Positions 1-64,000 of a stretch of 64,000 nt of DNA are shown piece by piece (the first letter of the stretch is position 1; the number at the start of each line of letters is the position of its first letter). Source of the DNA: Octopus sinensis (lineage: Eukaryota); assembly GCF_006345805.1 (NCBI RefSeq), contig NC_043000.1, positions 81,158,001 through 81,222,000 of the forward strand, read 5' to 3'. Below the pieces are notes generated by a model. It worked only from the letters and a program-made list of their open reading frames with translations, did not search any database and had not been told where the DNA came from. The position numbers were made by a program, and so were the translations under genes.

Positions 1-159
1 CAAAATTATGGGACAATTTCTGTTTTATTTGATCAATAGATTGATTGATTGTGATAGTTATTGTTGTTGTTGTTTAACCCAAGCTTATGTCGAATTCAGA
101 AGATCTATGACCATCTTGTCTTTTAATCAGACATTATCTTCTGTGTCCTTAAGACAGTG

Positions 160-365
160 AACAAGCAGAATCGTTAGCACAGTTGACAAAATGCCTAAAC
201 AGCATTTCTTCCAGCTTTACATTCTGAGTTCAAATTCTGCTGAGGTTAACTTTGCCTTTCATCCTTTCAAACTCAATAGAATAAGTAACAGTTGAGCACT
301 GCAGCTGATGTAATCTGTTTACCTCCTTTCCAAAAATTGCAGGCCTTGTGCCTATTGTAGAAAGC
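160..365 (+). mobile_element. SINE-A (tRNA-derived)
   Basis: gcagaatcgttagc...ttctgagttcaaattc (B-box-like)...ctttgcctttcatcctttc...ggccttgtgcct. Confidence 0.8.
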
Positions 366-903
366 ACTATCAACTGTGTGTTTCCTCATTCTTAACCAAG
401 TCAGTCCTAACTTTTGACCAAACATAGTGACATAGTGTATCTAGGACTACATTATCTAAAGAGTCCTTCTTTGTTGGAGCTCAACTCCAGCCAAACTATC
501 ACCATCCTATCATTTATTTGGACATAATCTATCTAGGACTGCATTATTTTATATATCCTTTTCTTTATTGTTTTTGTTTTCCACAAGACAGTCCTCATCT
601 GGCAGACCTGTGGTCAAAGGCACTGCTGTGACCATCATGTCTTTTATTCAGACACAGTGTATTCAACACTACATTATAAAATGTGTCCTTCTTTTTCAAA
701 ACATTAAATGTGAGAGAAAAATTGATTGTTATTTATGGCAATTTAAATGACCAACTAGGAGACCCAATGAATGAGTTTTAAACATACATACAAGCATACA
801 AACATACAAATATACACACATAAATACATACATGCATACATACATACATACATATGTATGTATATGTATATTTGTGCGTGTGTGTGTAGATATATATATA
901 TAT

Positions 904-904
<1 letters not shown>

Positions 905-935
<31 letters not shown>

Positions 936-975
936 GTAGGTAGGTAGGAGGTAGGTAGGTAGGTAGGTAGGTAGG

Positions 976-1048
<73 letters not shown>
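905..1048. repeat. (GATA)n/(GGTA)n compound microsatellite
   Basis: Direct reading. Confidence 0.97.
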
Positions 1049-1049
<1 letters not shown>

Positions 1050-1836
1050 TTTGTGTGTGTGTATATATAATGATGATGATGATGTTTGATTGATTGTCAT
1101 TTCTGCTATGCAATGTTTATTCTCCCTAGTTGCCATAACAACCTTTTCCTACCTGTTCACCTCTCTCTATCTTCTTTCTATCGATAGACAATATCCACTT
1201 TAGAGGGAGATCGGATATATGTAGAGAGGAGGAGTAAATGGGAGCAGTTAGTGTTTGGAATGTGGAATAAATAAAAAAAATTGGCAATATAACAATTCCA
1301 GTGAGATTTCATCACCACCATCATGATCATCATCATTACCACCACCACTACCATTATCTCTCCCTCAGTATGATCATCATTTCTGTCAGTTTATATCTAC
1401 TATCCTATCACCATTGGCTGTTTGATTGTCTCAGTTACACACACGCACTCATACTTGTAATTTGTATATGGCAAATGTACGTATGTATGTATGTATGTAT
1501 GTATGTATGTATGTATGTATGTATGTATGTATGTATGTATGTATGTATGTGTGTGTGTATATACATGATTATTTGTATATGAATATAATATATACATATA
1601 TAGATGCCCTTACGTCCTACATATGTATTTGTATCCCATCTGCTAGACAGCTCATGTCTATGGTAGTACAGTTTGGGTTTGGTTCTTGTCCCAGGGGATT
1701 TGAGCAGTTTTTCTATGAATATATGCATGAATACACTTGTATATGTATCTATGTGTGTATGTTTGTATGCATGTGTGTATGTATGTTTGTATGCATGTGT
1801 GTATGTGTATGAATGTATGTGTGCATATATATATAG

Positions 1837-1891
<55 letters not shown>

Positions 1892-1989
1892 TACATACAT
1901 ACATGCATATATCTGCACATACATTCATGTGTATTTGTATTTGCAGATATATGCGTATGTTTTTTCCTTTCATACTTACAATGTGACAG

Positions 1990-2030
1990 GACCTCTTTGA
2001 GTTGAGACAGTTCCAGGAATTTGTGAAGAT
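1990..2030 (+). CDS. Candidate exon (DLFELRQFQEFVK)
   Basis: Acceptor tttttcctttcatacttacaatgtgacag and donor gtgagt, with an open protein-like frame. Confidence 0.3.
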
Positions 2031-4134
2031 GTGAGTCAGGGCTTACATATGCATTGATGTATGTGTAGAAATGTTTGTATAATGTATTTCTACATCACTT
2101 TACTACATGTGTGTGTACGATTACTTTTTATGAACATGTGTTTGTTTATTCCAGGCAGGACATTCAATAGGAAAAATCATAAGAATAAGGGTGGGGGTGC
2201 GGGCGTATGTGCGCGCGCGGAAACAGCATCAGCATAAGTTTATATTTGTTTTCCTTGCTGACATAGTATGGCTGATTGTCATTGTCTTATTAAGAGTTAC
2301 TGCCCTTCGAAGTTGGATGGAGGATTATGTCATACTCACACAATTAAGTGTTGGTTTGTTTTCTTTGGTTGCATGTTTTTCTTGTTCTGGACCATTTTAT
2401 TAAGTATACTGGATGCATTTTATTATGGCACCAGCACTACAGCAATTGCCTTGTCTCATGTAAAACTAGAGAATGCATGTGTGGGGGGTGGGGGTGTACA
2501 CAGCTGACTCTCTGGCTGAATATTTATGTTTATGTGTATGCATATACACACAACTTGCATGTAAAAGAAGTTACTTTTATCAGTTATCCACCTTAGATCA
2601 CAATGATTTCAGCATGTTCCAAAATTATCACTTCCTCCAACAAACACTGAGCAGCTTTGGTACTTCCAAGGAATACCCATGTGCCTTTGCTCTATATTTT
2701 AGCTTGATTTTCACCCTCGCTGTTATGTATGCAGCCACACAATAACAGACCAAGTACATCTGTAGCCATGCAGTATCTATTTTAATTTATGATTTACTGT
2801 GGATTTGTTCTTCTCTCTTAGCTTTGGTCTTTTGCCTACATTTCTGTTACTTCTTTGTTGTAGCAGTTTCTATGCATCCCTCTCCATTTTGTGAATTACA
2901 GCTCTGCTGTCCTTCCCAAGCTCAAAACCCAGCAGTTAGGGCATTGTGGAACTAACCATAAACCTATGGCTTCTAACCTCTCCAAGAAGCACCGTACACT
3001 TCTATCCTTGTGCCTCACATGACTCCCACATATTCTAGGTCCTTTGTTTAATGTACCCTTTCCTTATTGCCACAGGCACTGTCAGCTCAATAATTGGCAC
3101 TGATTTTTATTAAATCAGTCCCTAAGAAAAAAATTAGGGCATTTATTTGTTATTGTAATTTGAATTGGGTATAATAACACTTCTTTCAAATCCACATATA
3201 TATTCCAGACATTAGCAACATGAGTAAGTCTGAGTTCTGATATTTCTTTATTTATCCTCTAGTGTTGTCTTTTCTCACTTTCATTGCATAAAACAACAGG
3301 ATATGCTTAGATGTCGATTTTTATTTCATTGGCACTGCTGCATTATTGTTTTAGTGCATCAGCAATGATACTCAAGACTTGGTTATACTAGGTATATTCT
3401 ACAAGGAATGCCTTGTAAGCTGTTAAAACATTCTCCAGTAATGCATAATGTCCAAACAGATAACAGTCTGTCGCCATTTTAGCTCCATCATTATGCACAA
3501 TAATAAGGATGGGTGATTTTACTCTGTTGCTTTGTGTTTAGTAACAAGTACCATGAGTGAGGGATAAAGTACTGTGAAAGTCATCCAATCTATGTTAGCA
3601 TGGAAAAAGTAGATTTAAAGATATAAAGATGTATATACATGATAATGTTTTATGAAAGCACATGACCTTGTGGTTAGGGTGTTGCACTCTCAATTTCTAG
3701 ATCATGGGTTTGATTCTCAGACCAGGCAGCATGTTGCTCCATTTCCCCTTTCAATCAAGGGGAAAATGTTGTCCTGCTCACCTACCTAGTAGGGTTGTCA
3801 TTCAAAGGTTAAAACAATGCAAAGTAGGCATTGTGACCAGCAGTGTATAGCATCTGATAGTCAGGTCAACCATATGATCATCACATGATCATGTGATGAT
3901 ATTTTCATTTATTATTATTTAGTTTATTATTATAGTTACCCAAGCCATAATAAATTGGTTGTCTATATGGACTCCTGTATGTTAACAGACTAGTTCTCAT
4001 AGCCATATCTGTTACAAAGTTAGAAGGAAAATTTCTGACACAGAAGGAAGGAATTGAGAGACTTAGGAGTTAATTTAGCACAGTTTTAGCTAGTAGAAAA
4101 GAGAACATCAATAACTGGGAAGTGACAATAATCA

Positions 4135-4385
4135 GTATGAAGAAAGGGAGTAAGTAGAATGTCTAAACCACGAAACGAATGCTCACAGTTGGTGCACAAA
4201 AGATGCAGTGGAATCTCTGAAAGAATAAGAGAAAAAGAGGATTTCATATTTGATAGATACACAGGCATAGTCAGCAGTGAGAGCACCCAACAGATGAAAG
4301 CTGTCAACTGCTCAAGAGTGCTGTTAGAAGTAGTTGATAGTATCTGTAACCTCATCAACGGTGGAGGTGGGTGTTATGAAAGATT
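4135..4385 (+). mobile_element. Older RTE fragment covering the PHD finger and LEVVD motif
   Basis: SV*RKGVSR...CSQLVHKRCSGISERIREKEDFIFDRYTG...LLEVVDSI aligns with 34050-34300. Confidence 0.7.
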
Positions 4386-5789
4386 TCCCTGCCCCATTCT
4401 TATTCTGACTACTAGCCAGAATAAGAATGGGGTAGGAAAAGTTCAGGGATATATTAATCCTTTTCACAATAATGGGCAGACTGTATGATGCTTGTGTATA
4501 ACATGTAATATTGGTTTCAAATTTTAGTAAAAGGCCAGGATGGTCGGTGGGAGTGGGTAAGTCAATTACATTGAGCCCATTGCTCAACTGGTATTTAGTT
4601 TTTATATTCTCAAAAGATGAAAGGCAAAGTCAACCACGGCAGAATTTGAACACAGAATGTAAAGAGATACGAAATGCTACTAAGCATTTTGCCTGGCATG
4701 CTAACAATTTTGCCAGCTTGCCGCTTTTATAACATATAATATTGCATGAGAGTGAAAGATGGGCATTGTATGTGGTGAAACTGTCATTTAGAGCTGCATT
4801 TCCCAAACAGGGTTCCTCAGAATCCTAGTGTCTTGTGAGAAGTCATTAGGGGGCCTGAGTCATTTTTAGATGTAAAGTCTATATTCACAATTTCATTTTA
4901 CATGCACAGTATATTTGAAATACTACCATTTGTCCCATTGAGGAAAGGAGCTTATGACAGGAATTGTCAGGGAATTTCGTCTAAACAAGGTCTTGGTTAA
5001 ATCAAAATTTCTTAAACTTCCTTTGTGGCATCTTATGGATTTAAGTTCTGGTAAACCTTTCAAAGATAGTTTTATGGTTAGTTTAATCTTTTTATGAAAT
5101 CTAACTGTAGGAAAGAGAAAGAAAAGAAACTGAAAAGATATATGATAATTTTTACTAGCAGACATGGAATGTATTTCAATGGTTCAAAAAAAAAAAAAAA
5201 AAAGGTTGGAAACACTGTAGGTTGGTTTACAAGTGTTGCTTTCCACAGAATACTATAAACGTAAAACAATCAAGCAAGGTGTAAGGGGAATAACTACTGT
5301 TATCTTTAATGTTGAAATTTCATTCCACGCTTGGAAATAACCTGATTCTCATTCAGCCACAAATAATTATATTATCTGCATCCACGAGCCAACGACTAGC
5401 CAGGAACAACAGTCAAATCTCCTTCATGAAGCGCGCGCACGCACTCGCACGCATATACACACATACACACACATTGGCAGGTTCTGTGGTATATATACAC
5501 GACACAAGCATTTCATGTGTACATTATATATACATTTATATACACATACATTGCATATAAAAAAAAAATATATATATATAAATACTTACATATACATATA
5601 TATATATATTATTTCATACACATATATTCCATACATGCATACATTACTTGCACAACAGTAAATACTTTTCTTTATATTATTTCTAAATGATTCTAAAGAT
5701 GAAGGAGAGTGCTTATAACCTTTGTGGTTTATTAACCTCATCATCATCATCATCATCATTGTCATTACCACCACAACTACCATCATCAT

Positions 5790-6215
5790 CATCATCATCA
5801 ACATAACATCCACTTTTCCATGCATGTGTAGATCAGATGGAATTTGTTTTGGCAGATTTTTCTACAGCCAGACTAGATGTCCTTCATGCTATCAGTCCTC
5901 ACTTATTTTCAAGCAAGGTAACATTTTCCCCCCATGATTGGACTTATTTTCACAGAAGATTGGAAATAAACAACACCACTTATATGATGGTGACACTCAT
6001 TTACAGCTATGACACAATGTCAAGATGAGTAGACTCAAACACACAAAGAGGCAGGCAGGTAGGCAGAGAGACAGATAGTTATATGATGGGCTTCTTTCAG
6101 TTTCCATCTACCAAATACACTCACAAGCTCACATGACTTTGCCCAACACTCTTGCCAATGGTGCCATGCTGTGGGAATGAACCTGAAGCCATATGGCTGG
6201 GAAGTAAACAGCTTG
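5790..6215 (-). mobile_element. CORE-type SINE-B variant with RTE-like tail
   Basis: Reverse complement of 55225-55616; ends in the (GAT)n tract at 5740-5800. Confidence 0.7.
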
Positions 6216-6309
6216 CACCCATATGTTAATATTGTTTAACATTTAATGGAGCTATATTCAGTTTGAATATCTGTAGGGTTGTGAGTTTGTAAGAAAGATA
6301 TGTGAAGTC

Positions 6310-6630
6310 ATGTGGTTAGATGGTTAGGGTATTTGGCTAATGATTATATAGTCATGAGTTCAATATCTGGTAGTGCATTATATCCTTGAGCAAGTCACTT
6401 TATTTCACATTGTGCCTCTCTATTCAGCTGGCATGAACGAGAAGTACATATATGTCAAAGGGCCAGCCTTGTCACATTCTGTGTTATGCTGAATCTCCCT
6501 GAGAACTACATTAAGGGTACACATGTCTGTGGAGTGCTCAGCCGCTTGCACATTAATTTTACAAACAGGCTGTTCCATTGATTGGACCAACAGGAAACCT
6601 CATTGCCATAACTGAAGGAGTGCCAAGTTG
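6310..6630 (+). mobile_element. Another tRNA/CORE-like SINE
   Basis: gtggttagatggttaggg...gagttcaat...ccttgagcaagtcactt (CORE-like), followed by a distinct body. Confidence 0.5.
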
Positions 6631-6639
6631 TTTTTTTTT

Positions 6640-6960
6640 AAGAAATATATAGGGTAGGAGACAACAGTTCTAAGGAAGAAGAATTAGTCAAGTGTTTTGT
6701 GTTAAGTCTGGATGTTGAGATGTAGTAAGGATGACAAGAAGAGAATATATAAGTATATCACATTGGTTTTGTGTGAAGAGGGTGTATTAACTAGCTAGTT
6801 CAGAGAAACAGAAGTCATTGCAGTAGTGGTAGAAGTTACAACAAGAGGAGCCTGTGTATTTGTGAAGCTGTGATCGAAGAGTGTTGGAGTGACATAGCAT
6901 TGGCAATCATTTCAATGGTCTTTAGTATGGCATGGTCTAAGTTATTTATTCTTGTGACAA
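6640..6960 (-). mobile_element. Possible highly degenerate LINE C-terminal remnant
   Basis: Minus fragments NNLDHAILKTIEMIA / FYHYCNDFCFSELAS / FFLRT weakly resemble the LDRIQ..A / FYRYY.G.CS.ELA / SFFPRT motifs of CR1/Jockey-group ORF2 ends. Confidence 0.3.
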
Positions 6961-7377
6961 ACAGTAACACCATCCAATAGATGAAACCTGTACAAACAGT
7001 AACACTGTTCTACAGATATGACCAACACAACCATTAAAACTATCATATAAACTGCTTTTCTTTCTCTCTTTGTTTCATCCTATATACTCTGCATGTACTT
7101 CTAGCTATTGTTACCATCTTTGTTTGTAGGCTCGAGGGGGCTGGTATCATATGAAAACCACCTGTGCCAGTGCCGCATATAAGCACCTGTGCCAGTGCTG
7201 CATAGAAGCATCCAAGACATTGTGTAAAGTGGTTGGCATTAGGACGCACATCCAGTCATAGAAACCATGCTAAAACAGACATAGAGCCCAGGGATCTTTT
7301 CAGCTGGGCAGCTCCGGTCAAACCATCTAACCAATGCCAGCATGGAAAATGAATGTTAAATGATGATGACAATGATT

Positions 7378-7590
7378 AGACAAGCTAGCAGAAGCGTTAG
7401 CATGCTAGGAAAGATGCTTAGTGGCATGTCATCTGTCTTTATGTTCTGAGTTCAAATTCTGCTGGGATCAACTTTGCTTTTCACTTTTTGGGGATCAATA
7501 AAGTAAGTACCATATGAGCGCTGGGGTTGATGTAATCGACTTACCTCCTGCCCCCAAAATTGTTGGCCTTGTGTCAGAATTTGAAATCAT
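7378..7590 (+). mobile_element. SINE-A
   Basis: Same head, B-box-like motif and body as the other copies. Confidence 0.8.
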
Positions 7591-7614
7591 GAACTCCCTA
7601 CTACAGACACATAA

Positions 7615-7985
7615 AGCAAGTTAGAACCTTTCACATGTGTTGTCTGCTCAATATCTGCAATATAAAATGTCAAGATAAGATATCAAATGTCAAAATCTTA
7701 GAAAAATGTGATATTTTCAGTATCAAAATCATGCTGCTGAGAATTCAGTGCAGATGGATAGGACATGTTCAAATTACAGATGACAGCATTCCAAAAATTC
7801 TTTTGTATGGTCAACAAGTAGAGGGATACTGTGGTAAAGGAAGACCCATTCTTAGTTATAAAGCTAAGTTGAAGCAATCACTAAAATCGTTACAGTTTAA
7901 TTTGACATCTTGGGAAAGTCATTGCCTAGATCAATCTGCATGATGTAAAATGTGTCATTATGCATCAAAACAATTCGAGTTGAAG
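7615..7985 (+). mobile_element. RTE (BovB-like) LINE C-terminal fragment, a different lineage from the 33 kb element
   Basis: LEPFHMCCLLNICNIKCQDKISNVKILEK...RWIGHVQ...DSIPKILLYGQ...GRP...LKQSLK...WE matches RTE post-RT motifs. Confidence 0.8.
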
Positions 7986-8401
7986 AAACAAGTATAACAG
8001 AATCATATCCTTCAATCAACAAACACATTTGCTCAATCCCAGGTAAAATCAAAATCATCAGTGTCCTCATTATGATTTTATAGCAAAATTCTTACTTGGA
8101 ATCAAATTAGATTCACATCCATCACAAATAGATGCACAAAAAGATTCCACTCAAAACATCCCTGAATAAGGGTTATTTAAGGATGATGAATGAAACACCC
8201 ATGTTTTCCAGAGGCGAATTATTCAAATGACAAAGAATTCCTCTCAACATATGGCTATGATGCACCCCCACTACTTCTGTCATGATCAGAAATGCACACA
8301 TCATCAGCCACTAAAGCCACTAAGGGACATCCTCAACTAGTTAAGATCGAACAAGTGACAAGCAAATTTGTAGTACTAAGCAGAATAGTTGCTGTAACCC
8401 A

Positions 8402-8444
<43 letters not shown>

Positions 8445-8446
<2 letters not shown>

Positions 8447-9425
8447 GGTGGTGAGCTTGTAGAATCTTTAGCATGTTGGGCAAAATGCTTAGCAGTATTT
8501 CATCTGTCTTCGTGTTCTGAGTTCAAATTCCACCGAGGTCGACTTAACCATCTATCCTTTCAGGGTCAATAAAATAAGTACCAGTAAAGCACTGAGGTCA
8601 AAGTAATCAATTAGTCCCCTCCCGGCAAATTTCAGACCTTGTGCTTGTAGTAGAAAGGATTATTATTGTTGTTGTTATTGTTATTATCATTAAGGCAGTG
8701 AGCTGGCAGAATTGTTAGCATGCCAGGTGGAATGCTTAGTGCTGTTTCACCTGTCACTACATTCTGAGTTCAAATTTCACTGAGGTTGACTTTGCCTTTC
8801 ATCCTTTCAGGGTTGATAAATTAAGTACCAGTGAAATACTGTAGGTCAATGTAATCAACTCATCTTCTCCTGCAAAATGGCTGCCCTTGTGGCAAAATTT
8901 GAAACCATAATTGTTATTATTATTATTATTATTATTATATTATTATTATTATTATTATTAAGGTGGTGAGCTTGTAGAATCTTTAGCATGTTGGGCAAAA
9001 TGCTTAGCAGTATTTCATCTGTCTTCGTGTTCTGAGTTCAAATTCCACCGAGGTCGACTTAACCATCTATCCTTTCAGGGTCAATAAAATAAGTACCAGT
9101 AAAGCACTGAGGTCAAAGTAATCAATTAGTCCCCTCCCGGCAAATTTCAGACCTTGTGCTTGTAGTAGAAAGGATTATTATTGTTGTTGTTATTGTTATT
9201 ATCATTAAGGCAGTGAGCTGGCAGAATTGTTAGCATGCCAGGTGGAATGCTTAGTGCTGTTTCACCTGTCACTACATTCTGAGTTCAAATTTCACTGAGG
9301 TTGACTTTGCCTTTCATCCTTTCAGGGTTGATAAATTAAGTACCAGTGAAATACTGTAGGTCAATGTAATCAACTCATCTTCTCCTGCAAAATGGCTGCC
9401 CTTGTGGCAAAATTTGAAACCATAA

Positions 9426-9467
<42 letters not shown>
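8445..9467 (+). repeat. Tandem duplication (period 515 bp) of a SINE-A dimer, giving four SINE-A copies
   Basis: aaggtggtgagcttgtag occurs at 8445 and 8960, and ctgcccttgtggc at 8881 and 9396. The two units look identical by eye and are bounded by (ATT)n. Confidence 0.93.
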
Positions 9468-11687
9468 GCAGCTCACAAGTGATCACCTTCAAACCACCCT
9501 ATCACACCACTCTATGTTTAACTTGATAGTGAAGATTATCAGTAAGACACAAAATGTTAAATTCAGATAGACTTCAATAAAACATGATTTATCTTTGATA
9601 ATGTTTTCTCTCCTCATTAATCTAAAGATATCATCATTTCTACTTTTTCTTTTCTTTTTCTTTTCAACAACACTTCTCATAAGATGAAGACTATCTCTCA
9701 TTATAGTCTATGATACATCTTCTGAGATTTATACACACTTTATGATCTTATGAGTTACTACACATCCTATGACCTATCACACATCATATGATTTGTCACA
9801 TTGTATGACCTATTACAAATTTTATAATTTCCAAATTTTGTCTGAAGAGAAATGTGAAACTCATAGTTACAAAATATGAAGTTTTTGCTACAATAAATAC
9901 ATTACAATACTCTAATTCCAGTATTGAGTACTCTCTTTCTTCTCTTTGTTTATTCATATATGTTTACACACACAGACATATACATATGCATTGAAACATC
10001 ATATTTTTATTCCTATTTTTTCATCAAAGCTTTCACCAAGTGCCAATCTAATATATTCGCTGCGTACATCTAGTTGACTTTCATAGTTTTTTTTCATTTT
10101 TTTTCTATTTGCTCTTGAATTTTCCTCATATATATATATATATATGTACTTTTACTCTATAACATTTTTGCTTCTTTAGGCATCAATCTAATAATATTAA
10201 CTACCAACATCCTTAGATTTTTGTTGACGTATATTTGCTTTGTTCTCTCTCTCTCTCTTTCTATCTATCTGTCTGTGTGTGTTTATGTATACATGTGTGT
10301 GCATGTGTGTATATATATATGCATGTGTGTCTGTCTATCTGTCTCTGTATATACGTATGTATGTAATTTTATGCATGCATATATATCCTCATCATTATTT
10401 TGCATCTACTCTTAATGCTGGCAAGTTCAACCTCATTTAAATTTATTGACCCATGTGTTTTATTTTGTCATGGTTTCCATAACCAGATGCCTGTCTTATA
10501 ACCAATCCTTTTACAGAGTGTATTTGATACATTTTAATGTGGCACCAGCATTAGAGATGGTATCATGTTCTCAACAATTAGCACTACATTGTCTTCACTT
10601 ATCTTTTAATCACTTTATATATCTGCGAGACAAAAGCTGTCTTCATCACAGATACACTGTTTCCATCTAATTGTTGCAATGTAACCAATAGAGCTTGTGG
10701 GTGAGAGGATGACTGTAAAAGGTGAACTAAAGAAGGGGGGAGAAAGAAGTGGATAGGTACAATATTATGCTTGAAGTATGTTTGAACCCATAAGAAAGGC
10801 ATTCACTGTGTTTGTGGTGAACATATCGTGACTTAAACAAATAGTTCAAATACACCAAAATCAGCTCGCAGTGCCACCTACCCAAGCTGTGAGATGCAAG
10901 AATTTCAGAGAGGTTATCTCCTCTTCAGTTACAGAAACCAGACAAGATGTGCTGTGAGTTATAAGAGAGGCTGCCTCTCTTATGATGTTCCCATCATCAT
11001 ACAATGACTGGTACCACTAATCAGCAGCTCACCGTGAACAAATTACAGGGTGGCAGCTCTAATCAGTGATGTGTCTAAATGCAAGATTACTACCAGTTCA
11101 AATATGCTTAGGACATATTCAAACCTGTAAGAAAGACATTTACTGTGTTTTGTCATGGAGAACATTCCTTGCTGTAGGACAGGATTACAGAATGGATAGC
11201 GTGATGGAAGGCAAAATGGGTGAGGCATTGTTAGGAGAGAGGCAATTATGGTGGGGAAAGTTATGGCAGGGTGCAATGGAGAAGACATTGATTGCAGAGG
11301 ATAATGGATAGGGGGAGTGAGAGAAAGAGAGAGAGGCGGAGAGAGAGCAAGTGATTGATCGTTACAAAAATCGTGGGTGGTAAGAAAGTGCGATTGATGT
11401 CAATAATGAATGATCTGTAGAGACATTCCAATGGTAGCTTACTGGTAGTAGACGAGAGAGAAAAACAGGCAAGTGATAGAGAGATAGAGGTGGGGGAGAG
11501 ATGAGGTTATCAGAAATTATTGGATTTGATGCAATCCTTTGATATGTAAGCCTTGTGAAGAAAGAGAGAGACATCAAGGCAGCTACATGTACACATAATT
11601 TATATATATGTAAGTGTACATATATATATAAGTATACATATATATGTATGTATACATATATATTTATATGTATGCTTGTATATATAC

Positions 11688-11739
<52 letters not shown>

Positions 11740-11773
11740 ATATATATTTCGTTTTGGGATTTGGTTTGCAAGA

Positions 11774-11911
11774 TTCCACTTACTTCTTTTTTTTTTCTAA
11801 AATTTTCGTTGCGTCTTGCAACCCTTTCAATAGTTTTCAAGAGTCAAAACTATTGACAAGGTTGCAAGACGCAGCAAAAGTTTTTAAAGAATAAAAAAGA
11901 AATAAGTGGAA
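11774..11911. repeat. 138-bp imperfect palindrome (about 64-bp arms, 8-nt loop)
   Basis: ttccactta...cgttgcgtcttgcaaccctttcaatagtttt [caagagtc] aaaactattgacaaggttgcaagacgcagc...taagtggaa. Confidence 0.9.
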
Positions 11912-11984
11912 ATTTTACCGGTGAGTGCGTTAAATTATAAGGCACTAAAAGACAGTGACTCTCTCCAGACACAACAGAATATGT

Positions 11985-12160
<176 letters not shown>

Positions 12161-12741
12161 TATACACACACACACCACCACACAGAAACGCATATCTATG
12201 TGTTTGTGCAGCAGCTGCAAATTAGAGAAAATTTACGTGTGTGTGTGTGTGTGTGCACATGCATTTGTCTATGTATTTACAGTTATATATTTCAAATCAT
12301 TATCATCAACTTTACACCTACTTTTCATGATGGTATGGGTTAGACAGAAGAGGCTTCTTTCAATGCAGCATCTTTCCATTTGTATGCAACCCTTCCTCAT
12401 TCCCTTTGTGGGTCCTGCATCCTGAAGTCAACCCTCACCACTTTATTCCACCTAGTTTTCTTGAGTCTTCCGCTTCCTTGTTCTCCTAAGGATATTGTCC
12501 AACATTTCATTCACAAAACTACTATTCTTTATATGGTACCATGTAATAACCTCCTATGCTAGTGCCATATAATGGCACCTGTGCCAGTGCCATGTAAAAG
12601 GCACCCAACACACAGTTCTAAGTGGTTGGTATCAGAAACCAAGCCAAATCAGACTGGAATTTGGTGTAGACTTCTTAGTTGCAAAACCATTCAACCTATG
12701 TCAGCATGAAAAACAAACATTAAATAATAATAATAATAATT

Positions 12742-12772
<31 letters not shown>

Positions 12773-12788
12773 TAATAATAATAATAAT

Positions 12789-13007
12789 GGTTTCAAATTT
12801 TGCCATAAGGGCAGTAATTTGGCAGGAGAGGACTAATCGATTACATGGACTCCAGTGTTCAAGTGGTACTTATTTTATTGACCCCAAAATGATGAAAGGC
12901 AAAGTCGACCATGGTGGAATTTGAACTCAGAACGTAGTTTCAGGCAAAATACCGCTAAGCATTTCATCCAGCGTGCTAACAATTCCACAGCTTTCTGCCT
13001 TAATAAC

Positions 13008-13043
<36 letters not shown>

Positions 13044-13065
13044 TATAATAATAATAATAATAATG

Positions 13066-13096
<31 letters not shown>

Positions 13097-13258
13097 TAAT
13101 AATAATAATAATAATAATCCTCTTTACTATAGGCACAAGGTCAGAAATTTTAAGGGTGAGAGTAAGTTGATTACATCGATCCCAGTGTTCAACTGGTACT
13201 TATTTTACTGACACTGAAAGGATGAAAAGCAAAGTCAACCCTGGTGGCATTTGAACCA
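12789..13258 (-). mobile_element. Two SINE-A copies (12789-13002 full, 13117-13258 partial) separated by (AAT)n
   Basis: Reverse complement of the SINE-A consensus; flanked by long (AAT)n tracts. Confidence 0.85.
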
Positions 13259-15894
13259 TCATTATCATGTCTATCGCATCTCTCTTGTACATTACAGCTG
13301 ATGCTTCTAACACCCAGTTTTTCTCTCTCCATATTTGCATTCTATCATTCATGCATGCTGACATTAGACATCCAGCGAAGCATGCTTGTTTCATTTCTAT
13401 CCAGATTTTGCATATCCTCTTCATTGAATACTTGTGTTTTCACAATCATGTAATATCACACTGTAGACACAAACATCACACAGTTTGTCTATCAACCAAA
13501 AAAAAATACCTTAATTATTAACAGAACTAATAGATCCCTGCATTTTCCCCCCACTCCATTCTTATTCTAAGTATTATGACTGGGTTCTCAATAAAGAGTT
13601 TTTATCTACTCCAGTTCCACATATCAAGCATGGATTTTTCCCAGTTATGAGCAGAGTTCTGTTTTCTTTTCTGAAAACTAAGAAATTTTGTTTTCACTAA
13701 ATTGACCATTAGGCTTTTCAATTTTAGATCCTATTTCCAGTTTCAGAACTTTCTCTCAATTCTTTGGCTTATTTAACTAGATATGTGTTTCTCAAACATT
13801 CATTCCCTATAGACCCTTTTGATTCCTATTTTGCTCCATAGGTTCCCTGTAATCATTCAATGTTTAAAAAGACAAGCCTATTATATTTTTATCATTAAAT
13901 ATTTATTAGGAATTGAATGAAAAAGTTGATAAAATATTTTGTGTATGATAGACGTATAAGCAATTAATCGCACATAAATTTTAACTGTAAAATCTTATAT
14001 GGACCCCAGTAGAGGACCACTGGACTAGACCATCAAGATACAGGAGTTCTCAGACAGCCAGTCTTAAACTTTATTGTTATGGCCAGGTGGGCTATAATAA
14101 ACACCTGGATGTTAAATTCTTCCCTCAACTTATTGGTTGTCTCTCACTTTGCCTATAGTCTTTTTGTGTATGGCTCATAAGTCATTCTTCTACTCCCAGC
14201 TTTTATAGCAACCTGCAGACTATAGAGTGTGGTACCTTGTGAAAGATTTTCTCCTGATCAGTAAATGATTAGTTCTTGGTTAAGAAATTTTCTTATAGTT
14301 ATCTCATTAAGAAAAGTGCATTGGTGTTTCCTTATCCATGCACAAACCCAAACAGCATTTTATCATAGCTAGTTCTCTCCCTCTATGTGGTCAGTCAACT
14401 TGCTAAAAATATCAGCCAAATCTCCCTCAAATCATGGCTTATCTTCAATAAGGAAAACACTTATTGGATAATGTAGTCATTCTTTTGTTGTTCTACCAAA
14501 AGTATGCGTGGCTCCTGGTGAGCTCCTGAACATCCGCCATGTGTTTGTCATGGAATCTTTATTAAAGAAACTTAGGCAGTATTTCCTTTGCTTTCATCCA
14601 GGTATTTTTTACAGGATACTATCTTGTCTGCTTAATTCCTCTTACATGTCTGGGTACTTGTAATGAAAAACTCCAGAACAAATACCACGAAGCTGTGTAC
14701 TGTGATTTAACTATTCTACAAATCTACAATACCAGACAGGCAGAGGTACCTTGTTTTTTCTGAATCCCAGAAGGATACTAAGCAAAAATAACCTCAAAGT
14801 GGCTTGAACTCAGAACATAAAGAGCTGCAACAAACATGAGTTACTTTGATCTTCTGATATTTTAGTAATCCTACCAATTTGCTGCCTGACGTAGTTCTTT
14901 TATCTTTTTTTTTTTCTTTTTGCTGCTTTCATGGATTCTCATGACTCTCTGTCGCCATCCAATTCCATTATTATGAATCTTAACTGGGAGCTTGAGTTGT
15001 AGAAAGTCTTTCATAATAGCTGATTATACAACAAAGGACACTAACATTATGGATGCATTGCAGTTACTCTCTTGATAGAACTTAATGATCCTAACAGTTG
15101 ATCTTCTGGGACTCCTCTGTTCAGCATCAATACAAGAAGCACTGTTGGCTCAGTGGAGTTCTTCCTCTACCTCTTCACAATCTGCCATGCTGCAGTCTCA
15201 TGACTTCACTGTAGCCCTATCAAGGTGGCTGAACAGGTGCTATGCCTTGCCAAAGGGCAGCCCATAACTATGCAGGGCATGGTCATTACTCTGTGAGGTA
15301 TTTTCAAAATACCTGTATACCCTAAGTTCTCCTTATCATCCCTAAAAGAAGATGGCATGATCATCGCTAGAGCATCTTCAGTCATAGATAAATCAGTTCA
15401 TTCACTATTGATAGGAGTGTTACACAAATGGAATCAAATATATTTATGGATCCCACCTAGTGGAGAGGTTCAGCTGAGCATACTAGGTACCACAGATGTG
15501 TTCAATTAGAGCTGGTCTGGAGCTACCCAGAACAACAACGACAACACTGTTAAATATGAGCATCAACCACATTGATTTAATGAGTCTGGGAGAGTCTACA
15601 AATGTCACAGGTGCTCATTATCTCTCCTACAACTAATTAATTGTTTCTTTAATCAGTATTGGTGGAGAAGAGGAAGAAGAAAGAGACCAAATCTGCATTA
15701 TCATCAATTCAGATACAAAAACAAAACAAAAATGATTTTTCAAAATCTTTAAATGGAATATTTCATTTTTATTATTTGTGAAATGTTTTAACACTCCCAT
15801 CTCCCATCACCACAACAAAAATAAAATATAATAAAATAAAATAAATAACCACAAAAGAAATAATACTCAAAATCATAAGACCTTAGCACTAATG

Positions 15895-15948
<54 letters not shown>

Positions 15949-16736
15949 TAATAGATATTGATTAGAGAGTAGTTTCTAGTTTATCAAATACTGACAAGAT
16001 CTGTTTATAGATTATGCAAAATATCACACTGTAATTTTAAAATAATTCTCAGTTCAATATTTTATTATAGTCTTCCTTACCACACTTCTCCTCCCCTCCT
16101 CTTCCTCCTCCTCCTCCTCCACCACCACCACCACCACCACTACCACCATCATCATCATCATTATTGATGTTATTAATCCATCAATGTATGATATTATATA
16201 AGCTGGAATTTTCAACATAGATTTTACTAAAACTTTGATTTACTTCACAAACTCATTAATATGTTTATTACATTTTTATTTGTCAAGCACAAAGTGCTTT
16301 CCACACCAATGACTTTGTTTGTTTGTTTGTTTTTGTTTAATTAAAACCGAATAAATATGATCTCTCAAGATTGAGAAAATATATTTTTATTGTTGTTGTT
16401 TGCTATTATGAAGGTGTGTAGCCTAGTGGTCAGGGTTTTGGGCTTATGAGTTCGATCTCATGAGTTCAATTTCTGGGCCAGATGGTGCATTGTGTCCCAT
16501 ATGGTTGGGAAGCAAAGTTCTTAACCACACAGCCATACTTGCATTTTATTAGTCATTCCCTATGCCCAATTCAATGATTGCAGGAAGAGATGCAAGTTGT
16601 AATGCAGTGGTAGGAGCAGTGAATATGCTTGTAGCCCACTTTTCAAAACACAAAGACAATTTATTCCAGAAGAAAAACTGAATAAAGAATAATTAAACAA
16701 GTTATGAACACAGCTATTAATATAAACAATTGTATT

Positions 16737-16953
16737 AAGGTCATGAGCTGGCAGAATCATTAGCACACTGGGAAAACTGCTTACCAGCAATTTGTATGTC
16801 TTTACATTTTGAGTTAAAATTCTGTCAAGGTTGACTTTGCTTTTTGTCCTTTCAGGGATCAATAAAATCAGTACTAGTTGAGCACTGGGGTGAATGTAAC
16901 AAAAACTTTACCATCCCCAAATTGCTGGCCTTGTGCCAAAATTTGAAATCAAT
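16737..16953 (+). mobile_element. SINE-A
   Basis: aaggtcatgagctggcagaatcattagc...ggccttgtgccaaaatttgaaatc. Confidence 0.85.
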
Positions 16954-17629
16954 ATAAACAAAAAAAAAGGGAAAATGCATTAAAAATGTAAATTTAAGTG
17001 GCAATAATAAATATAATAAAATACCAAGAGCAAAATAGTAATGAATCTTTTACAGAGAACCTAAACATGGATTGACCCTAAATGAATGGAAAAATCAAAC
17101 GAGAGGTATATCACCAAAGTGAATGCTTCCTTGAGTGAGAAATCTATCAAAGGAAGTGATATATCACCAGTTTTCAAAAGACAATGTGACTTCCATATTC
17201 CTTTGAAAGTGTTGGCTGATATGTGACAGGATGTATACTTTCTTGATGGGGGAAGGGGATACAGAAATATATATCAGTTACTTAAAACTAAGGATTAGAA
17301 GAAAAGTGAGGCAGAGATCATGCTCTACATAAGTTGTGCCACATGTTGTTTCTGTATGGTTCCACAGTACAAGAACAGCAGAAACAAGAGGATCATAGCC
17401 TACAAGCATAGTGTTTGTCTAGCCTTGGCTTGTAGTCATCTTTACAGCACAATGCAGCTATATTGGAAGCGAAGTGATGACCTACAACAATATGCATTCA
17501 TGGTGGAGTTTGCAAGGATATCTAGATCCTGATCACCTGAAAAGACCAACAAGTTATTTTGAAGTTATACACCAGTGTGAGAAAAGACAAGGGGTGTAAG
17601 GCATGGATTAAGTTTCTAAAATAGATTCT

Positions 17630-18240
17630 TTATTCTTTTACTTGTTTCAGCCTTAAATTCTTTGCTAAATAAATCAATCCCAGTACATAAGGGTTTTCTT
17701 TTTTTTTTCAAGCCTGGTACTCATTCTATTGGTGTTCTTTGCTGAACTACTAAGTAACAGGGACGTGAACACACCAGCACCAGTTGTTAAGCAGTGGTAG
17801 GTGGGAACAAACACAGACACAAAGACACACATACAGATATATGTACATATATGTGTGCCAATGCTGCCTGACTGGCCCTTGTGCTGGTGGCACATAAAAA
17901 GCACCCACTACACTCTTAGAGTAGTTGGCATTAGGAGGGGCGTAGAAACCTTGCTAGATCAGATTGGGGCCTGGTGCAGCCTCCTGTCTTGCCAGTCGTC
18001 AGTCAAACCATTCAACCCGTGTCAGCATGGAAAGTGGGTGTTAAATGATGATGATGATGATGATATATACAGAACAGGCTTGCTTCAGTTTTCATCTACT
18101 AAAACCACCAACAAGGATTTGGTCAGCCTGAGACTATAGTAGAAGACACTTGCCCAAGATGCCATGCAGCTGGAGTGAATCCAGAACCATGTGGTTGGGA
18201 AGCAAGCTTCTTACCTGACAGTCACACCTGCACCTATAGA
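17630..18240 (-). mobile_element. CORE-type SINE-B split by an oppositely oriented RTE-tail fragment (17860-18065, +)
   Basis: Tail and body at 17630-17830, head at 18075-18240; the insert carries gttggcattaggaggggcgt...(GAT)n. Confidence 0.7.
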
Positions 18241-19832
18241 AAAATTTCAGGTATTACTTTGGTCCAATAGTAGAACATCTGTCATGCTTACAGATGTTGG
18301 ATCAAGTCCCATGAGCAGCATTTGACTTTACTTATCCAAAAAGCTTTTAACCCAATATTTACTTGCTATTATTTATAGCTTTATTTGTTTTGAAATTCAT
18401 AATTCCTAAAAAGAATTATTTCATGTTCTTGAATTTTCTAAATTCCTATGACATCAGCAATATATATGTGTGTGTTTGTGTACGTATGCTAGTTTAGTAC
18501 ATTTATGTGATACACTAAGCATGTTTTGAGAAGCCAGATTTAAAGGTGAAATCTCAACCACTATTATTTGTCAATATTATATGAGTGTAGTTGCATACAT
18601 GTGTGAACGTGTGTCATGTATACACATGCACACACAAATACTTACATGCATGCAAGAATGTGTGTGTGTGCGTGCATGACATTTTTACTTTTAGCATCCA
18701 TCAACAACCTAATCTTTTATCATCTTAATGTGCCCCTACCATTGCTCCCCTTCACGCTGAGTCTATGCTCTTCCTCCACCCCATAAAACATGGCTTAACA
18801 TTCCCTTTGATTATTATAAGTTATAAGATGAACACTGTTTCATGCATAATTGCACATAAAATTTACAGTTTAGTTCACAGGTAATTTGCTTGTATATAGA
18901 TTAAGTATCTTGGTTATTCTATTCTTAGGCTGAGTAATTCTGTTTCTTTGAGCATTTCTATATATGGACTCACTACCACCAAAGACTAGATTGCTGGTTG
19001 TACTTCTGGACTACGTTCCTAGACATTCTGTCTGACAGTTCATTCAAAGTCTTTCATTGATTCTATTTACAACTCAAAGGGTTAAAACCTAAGAGTTTTT
19101 ACTAATTCATTATGTTTGTTTATAGATTTTTGTAGATTGGGATATGATGTTATTGTAAATGGGTGGTGTCAGCAGTTTTAATCAAGCACTTCATTATAGA
19201 ATATTTTTCTTATCTGCAACTAGTTTTGATCGGTTGGCTCTTCAATAAACAGATTGTTTACAATTTATAATTATTATGTTAGAGTAAATAGCAGGGGGAA
19301 AGTGAGGTTAGCTGTGTTGAAATATCAAACTATTACTACACTATATTAAAATTATCATGTTGACATACAGTCCTTGGACTTGAAAGAGAAAGGGCAAGAG
19401 AGAGAGAGAAAGGTTTCACACAGCCAGACAGCTTCTGCATAGTTGCTCAGCCTGCTAGATATAGCTGTCAAATTTCTCTCAAACCAGACCCAGTTGTCCA
19501 AGAGAAAATGGGAATGGGGGAGGTCTCTGCAAATAGGAGAAAGACAGTATGATCAAGGCTAGAATGTCTTTCATCACCAGACTGATTGATTATGGTTGAC
19601 CTGGGGCTAAACAATAATTAATCGGAAAAGCATAGCTGATGATTATGATTTTGTTGTACCACACAGGTCAGCCTTGACTGAGAAAGAGAGGGTGCAGGCT
19701 TTTAAATATCGGGGACCCTCTAAATGGTCTCTTGACCTACAAGAATTAGCAGGCAAACCTCATTCAAATCTATCATCTTAGTAAAAAAGAAGGAGATATT
19801 AGACAATGTAGATGAAATTAAATATGTGAGCA

Positions 19833-20170
19833 CAGACATGACTGTGTGGTAAGAAGTTTGCTTCCCAACCACATGGTTCCAGGCTCAGTCCCATTGTGTG
19901 GCACCTTGGGGTATTCTAGCCTTGTGAGTGAATTTGATGAATGGAAACTGAGAGAAGTCCATTATATCTATGTGTGTGTGTTTGTCGCCCACTGTTGCAT
20001 GTCAACTGGTGTGTTTATGTCCCCATAACTTAGTGGTTCAGCAAAAAATATCAATAGAATAAGTATTAGGCTATAAAAATGTTCTGGGGTCGATATGTTT
20101 GACTAAGACTCCTTTAAAGCAGTTCCCCAGCATGACTGAAATAAGTAGAAAAAAGAAAAAGAAAAAGATA
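19833..20170 (+). mobile_element. CORE-type SINE-B with CR1-like tail
   Basis: tRNA-like head (gtgtggtaagaag...ggctcagtccc), ggcaccttggg CORE-like segment, (GT)n spacer, tail ccccagcatgactgaaataagta. Confidence 0.8.
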
Positions 20171-20254
20171 CAAAAAGATTGGATAATCCTTGATGGAATG
20201 CCTTTTGTTGTGTCTGCTCAATAAGAGCTGACCTGGAGCTTAAATGAATTTCTA

Positions 20255-20460
20255 ATTTAGGCACAAGGTCAGCAGTTTTGATAGAGGGTTTTAGTCAGTA
20301 ATATTTACTCCAGCACCTGACTAGTACTTAATATTACCGAGTTTGTAAGAAATGAAAGGTAGAGCTGACCTCAGCTGTGTTTGAACAACAAACATAAAGA
20401 ACTGCAACAAAAAATACTGCAAAGTATTTCGTTCAATGTTCTAACGATTCGGCCAGTTCA
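20255..20460 (-). mobile_element. SINE-A (diverged)
   Basis: ggcacaaggtcagc...ctaacgattcggccagttc is the reverse complement of the consensus. Confidence 0.7.
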
Positions 20461-21132
20461 GAAGTTAAAGTAACGACAAGGTAATGATTGAAGCCACCTG
20501 ACACTTTGTTATCAGAGCATGATATAACAGAGTTACACAATGGTTTCGGTGTAATTGTAGATATCAGGTGAACCAAACTTTTATCTTATTACAAGTTTCA
20601 AGAACAAAAAGAATTCAACCTTGTTTTGATGTATATTGTATTACACAATGAATGTAATTAAACTCTGTATTTTATTCTTTTCTTTTATGTTGTCAAGAGG
20701 TGCACAGATGATGAAATAACTTAAGTTCATGAACTTTTCCCTACTTCCTATTTGTATGCTCACTCAGACAATCATTCGTTTCTTTGGAATCTACTGTTTC
20801 ACTCTGCTATTTTGTTTTAAATCAGTGATATGCTATCTTAAGCTTTGTTTCTTTCAAAGAAGCCAGTGTTTATTTTCTTAACTTATATATGAACACTAAA
20901 TTTAGAATATAGCTTCTTTCTTATAGTACTGTAGTTTTACTATCTTTCATGGCGTGCTGAGTAAACCAAATTTTATTTATTCCTCTCTTTCCTTCTCAAT
21001 GGCTGTGTACTCTGTAGAAATGTGTTTTGCTTTGAAACACATGTTATTTATTTTTTTACCAACTTGTGTGAAACAGGTCTGTTACAGCAACCTATTTTTT
21101 CTTTCATTAATTGTTCTGTTTACATATGCTAT

Positions 21133-21292
<160 letters not shown>

Positions 21293-21686
21293 CATTACCC
21301 AGCTTACATTTCTTGCCAATTGGGACTTCTTGGATACTTGTTTGAGTCATTTGTGTGTATGAATTCATTTAGCATAATTAACACTGCTATAAAAAGCAAT
21401 GTATGTGTCAACTTTCTCGTATCAATTCCTACCATGTACGCTTGTGTTTTAATATTTATATTTCCCAGTTTTTTACCTTAATTATATTTTTTGTCAAATC
21501 TGTGACTGTTCAAGTTATATAATTTCTCTAAAATTTTTCCAATTCTTTTTTCTATAAATGTAATTCTATGAAGAATTAATTGTTTCTTTATAAACATAAT
21601 TAGTTCTTTATAGAACTAATTAGGTTTTAATTAATAAAAAAAAAAGCTGTTTCTCTCACAAATATTCCTCACGGTAATAATATGTG

Positions 21687-21863
21687 CAGTGGTTCTCAGA
21701 TATTTTGGTTTCATGTCACAGTGGAGACCAAATATAAATGTAACTGGAGTATTTTCACATGAGTGTTCTTAAACATTAATTCAAAAGCTACAAATTATGT
21801 TTTGAAATGCCACAGCACATCTAAATAAATATATCCTTGTGGGGTACCATTTGAGAAACATTG
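21687..21863. mobile_element. hAT/Charlie-like MITE
   Basis: Starts cagtggttctca and ends ttgagaaacattg (inverted termini of CAGTGGTTCTCAA type). Confidence 0.55.
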
Positions 21864-21871
21864 GTATAGAG

Positions 21872-24042
21872 CAGTGTTTCATATGAAAGTGGCCAACTTT
21901 CCTGGAGTGTGTCCAAATATTGAAAAGGGGGTGGACAAATTGTCATGTTTAGTCAAATTTAGATGTTGCCATGCTTGATAAAACGTCGGTGGTTTCTCAA
22001 CTTTTTTAAACTTGTTCGATAACATGGTGAAGAAAGTAGGACATACTGACACAAGTGTTCCCCCACTCCAACATCTTTTTCCTTATAACTTCCAGAAAAA
22101 TTGATATTTTTAATGAAATTTTCTGCAAATACCTTCAGATGGTGTAGATTGTGATTATATTGGAATTTGCAGATGGAGAGAGGAGTTTCCGAAAATTCAC
22201 ATGAGTCATTTTTGTTTCCCTATAACTTGTAGAAAAATGAGTATTCTTTTAATGAAATATTCTACAAATATCTTTCAGAGTGTACATATTACAATTATAT
22301 TGGAATTTGATATGGGAAAAATAAATAAATAAATAAATAAATAAATGGTGAGCTCACACACATACATACTGACACACTTCACTTATCTACAAAATGTAAC
22401 TTGAAATTTCTGAAAAAAATTGTGATGTGTTAGTTTGTATGTGTGTGTACCCAGCAATTTTATTTTTCACTTTAAACTCTGAAAAAATTGTGTATAATGG
22501 GACCACTGCATTTTATAGTGGCCCTCTCAAATATGCCCTCAAATGCCCGGATAGCCACTCTGGCAAGCTATGCTGATGATATGAAATTCTCACAGAAAAT
22601 ACAGAACCCCAGCGATGTTACACACCTGCAGCAGGAGTTGGTCTCAATTTACAGATGGGCTGAGGATAATAATATGCAGTTTAATGCTGAAAAATTCCAG
22701 ACCCTGTGCTACTGAATATTAAACCTACATCCAAAACTGAATATTAAACCTACAAGGTACACCGGTCCAGAGGGAATTTCAATCCCAGAGTCTAAGTCAG
22801 TGAGGGACCTGGGTATCGACATGAGTGATGATACCTCTTTCCAAGTGCACATTACCAGGATGGCGACAAAGTGCAGACAACTAGCTGGATGGATCCTATG
22901 AACATTCAGAACCAGAGATAAGGAAACCATGATGGTCCTCTGGCAGACATTCATCCTCAGCCACCTGAATTACTGCTCACAGCTATGGTCACCCACCAGT
23001 GTGAGATTAACAGCAGACCTTGAAGCAATCCAGAGAAGATTCACAAAGAAGATCGTCTCTTTGTAACAGCTCAGCTACTGGGAAAGGTTGAAACAGCTAA
23101 GACTCTACTCCCTGGAGAGAAGCCGGGAGAGGTATGCAGTAATGTATATCTGGAGGATACTGGAAGGAATTGTGCCAAATTTTGGCATTGAAAGCTACAC
23201 CAATGCCAGAACGGGACGACACTGCTTAGTGCCAAAGATTCCAGCAATGCCATCACACTTCAGGACCAGTTACTGCAACAGCCTGGGTTTCAAGGGCCCA
23301 CAGCTTTTTAATATTCTCCAAAAAGTCTGAGAAACTTGCACAAAGTAGATGTAAGGGTTTTTAAATCAAAGCTGGACCTCTTCCTGTCAAGAGTCCCAGA
23401 TGAGCCTACCTCACGGCAAGAGGTGCAAATGAAGGTAGCTATATCAAACTCCATTCTTCATCAAGTGCCACATATTAGAGGAGGCTCCTAGTAATAACAG
23501 TGTAGCGCAAAACGGCAGTGCATCAGCATGGCCGCAGCTCTGAGCTGAAACTTTAAATAAAAAGAAAAATCCTGATTTACACCATCTGAAAAGTATTTGT
23601 AAAAAATTTCCTAAAAAGAAAGCACTCGTTTTTCTGAAAGTTATAAGGAACCAAAGCTGACTCATGTGAATTTTTCAAAACTTCTCTCCCTACCCTCGGA
23701 TAAAATGTTTCACAACTGATTCTGATATAATCTGTATCTATGCCATTTGAAGCATATTTCATTTTAAAATATCTATTTTTCTGGAAGTTATGAGGAAACA
23801 AAATCAGGGTGGGGGCAGAATTGTGTAGATATGCTGAAAGAATTATATGGATGTTAACTATAATTTCTTTCTGAGTTCAACTTCCATCAAGGTCGATTTT
23901 GTCTTTCACCCTTTTGGTGTCAATAAAATAAGTACCAGTTGAACACTGGAGTCGATGTAATTGACTTAATCCCTTCCCTAAAATTGCTAGTTTCATACCA
24001 AAAGTGGGTGGGTCTTAGTATTTCTCAGTTTGAGAACCACCG
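21872..24042. mobile_element. Putative hAT-like TIR element containing long inverted arms, a CR1-group LINE and a SINE
   Basis: cagtgtttc at 21872 (an alternative left end cggtggtttctcaa lies at 21987) and ttgagaaccaccg at 24030-24042. Flanks are gtatagag (21864-21871) and gtataaag (24043-24050). Inverted arms lie at ~22075-22320 and ~23565-23810. Confidence 0.45.
22499..23569 (+). mobile_element. 5'-truncated CR1/L2-group LINE (RT C-terminal half plus 3' tail)
   Basis: GPLHF...SYADDMKF...WAEDNNMQFNAEKF...VRDLGI...LNYCSQLWSP...LEAIQRRFTK...YWERLKQLRLYSLERSRER...FKSKLDLFLSRVPDEP...SNSI. Has stops and a 25-bp internal tandem duplication near 22715. Confidence 0.92.
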
Positions 24043-25236
24043 GTATAAAGTAACTTCAGCAAACAAAAATGCAATTTTGTTTTTTCAATGCATCTAGATT
24101 GAACAATTCCTTTTCTCTGTTTTTTAAACCTTTATTTCAGAAAATATCTCATTGACAGGACTTACAGTTTGATTTCTTAACAATAAAAGCTTAACATTTT
24201 GTTTCTAAGATGCATGGAACTGGGCAATGCTATTTTAATTCATAAACCTAGAAGAATAGCAAGTTGTTTGGTTATATGTTATCCCTGTATGACCTACAGA
24301 TTTTCAGTAGTGACTGCAATTTAGATCCTGTCACAGTATATCTAGGAATACAAGATACAGTGTTTCCTTTTTTAAAAAAAATAAAGTGTGATTTGACTCA
24401 GATTTGGACACCATTCCTAGCATGCCCAGTGACCAGATGCTGCTTTGTTTTTAATTGTGGCAGCAAATATATGAAGGAAGGAAGGAAAGAAAGAATAAAA
24501 AAAAATTCATATGCTGGAGGATAGTTCAGTAGTTTAACCTCCTCAGATTAATTCTATGGCCAAAGATATTCCACCCGTGACCATCCAATTTTTTTTCTAT
24601 TACGAATATATATTCTGTGTACACACACTCACACATATACATGTATGATATATATAACTAAGGCAAAAATCTTCTCTGGCAAATCTGGAATCAGACTGCA
24701 AACAGATAAGATAAAATGCTGAATTCTCCTAGTTTGGCATCTTACCATTATTTTTCCCAATTCAACAGTCTTGAAATGAGAGAGAGAGGAAGACTGTTGG
24801 CAATATCATATGCTATTGTATTTACAAAGGAAGAGGCATTGGATAGTATAGTCTTATATATACACATATAGAACTACATTGTCTAATATGTCCTTCCTTT
24901 GTGAAGAGAACAGTTTGTGATTTGATAGAGATTTAGCTGATATTTCTGACATATTGTCTCGCTCTTTGACCAAACTAGAAGAATTGTTGTAGTTTTATCT
25001 TTCTGCAGTATGATTCCAAATTTGCAAGTGAAGATTTTGCCTTTTATCTTTTTGGGCAGCCAATAAAATAACTCAAGAGAGGCTCAGGAGCACACGTGAC
25101 TTTTCCAGCATCTCAGTTTTATCATTGCCCTCCACCCCACCCATTTTATTTTGACAAATATAAAAAAAAATTGTGTGTATATATGTATTTCTTCATTTTT
25201 CTCTCTCTTTTTAGAGAGGAGCATACACATACTTAC

Positions 25237-25271
25237 GGTGGTTTTTAGAAACATGAGGTTTTATTCTATAC
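25237..25271 (-). CDS. Candidate 35-nt exon (YRIKPHVSKNH)
   Basis: Minus-strand ctctttaag acceptor and gtaagt donor. Confidence 0.2.
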
Positions 25272-26664
25272 CTTAAAGAGTTTTCAAGCAAACATTTTGA
25301 ATAATAAATCTTAATTCATATTTCTATCTTATTTCATTACTTATACATATAGCCGCTTTGTGTATGAAGGTCAGAGCATTTGTCTTATGATCATAAAGTC
25401 AAGAGTTTAATTCCTGGGCTGTATGGCATATTGTGACCTTGAGCAAGGCACTTCATCTCATATTGCTCAACTAGTTCATTTAACTGTAAATGACTACCAA
25501 CTAGGTGCTTGTGCAATCCTCCCTCTTCTTTTAGCTGTCCCATCCCAGATGTTCCACTGGGTTGAGCATGATGAAGCCAAGAGGATGTCTGGGTCTACTC
25601 ATTACTACATTGGCATGCAAAATAAATAGTGGAAGCTTGGTACATATTACCAAATCATACTCACTTATGAGTGATAATTAGCTGCGCTCCCTACCCAGCT
25701 TGTGTACTCCCATAAATTTCTCATTTGTATAAGATATATTATTACAATTTTCCTTTAATAACAACTAATATTCAACCATCAATAAGTCTATAATTATGCT
25801 TTATGTACATCCACACATTATCTCTGCTTTCTTTACATAAATAAATATAATTAATATTCCCTTAATTATCAGAGGTTATTAATAGCTAATTAATAGTCCC
25901 TATTTATTATTACTGTGACAACACTCCATTTTGAATTATAGCAATCCATGATGCAGAATATCCTGGTCTACCTCGTATCTATTTAACTAACTGGGTTTTA
26001 TGGTAATACCAGAGATATTTCATATTACAATTACATTGACATCTATGATGCTTAAGAGGAATATCATATTGACCTTGGTACTTCACTACAATTTTTATTG
26101 ACCGCAGAAGAAATGAAAGGTATAGTCTCCTTTGGTGGAATTTAATCTAGATACAGCTGGTAGTTTGTCCTGCTTACTGGAGTTTATTCAATCTATTCTA
26201 CCAATATATCTATAATAGGTTAGTTATTGCACTTATTGATTTAGTTTTCTCCTACAGTAGAAATCTAAAACCTGCATCTAACAACTTTGAAATTTGTTTC
26301 CGTAGTAAGGAATTATTTGTATCAGTCTATGAGATTTTGTCATTATTTAATCCTCCTAAAGAGGCTGACTTTATCTATCTTTTTAACAAGGTTTTGTGTA
26401 TATAGATTATTTAATATATATTTTAATTCACTACTGTTACTACTGTCATGTCCACAGAAGACTTGTCATTTAGAATTATTTGTATCATATGCTTAGAAGA
26501 GAATTGGTACCTGTTGATTCCTCACTACAAGTTTCCTTTAACTATATTTAGTTTTATAAATTTAAGTATTAAAGTATCACTCAAGCACTGGGATTAATGG
26601 TAATGACTAACTATTCTCACAAAGTTGTTGGTCTTGTGCATTATTTAAAAACCATAATTATAAA

Positions 26665-27025
26665 GTGCAGGTGTAGCTATGTAGTAAGCAGCTTGCTTCC
26701 CAATTATATTGTTCTAGGTTCAGTCCCACTGCATGGTACCTTGGACAAGTGTCTTCTAATATATCCACAGGCTGATAAAAGCTTTGTGAGTGGATTTGGT
26801 TGACAGAAACTGAAAGAATCCCAGTGTGTGTGTGTATATATATATGTGTGTGTGTGTGTGTGTATGTATGTGTCTGTATATATATTTATGTGTGTGTGTT
26901 TTTGTGTTTGTCACCTCCACCATTGATTGACAACTGATGTTGGTGTGTTTACACCCCTGTAACTTAGCGGTTCAGCAAAAAAAACAAAAAACAGATAGAA
27001 TAAGTGTTAGGCTTACAAAAAACAA
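26665..27025 (+). mobile_element. CORE-type SINE-B
   Basis: ggttcagtcccactgcatggtaccttggacaagtgtcttc...cttagcggttcagcaaaa. Confidence 0.8.
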
Positions 27026-27377
27026 TGTAATGACTAACTATCCACTTCAAAGTTGTTGGTCTTGTGTATTATTTAGAAACCATCATTATTATGGTTATTA
27101 TTATTTATTGTCTTTGCACAGCTTCTAATGCTGGAGATGTTCAACAGTGCCAGCTGTTCACTATCAGGGAACTAAGCTAACAGCCCCTATTTTTCAAGCA
27201 CCATCTGGTGTATTTGAGCAGTTCCAAGCAGTGCTCTTTTCTGCAAGTGCTCCACCCTTATTACACCCACTATTTATTCCATGTAGTTTATTGCACCCCC
27301 TATATGTTCCATGTACTTTATTGCAACCCCTATTTGTTCCATGTACTACTACTATTATTATTATTATTATTATTATT

Positions 27378-27595
27378 AAGGCATTGAACTGGTAGAATCA
27401 TTAGCACTCTGGCCAAAATGTTTAGCAGTATCTCATCTGTTGCTATGTTCTGAGTTCAAGTACTGCTGAGGTTGATTTTGCCTTTCATCCTTTTGGGGGT
27501 TGATAAATTAAATACCAGTGAAATACTGGGGTCGATGTAATCGACTATACCCCTCCCCCAAATTTCAGGCCTTGTGCCTATATTAGAAAGGATTA

Positions 27596-27643
<48 letters not shown>

Positions 27644-27660
27644 TATTATTATTATTATTC
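27378..27660 (+). mobile_element. SINE-A with long (ATT)n tail that abuts the Dong-type element
   Basis: Full-length copy with (ATT)n on both sides. Confidence 0.88.
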
Positions 27661-27664
27661 ATTA

Positions 27665-28615
27665 GTTTCATTTTTATAGCGTACTTTCACTTCACTTCTG
27701 AGTGCAGCTCTGTGTGCCTAGGGTATGTGCTGTGATTTGTTGTGATGCTCTGATGGTTATTGTATTGAAAGTGTTTTGCGTAGGATGTGTGCAGTGCCTA
27801 GTAGTGCAATTTTCTGTATGTTATATGTGTTTGTAAGTCCTGGTTTTTTTGTTATGTATTTCTCTGAATATTTTTTTATCATACCTAGTGCACCTGCTAT
27901 GATAGGGATTGTTTCTGTTTTTAGATTCCACATTCTAGTTACCTCTATTTCCAGGTCTTTGTATTTTGAAAGTTTCTTCATTTCTTTTAGAGATACGTTG
28001 TCATCTGCTGGTATTGATACATCAATTAGAAAGCATTTTTTTTCTTCATGATCTCTGACAACTATATCTGGCCTGTTGGCCTTAATTTCTCTATCTGTGT
28101 GTATTGGCATATCCCAGAGTATGGTTGCTTTCTCGTTTTCTGTGACCTTTTCTGGTGTATGCTTATACCATCTTTTTTCTGTTGTTATTCCATAATGTTG
28201 GCATAGCTTCCAGTGTATGTAGGTCTCAACTCTATCATGTCCGTGAATCTATTCCTTCTTAGCCAGGACTGGGCAGCCAGAGATAATATGATTTATTGTT
28301 TCTTGTCCATATCCACATATTCTGCAGTTACTTGTTATGTTTCTTTTCATCATATGTTTTTGGTAATTTCTAGTTGGGAGGCTTTGGTCTTTTGCTGCAA
28401 TTAAAAATCCTTCCATCTCTGCTTTGAGTCCTGAGCTTCTCAACCATTGCTGGGAATTTTCTTTGTCTATTTCTTTTGCATTTAGTTTAGTCCAGTATTT
28501 GCCATGAAGGGGCTTTTCTTGCCATCGTTTTATCATGGTCCATTGCTGTTCGAGTTTTAATTTGGATTTCATTTGTTTTATAGCTTTTGTTTCTTCTTCT
28601 TTATTACTTTGATTT
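27665..28615 (-). mobile_element. R4/Dong-type non-LTR retrotransposon 3' end (CCHC zinc knuckle plus restriction-like endonuclease)
   Basis: ORFs 28249-28572 and 27757-28110 are in one frame, broken by a single TAG: KPLHG...CRICGYGQETINHIISGC...HDRV...ILWDMPIHTDREIKANRPDIVV...FLIDVSIP...KKLSKYKDL...GALG. A short 3' UTR ends in (AAT)n. Confidence 0.93.
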
Positions 28616-29899
28616 ATATAAAGATATGGTTGTCCTACGAGTCAAATAACCATATATTTAGCTGGTCACATTATAAATGTAAGCCTAGATTTACACCTAA
28701 AATCTGAAAATTTAGCATAAATTTGTTTGTAGAATCCTAGTTTATATATTATTCTGACATATTCTAGCAATATAGTTTATCATATTTTACTCTATTAGTG
28801 ATTAAAAGCAATCTACAAGGTTTAAAGCTCTGACCAGGGGTGTTATATTTCATATTCCAGCAGTAGCTGACATGAATTTTCACTGCTTTGATATCTTTGT
28901 AATAGCAGAAATATTTTGATGGAATTTTTCAACTTGCTCATGAAATACATGGACAAATGGGAAATAAGAATATAGAAAGTGAACTTTTAGTGACATTTTA
29001 CATCTCAAGGATTTATAGTTTTGAAGTAAATTATACACTCATAATTATCTGCACAATTTCTGTCAAGGAAGGCCTAGCATAATTCTTTAAAGGAGTTCCA
29101 GGACATTAAATGCTATCTTATTTAGCAACTGTTATCAGTTTACATGTTTGAGGACCTACAAAAATCTTCAATTTGTTTTAGCACCAGCAGAAATTGGGCA
29201 GTTTGTATTAAACCCTTACATAGATCCTTAATGAACTGCTTGAAAAAGCCTAACTTCATATTAAGAATGTTTTATTCTTATTACCAGTGAGAACATTTGT
29301 TTACATTTAGGACACAACTACAGTAGTGATTTGGTGGCATGCCTGTTTGGGTTACAGAAGATGCATAGTTTCAGTTCTTCTGGCAATTATCCACCTTATT
29401 CCATCTAAGGGTTCTTTAATCCAATATATTCTAAGCTATTGTTTATAGCTGAATTCACTTTGAGATATATCACTAATTAAGACTCATTTACTAACTTAAT
29501 ATGTAATAGAGAAAGGATGACATTTCCTTTAGTTCCCCATGAAGAATGCTCAATATTATAATGACCAGGCTCTGTGACTTGCATTTGAGACCATTTCTTG
29601 TCCATATTAGTGTTCATTATCATCTTGTGATTCTCTTACACATGCAGAGACCAGACTATTCTATTAAGGTGACTATAACTTTAAATTCTGCATGAATATA
29701 TCAATGAGGCTTAACATAATTACTTGGTTCTAGTACAACAGAGAGAGAGTTTTGTAATTTTCTTTTAGACTTATTGAATCCACAATTGGTATTGCTGGCT
29801 AAAATAGATGTAATATGAAGCAGCATGACTTTAATGCTTTACTTTTGTTTTTTTTTATAAGCAGTCGCCAGTTAGAAGCATTGTAATCTACTCAACATT

Positions 29900-29909
<10 letters not shown>

Positions 29910-29965
<56 letters not shown>

Positions 29966-31260
29966 TTAACGTCTGTTCTCCTTGCTGGCATGGGTTGGAC
30001 AGCTTGACTGGACTGGCACACTGGAAGGCTGCACCAGGCTCCAGTCTGGTTCGGCATGGTTCTCTTTGGCAGGATGCCCTTCTTAATGTCAACCACTCTG
30101 AGAGTGAAAAGGGTGTTTTTACATGCCACCAGCATGAATGCCATTTGTGTGACACTGGTATCTGCCATGACTGCAATTTTGCTCGGCTTGGTGGGTCTTC
30201 TTCTCAAGCATGGCATAATGCCAAAGGTCCTGGTCATTGTCTCTATGAGGCCCAACACTTGAACAGAACTCAACCACTCTGCCTCCATGAGGCCCAACGC
30301 TCGAAAGGAACACAGCCACTTTGCCTCTGTCAGGCCCAACACTTGAAAGGAACTCAGCTTTGCCTCCATGAGGGCCAATGTTCAAAGGTTGATTTTTTTA
30401 CATACCACCAGCACAAGTGCACTTGACTTGAGGGGTCCTCTTAAGCAGAGCACACCGCCAAAGGTTTTGGTCATTAGTCATTGCCTCTGTGAGGTTCAAA
30501 GTTCAAAGAGCATACTTCACCACCTCGTCCCATGTCTTCCTGCATTTACCTCTACCACAGGTTCCCTCCATAGTTAGAGATTGGCACTTCTTTACACAGC
30601 TGTCCTCATCCATACACATCACATGACCATACTAGCACAGTCGTCTCTCTTGCACAACACATCTGATTCCTCTTATGCATAAGTTTTCTCTCAAGATGCT
30701 ATACTGTGTTGAACATGCACACTGACATTGCATATCCAGTGCTTCATTTCTCTCAAGCCTATGCATGTCCTCAGCTGTTATAGCTCATGTTTCACTGCCA
30801 TACAGCATAGCTGTTCGCACCCAGGTATCAAAAAATCCTCTGTTGCCAGCAGAAGTAGGAGCTCTCTGAACCTTGCCCAACCTAATTGTATTCTCACAGT
30901 TATGCTCTCAGAACATCCAGATACCAGAAGCTATCTACTACCTCTAGCTTGCCCCCCTTGGCAGTTGATGAAGTCTATTTTCCACACATGTGCAGCATTT
31001 ATTATGCCTGTGTACCTTCCACATACAAAAGTTAGTTTCTTGGTTAACCTTCCTTTGATGTTGCTGCACCTTTTGTGTGTCCAAAGCTTACAGTGGGTGT
31101 ATCTTATGGAGTTCCTCTCTACACCATTTCTACAGATTGAGCCAGGCCATCTACTTGAGGGGATGTGTGATTTGTCTGCCTTCCTATTAACTATGACTTT
31201 GGTTTTTGCTAGATCCTTTGATTTTATACCTTGTTTCCATACCTAGAACTTCTTCTCTAG
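29910..31260 (-). mobile_element. RTE LINE fragment (PHD-bearing family) with rearranged 3' end
   Basis: Minus translation VWKQGIKSKDLAKTKV...SRWPGSICRNGVERNSIRYTHCKLWTHKRCSNIKGRLTKKLTFVCGRY. Colinear with 33.9-34.8 kb; shares the ggatgcccttc tail and a (GAT)n end. Confidence 0.9.
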
Positions 31261-32585
31261 CTCAGGTAGTGATTCAGCTACTCCTACACAATAAAACAGT
31301 CCAGGAACATTGAAAGAGAAGCATGATTTTAAGAAACTGTGGAAACACAGATATTACATTCTTTGATGGCATTGTGGCTACTTTAGTCTTTGCTGCCAAT
31401 AAGATCATTTGTTCCTAGAAAAATGCTAGGAATTCATTGACCCAGTTTAAAGCAGATGAAAGATCATTTAAAACCTATTGTCTGATGAAATAGAACCTCT
31501 CCTAAGATTCATGATATCACTCAACCTCACTACCTACATTTTCTCAATGATTTTTAGGAAGAGATGAAAGTGGTTTATGCACCAATAGATTAGCAAAATA
31601 TTATACAGCTTGAATAACAAGAAGGTAAATTTGTGCAAGAGATACTTTCCTTGGTTCTGGGTATGTGTGTGTCTGTCATTTTATTTATTTTGTTTGGGCA
31701 GAAACAGTTTGTTCTGTGATACGTTTATTGGCTCCAAATCATAAAAACAGTAAACTCCAGATATTTTTCCACTTAAAAACCTCTTTTTTAAGGTGATTAG
31801 TTTTGTTCAAAGAACAAACATATGCCACCCATATGGTGTCCTGGCACACTCAAAATAAACATAAATATTTTTAACCATTGTTCATGGTTTGTGCATGCTC
31901 ACCATTCTCTGCTTTTGCTTCTGTCCTCATCTCTACTATCAGTCACTTACTTTCACACTCTCATGAATCTGCATACCCATCTTACCTTCCCTGATTCTCT
32001 GCCTCTATTCTTTCTGTCCACCTTGAACCTTAAGAGCATTACCTGACGCCTTATCTTCACCATACTTTCACCCTTTTCTGCTAGGGTAACCATGTCTCTC
32101 CTATAGCAAGATATTTGTTCCGCTCTTTCTTTCCTATTTTAGCCTCTCACCTGACACAGAACACCCAATACACCCTCTAAAGTGGTTGATGTTTGGAAAG
32201 GCATCTAGCCACAGAAACCTTGCCAAAAGTAGACATTGGAGATCAGCACAGCTTTCAGGCTAATTGGATCTAGTTAAACCATTCGGCTTGTGCCAGCTTG
32301 TTATGGTTGTTCGATAATGATGACATTATCTACATGTGTACATTTATATATATATATATACAATAAGCTTTATTCAGTTTCTGGTTACCAGATCTACTTG
32401 TAAGGCTGCATTCATTACAATTTGTAGAGGATGTGATTTTTTATTGAAACTAAAGCTGAGAGTTTGTTTTGAGTGAAACTTGAGTTATGACAAAACTCAC
32501 AGCTTCGGTTTTAATAAAAGAAAAAACCCACATCCTATACAATGTTTTGAGCACTACTTTCTCATTTGTGTGACATAAAGCAATA

Positions 32586-32665
<80 letters not shown>

Positions 32666-33059
32666 TGTGTGTGATGATTGATAATTATTTATTAATTACA
32701 AAATTAATGGACATCATCTCTGACAGTTGTTTTGATTCAAAAACTTCAGAAATTAATTAATATAATTAAAAACATTATAAAGTTGAATTTCATCAGTGGG
32801 AGAGAGATGTACCACTACACTTTCATACTATTGTGTGTTGAGTGAACAGAGAAAATCCATAATAATAATTGTTTTATAGATGATAATTGTTTTATAGATG
32901 ATATTAACCTTTCAAAGCCGGGGGAAGGTAGAATATTTATTGAATAATTCTCTAAATATACTATCCTCCCCACTTTTGTAAGGTTAATACCATCTTCTTT
33001 CTATAAAACAATTATCAGTTAGTGGATTTGCTCCATACACTCAACACACAATCTCTTGC

Positions 33060-35392
33060 ACTAAATGAGGCTGCAAAGAGAGAGGTTTGGAGACGCCACT
33101 ATGAAAGGTTGCTCAATAAAGAAAATGAATGGGAGAAAGAGAATCTGCCAAATGTCGACCCAACAGAGGGAGCAGCTATCTGAGTTGACAGTTCCTTGGT
33201 AGATAAAGCAATTAAGAGTATGAAGACAGGGGAACCCTCTGGCTTATCAGGAATTACTGCAGAGATGCTCAAAATATCTAGCAGTGTCGGCTATAGCCTA
33301 GTCACCCGTATAGTTAACCAGGTGATACATGAAGGAGTCATACCCAATGACTGGTGTAGCAGCATAATAGTCAACTGCTACAAAGGTAAAGGTGATGCTT
33401 TAGATACAAATAATTACAGAGGTATCAAGTTGTTGGATCAGGTAATGAAGGTTACGGAGAGGGTCATAGCCCAACTAATTAGGGAGAGAGTCAGTTTAGA
33501 TAAGATGCAGTTTGGGTTCGTGCCAGGGAAAAGCACCACTGATGCTATATTTCTGGTAAGACAGCTGCAGGAGAAATACCTAGTCAAAGATAAACCTCTG
33601 TACCTGGCTTTCGTTGACATGAAGAAAGCCTTTGATAGGGTCCCCTGATCCCTTATCTGGGATGCTAGGGATAGATGAATGGTTAGTGAGAGCTGTGAAA
33701 GCTATGTACAGGGATGCTGTCAATAAGGTGAGGGTTAGCAACAAGTACAGGGAAGAATTCCGGGTAGAGGTAGGGGTCCACCAAGGTTCAGTCTTCAGTC
33801 CCCTCCTATTTATCATAGTCCTCCAGGCAATAATGGAGTAATTCAGACAGGATGCCCCTGGGAGCTCCTCTATGCTGACAACCTTGCTCTAATTGCTGAG
33901 TCCCTATCAGAACTAGAGGTGAAGTTTCAAGTGTGGAAACAAGGATTAGAATCGAAGGGCCTTAGAGTCAACCTAGCTAAAACCAAAGTCCTAATAATTA
34001 GGAAGGCAGGTAAACCACAAATCCCTTTAGGTTGATGACCCTGCTCAATCTGTAAAAAAGGCATAGGTAGAAACTCTATAAGATGTACCCAGTGTAAGCT
34101 ATGAACACATAAGAGGTGCAGCAATATCAAAGGAAGGCTAACTCGGAAGATAGTTTTTGTATGTGGCAGATGCTCAGGAGCAATAAACACTGAAAATGTG
34201 CAGAGAACAACTTCTGCCACATTCCAGGAAGAAAAACTAGAAGTAGTTGATAGCTTCCATTACCTAGGTGACTAAGTCAGTTGTGGGGAAGGGTGCGCTG
34301 AAAGTGTAGCTGCTAGAATAAGAATAGCCTGGGCTAAGTTCAGAGAGCTCTTACCTCTGCTGGTGACAAAGGGCCTCTTGCTCAGAGTAAAAGTTAAACT
34401 GTATGACGCATGTGTATGAACAGCCATGCTACATGGCAGTGAAACATGGGCCATGACTGCTGAAGATATGCATAAGCTTGCAAGGAATAAAGCCAGTATG
34501 CACTGATGGATGTGTAATGACAGTGTGCATACTCAACAGTGTTTAGTACCTTGAGAGAAAAGTTGAACCTAAGAAGCATTGGATGTGGTGTGCAAGAGAG
34601 ACGATTGCACTGGTATGGATGGCCATGTGGCAAGAATGGATGTGGATAACTGGGTGAAAAAGTGCTACACCATAGCAGTTGAGGGAACCTGTGGAAGAAG
34701 TAGACCCAGGAAGACCTGGGATGAGGTGGTGAAGCATGGCCTTCGAATATTGGGCCTCACTGAGGTAATGACTAGTGACCGGGACCTTTGGAAATATACT
34801 GTGCTTGAGAAGACTCGGCAAGCTCAAGTGAGACCATAACCTTGTGGCCTATGCCAGGGGTGTAACCAGCCCACTTATGTGTACCTTTCCTTCGTTGGAC
34901 ACTAAACTCTGTTTGCAAAGACCTGTTGAGGCAAGTGAAATCGAAATTGAAATCAAATTCAATGACTGGCATCCAAGCTAGTGGAGCACTGAAAGTACCA
35001 TAAGAGCGTGAATGTTGACAGCACGTAAAAAGCACCATTCTAGCGTGATCATTACCTGCATCACGTTATTGGCACTTGTGCTGGTGGCATGTGAAAAAAC
35101 ATTGGAGCGAGGTTGTTGCCAGTGCCACTGGACTGGCTCCTGTGCAGGTGGCACACAAAAAGCACCATTTGAGCGTGGCCATTGCCAGTACCACCTGACT
35201 GGCCTTCGTGCCGGTGGCACGTAAAAGCACCCACTGCACTCTTGGAGTGGTTGGCGTTAGGAAGGGCATCCAGCAGTAGAAACTCTGCTAGATCAGATTG
35301 GAGTCTGGTGCAGCCATCTAGTTTGCCAGACCTCAATCAAATCGTCCAACCCATGCTAGCATGGAAAGCGGATATTAAACGATGATGATGAT
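33060..35392 (+). mobile_element. 5'-truncated, disabled RTE-clade LINE (RT, C-terminal region, structured 3' UTR, (GAT)n tail)
   Basis: Manual translation across stops and frameshifts: REVWRRHYERLLNKENEW...VDKAIKSMKTG...GITAEMLK...YKGKGDALDTNNYRGIKLL...QFGFVPGKSTTDAIF...FVDMKKAFDRVP...GVHQGSVFSPLLF...WELLYADNL (33871)...GLRVNLAKTKV...LEVVDSFHYLGD...LHGSETW...GHVARMD...RPRKTWDEVV...LGLTEVMTSDRDLW. These are canonical RTE RT and C-terminal motifs. The copy ends in gatgatgatg. Confidence 0.95.
34042..34173 (+). other. C4HC3 PHD-type zinc finger encoded in-frame inside the RTE reverse transcriptase
   Basis: CSICKKGIGRNSIRCTQCKL*THKRCSNIKGRLTRKIVFVCGRC gives C-x2-C-x10-C-x2-C-x4-H-x2-C-x14-C-x2-C. 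The TGA corresponds to W in the copy at ~31.1 kb (KLWTHKRC). Confidence 0.85.
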
Positions 35393-35659
35393 ATATACTG
35401 TCTTCCTTGACCAACTACCACTTCTCATTCATATATTTCGGTTTTGGCTTTCTATCACTGGATGCCTTTCCCATTACAAGTACTCTACGCACACTTGCAC
35501 CCCCGCCCCACCCCAACACACACACTCATGGGTTGATTGGTTTTCCTTCGGTCTAAATTCTTATTCAGAATTAGTGCGTTTCTAGGTGGATCAAAGCACT
35601 ATGTCTTACCTGTTTTCTCAACTGGATGACTTTCTTAGCATCAACTACTTTACACAGGG

Positions 35660-36010
35660 TACTGGATGCATTTTATCATGACTCTAGCTCAAGAGATGTT
35701 GTCTTATCCTCAGGTCCTTTCAACTCTTTACTTTTATACATAGGCCCCAGCAGATTTATTGTGGTACCAATACAAGAAAGGTCATCATATCTTCAACAAG
35801 ACTAAAGGGTCCTTTTGATTCCTTACCTTACACTATAACTCCAGCAGATTTATAGTGACACCAATACTAAAGAAGTTGTCATATTATCAACAAGACTAAA
35901 GGGTCCTCTCAGCTTTATATTTTATTCATTGGCTGCAGTGGATTTCTTGTGGCACCAGCACTAGAGAGGTGGCCATATCCTGAACAAGAGTAATGAGCCT
36001 TCTCAACCCC
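35660..36010. repeat. Degenerate ~94-bp tandem array related to the RTE-tail motif
   Basis: ccagcagattta..gtg..accaatac...caacaagactaaagggtcc near 35747 and 35841; a third, degenerate unit near 35935. Confidence 0.7.
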
Positions 36011-36529
36011 ACACTTTACACAGGGTCCCCAAGGCTACATCTTCCAACTTCCAAATATTTCTCATGGCTAATGTTATTGCATTTATCTTCTATGATTATT
36101 GCATTTTTTTTTTACTTTTAAATACACCTCCCCCCCCCCCCAGTCTGTTTGTTGCCTACAGTTTGCATAGATAATCACAGTTAATGCATTAATCGAACTT
36201 TTTCATGAGACCCCCCCCCCCACACACACACACATAAGCACACAGCACAAACATACACAGCTCTCATTATCTGTCTGGTTCTCTCGGCACCACCACATTT
36301 CAGTTGTCCCTTTATGTCCTCTTTATTTTTTGGGTATCACTTGTCTCTCTCCACCATCTCCACTGACACTGAATCAAATCAATGTCTCTTTTAATTCTTT
36401 CTATGTCTGTCTCTCTTTCTTTCTCTTTGTCTTTCTCCCTCAATGACCCTCTTTCTGAATTCCACTCACATCTTTCCCACCATATCCCTCTTTGTCGGCT
36501 CTGTAGCCTCCTCAAAATGTCACACATAC

Positions 36530-36572
<43 letters not shown>

Positions 36573-36956
36573 ACACACACACACACACACACCACACACA
36601 CAGAGTCTCACTCTCCTTGTTACTCATTCACCAAATCCTAACAGTTACCAGATTTAGGCGTTCACATTCACACCCTCACCACCATCATCATCATCACTGT
36701 TTCCTATATCTCACCCACTTACAGTATGAATGTATGTGTATGTGTTTTATTTCTGGCAAAGTTCCTGTCATCTTCCACTCACCCACTAGCTCTGCTGGTT
36801 TCTCTTTTGTACTGGAGACAATTCTCATCTTTTCATACATGTGTATGAATGTATGTATGTATGTTTGTTCGTATATAATAATATAAATAATATTTATATG
36901 TACATGTATGTATGTATGTATTTTTGTGAATATGTGTGTTTTTATATATGTGTGCG

Positions 36957-36996
<40 letters not shown>

Positions 36997-37047
36997 TTAT
37001 CGCCATACTAATATGGCATTAGAGAGACTTAGTAATTTTAATATTTC

Positions 37048-37086
<39 letters not shown>

Positions 37087-37649
37087 TGGTACTTTCACCA
37101 AATGTCTAGTACTGTAGCCCTGGGCTGACCAAAGCCTTGTGAGTGGAATTGGTAGATAGCATGGGTTGGATGGTTTGACAAGGATGGTTTGATGGGGGCC
37201 AAGGACTATATCATGCTCCAGTGTCTGCTTTGGCATGGTTTCTATGTCTGGATGCTCTTCCTAACACTAACAACTTTACAATTAGTACTGGGTGCTTTTA
37301 TCATGTTGCTGGCACTGAGGCTACTATGCAGCTTGCAAGCCTACAAAACCCAATGAGGGTGTAGTACATCCTTATATTAGACGGAGGTTAAAGTGTAAGA
37401 GAAGTTGTGATAGAGTAGGACCTTATAGATTAACTATACGTCATTTAGGAGATAGAGTGAGAATGAACTGGTAGTATATCCAATGAGATAAATGTGGTAA
37501 TGAGAGGCACGAGGAGAGTAGTGCAGTTTGCAGGAGTTTATGAGGGGGAAGAGATAAGGGAAATGGAAAAGTGGTTGGTAGGTAATATCAATAAAGATTG
37601 GGAAGGGTTGATGATATAAATTACTAGCTTAAAAGCCAAACTCCATGTG

Positions 37650-38040
37650 GACTTTCATTGTCAGTTTGTGAGAAGGCATTCCAGAAGGAGCCAAATAGTT
37701 AAGAAACTCAGTTGGATAATTGACAGCTTCATTGGGGTCCACAAGAGTATCAACTGAGAAATAAGTTTTTTCCTCAGTATTGATTGATTGCTTAAGTTTC
37801 CATTTGACAACCTGAACAGGTTCATTCTTTGGTGCAAGTTTGGCTTTTTCTCAAAGCCAATCATGAGCTTGAAAATTACATCCAATGTTTGAGTGAACTT
37901 TGGTAATCAACTCTTCTACAGTTTTGACTAAAATGCCACAGCCATTTGGAAAAGTGATGCTTCCAGTACTGTCTTGCTGAATGTTTCCATTCAAAGTTTC
38001 TCAGATTGAGTAGCTGAGCTGCAAATCTTCCAGCATCCAA
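37650..38040 (-). mobile_element. Helitron RepHel PIF1-like helicase remnant
   Basis: Minus DAGRFAAQLLNL [frameshift] NGNI...VKTVEELITKVHSNI...HDWL*EKAKLAPKNEPV...TYFSVDTLVDPNEAVNYPTEFLNYLAPSGMPSHKLTMKV matches the Helitron WL.ERAILAPKN and YP.EFLN.L.PSG.P.H.L.LK motifs. Confidence 0.88.
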
Positions 38041-38083
38041 ATCTCAGAATAAACTGACTCTGCCAAAGGTCCTACCTGGCCGG

Positions 38084-38160
38084 AAGTCTGATCAGACTGA
38101 AAGTTTGATCTGGTTAAAAGTCTGATTTGGGTCAAAAGTCTGATTTGGGCTGAAAGATCA
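38084..38160. repeat. 17-18-bp minisatellite (about 4 units)
   Basis: aagtctgatcagactga / aagtttgatctggttaa / aagtctgatttgggtcaa / aagtctgatttgggctga. Confidence 0.75.
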
Positions 38161-38429
38161 AGTTCTTTAATATTTCCTTCCAAGCTCTTCAATTCACAAA
38201 TTCTATGGAACCTCAAAGCCTCATGAACATGGAGCCTCTCATTCTAACTCAATCCAATTTTAAATGAACTGAAAGTTATAGCATTACTGTAAATCCAGTT
38301 TAGAGGAAAAACTTGTAAATGCATGAAAAAATAAGCACTGGAGTCAATTCATTTGACTAAGATTCTTCCATTTGGTGCCAGTGTAACAAGTAAAAGGTAA
38401 AAATGCGTGTGTGTGTGTGTGTGTGTGTA

Positions 38430-39535
38430 TATATATCATCATCATTATCATCACCATCATTATCATCATCATCATCATTTAACGTCCATTATCCATGCTG
38501 GCATAGGTTGAACGGTTTGACCAGGCTGGTATGCTGGAAGGTTGCACATGACTCCAGTCTGATTTGGCATGGTTTTCTATGGCTGGATGCCCTTCCTAAT
38601 GCCAGTCACTCTGAGTGTGTAACAGGTGCTTTTACATGCCACCAGCTTAGGTGCCAATTTGCGTGACATGAGTATCTGTCACGACTACGATTTTGCTTGG
38701 CTTGATAGGTCCTCTTCTCAAGTGTGACATAATACCAAAGATCTCAGTCATTGCCTGTGTGAGGCCAAACGCTCAAAAGGAACTCAGCTGCTTTGCCTGT
38801 GTGAGGCCCAATGCTCAAAGGAACTCAGTCACTATGCTTCTGTGAAGCCCAAAACTCAAAAGGAACTCAGCCAATTTGCCTGTGAAGCCCAATGCTTGAA
38901 AGGTGTTCCTTATATACCACGGGTGCACTTGGCTTGAGGGGTCCTCTTAAGCACAGCATATCACCAAAGGTCTTGGTCATTAGTTATTGCCTCTGTGAGG
39001 CTCAAAGATCAAAGATCATGCTTCACCACTTTGTCCTATGTCTTCCTGGGTTTACTTCTACCATAGGTTCCCTCGACAGTTAGAGACTGGCACTTCTTTA
39101 CACAGCTGTCCTTGTCCATACACATCACATGACCATACCAGCATAGTTGTCTCTCTTACACACCACATCTGATGCTTAACTTTTTCTTATGCTTAACTTT
39201 TCTCTCAAGATGCGTACACTCTGTCGAACATGCACACTGCCATTGCACATCCAGTGAAGCATACTGGCTTCATTTCTTTCAAGCCTATTCACTGGTATGC
39301 AGCATAGCTGTTCAAACACAGGCATCAATCAGCCTTTCACTCTGAGAGAGAAGCCCTTTGGTACTAGCAGGGGTAGGAGCTCTCTGAACTTTGCCAATCC
39401 TAATCTTATTCACACAGCTATGCTCTCGGAGCATCCACCTCCACTACTAACACTGTCACCCAGATACCAGAAGCTATCTACTGCCTCTAGCTTGCCCCCC
39501 AATGGCAGTTGATGGAGTCTGTTTTCTGCCCATTT
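38430..39535 (-). mobile_element. RTE LINE fragment with the same rearranged 3' end as 29.9-31.3 kb
   Basis: Colinear with 30.0-30.97 kb (e.g. gttagagactggcacttctttacacagctgtcc). Has four ~42-bp repeats at 38750-38900 and the RTE tail. Confidence 0.9.
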
Positions 39536-40109
39536 TCAGCATATATATGTATGCATATGTGTATGTTTGTATGCATATATGTGTATTTATATAAGCTTCT
39601 GTGTATGTGTCTTTGTCTATGAGTCTCTTCTTGTGAATATCTCTCTCAGAATCTGTCTTCTCTGTAAGTGCACTCCTTCAAGACAACACTTACTGCATTG
39701 ATAAAACTACAAGATATAACAGTCAAATCTATTTCAAATCACACCCTATTTAAAATATGAGGAAGAGCATGCAGCTCAATGTAGATGTGGTAATACATGG
39801 ATGGTGTGTAGGAAAAATTTGGGTGGCCAAGTTAGGGACAAATTTTATCACCTTAGATTGGTTCAGTAAAAAGTGATCTGGTACAACAACAAAAGCAATA
39901 ACAAGAGGACTGACTGCGAAGTCTACTTTCTCAATTATAAAATCCCTTATTTAGTATTCTATGATACATTTTAGAATTCAAGAGAAGTTTATTGTGATAG
40001 AGAGGGATGTTTTACTTAAAAGCAAAACAGTATGTGTTGCCATCTTTATCACCTCCCTCCTTGTTATCTTCTGACATGTTTTGTTATTTTATAACTCCTT
40101 CCGGTATAT

Positions 40110-40166
<57 letters not shown>

Positions 40167-40229
40167 TATGTATGTATGTACATGTATGTATATGTATGTA
40201 TATATATATATATTTATATATATATACAC

Positions 40230-40260
<31 letters not shown>

Positions 40261-40418
40261 TGTATAAACATATATATATATTATATATATATACACATAT
40301 GTATATATATATATATATATTATATATATATACACACACATATATATACATATCTATGTGCGTATATATATATATATATATATATAGACATACACACATA
40401 TGTATGTGTGTGTGTGTT

Positions 40419-40454
<36 letters not shown>

Positions 40455-40887
40455 TATGTATATATATATACATATGTATGTATATCTATATATACATATA
40501 TATATATATAATATTATTGGTGAATTGAAGAATTGAAGATAATTTCAATTATCCGCACCAACGCACGGTTGCGACACCATATGGTTGTACCTCCAACCGT
40601 GCTGTCTTCTGCTGTGATTTTTGCTACCAAGGTATCGGTTAAACTTTTGTTTAATCTGCTACAAGATTATTCATCTTTCTATTTCACATAATATATATAT
40701 ATATACATATACATGTGTATACTTATATATACATATATATATATATTTATGTGTGTGTGTGTGCATGTATGAATGAATGTAATACACATATTAGATTTAT
40801 GTAACATATGTGTGTATAGATGTATAAAATGTAAACACTCATACTATTTATGTATATATGTATGTATTTATATGTGTATATCTATAC

Positions 40888-40932
<45 letters not shown>

Positions 40933-40964
40933 ATATCTTATATATATATATTTACTTATATATT

Positions 40965-41013
<49 letters not shown>

Positions 41014-41095
41014 GTGTGTGTGTATGTATTTATACAAACGCATACATACTTACATACATATACATATATGTGTGTGTGCATATGTGTATATGTAT

Positions 41096-41140
<45 letters not shown>

Positions 41141-41195
41141 ACTGACGTATTTAAAGCTTTCTGGATATTGACCCTTTCATTGTCCAAATACTACC

Positions 41196-41231
<36 letters not shown>

Positions 41232-41374
41232 TCACCCACACATATACACACACTGGTGCAGATTGATATTTGTTGGTTCCACCTCTATCATCATCATCAG
41301 ATTTGTCTTAAACATTCACTATTTTAAAAGGACAAGGTACTTTTAGTATGAGGTCGATGTTAGTTTCAACTTAT

Positions 41375-41451
<77 letters not shown>

Positions 41452-41492
41452 ATATATACATACATATATATATATATATACATACATATATA

Positions 41493-41528
<36 letters not shown>

Positions 41529-41995
41529 TGTATGTATGTATGTATGTATGTATGTATTTATGTATGTATGTATGTATGTATTGGTAAATATACATATATG
41601 CATGTGTAAATATATATACATATAACATAACATTCACACATACAAATGTGAGTATGTCTGTGTATATGTACATGCATGTGTGTATGTGTGTGTGCATATA
41701 TATATTTGTATATGCATGTGTGTGTGTATATATATGTATATATATATGCATACATATATGCACATTCACACACATATAAACACACTCGCACACATTCATA
41801 GATATAGCCAAGCAGATACATGCATTTACACACCCATATACACATATGTTCATCTGTATTAAATATTCAACATCAGATGACAAAAGTTGTGTAAAGTTTC
41901 TGCCATTAGCTGACACTTCAGTTTGCTCTATCGCTGGAAATATATACATACATATTACATACCTACATATATATATTCATTTATATATATATATT

Positions 41996-42031
<36 letters not shown>

Positions 42032-42391
42032 CATTGTTTTTCCTGTCTTGTTTTGCTTACAACACACGAAGTCTGAACATATATCAAAGGATTTACCATT
42101 TTGATACTAAGCAGAAAAGGAGTGTTTCTTCACAGAATTCCTGCTGGTGTGTGTCTGGTGTAGTGTAGTGTTGTTGTAAAACTTGCCCTTTTACCATGTT
42201 TAGCTGGAAAAATGTAAACCATTTCATTGCGGACAGTTGGAAAAAACAGGTGATAACAGTACAACTTTCACAGTTTTGATTCATTATGTTACTGGTGGTG
42301 GTCATAACTGAAAGGGAAATAATACTTCAAATTGTTGCAAGTTTTTTACTACATCCATATCTGTCAATCTGTCTGCCTATCTGCCTGCTTG

Positions 42392-42438
<47 letters not shown>

Positions 42439-42614
42439 GTGTGTGTGTCTGTATATGTTTGTGTGTATGTGTATGTGTATGTATGTATTTGTGTGTGTGT
42501 GTGTATATAAATATATATATATATATACATACGCATGTGTATGTATATATATCTATACACATGTGTATGTTTATGTGTGTGTATCTATATGTACTTATTT
42601 TTCTTATACTTATC

Positions 42615-42751
42615 CTATCAGTCTCTTTTGCCAAACTGCTAAGTTATGGGAACACAAACATACCAAGACTGGGTGTCAAGCAGTGGTAGGGGGGACAAAC
42701 ACAAACACACAGACACAAAGACATACACACAGATATATTTAAATATATATG

Positions 42752-42799
<48 letters not shown>

Positions 42800-42975
42800 C
42801 ACACACACACATACACACACACACACACACAATGGGCTCCTCATAGCCTCCGTCAAATTAGTCCACTGACAAGACTGGTCAGCTTGAGGCACTTGCCCAA
42901 AGTACCACACAGTGGGACTGAACCCAGAACAATGTGGTCGGGAAGCAAGCATCTTACCACACAATCACACCTGTT
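42615..42975 (-). mobile_element. CORE-type SINE-B
   Basis: gcacttgcccaaagtaccacacagtgggactgaaccc plus the body gccaaactgctaagttatggg. Confidence 0.8.
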
Positions 42976-43001
42976 TGTGTTTATATATGTATGTGTATAA
43001 A

Positions 43002-43039
<38 letters not shown>

Positions 43040-43046
<7 letters not shown>

Positions 43047-43283
43047 GTATGTGTATATATGTATATGTAACTATACATATGATAATAAATATGCGTATAC
43101 CTATGTGTATATATAAATACAAACATGCACAAATCTATATATATATACACACACACATGTTTGTGTGTATATATGTATGTATATATATGTGTATGTATAT
43201 AAATATGCATGTACTTAAATATGTATATGTATACGTATATGCATATATACATATGTGCATGTGTGTGATCATGTATATATAAG

Positions 43284-43315
<32 letters not shown>

Positions 43316-43561
43316 ATATATGTATATGTATGTGTATATGTATATGTAACTATACATATGATAATAAATATGCGTATACCTATGTGTATATATAAATACA
43401 AACATGCACAAATCTATATATATATACACACACACATGTTTGTGTGTATATATGTATGTATATATATGTGTATGTATATAAATATGCATGTACTTAAATA
43501 TGTATATGTATACGTATATGCATATATACATATGTGCATGTGTGTGATCATGTATATATAA

Positions 43562-43600
<39 letters not shown>
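43040..43600. repeat. ~279-bp tandem duplication of TA/TG-rich sequence
   Basis: ataataaatatgcgtatacctatg at 43082 and 43361; units bounded by (TA)n. Confidence 0.85.
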
Positions 43601-43604
<4 letters not shown>

Positions 43605-44742
43605 CACACACACATTATATACACACTCGTGTCTGTGTACATACTTATATATCCATATACACTTACATATATGTAAATATGCATATGTATAAACATATGT
43701 GTATGTATATATATATATGTGTGTATGAGTGTCTGTGTATATACATATAGGTATACGTCAGTGTATGTCTGTATATATATTGTGTTTTTTATTTCTCTAA
43801 ATCAAATTAATTGGCATTTATTGAATTTTGTCCCTTATTTTTCTCTAATATTGTGATTATATGCTTTTTCTAGTTAAGTTGACCTTAAGTATTGTTTACA
43901 AAATCGAGTAAGAAGCAGTTGGGGTAATTTTTCTATGATATACTACTCACTTAGACTTTGTGGACCTTAAATTTTGTTCACAAAGTTTAGTAAAGTACCA
44001 GAAGGCTACATTTTTTAAAAAATAACTTTTGTAATTGCTTAAAGTCAATACGTACATCTTAAGTTTTGTTCACAAACCCTGAGAATTTATCATTTATTTC
44101 TGTAATTTACTGTATAATCAGATCAATAGGTAAACACTAAGTTTTGTTTATAAAACCCAGAATATTGTCTTTATTTAATATAGATTTTTATTTACTCAGG
44201 TAAATAGAACTTAATTTTTTTTATGAATCAGACAAAATTTCAAGAAAACTGTAATTTAACTTTCTTATAACTACCACGGGAAGGCTTTGAGTTTTGTTTG
44301 CAAAACATTAAAAAGTTAAGAGAATGCAGTCTACATTAATTTGACTATTTACTACAGTTAGTGGACAAACCTGTGTTTTGTTTACAAAACAATAGGAAGT
44401 TGGAAGGAGAGTAACATTTTATATATTTAAAGCTAGTCTATACACCATATGAGACCTACATCTGTAACTGTGTATATACAATATTTATTATTTATATCTT
44501 GAAAGTAAATTACAGTACTACATCAGTAGCTTGGAACACAGAGCTGTGTGATCATTAATTATTCTTTAAGGTAATTCTAAAGTTGTTGGTTCAGTCCCCA
44601 TTCCAAGCTACTGAAAGGAATGTTGATTTAATCACTTGGCCTACCTTCATGGCAATGCTAAAAAATATATTTATTAAACATAAAGATGTGTTTATGTATG
44701 TATCTATAACCTGTATATTGTATTGCTATTGATCTACTTGTC

Positions 44743-44774
<32 letters not shown>

Positions 44775-45869
44775 TGTATGTATGTATGTATGTATGTATG
44801 CATGGATGGATGGATGTATGGGTGCAACGATGTACCTGTGTGTGAATGCATACACACATGTGCATGTATATATTAGTGCAAGCATCCATATTCATACAGT
44901 TAAGGTGTTTACAGATCATAAAAAGTACTCAATGCATTTCTGGGCAGAGTATGCTATTTTATATCATAAAGTATCTTATGTAGTGTATGTGTGTATATAT
45001 ACACACATATATAAGACACTTTGTGTGTATGTGTGTGTGTGTGTGTGTGCGTAATATAGTGGCCTCTTAGTTTTGCATGGTAGATTGGTTCCCCCAATTA
45101 CAATGCAAATTGCAATTGTATAAAACAAAGTAGATACATTTTTAATAATATTTTTCATAAAATATATAAACCAATGAAATTAAAACTATTTATTAAAATG
45201 GAGATAATAGACATGATTATCATCTACCTCTGTTTGTGTATTGGATTTTATCTCCTATCCAAAATAATAGAGATTTTTCCATCATATTTATAATGTTACC
45301 ACATATGTATGTTTTGTCTTATATAATTATTGAAGTGATTATACACACCTCTGATTTTTCTTTCTTCCTAAATTCCTTTTACTTGTTCTAACAGTTACTT
45401 TGTTTGTAATTAGTTAGTACACAGTTATTGTTAAACCTTTTCCATTTTAAAATTGATGCACTAAATTTCATTTCTGAAGAAGTTGACTTTTGTAATATTT
45501 GGAACACTATTCATTCACAATTATTTTTTTTTTAAGTATAAAAGAATTTCCTAACTTAAGCATTGGCATAGAGCACTGATTCTCAACTGGGATCAATACA
45601 ATCCCTGAGGGTCCATATAAGATTTTGAGGGGTCCTTGCTAGCAAAATAGTAAATTATGGATCCACAGTAGTATTTTAAGGGTTCATGAAATAACGAAAA
45701 TGTAAAATTGAAATGGAAACAAGGTAGTGTTTATGCATGTGTGAAAATGGAATAAATTCACACCCAATCTATGCTGATGTAAAACTGAGCACTATGTAAA
45801 GCAAGAGACAATTTGTGTGTGTGTGTGTGTACAAACTTATAGTGTCACACTCAGAAATACATTCATATA

Positions 45870-46225
45870 TCATCATCATCATTTAGTGTCCACTTTCCAT
45901 GGTGGCATGGATTGGACAGTTTGACTTGAACTGTTAAGGCCATATCTGTTCTGACATGGTTCCTGCAACTGGATGCCCTTCCTAATGCCAGCCATTTTAC
46001 AGTGTGTGATGGGTGGGATTATGTGGCACAAGCACCAGTGCTTTTAACATGACACCAGCATGAGTGTTTTTGATGTGGTACCTGCACCAGTATCAATTCT
46101 GATGTGGTGGACGGGTATCTCGGTGCTAGATGTCTCAGTCCTTTGTTATCTCCTTTGTAAGGCTCAGTGTCTTGAGATCAGCCTTCAGTGCTTCATCCCT
46201 TGTCTTCCTAGGTCTCCTTCTTCCA
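45870..46225 (-). mobile_element. Short 5'-truncated RTE (ORF2 terminus plus tail)
   Basis: Minus GTCGRRRPRKTRDEALKADLKTLSLTKEITKD, followed by the ggatgcccttcc tail and (GAT)n. Confidence 0.75.
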
Positions 46226-46245
46226 CATGTTCCATATATGTGCAT

Positions 46246-46278
<33 letters not shown>

Positions 46279-48907
46279 AGGGCATATTCACACAAAAGGA
46301 TGCACATCTGTATCATCTTTATTTTATGTCCACTTGCCATGCTGGCATGAGTTGAACTGGTCATCATGATCTGAAACAGTTCTCATTTTCAGTTACTGCC
46401 ATGGAAAAGGAAGAGGAGTACACATTGCTCATATTATCATGCATTAGATAATGTGGTCTTAGATGCAATGTGCATAAGAATATGATGCGATGGTCATAAC
46501 TGGAATTTCTTTGATCATAAATTTACACAATCGGGGTTTTGTAGGGACTAAATAGCAACAGCCTGCAATGAGTGAGCCTCTATGCAGTTGCTTTGCTTTC
46601 TTGAAACAGTGACCAACTATTCCTCATCTCACATCCTAACATTCTTATGAAAGGAAAGTTACATTAGAAAATGCAATCCATGAAGTATTAAAAAATAAAA
46701 AAGACAGGATGGTCACTGCTGGAATAGATTTGATGATAAATCTGCTTAGTCACAGCTGACTGGCATTAACAAATAATATCACCATCAACACCAACATCTC
46801 TACTACTACCACCATCGTCACTACCAGCATCATCAGCAACTTCACAAGCACCATCACTGCTATTGCCACAGCTACTACCACCACCTCCATCAACAGCAGC
46901 ATCAATATAGTAAAGAAATTGGAAAAGAAGAGTAAATAAGGGTTTCCATATTTCTCTTCTAACATTCAGCTTAAAGAGAAAAGAGGGAAAAATCACAGGA
47001 AATAATGAAATTTGGCCCATTTCTTTCAATTCTTATTCAATTCTATAAACTGCAGCTCATTTTCTGCAATTGGCTCTGATTTCCAAATTGTAAAACTCCA
47101 TTTGAATTATCTACTGCTTATTGCATAAGATCAATCATTTACAGATGTATAAATATATAAGATGACTTCCTTTAACTCTGTAGAATCACTTCAATTCTTT
47201 ATATTCTTTTTGATTTCCTTTTCAAAATGTCTTCTCTCTAATTCTACTTATTTAATCAGCAACTACAAAATTATTTGAAGAAATCTGAAAAGGATTTGTT
47301 TGAAATTTAATCTATGATTTACTGTTGAACTAATGGGGTACGGGAATTATAATTAAAACAACAACAAATAGCTGAATGGAAATGAATAACAGACGTAAAA
47401 CTCAAATGTTGATGATGTTGGTGGTGTTGAGAGTGATGGTGGCTGCCAATTTTGATTTGATCTTCTGGGTTTATTTCCCTCTTCACTAAAAACAGCTCAC
47501 CCTATCATTAGAGATATTATATGTGTGTATGTGTAAATACAAATATATGTAGAAATACATATATGTTATTTGCATACTCACAGACTTACACACACATGTA
47601 TGTGTATGTATATATATATCATGCACTGACATATACATATGTATACATACTGTGTGTATGTGTGTGTGTGTGTATTCAAAATATTTCCAAGAAATATAAT
47701 TTAAAACATTACTAGTAAAATGTTACTTCCTCTGTTGGAATAGCACAAAAAAAAATGATTTCTATAGTTTGAAGAAATATCGACTGTCTCTTTCTGTCTT
47801 CTCGTCCGAGATATTTGAAAAGAGCTGGCTTTTCTCTAAAATTGGCTAATCTAATTTTATGGTTTCTTTTGCTGCTATTTACTCAATATTTACCAATATT
47901 TTTCCCTCTCTCTGGAACATTGAATTTTGTATCTGCAACAGAATTCTCAAAAACTGATGATAACTTCTGTTTTTTTTTGTTTTTATTTATTTTATATATG
48001 TATTTTTATTTTTACCCTTGTATCTGTTTGGGACTGGGTGTGTCTTATAGATTAATGGTTAATGTTAAAATCTAGAATCAAAGGCCAGCTTGTAGCTCAA
48101 TATCTGGAAGAAAAACGGTAGGATGAAAGTGTTAGTTAACAAAATGGAGGAAAGTTAGATAAACGATAGTTATTTCAGTATCTTTGTAATGTGATGTGTA
48201 GTATTTCTACAAACAGCTGCAAACATCCACAGTATTCTCTGTCTGTCTGCCTCTCTCTCACTCTATCTGTCTGTCTGTCTATGTCATCAATGAGTATCAA
48301 CAAGAATCTAATAGAAATCAAAGTTATATCTTGGATGCGTTACTTATTATTAAGGCTGTCAGAATGTAGTGTTGCACTAGAGTGGTATTGGAGTGGTACT
48401 GGAGTGGTTTAAGGATGGCAGTGAAGAGATAGTGAAAAATGAAGGTGTTAATAGAGGTTTGTACAATGATAATAAAATGGAAGTAGACTGGCAGTGGAGT
48501 TACAGTAGAATTGTGGTGGCAATATATTTTGACCATTTGTGTGGTATTTTATGGCAGTGCTGGTATGGGAGGTAAATTTGCAGTATAGTGGTAGAAGAAT
48601 ATGAGGAGCAGTGGAGTTGAGATGATGACAGTGGAGTGAGTTGGTGAAGTAAGCAGTAGAAAAATTTTTTTAATGATTAAGGCAGACGTGGTTGTGTGGT
48701 AAGGAATTTGAATCCCAAGAACATGATTCCAGGTTCAATTCCACTGCGTGGCACCTTGACCAAGTGTCTTCTACTATAGCCTTGGGCTAACCAAAGCCTT
48801 GTGAGTAGATTTAGTTGACAGAAACTGAAAGAAGCCCATTGTGTGTGTGTGTGTTTGTCCCCACCACTGCTTGATACCTGGTGTTGGTGTGTTTACACAG
48901 TCTACTG

Positions 48908-49360
48908 AAAGCACAAAGCCTGAAATTTTGGGGAGGGGACTAATCGATTATATTGACCACCGTGTTTCACTGGTGCTTAATTTATCAACCCTAAAAGGAT
49001 AAAAGGCAAAGTTGACCTCAGCGGAATTTGAACTCATAACATAAAGATAGGCGAAATATTAAGCATTTCATCTGGTATGCTAACGATTCTGCCAGCTTGC
49101 AGCCTTAATAATAATATTAATAATATTTATAGAAATAATAATGATGGTTTCAAATTTTGCCACAAGGGCAGCAGTTTTGGGGAAAGAGATTAGTCGATTT
49201 CATTGACCCCAGTGTTTCACTGGTACTTAATTTATTGACTCCAGAAGAATGTAAAGCAAAGTAAACCTCGGCAGAATATTTTAACTCGGATTGTAGCAAT
49301 AGATGAAATACTGTTAAGCATTTAATCCAGCATGCTAACAATTCTGCCAGCTCACCACTT
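48908..49360 (-). mobile_element. Two head-to-tail SINE-A copies (48908-49106, 49146-49360)
   Basis: Reverse-complement consensus, joined and followed by (AAT)n. Confidence 0.85.
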
Positions 49361-49362
49361 AA

Positions 49363-49417
<55 letters not shown>

Positions 49418-49635
49418 TAATTTCTTTTATTATATTTTATTTCTATTTAAATGCATAAATTTATAACTCATTTTTACATTGTTTCATGTAAAAGAGTTGG
49501 AGTGTGCCTTTGATTTTGTCCCCTAGCCAAAGTTGTTTAGGCATAACACTTGAATACTGTGTAAACTAGAATTCAATTATAACTTATTAATGATGATAAT
49601 AATAATAATAATGATTTTTGTTTTTTGTTTTGCAG

Positions 49636-49696
49636 AGGAACAAGCAGCTAATGGAAGGTGTGATAACACCATTAAGTTCCTTAAAGACTGAAAGAT
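49636..49696 (+). CDS. Candidate internal exon of an unidentified gene (RNKQLMEGVITPLSSLKTER)
   Basis: Strong acceptor tttttgttttttgttttgcag and consensus donor gtaagt, in unique sequence. Only one frame is open. Confidence 0.45.
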
Positions 49697-52600
49697 GTAA
49701 GTTAGAATACTTCATATATATTATTTGTACTTATGCAATGTGCAAGAAAGAACCACTGCAGGTTTGGCAGCTAGTAGCAACCATTTGAAGGATTGGTGAA
49801 CATTTAGTAGGAGTCCATTTTGGAGAGATACATTAACTTCTTTGACTTGATTTTTATTTCCAGTTATTATGAAATTTCTATTTCACTATATTTCAAAATA
49901 ATGGGAGATTTTCTAAGAAATTATAGTATATTGTTTAGCAGTTAATTACGTTAACATTTTTTAATTTGGCAATGGTATTATATTTTGTTTCTTCCTTATG
50001 CTCAGATGGGGTGGGTGGCAAAAAGCAAGTGCCATAAATGGTAGCTTCTACTTTCCTCACAGCACTTCTGCAAACCCTCTTACTGGCTAATTGTTGCATA
50101 TACAAACCAATGCTAGTTTATTAATCCTTTAACATTCATCAAATGTTTTTTTCTCCACATTGTTTTGTGTTGATCAGGTATTATCTTGTAGCCTTGAGAT
50201 TTTAATTATGTCACTGTATATTTTTTAGACTAACATTGAAGGGTAGGTGTGAAAGGCTGGATCAGGCCAGTTTGAATATAAAACAAGAAGAATATTTTGG
50301 CTGGATATCACCACTTCAAATGCTAAAGGGTTAACTGTTTAAATGTCCAAGAAGAGTTAATTCATTATGATTATAATTTTCTGAACTAATGAATTTTTTC
50401 TTTAGTGATGGAATATGTTAATATTTACATCTATACTAAGTTGTACACAGTTTGATCTTTGAGCATCACCAGGTGTCTCATCCATACATGTGAACATATT
50501 AATGGGTTGTACTTGTACTTGTCTTTATAGCCTTATGGATAAGAATGTTACTACCATTAGCTTTAGGTATGGTCATGCAAAGAGGGAAAATAAAACTCAA
50601 AATATAAGGATATATATATTTTTATCAATAATAAGCAAACCTAGTTTGATAAGTACCAACACACAAAATTCTAGGTCCTTGAGTCATTATGTAGCTTCTG
50701 TTAACTCTTGACCCTTGAGTAACTGTTGCTTCTGCTAAATATTAATAAAAATACACCATTAGTTTTATAAATACAGGGTCCTAATCTTTGACTCTAGCTG
50801 GTATATCCTGTCCAAGGAATAAGACACTTGAATTTTATTGTTGATTTAGTGTAGAATTTAGTGTAGATGTAAATAGTAAAATGTTTCATTTCTACAGCTG
50901 AGGTTAATAGAAAAGTAATTAAAATTAGAAATTGCACTTTAGATATTTTAAAAATTAAAAATATGTTGTTTTGAATAGGTAGTTTTAGGCCAATATCAAG
51001 TTAAACATGTGTATGACACATATATCTATAGTGGAGATTAGTAGTTAGAAAAATTATAATCATAGTTATTATTAGTAGTTTAGTTTAATTTTTTTGTCAT
51101 TTCAGCTGTGACACATGTGTTACAAGAGAACTGACATGATGATAAAGCAATCTTCACACCGTAATTAATAAATAATTAACAATGAAGTAATAAATACCAT
51201 CTAGATTTTACTGAATTTTATTATGGCTATATTTTATTTATTTTCAAAGCAGTGGGTCTTCTCATGCTCTTCTTTTTTTTCTTGAAATACATTAGAAATT
51301 GTTTTATTATTTAGTTATTTTTGTTGCCTCATTTGTGATCCAGATATCCTGGTACATAATATTTAACAATTACAATTATATCAACAACAGCAACAACAAA
51401 AATAATAAATAGAAAATTTAAATAAAAGACATATTATTGTCTTTGGTACTTTGTAATTGAGTACTTAGTTTGTATGTTTGAAGCTGTCTCTTTAAGCTGA
51501 TTTCTGAAATCTCCTTAGAAAACAATAAGAAAAGCATTGCTCTCTGGGTGGGTTTCTCTTTGCTTATGTAATACACATATTATCATGTCTTAATTTATTT
51601 ATATAGTACATTATCCAAAACATCCTTTCCAAACTTTTAAAGAAAAATCATAAAATTATTAAAAAGGAAAAGGAAGCAAAACTGAAATCATTTAACAGTA
51701 ATAACTTTTAAACATTTATAAGAAACATAGAAAGTTATTAAATAGTGAAATGGGAAAATTCTTTGATTTGTTCTCTTGCTATGTTCTTGTTGTTTGTTCC
51801 TTCTCAAGCCCTGCTTGGCTCATAAGGGCTGGTTTCCCAAGGTTCCCCACCTGGATGGGATGCTGGTCCATCGCATGTGAGCTGCTAGATGCAGGAGAAA
51901 GTTGTGGTGAAAGAGTGCAGAAGTTTACCATTACCTTCTGCTGGAGCCATATGGAGCTTAGATGTTTCACACATAAACACACACATCACCTGGTCGGAGA
52001 TTCAAACTTGTGATCCCTCAACCACAAATCCACTGCTCTAATCTCTAGGCCGTGTGCCTCTACATTCCATTGCTATACATGAACAATATTTCCTTCATTT
52101 CTTAAAAATTACAATTATTATAACAATATTGTCATCATGGGGAAGTGAATCTAAGTTTAAAGAGACAAAGACAGGAAATAGGAAGAAAATGTCTGCAGTG
52201 AATGACAGTTTTATCTGTGGAGTCTGAGCAAAGGTGTTGAAACTGAACAATAAAAGAAACATTTTATAAAAATTCATTAAAACAGATACTTAAATAACTA
52301 GATAAGTTTCAACCAGGATTGACCCAGGCCATAACTTACTTAACAGCATCACCTGAAGAAGACATTTAACGATGTTTCATATTTTAGCTTCTACTATCAT
52401 TTTATATTGATCTGAAGCATTCTTAGAGTTTTAGCGGTTTCTATACAGCTATATTTACTTTATGGTCATTACAGATGTCTGAAAACAGCAAATAATTTTC
52501 AAAATGACAGAGATCAAACTGATCGTAACAAAATGTAGATGTTAGGAAATGTGTAATAGAATATATCCTATTCTTTTTAATATATATACTCAGTTGTTGT

Positions 52601-53099
52601 TGGATATAAACCCCTGGTTGGCCCTGATCAACAGTATTTATGGTACATAGATAGTCAATTGAATGATTAGTGATGTTATACACAGATCTGGTGCTTCAAG
52701 TATGTTGTTTTTCTGCCTACAAGCATATCTCAGTATACATTCAACATTTTGTGGTTTATCATTTGGAGGGAATTGTTACAGTCTATCCTGAAAAGAAAAA
52801 AAAACATACACATACAATGATGTGCCTCAGTATATTTTTTATTCTTTTACTCTATTCCAACATTAGACTGTGGTCATGCTGGGGCATTGCCTTCAAGTCA
52901 ATTACATTGATCCCATTTCTTTATCTGATACTTTATTTTGTTGATCATGAAGACAATGTAAAGTTGACATTGGTATAAGGGGTGATAAGACAATCAGATA
53001 TATGATACCACAGGATATTTCTGTTCAAATGTACCTTTTTTTGCTAGTCCCACACTGATATAAATGTACACACACACACACACACATGCACACACACAC

Positions 53100-53201
<102 letters not shown>

Positions 53202-53661
53202 CATCATCATCATCATCACCATCGTCTTTGTTTAACATCCATCTTCACTGCATACATGGGTAGGATGGTTGACAGGGACCGGCCAGGTAGAAAAACTACC
53301 CTAGGCTACTGTGTCTATTTTGGCAGAGATTTTATGGCTGGATGCCCTTCCTTATACCAGCCACTCTACAAAGTGGACTCAGTACTTTTTACTTGGCACC
53401 AGTACAGGTGAGGTTAGTTTTGGCATGATTTTTACAGCTGGATGCCCTTCCAAATGCCAACCATGTGGACTGGATGCTTTTAACATGGCACCAGCACTGG
53501 CAGGGCAACTAAGTAACTTGCAAGATAAGGAATTATGAGAGGGGCAGGGTATTTGAGGAGGGGAACTTGTGTCAGAAGATGAAAGGGTAAAGTGTGACAA
53601 AGAGACAGAAGCAGGTGTCTTGCCTGAACAGAAGGGGCATTAGAGGAGGTAATCCAGAGAG

Positions 53662-53862
53662 AGAAGGGGGTACTGAAATGTTCTTGGCTTTAAGGGTCTC
53701 ATGAAAGACCTGGCTGGAGACCCAATCTTTTGGGTTCTTTTACAGACTACTGCAATAAGTGTATGAATCTGAGAGGAGAATATGTTGAATAAAATTATAA
53801 TTAACTGACCCTCCTGTAGTTTCTTTTACTCAAAGCCAAGAACTTTTCAGCACCCTCTTGTA
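53662..53862. mobile_element. Tc1/mariner-like MITE
   Basis: Left ggggtactgaaatgttcttggcttt and right aaagccaagaacttttcagcaccctcttgta form ~28-bp TIRs; the right end abuts (TA)n. Confidence 0.65.
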
Positions 53863-54649
53863 TATATATAAGGCAAAGAAGAAATGATTCCTCAACCCTG
53901 TTTACCTTAACTAAATTTTATTACTATTCTATTGCATAGTTTTTAGTTTCTAACTAATGACCCCTGTTATAAGGATCATCCCATTAACCCCACCCTATAA
54001 CGTCTATCTTTACTATCTCCCCCATCAAATTGAAATAAGATGTAATCTCACAACCTTTGGATATTACCTTGGACTTAACTTTTTTACTATTTAACTTTTT
54101 TAATTCTTACCATTATGGACTCTCTGATGAAGCTTTGGGGGTCAGTTTTTGTATAATTTTTGTGTTATGCGTCAACTTTAGCATGCTGGACCCCAAAAGT
54201 AGAAACAGCTGTAAGAGTACACTTGTATTCATTTATTTATTTCTATGATTGTAATTAATCAATAGATCTTGCTGATGTTTGTCAATTGAATCTCTTCTCC
54301 ATTTTCTTCCTTGCCTTATAAATTCTGGATAAACTTTTGTTGACCTCCAATTATACCTATTATTCAATTGTACTATTGCCTTACAACAGTAAGCATTTGG
54401 ATATAAATAGCTATACCTCCAGTGGTATATTGGATATTTATTATCCCTTAAATGGTTGCCTAATCTCTAACTCATATATATATATATATATAGTGGGTTG
54501 GGGTATGTTTCTATATTGCAAATTTTATTCTCAAGGAATTAGTCGATTCAAGGCTATTACAGAAACATGCTTGTTGAAGGTAATGTATTGAAGAGAAGGG
54601 GCATTAGAGGAGGTAATCCATTTAGTTACAAAGCAAAGACCTTACTCAC

Positions 54650-54682
54650 TTAGGCTGCACCTGCCCATAGAAGTGCTCATAA
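54650..54682 (-). CDS. Candidate 33-nt symmetric exon (YEHFYGQVQP)
   Basis: Minus-strand ataatttcag acceptor and gtgagt donor. Confidence 0.25.
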
Positions 54683-55224
54683 CTGAAATTATATGTTTTT
54701 AATGTCACCAGTTATTTCATATCAAACCATATATAATGCAATAATTAAGGTACTATTATCATATTTAACATGATGACCATCAGAAATCTATGTAGAAATA
54801 TTCATATGGCATTGGAATACACAAGATAAGGTCAATGTCTGATACTAGCAGTGAGTTATTGGCTGGGTGGTTAAGAAGTATCTTTTACAGCTACGTGATT
54901 TTGAGTTCAATCTCATTGCACAGGACTTTGGGCAAGTGTTTTTTTTATGATATCCTCAGGGAACCCCATTGGGGAGACCATACCTGTACATAGCCTTAAT
55001 CTGTTATACAGTTTAATGTTATCACCTTGCCTTTTGAGCTTTTAATGGAGTCCATTGTAGTGTAAGCATTCAGTATAGGTCTCTGGTTTGAGAATAACAT
55101 CTGTTTCCACCACCAATTTCAGAGGCTCTGATAAGGACCTTGAGCACTGTTCTTCATCCTCTACTTAAATCAAAAAATTATTTTAAGAAAAAAGCCTCAT
55201 TGAAGACACTTGTCCTTGGTCCCA

Positions 55225-55339
55225 TGCAATGTGGTCTTAGGTTTAGTCCCACTGCACAGCACCTTGGACAAGTGTCTTGTACTACAGTCCCAAATTAGCC
55301 AAATTCTTGTGAGTGGATTTGGTAGATGGAAAGAAGCCC

Positions 55340-55381
<42 letters not shown>

Positions 55382-55616
55382 TTTGCACCCTTGTCTTGAC
55401 ATCACATGATGACTGTAAGTGAACATCACCATCATACAAGCAATGTTGTTTATTTCCAGTTTTCCATGCCTAGTCATAGGAAAGTATTACCTTGCTTGGA
55501 AACAGTGAAAGTTGGCAACAAAAAGGGCATCGGGCAATAGAAAACCTGCCTCAAAAACATTCTATCTGACCTATGCCAGCATGGAGAAGTGGATGTTAAA
55601 CACAATTGTGATGATG
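55225..55616 (+). mobile_element. CORE-type SINE-B variant with RTE-like tail
   Basis: Same head and CORE-like segment, different body (ttgacatcacatgatg...ccttgcttggaaacag), tail aagggcatc...gccagcatggagaagtggatgttaaac. Confidence 0.75.
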
Positions 55617-56198
55617 GTCAACAACATACATGTATGACACATGTCCAGTATAATTGGCTATCATAATTGTCCAAATTTCTCTCAAATCACACCTTACTAT
55701 CGTTATTTCTCTCAAATTACACTATGCTATCTTAGAAATGAATAGCAGCCAAATTTTTCTCAAATTACAACGTATTCTCTTATAAATGAAACATGATGAT
55801 ATTTTAGAAAAACACTCTTCAAAAACGGATGAGATCATTCATGGTTAGAATATCTTTAATAGTATGTCTGTTTTATCAAGGTTGATCTAAGATTAAACAC
55901 CAACAGTAATATGACTAACAACAATCACTTCAAAAGTAGCAGGTAAATCTCCCTCAAACCACACCCTAGTGTCTTAAAATAGAAAGATCTAACTACAACT
56001 TTTTTGATCATCAGTCAGTTTAGTCCACACTGATCTGGGGCTAAACAACAACAACAATAACATGACAAAATAAGTAAGTGAAAACAAACAGATGGTATGA
56101 TATATAGACATTGATACAGTTTTCCTAGGTAGGCAGATAGATGGTTCAATCCCTGCTAGTGTTGAACATATATCAGACATTGGATGCATTATGTAATC

Positions 56199-56820
56199 TT
56201 TTATCCTTTACTTGTTTCAGTCATTTAACTGGGCCATGCTGGGGTACCACCTTGATGAATTTTAGTCAAATGAATTGACCCCTGTACTTATAATAATGAA
56301 ATTATTGTATACAGTGCTCAGGTGCACCACAACTTGTCAGAAAGTGCGTATAAAGTACATGCAGTAATGTACAAATGTCTGGAGAGCGAACAATGTATGA
56401 GTCAGATATATGCTTGTGTTTGTATGGAGGGGAGAAAATCAGGTGTAGTGTTGGCGAATCTCAGAAAGCATGGAAGTTTTGAAGGATGCAGTGCTCCGAC
56501 AACTAACAACTGATGCCGGCAGTTTGTTCCATACTTCAGCAACTCTCTTGTAAAGCCTGGTACTTATTCTCTTGGTCTCTTTTGCTGAACTGCTAAGTTA
56601 CAGGGATGTGAACACACCAATACAGGTTGTCAAGCAGTGGAGGAGAACAAACACATACACACACATTCACATGGCAGGCTTTTTCCAGTTTCAGTCTACC
56701 AAATCCACTCACAAGGCTTTGGTCGGCCCAAGGCTATAGTAGAAGACACTTGCCCAAGGTGCCACAAAGTCGGATGAACCCACAGGAAGGTAAATTCTTA
56801 CCACACAGCCATGCCTGCAT
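56199..56820 (-). mobile_element. CORE-type SINE-B with CR1-like tail, split by the LINE 3' fragment
   Basis: Tail cttgtttcagtcatttaactgggccatgctgggg at 56211-56244; body and head at 56549-56820. Confidence 0.8.
56295..56548 (-). mobile_element. Extreme 3' end of an L2/CR1-group LINE inserted into a CORE-type SINE
   Basis: Minus RVAEVWNKLPASVVSCRSTASFKTSMLSEIRQHYT* (WNxLP...FK motif), then a 3' UTR ending caataatttcattattat. SINE halves resume on both sides. Confidence 0.75.
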
Positions 56821-57884
56821 GAGTAACTTAAGTAGGAAATCCTACTACGACTAGACAAGACTTGTTCAGTTTTCAGATTAAATTGGTATTGATATGTGGG
56901 GTTAAAGATAAGAAAAATATCTGAAAAATATTGTTTTGTAGCAGTGGTCTCTGATGATGCCTGTATGCCAAAGATATCTAACAGTTTCTTTACTTTTCCT
57001 TTTTACAAAACTCAAACAACATCACAGGTTTTTCTATAGAATTTTTTTTCTTATTTAATTATATTTGCATATATTTTTGATTTTAATGCAGATACTGACT
57101 CTGAAGTTGAATTATTTTCAAGCTTCTATGATGTGAAAAACTTTTGAGACAATGTTAAATTGTTCATTTTAATTTCCTGACTTAAAGAAGAGGTAATTCA
57201 AAACTCGTATGCAACATATAAAAGAGAAGAGAGTATAGTGGTGTTCTTGTGTCTCACATTTTTCCTTTGTAGACACTCTTTCATTCTCCTTTCAATTTTT
57301 TTTTCTTTAATTATTATCGTATTTACGTCAGGTTTATTGTCTTACACTTTTTCTTCTCCCTTAAATACATTTTCTCTTGATGGTACATCACTTACAACCT
57401 ACTAAGATACAATTAAGCTATCATATTCCTCATTAGCTCCTCTTTTGTTCTTTCTTTTAGTTTTTCTTTCTTTCTTCCTATCTTTCTATATCTGGCATTT
57501 CCCTCCCTTTTTCATACATTTTCTTTGTATTTCCTTTCTCTCTATCCTTCAATCATATTTACTTTCCTCCCATCCGACTCCTTCATTCTCTTTATTTCCT
57601 TTGGCTCAGACACTGTTTTTACTGTCTCTAGCTTGTATTTCATACCTGTTTTATTTAGTTATTTAATGTCAGAATATTAATTTTTATAACCCACACTTTC
57701 TCCAAATGTTCATTATTATTTCAACCTGAAAAATTTTTTAATAAATTAGTATCTTGTTTTGAATAAGTAACAATTAATAAGTATCCAGTTGAGCATATGC
57801 ATGAGAAATGTGTGTATGTGAATGTACACATACACACACACACTGTTTTTGTGAGAGATGAGTGAGAAAGATCATGTACGTGAG

Positions 57885-58195
57885 CTCAAAAGAGAGAGGG
57901 AGAAAGAGAAGAGAGAAGGAGAGAGAGAAGAGAGAGGGAGAGAGAGAAGAGAGAGGGAGAGGAAGAGAGAGAGAAAGAAAGAGAACCAGAAAGAAGATTT
58001 GAAGAGAGAGTGAATGAGATAGATAGACAGACAGATAAAATCATAGGTAGACTGAAAGATAGATAGACAGAGAGACAGACAAAGAAAGGGGAGAAAGTGA
58101 GGTGAAGAGAGAGAAAATTATTTGAAGAGACAGAGACAGAAAAAGAAAGGAGGTTTGAAAGAGAGAGAGAGAAATGGAAAGAGAGAGAAAAATAG
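57885..58195. repeat. GA-rich polypurine tract
   Basis: Direct reading. Confidence 0.9.
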
Positions 58196-58732
58196 TTTCA
58201 TCATCATCATTATCATTTAATGTCTGTTTTCTATGCTGGCATGGGTTGGACAGCTTGATGGGAGCTGGCAAGCCAGGTCATTGCACCAAATTCTGCTGTC
58301 TGTTCTGGTATGGTTTTTGTGGCTGGATAATCTTTCTAATATCAACCACTTTACAGATTGGTCTCGGAGCTTTTCACCTGGCACCAGCTCTGGCAAGGTC
58401 TGTTTTGACACAGTTTTATGACTGGGTGCCTTTTCTAATGCCGGTGCTTTTTATGTGACACCAGTACTCAGATGCTACAAAATCATAAGGTACTTTAGAA
58501 TGCTTCCGTACTTCCCTCTAACACACTTATTCAATTATCTGGGTTTTTTTTTTACTCCTGTTACCACTATGTTACAGCGCCTAGTCTGTCTCCATCACCT
58601 TTCTTGATTCCTTCCTATTTTACCTCAGAAAACTTGGGGGTTTCTATTGATACATTATTCTGGGATACATTTGGACTCTCATACCAAATTCAATAATGGC
58701 AACATTGTTTCAAGACAGATGCAAATAATCAC

Positions 58733-58940
58733 AGGCAGTGAGTTGGCAGGAACATTCAAACACTGGAAAAAGTGTTTTTGTGATATTTTCTTTGAGTTCA
58801 AATCCTTCCACAGTCAACTTTGCTTTTCTTTCTTTTGGGGTTAATAAAATAAAATACTAGTCAAGTTCTAGAACCAGTGGTATCACGTGATACTCTCCTC
58901 TCAGAATTATTGACCTTGTGCCTAAATCAGGAACCATTAT
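58733..58940 (+). mobile_element. SINE-A (diverged)
   Basis: aggcagtgagttggcaggaac...gagttcaaatcc...gaccttgtgcct. Confidence 0.75.
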
Positions 58941-58959
58941 AAAAGTTGTTGAAGTTGCT

Positions 58960-59990
58960 GTTGTTGTTTAACCCTGGGTCAGCTCTCATCCAGTGAACCT
59001 ATGATCAAAAACATTCTTACTGTGACCATCCCATCTTATTTTCAGGCATAGAATATCTAGGGCCCCATTAGCCTATGTGTCCTTCTGCTGTTGTTGTTTC
59101 TTGGCTTTAGATCAACATTGATCCAGCTGAATTAAAAGAAGTGTATCAGAGACCAAGCCATCTTTTGCTCTCTGTGCAGGAACTCAGCAACACAATATTC
59201 AGTGTTCTGTTTCCAACATGGTAGGCAGTGATTTAAAGGAAATTTAGCTGTTATTTGTAGCAGGACAAACATTATGATGCTCCTTTCTTTCATGAGACAG
59301 TGTGATATATATAAAGAGAAATTTGGCTGCTATTTCTGGCAGGTTGAACAATCACATAGGGTCTTCCTGTGGGAAGAAGGGTGTGATCAAATTTTTGAAT
59401 GGAAGCATGCCAAATACCAGAACCTTTTGCAGAATTGTAGCAAGAAAGGATGGTAGTCATGACTGTTCCCAGTCAAAGTTGTCCAGTTAGTATGGAGAAT
59501 GCTTAAAGCCATCGGAATAAGAGAAAAAGAGCGAAATGTAGCTGTGCTCAGGATGAAAGGCAGCAGAAAGTGCCTCTTGCCAATTCAACCTCAATCCAAC
59601 AGATCTATAATCAAAGAATTTCCAACCATGACCATTCCAGCTTTTTAATCAGACACAGTGTATCTAGTGTCTTAAAACTTATTCAGTGAATCTTTTTTAG
59701 AGAGAATTTTGAGAGAGATTTAGCTGCTATTTCTAGCAATTTGATTGATCATGTAAAGACTGCCTGTTATTGTTTAACCACAAGTTATTATTTAACCACA
59801 AGACTTCTTGTTATTGTTTACCCAGCAGATCTATAACAAAGACATTCTTGCTTGGACCATCCTGTCTTTAGTTAAAACTTAGCATATCAAGAAGTATCTT
59901 ATGTTATCTGCTATATCCTCTTTTGAAAAACAGTAAAGTGTACGTTGAGAGAGATTTGGCTGCTGTTCCTAGCATGTCCTGAAACCACAT
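58960..59990. repeat. Tandem cluster of dispersed repeat family C
   Basis: Recurring modules ttaacccc..gtc..acctatgatcaaa..catt..ccatgaccatcc, gtatctaggactacattatc and gtgatttga..gagatttggctgctatttctagca. Also seen near 70-150, 420-700, 14390-14480, 19420-19620, 24520-24960, 46440-46760 and 55670-55980. Confidence 0.7.
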
Positions 59991-60234
59991 AATCTCACGT
60001 ACTGCTAGTGTTAAAGTGCAATGTCTATGTATGTAAGGTACACTGGCTTGGTAAACTCCTGCAGGCAATGCGCTGAATACTTGTTATAAAGAGTACTCAG
60101 TGCATTGTTATGTATTTTTAACAATGTATTTAAAGCAGGTTGTTTGTGCTGCAGTAACGGAATGGGCAGTAATTGATTTGTCAAAAGTCTGCCAAAACAT
60201 CACTTGTGTATACATATCTAAACACGCACACACA

Positions 60235-60282
<48 letters not shown>

Positions 60283-60534
60283 TAACTATATGCATACATA
60301 TATATATTTATACACACTAATTGCTTCATATATATACGCACACTTCCCATACCTATACATACATGTACACAAATATGAAGATACACATTTACAAATACAC
60401 AAATGAAAATACACACACACACACACACAACACTGCATATGTTACTTTGTATGTACTAATTCAGATAGATAGTTTGGCTCAAATGAATATAAAACATATT
60501 TTCTATATGATTTTCAAATGAATGTTTCTTATTT

Positions 60535-60733
60535 AGGTACCTGGCCAGCAGTTTTGAAGGAAAAAATGTTAGTCAATGCCATCAACTCCTGTACTTGACT
60601 GGTATTCTATTTTATTGACCTTAGAAAGATTAAAAGCATAGTTGATCTCCATGGGATTTGAACTCAGAAAAGAAAAAGACAGATAAAGATACCTCAAAGA
60701 TTTTTTTCTGTCACTAACAATTCTGCCAGCTTG
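60535..60733 (-). mobile_element. SINE-A, head-to-head with the U2 retrocopy
   Basis: Ends ctaacaattctgccagcttg (reverse complement of the head) ~9 bp before the U2 fragment. Confidence 0.75.
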
Positions 60734-60741
60734 TCTTGGGC

Positions 60742-60898
60742 TTCAGCTTAATATCTGATACAGTTCCTATTTGGGGCCATCGATATTAAACTGATTTTTA
60801 GAATGAGGCGAAGAGTTAGCGGCTTACTCTGCCTTTACCACGGGTTGGCCTAGTATAGCAGTACTTCCAGGATTCAGCCCACAAAAAAAAAAAAAAAA
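60742..60898 (+). pseudogene. U2: 5'-truncated U2 snRNA retrocopy with A16 tail
   Basis: tcagcttaatatctgatac (stem IIa), ttaaactgattttt (Sm site, G>A), gggttggcc...gtatagcagtac...ccaggattcagcccac (stem-loop IV), all of protostome U2 type. It lacks stem I and the GUAGUA branch-point element. A16 lies at 60883-60898. Confidence 0.92.
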
Positions 60899-61033
60899 GA
60901 AAGAATATTTAGAGAGTGCTAAAACAGATTTAAGTCAGAAATACAGGACTGCAATTGTGTAGAGACAAAACAAGCTGGAGTTAAATATGCATGAATATGA
61001 GTTGTTTGGGTGTTGATTGAAAAGGATTACATA

Positions 61034-61160
<127 letters not shown>

Positions 61161-61196
61161 ATATGGAGAGAGATATAGATAGATATGGGGATATAC

Positions 61197-61229
<33 letters not shown>

Positions 61230-61880
61230 TAAATGTAGCTAGATAATTGGGTAGATGGGTGGATTTTTGAATAGATGGGTTAATAGCTAGACAGGCTAGC
61301 TGTAGAGACAGATAGGTGAGTAATCTTTTTGTTATCATTAGTTCTGACCAGCAATAATAAGACTTTATTTAAATATGAGTGATGATGAAGACACAAAGGA
61401 CACATCATCTTCTACATCCCCTTTTCTCCTCTTACTTTGGTTGGACAGAATTGGTAGAAGTGGATTTTCTATGCCTGGATGCCTTTCCTGTCATCAACCT
61501 TCACCTGTTTCCAAGTAAGGGAGTATTTCCCTATGACCAGAAATGTTTTTCACAGAAATATTGGAAATGAAGGATACCACTTATATGATAGTGACACTTG
61601 TTTACAACTATCACATGATGTCAAGACAAAGAAATAATAATACACATATATACATATGCACACACACATACACACACATATATATATATAGAAATAGAAA
61701 AGAATTTCGTTGAAGTGATTTTCCTTATGTTGTTAGTTGTAGTGAAAAAATATACAATAAAAAAAGAAAAATGCACAAAATTTATATATTTTTGATATAT
61801 TTTAAGGGATAGAATATTATGATAGTTGATCATGTATGAGAGATTGTTTGTAAATGAATATATATATATCATATAAATGA

Positions 61881-61917
<37 letters not shown>

Positions 61918-62009
61918 ACAGAGCATATAGTGAGGGATTATCAATCCGGGCAAAATACTTCATAAGCACTCTCTTGATACACCAGGCTAATAATATTGTT
62001 TAAATTAGT

Positions 62010-62221
62010 AAGGTGACAAGCTGGCGGAGACTTTAACATAGCGGGCAAAATGCTTAGCGATATTTTGTCTGTCTTTATGTCCGGAGTTCAAATTCTGCCA
62101 TGGTTGACTTTGCCTTTCATCCTTTCAGGGTCAATAAATTTAGTACCAGTTGCATACTGGGGTCAAGCTAATTGACTATCCCCTCCCCCAAATTTCGGGT
62201 CTTGTGCCTAGAGTAGAAAAG
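62010..62221 (+). mobile_element. SINE-A with 19-bp target-site duplication
   Basis: aatattgtttaaattagta (61992-62010) and aatattgtttagattagta (62222-62240), one mismatch. Confidence 0.92.
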
Positions 62222-62439
62222 AATATTGTTTAGATTAGTATTCTTATGGCAGAGTCTGAGTTTATAGTTCATCACAATTCTATATTGTAAATCTGTGGTT
62301 GGGCTCCTGTCAAACTGGTTTTTATACAGAGTGATATATAAGACACCTTGTTTTATATATATATATGGATAATGCCATACTAAATTCTGGTGCCTTCAAC
62401 TTAGGTACCATATTCATCTGAATCTAAATTTTACTGTAC

Positions 62440-62473
<34 letters not shown>

Positions 62474-62824
62474 ATAATATATATATATATTCAACAAGCA
62501 GCCGGGGCTGTAGGAGATAACACTTTCCCTCAGTGCCACACAGTAAGGATGAACCCAAAAGCATATGGGTAGGAAGTAAACTTCTTTAAGTCTCTGTTGG
62601 CTTTGCTTTTGGTAAGCCGTGTCGATTTTTTTTTACAATTCTGTAAATAATAATAATAATATTTTATAAGCTTAAAGCTTATAAGTGATCACTGTGTAAT
62701 GATAGAGAAAATAGTCTAATATTGGAGCGTGTAAGCCCTAGCTTCAGGTCAGCCCAATATCTAGCATATCTAGTCTTTGTAGCATAGTATGAAACTGTGT
62801 AGTAGTTCCCTTGTTGGCATGAAT

Positions 62825-63205
62825 TTGATGGTGGTAGTGGTGATGGAGGAAGAGATAGTAGTTATAGTGGTAGGGTATAATAGTGATGGTGGTTGTAGAT
62901 GCGGTAGTGAAAGTGGTGCTGATGAAGGAAGAGATGTCAGTTTTGGTGATGAAGATGATAGAGGTGGTGGCGGTCATTGTGGGATGGGTGGTGAGGTGAT
63001 TGTGGTGGTGATGTTGATGGTGCTGGATTAAAAGTTGTACTGCTGATGGTAATAGTGATGGTGGTAGCTGTTGGAGTTGGTTGTGAAAGTGGATGTGATG
63101 GTAGTGGTGAGGTGATGGTGGTGCTGATGGGAATGTTGATGGTTGTGGTAGTGGTGATAATGCTGGTAATTGTAGTGATAGTACTGGTGATGGTGCTTGT
63201 ATCAT
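62825..63205. repeat. Degenerate (GGT/GAT)n triplet low-complexity tract
   Basis: Direct reading. Confidence 0.85.
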
Positions 63206-64000
63206 AAATATTTTGTAGTTGGATGTTCCTACTGCTATTGATCACTTGGCCATTAAAGGCTAGGTGTCATGTAGCAAGTGCTGTGGGAGTACACCTGTCA
63301 AACCCTATTTGAAAATATGAAATAAAAGATGAATAATTATTCTGATTGCAAGATCCAAAAATTTATTATTTATGAAGAATTTCTGACTTTCTCCCAAGAA
63401 TTCTGGAATTGTTTGTACTAATAACTTTCACATTTCCTTTGTTCTTACTTTTCCATGCAAATTCAATCTTTAGTCAACATCTGACCTAAATATCCTGTTT
63501 TGAGTTAATGAGGGAACCTTGATATGGTTTTTTGATGTAGTAGAATGAGAAGTCAAATTTTCTTTAAACCACACACTTCTACTTTAGTCAAAAAAGGGCT
63601 GGACAGATTATTAGGGCTGATTTGGGCTTAAACAAGAAGAGCAGCTAGGATAACAACAACAACATTTTGTCTTATTTATTTATTTGCATTTTTATTTTTT
63701 TTATTACAATAAACAACAGGATCAGTGGTTTTCAATGGGTCAATCACTGTTTTATTGTATTTAAGAGGGTGAGAATGACAAAAGGGGGCCATTTTTATAT
63801 GTTCTAAGTTACATGGTAATTCAGAGCAGATAAAATGCCACAAGGTATTTTTGTTAAAAAAAAAACAACTGTTTATTATTAGCTGTCCTAAACTTTGGTT
63901 CCATTTTAGAAGCTGGTTTACTAAAATATAGTGTGGATCACTATAATATTTAATGGTCAAATTAGACAACCAAATATTGCAGTGTTTTACATCATGTACC

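What the first reader, a model, noticed from the sequence alone, without database searches (positions are those of the whole stretch)
33870..34275. PHD-type zinc finger inserted inside the reverse transcriptase of an RTE LINE family
Seen in the sequence: after LLYADNL and GLRVNLAKTKV, and before LEVVDSFHYLG, the frame reads PCSICKKGIGRNSIRCTQCKL(W)THKRCSNIKGRLTRKIVFVCGRC, an exact C4HC3 spacing. Related inserts occur at the same position in the minus copy at ~30.98-31.17 kb (restoring RWP and KLWTHKRC) and in the more diverged copy at 4.14-4.35 kb (LVHKRCSG). It is therefore a family trait, not a one-off capture. Established: in most non-LTR RTs this linker is short; PHD domains in LINEs are best known from ORF1 of CR1/L2-group elements; many PHD fingers read histone H3 tails. 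Inference: a chromatin-reading or nucleic-acid-binding module grafted next to the RT primer grip could guide target-site choice. The W two residues before the His is where H3K4me3 readers such as ING have a caging Trp, but the preceding Met is absent, so specificity is unknown. I cannot check whether this architecture is already annotated.
Basis: partly seen in the sequence, partly recalled or inferred. Interest (0 to 1): 0.8.

Follow-up and report, generated by a model that had tools for sequence, protein, structure and literature searches.

The report
PHD zinc finger inside LINE reverse transcriptase
A dead copy of an RTE-type jumping gene in this window preserves a PHD-type zinc finger built into the middle of its reverse transcriptase; the finger is conserved in over a thousand related elements from marine animals, is absent from the classic RTE element BovB, and probably helps the enzyme hold its DNA or chromatin target.

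Summary
Frame +3 of window 34039-34173 reads a complete C-x2-C-x10-C-x2-C-x4-H-x2-C-x14-C-x2-C pattern between RT motif 6 (GLRVNLAKTKV) and motif 7 (FHYLGD). It is the only such match in six frames, with 0 in 200 shuffles. The copy is a 5'-truncated pseudogene, and three other decayed copies keep finger remnants at the same position.

It is a family trait. 117 of the 120 best database homologues carry the finger, and all eight ligands are invariant in a 91-sequence alignment. A finger profile finds 1032 protein clusters at E<=1e-10.

The fold is PHD. Pfam PHD passes its cut-off. AlphaFold2 models the finger at pLDDT 93-97, and the nearest solved folds are all PHD fingers, Pygopus first.

The host element is RTE-like: one APE+RT ORF, a trinucleotide-repeat tail, and profile homology to bovine BovB (E 9e-42) colinear to the C-terminus. 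The only large gap is the roughly 62-residue finger, which BovB lacks.

Function is inferred. The site corresponds to R2 "motif 6a", which wedges into target DNA, and the finger is strongly basic (+6.5). It also keeps Pygo-like H3K4me pocket residues.

I found no published description, but Repbase and Dfam could not be checked.

The parts
33043..35392 (+). 5'-truncated, decayed copy of an RTE-like LINE. It holds RT, finger, thumb/C-terminal domain, a 3' UTR of about 550 nt and a short (GAT)n tail. There is no endonuclease domain.
   Evidence: tblastn with intact relatives P0033, P0080 and P0013 covers aa ~330-948 at 33043-34836. The stop codon is at 34837-34839. The 3' UTR aligns to the other copies and to L002 up to the (GAT)n tail starting near 35381.
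33865..33885 (+). RT motif 5 (LLYADNL; the catalytic YADD has decayed to YADN)
   Evidence: It aligns to the invariant Y594 A595 D596 D597 of P0080.
33958..33990 (+). RT motif 6 (GLRVNLAKTKV)
   Evidence: It aligns to G623 L624 ... K630 T631 K632 of P0080 and to BovB GLKLNIQKTKI.
34039..34173 (+). PHD-type C4HC3 zinc finger (Pro, then C1 to C8). It is disabled by a TGA at 34102-34104 in place of the conserved Trp, and it is preceded by two TGA stops at 34033-34038.
   Evidence: Pfam PHD scores 27.5 bits (cut-off 24) with the stops repaired and 18.7 bits as it stands.
34237..34272 (+). RT motif 7 / primer-grip region (LEVVDSFHYLGD)
   Evidence: It aligns to the invariant F723 Y725 L726 G727 of P0080.
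30407..31287 (-). Second decayed copy (69% nt identity to the + copy), running from motif 6 to the C-terminus. Its finger remnant lies at 31152-31012, with Trp kept and C1, C3 and C8 mutated.
3957..4498 (+). Third, more diverged decayed copy. Its half-finger remnant (ECSQLVHKRCSG...FIFDRY) lies at 4177-4260.
13001..14382 (-). Fourth, heavily decayed copy. Its finger remnant NPCLICGTGVDKNSLL lies at 13636-13589 and is followed by an internal deletion. The copy ends in a (TTA)39 tail (TRF 13001-13118).
38928..39499 (-). Fifth copy. It is truncated 3' of the finger, so only the thumb/C-terminal part is present.

Best explanation
What it is (shown). The window holds dead, 5'-truncated copies of an RTE-like LINE. 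Its reverse transcriptase carries a conserved PHD-type C4HC3 zinc finger of about 62 residues, linkers included. The finger is inserted between palm motif 6 and motif 7 (the primer grip). It is an integral, selected part of the enzyme in a very large lineage of such elements; the two named members come from a cnidarian and a bivalve. The classic RTE element BovB lacks it.

How it most likely works (inferred). The finger sits at the place called motif 6a in R2 reverse transcriptases, where a loop wedges into the upstream target DNA. These minimal APE+RT proteins have no other DNA-binding domain. The finger is strongly basic. I therefore propose that it engages the target during target-primed reverse transcription, holding target DNA, or nucleosomal DNA together with a histone H3 tail, next to the primer grip.

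My confidence that it is a genuine, conserved PHD fold inside the RT is about 0.95. My confidence in the target-engagement mechanism is about 0.45.
For: Pattern and conservation:
- Exact C4HC3 spacing, unique in the window, with 0 hits in 200 shuffles.
- 117 of 120 top homologues carry it. The three exceptions are a truncation, a C8-to-S change and a one-residue insertion.
- All eight ligands plus P650 are invariant in 91 sequences that share only about 50% identity.
- A finger profile finds 4590 representative proteins at E<=1e-3 and 1032 at E<=1e-10.
- Clusters with 100-650 near-identical members, and intact ORFs of 1056-1100 aa, suggest recently active families.

Fold:
- Pfam PHD scores 28.5 bits on P0080 against a cut-off of 24.
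- AF2 gives pLDDT 93-97 for the finger in the full-length model and a mean of 82.8 for the finger alone.
- Foldseek against the PDB returns 49 PHD fingers and one FYVE domain in the top 50, with Pygo1 best at TM 0.60-0.63.
- The finger profile hits Pygo PHD sequences at E 5e-8.

Position:
- The alignment to human L1 ORF2p stops at the insertion point.
- MAFFT and hhalign against BovB (probability 100%, E 8.9e-42, 411 columns) are colinear to the C-terminus. The one large gap is P0080 residues ~643-705.

Mechanism:
- R2 motif 6a contacts, and wedges into, upstream target DNA (PMC11204384; PMC12180492).
- The mean net charge is +6.5 over 47 residues, with conserved K26, K/R27 and K/R45.
- Pfam finds only APE, RT and PHD in the full-length protein.
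Against: - No binding or retrotransposition experiment exists, and no coordinates were available to me. I could not check where the finger points relative to the template-primer duplex or the target DNA.
- The equivalence to R2 motif 6a rests on linear position and on the naming convention, not on a superposition.
- The nearest PHD relatives are histone H3K4me readers, not nucleic-acid binders. The most conserved non-ligand residues (aromatic at C1-2, V10, S14, I15, W23, L35) map onto the Pygo histone pocket. A peptide ligand therefore remains plausible.
- High conservation could also reflect a purely structural role or packing against the RT body.
- AF2 does not model zinc.
Confidence: 0.55

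Rival explanations
1. Histone-tail reader. The finger binds the N-terminal tail of histone H3 (K4-methylated or unmodified), as its nearest PHD relatives do. It thereby ties integration to a chromatin state.
For: - The best sequence and fold matches are H3K4me2/3 readers: Pygo1/2, PHF23, Alfin-like 3, PHF2, PHF13, TAF3, BPTF and ING.
- Through the HMMER alignment to Pygo, six pocket residues named in PMC2726290 are kept: Y341 as Y/W/F (95/103), V350 as V (97), A356 as S (96), I357 as I (99), W366 as W (102) and L382 as L (99).
Against: - The finger is strongly basic (+6.5) whereas Pygo is -6 with an acidic histone face.
- The D352/D353 lip of the K4 pocket is deleted.
- Invariant E360 of Pygo corresponds to a variable position.
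- The lip after C2 is R-K in place of Pygo's EVND motif.
- The loops forming the A1 pocket are 6 residues shorter.
- V, I, W and L are also core residues of any PHD fold.
Confidence: 0.2
2. RNA-template or structural module. The finger binds the element's own RNA, either the (GAU)n/(AUU)n tail or the conserved 3' UTR module. Alternatively it only braces the palm and thumb, or mediates protein-protein contacts, with no role in target choice.
For: - The charge is basic.
- The family has a conserved ~200-nt 3' module plus a trinucleotide tail that the RT may need to recognise.
- pLDDT is higher in the full-length context than alone (93-97 against 82.8), which hints at packing against the RT.
Against: - Nothing specific links the finger to RNA.
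- In the R2 papers read here, the motif 6a loop contacts target DNA.
- BovB works without any such domain.
Confidence: 0.2
3. Artefact. The Cys/His pattern is a chance feature of a decayed pseudogene, or a one-off capture of a host exon.
For: The window copy has three in-frame stops in or next to the finger, and Pfam scores it below the cut-off as it stands (18.7 against 24).
Against: - 0 of 200 shuffles give the pattern.
- The same insert sits at the same position in 117 of 120 homologues, with invariant ligands.
- Four window copies share it.
Confidence: 0.01

Closest known systems
[quoted passage not shown]
   Same: - Single ORF with an N-terminal APE endonuclease and an RT.
- No RNase H or CCHC domain found by Pfam.
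- Simple-repeat 3' tail.
- Profile-profile homology at probability 100%, E 8.9e-42, colinear from the RT to the last C-terminal motif (RGRxRxxW ... DRxxWR).
- The endonuclease domain's named relatives are called 'craniofacial development protein 2-like'. From my own knowledge, that name stems from the RTE-derived part of bovine BCNT/CFDP2.
   Different: - BovB has about 25 residues between the motif 6 Lys and motif 7 and no Cys/His pattern. This lineage has about 95 residues there, including the PHD finger.
- Identity outside the insert is only about 25%.
- RTE proper and RTEX were not distinguished.
PHD domains of CR1/L2-group LINE ORF1 proteins (Kapitonov and Jurka 2003; Metcalfe and Casane 2014, PMC4120745)
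   Same: A PHD finger encoded by a LINE. It was proposed, without experiments, to help general targeting of the genome.
   Different: Those fingers lie in ORF1, or at the N-terminus of a single ORF, in the Jockey superfamily. Here the finger is embedded in the catalytic RT domain of ORF2 in an RTE-like element. PMC4120745 describes ORF2 structure as highly constrained.
Pygopus PHD finger (PDB 2vpe, 2vpd, 4up0)
   Same: - It is the nearest solved domain by profile (E 5e-8) and by fold (TM 0.60-0.63).
- It shares YPCGxC ... V ... (A/S)I.C..C..W.H..C.G...L ... C..C.
   Different: - Pygo is acidic (-6) and has the EVND lip.
- Pygo has 9 extra loop residues, some of them in the alpha1-beta5 region that contacts BCL9 HD1.
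- The LINE finger is basic (+6.5) and more compact.
RT motif 6a of R2 retrotransposons
   Same: An elaboration of the same inter-motif segment (after motif 6) of a non-LTR RT. In R2 it contacts, and wedges into, upstream target DNA.
   Different: In R2 it is a loop, not a zinc finger. R2 also uses N-terminal ZnF/Myb domains and a restriction-like endonuclease, which this lineage lacks. The equivalence was not tested by superposition.
Chromatin readers attached to other integration machineries (RAG2 PHD finger; chromodomain of chromovirus integrases). Cited from my own knowledge.
   Same: A reader-type module coupled to a DNA-insertion enzyme.
   Different: Those modules are terminal appendages of a recombinase or integrase. 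None is inserted inside a polymerase palm, and no binding data exist here.

Membership tests
PHD finger (Pfam PF00628) | C4HC3 ligand order with canonical spacing | tested here: met
   The pattern is C-x2-C-x10-C-x2-C-x4-H-x2-C-x14-C-x2-C in the window and in 101 of 117 homologues. All eight ligands are invariant in 91 sequences.
PHD finger (Pfam PF00628) | Profile score above the curated gathering cut-off (24 bits) | tested here: met
   P0080 scores 28.5 bits, P0017 24.4, and the window finger with stops repaired 27.5. The window protein as it stands scores 18.7; P0033 scores 23.8 and P0119 22.4, just below. Rival models score below their own cut-offs: C1_1 21.7 against 26.5, and zf-RING_16 13.7 against 27.4.
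PHD finger (Pfam PF00628) | Cross-brace fold with a small two-stranded sheet, similar to solved PHD fingers | tested here: met
   AF2 pLDDT is 93-97 in context, and the mean is 82.8 alone; strands fall at NSI and W-V-H, followed by a short helix. The Foldseek top 50 are 49 PHD fingers and one FYVE domain. This is a prediction only.
PHD finger (Pfam PF00628) | Binds two zinc ions | not testable with these tools
   Needs metal analysis of recombinant protein.
H3K4me-reading PHD subclass (Pygo/ING/BPTF type) | Aromatic walls of the methyl-lysine pocket | tested here: inconclusive
   An aromatic residue at C1-2 (Y/W/F, 95/103) and Trp at His-2 (102/103) align to Pygo1 Y341 and W366. The third wall (D352) is deleted. 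A cage of two residues cannot be judged from sequence alone.
H3K4me-reading PHD subclass (Pygo/ING/BPTF type) | Acidic peptide-binding face and acidic residues contacting H3 A1, R2 and K4 | tested here: not met
   Mean net charge is +6.5 (range +1 to +11) against -6 for Pygo1/2. The EVND motif is replaced by R-K-G-V-G, and the E360 position is variable.
H3K4me-reading PHD subclass (Pygo/ING/BPTF type) | Measured binding to H3 tail peptides | not testable with these tools
   Needs ITC or peptide arrays.
RTE group of non-LTR retrotransposons | Single long ORF with N-terminal APE endonuclease plus RT, and no RNase H or C-terminal CCHC domain | tested here: met
   P0080 has Exo_endo_phos at 44-185, RVT_1 at 431-636, PHD at 651-694, and nothing else. 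L001 shows one 921-aa ORF and no sizeable ORF1 in the 470 nt upstream. Foldseek matches the L1 and TRAS1 APE domains.
RTE group of non-LTR retrotransposons | 3' end made of short tandem (tri- to pentanucleotide) repeats rather than poly(A) | tested here: met
   In L001 the stop codon runs into (TGA)5 and then (ATT)n. The window copies and L002 end in (GAT)n. The fourth copy ends in (TTA)39. Caveat: the window subfamily has a 3' UTR of about 550 nt, which is not very short.
RTE group of non-LTR retrotransposons | RT and C-terminal domain homologous to bona fide RTE elements | tested here: met
   hhalign of the family profile against a BovB profile from Bos and Ovis proteins gives probability 100%, E 8.9e-42, colinear to the C-terminus. 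By contrast, the sequence alignments to L1 ORF2p and R2 end at motif 6.
RTE group of non-LTR retrotransposons | Placement inside the RTE (as opposed to RTEX, RTETP or Proto2) clade in an RT phylogeny with reference elements | not tested
   No Repbase or Dfam reference set was available, so RTE against RTEX is undecided.
R2-type RT motif 6a (functional analogue, not a family claim) | Elaboration of the segment following RT motif 6 that contacts target DNA | tested here: inconclusive
   The linear position is met. DNA contact is known only for R2. No superposition or binding test was possible.

The most novel reading that the evidence does not exclude
The finger is a working histone H3-tail or nucleosome reader embedded in the catalytic palm of a reverse transcriptase. 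Target-primed reverse transcription by this widespread RTE-like lineage would then be gated by chromatin state. That would be the first chromatin reader built into a polymerase domain of a mobile element. It would also be a natural module that could be exchanged to redirect LINE-based insertion.
Probability: 0.2. Interest if true: 0.8.

Novelty: new variant of a known kind. Interest (0 to 1): 0.55.

Why it matters
How endonuclease-bearing LINEs with no dedicated DNA-binding domain find and hold their targets is still poorly understood. ORF2 architecture is usually regarded as rigid (PMC4120745).

A zinc finger that has been kept with invariant ligands in over a thousand protein clusters, at the RT site that touches target DNA in R2, gives a concrete handle on that question. 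It is a small domain that can be expressed alone. It can be mutated or swapped for the natural BovB linker. Its effect on binding, TPRT and insertion-site choice can be measured.

It also matters for annotation. Gene predictors turn fragments of these elements into 'PHD finger' or 'uncharacterized' proteins, and some end up in bacterial bins.

The caveat is that the architecture is already visible as an automatic Pfam annotation (PF00078 + PF00628). It may also be noted in Repbase or Dfam entries that I could not read.

Tried and rejected
- Literature. Ten full-text searches combined RTE, RTEX or RTE-X, PHD, plant homeodomain, ORF2, the Pfam names and peptide words such as WVHKKCSG. None returned a paper describing a PHD finger inside an RTE-type RT. 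Kapitonov and Jurka 2003 is not held.
- The supplements of the octopus RTE paper contain no matching sequences.
- Host identification failed. The exact-protein look-up of a window ORF found nothing on record, and the cluster members carry no organism names.
- Rfam scan of the element and its 3' UTR found nothing at or near a gathering score.
- Other zinc-module readings (C1 domain, RING, ZZ, TFIIIC finger) were considered and rejected. All score below their cut-offs and below PHD. Only one of the 50 best fold matches is not a PHD finger; it is a FYVE domain.
- A one-off exon capture or a chance pattern was rejected.
- No sister lineage lacking the finger could be sampled from the window itself. 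Every copy that spans the site has finger remnants. BovB was used as the comparison instead. My recalled BovB peptide was first validated against real Bos and Ovis proteins at 88-99% identity.
The orientation of the finger relative to the nucleic-acid cleft could therefore not be examined.
Full report
**1. The observation**

Reading window 33000-35000 in frame +3 gives the following:
- ...WELLYADNLALIAES... with LLYADNL at 33865-33885.
- ...GLRVNLAKTKV at 33958-33990.
- LIIRKAGKPQIPLG, then two TGA stops at 34033-34038.
- PCSICKKGIGRNSIRCTQCKL*THKRCSNIKGRLTRKIVFVCGRC at 34039-34173, with a TGA at 34102-34104.
- SGAINTENVQRTTSATFQEEK, then LEVVDSFHYLGD at 34237-34272.

The ligand spacing is C-x2-C-x10-C-x2-C-x4-H-x2-C-x14-C-x2-C. 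A regular expression for this pattern matches once in all six frames of the 64-kb window, and never in 200 shuffles.

- The minus-strand copy (31287-30407; 69% nt identity to the + copy) reads RWPGSICRNGVERNSIRYTHCKLWTHKRCSNIKGRLTKKLTFVCGRY at 31152-31012.
- The diverged copy reads ECSQLVHKRCSG...FIFDRY at 4177-4260.
- A fourth, heavily decayed copy on the minus strand (14382 to about 13001) still shows NPCLICGTGVDKNSLL at 13636-13589.
- A fifth copy (39499-38928) begins downstream of the finger.

All copies are pseudogenes. The + copy is 5'-truncated and lacks the endonuclease.

**2. A family trait under selection**

Many of the 120 best are automatically annotated PF00078 + PF00628.
- 117 of those 120 carry the exact C4HC3 pattern, 101 of them with the same spacing as the window. 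The three exceptions are a truncation, a C8-to-S change and a one-residue insertion.
- In a 91-sequence alignment whose members share about 50% identity, all eight ligands (P0080 C651, C654, C665, C668, H673, C676, C691, C694) and P650 are invariant. G657, V658, G659, N661, S662, I663, W671, S677, G681 and L683 are at least 90% conserved.
- The finger segment has 57% mean column identity, against 39% for the whole protein.
- A profile of the finger alone finds 4590 representative proteins at E<=1e-3 and 1032 at E<=1e-10 among 1.84 billion. The best 150 are mostly short ORF fragments. Where their frames are intact, they show motif 6 upstream and CYLGD downstream.
- Several 90%-identity clusters have 100-650 members and include intact proteins of 1056-1100 aa carrying the finger. 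This suggests that elements carrying it were active recently.
- The named members come from a hydrozoan (Hydractinia symbiolongicarpus) and a bivalve (Mercenaria mercenaria).

**3. The fold**

- Pfam PHD scores 28.5 bits on P0080 (cut-off 24) and 27.5 on the repaired window finger. Rival zinc modules score lower, and below their own cut-offs.
- AlphaFold2 on full-length P0080 with the 91-sequence alignment gives mean pLDDT 82. Residues 641-700 score 93-97. Short strands fall at S-I-Y and W-V-H, followed by a helix. The finger alone gives a mean pLDDT of 82.8.
- Foldseek of the isolated finger against the PDB returns 49 PHD fingers and one FYVE domain in its top 50. Pygo1 is first (2vpd, 2vpg; TM 0.60-0.63, probability 1.0), followed by ING1/4/5, BPTF, BAZ2A and others. 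The E-values are weak (8e-3 at best), as expected for a domain of about 60 residues.
- A profile search of PDB sequences agrees: Pygo2 and Pygo1 at E 5e-8, then PHF23, Alfin-like 3, KDM5B, PHF2, PHF13, TAF3 and BPTF.
- Zinc binding itself cannot be tested here.

**4. Where it sits, and what the element is**

- Pfam RVT_1 ends at P0080 residue 636. The sequence alignment to human L1 ORF2p (E 3e-30) and to R2 proteins ends at motif 6, at or just inside the start of the insert. The whole model matches L1 ORF2p (E 6.5e-33) and R2 structures.
- An intact element on an ENA contig (L001) has one 921-aa ORF containing APE, RT and PHD. Its stop codon runs straight into (TGA)5 and (ATT)n.
- The window copies and an intact relative (L002, 64% aa identity) end in a conserved ~200-nt module followed by (GAT)n.
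- The endonuclease part has named relatives called 'craniofacial development protein 2-like'.
- To compare with a bona fide RTE, I wrote down the BovB C-terminal half from memory. I then validated it: the capped list of 8000 scored candidates all passed E<=1e-10, and the best 120, mostly Bos and Ovis proteins, are 85-99% identical to it. None of them carries PF00628.
- MAFFT and hhalign of the two family profiles (probability 100%, E 8.9e-42, 411 aligned columns) are colinear from the RT to the last C-terminal motif. The single large gap is P0080 ~643-705, which is the finger plus its linkers.
- Between the motif 6 Lys and the aromatic residue of motif 7, BovB has about 25 residues and this lineage about 95.

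The element is therefore RTE-like. Without a reference library I could not tell RTE proper from RTEX.

**5. How it may work**

Shown:
- It is a conserved PHD-like module next to the primer grip.
- It is strongly basic. Mean net charge is +6.5 over 47 residues (range +1 to +11), against -6 for Pygo1/2.
- The protein has no other recognisable nucleic-acid-binding domain besides APE and RT.

From the literature:
[quoted passage not shown] Inference: the finger is an enlarged motif 6a that engages the target during TPRT.

The histone-reader alternative is not excluded. Through the HMMER alignment to Pygo, the LINE finger keeps the equivalents of Y341, V350, A356 (as Ser), I357, W366 and L382. These line the K4me and A1/T3 pockets described in PMC2726290. 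Against it, the finger has lost the D352/D353 lip, E360 and the acidic face. The two ideas can also be combined, since an H3 tail emerges between DNA gyres and a basic reader could touch both.

A role in binding the element's own RNA, or a purely structural role, remains possible.

**6. Comparison with what is known, and novelty**

PHD fingers in LINEs are documented for ORF1, or the ORF N-terminus, of CR1/L2-group elements. PMC4120745 notes that no functional study of them exists and calls ORF2 structure highly constrained. Ten full-text searches found no description of a PHD finger inside an RTE-type RT.

The library excludes Repbase Reports, Dfam notes and most subscription journals. The architecture is also plainly visible as an automatic Pfam annotation on many database proteins.

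I therefore rate it a new variant of a known kind: a LINE with an accessory PHD finger, in a new and unusual place. I score interest at 0.55. The in-window copy is a fossil and the function is unproven. The family-level feature is large, clean and experimentally tractable.

Noticed in passing
window 35192-35392 (+), 30158-29943 (-), 38668-38456 (-), 17869-18069 (+), 53463-53194 (-), 46055-45869 (-), 58251-58198 (-); L002 1829-2037; L001 3948-3988: The last ~200 nt of the element's 3' UTR is a conserved module followed by a (GAT)n tail. Its core is GGTGGCACGTAAAAnCACC ... GTTAGGAAGGGCATCCAGCnGTAGAAA ... CCATGCCAGCATGGA. It is 75-78% identical between the window and an unrelated sample. The 19-mer GTTAGGAAGGGCATCCAGC occurs 8 times in the window, with 0 expected. 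The same core also lies in the 5' UTR of L001, 30 nt before the ATG. It appears to be translated at the N-terminus of several full-length relatives (P0572 'LALGRASSCKILPQ'). There is no Rfam match, and its role is unexplained; it could be an RT recognition element, a shared SINE tail or a promoter.
   Followed up: partly
window 30237-30378 and 38751-38903: Both minus-strand copies carry a 42-bp tandem repeat (3.5 units, 77-80% matches) in the 3' UTR, just after the ORF. TRF reports no such repeat in the + copy.
   Followed up: no
window 32830-33052: An imperfect palindrome (223 bp, 73% self-complementary) lies at the 5' truncation point of the + copy. An 18-bp direct repeat sits at 32865-32903.
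   Followed up: no
L001 3510-3535 and 6764-6825: The intact element on L001 is flanked on both sides by ATT-type trinucleotide repeats, with a possible target-site duplication ATTATTATTATTACTT. It may have inserted into a microsatellite that matches its own tail.
   Followed up: no
proteins P0241, P0242: Two database ORFs contain the finger twice in tandem, about 70-75 residues apart. These are either local duplications of the insert or assembly artefacts.
   Followed up: no
proteins P0015, P0623, P0410, P0448: LINE reverse transcriptases are filed under microbial names. The PHD-bearing RT is filed under 'Herbaspirillum sp.' (a MAG, with a RefSeq WP_ entry). BovB-like RTs are filed under 'Mycolicibacterium malmesburyense' and 'Babesia bigemina'. 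These are most likely host-DNA contamination of those assemblies.
   Followed up: no
P0080 versus P0033, P0013, P0119 (alignment A3 columns ~360-498): P0080 (921 aa) lacks about 140 residues of the APE-RT linker that are present in the relatives of 1056-1100 aa, yet its ORF is intact. AF2 models its first ~90 residues poorly (pLDDT below 50).
   Followed up: no
window as a whole; for example 43014-43598, 40119-40514, 21130-21289, 11986-12132: The window is 35% G+C, has no ORF that looks like a host gene, and is full of microsatellites: (TA)n, (TATC)n, (ATAG)n and (AC)n. A TA-rich 279-bp unit is repeated 2.1 times at 98% identity. The host organism could not be identified.
   Followed up: partly
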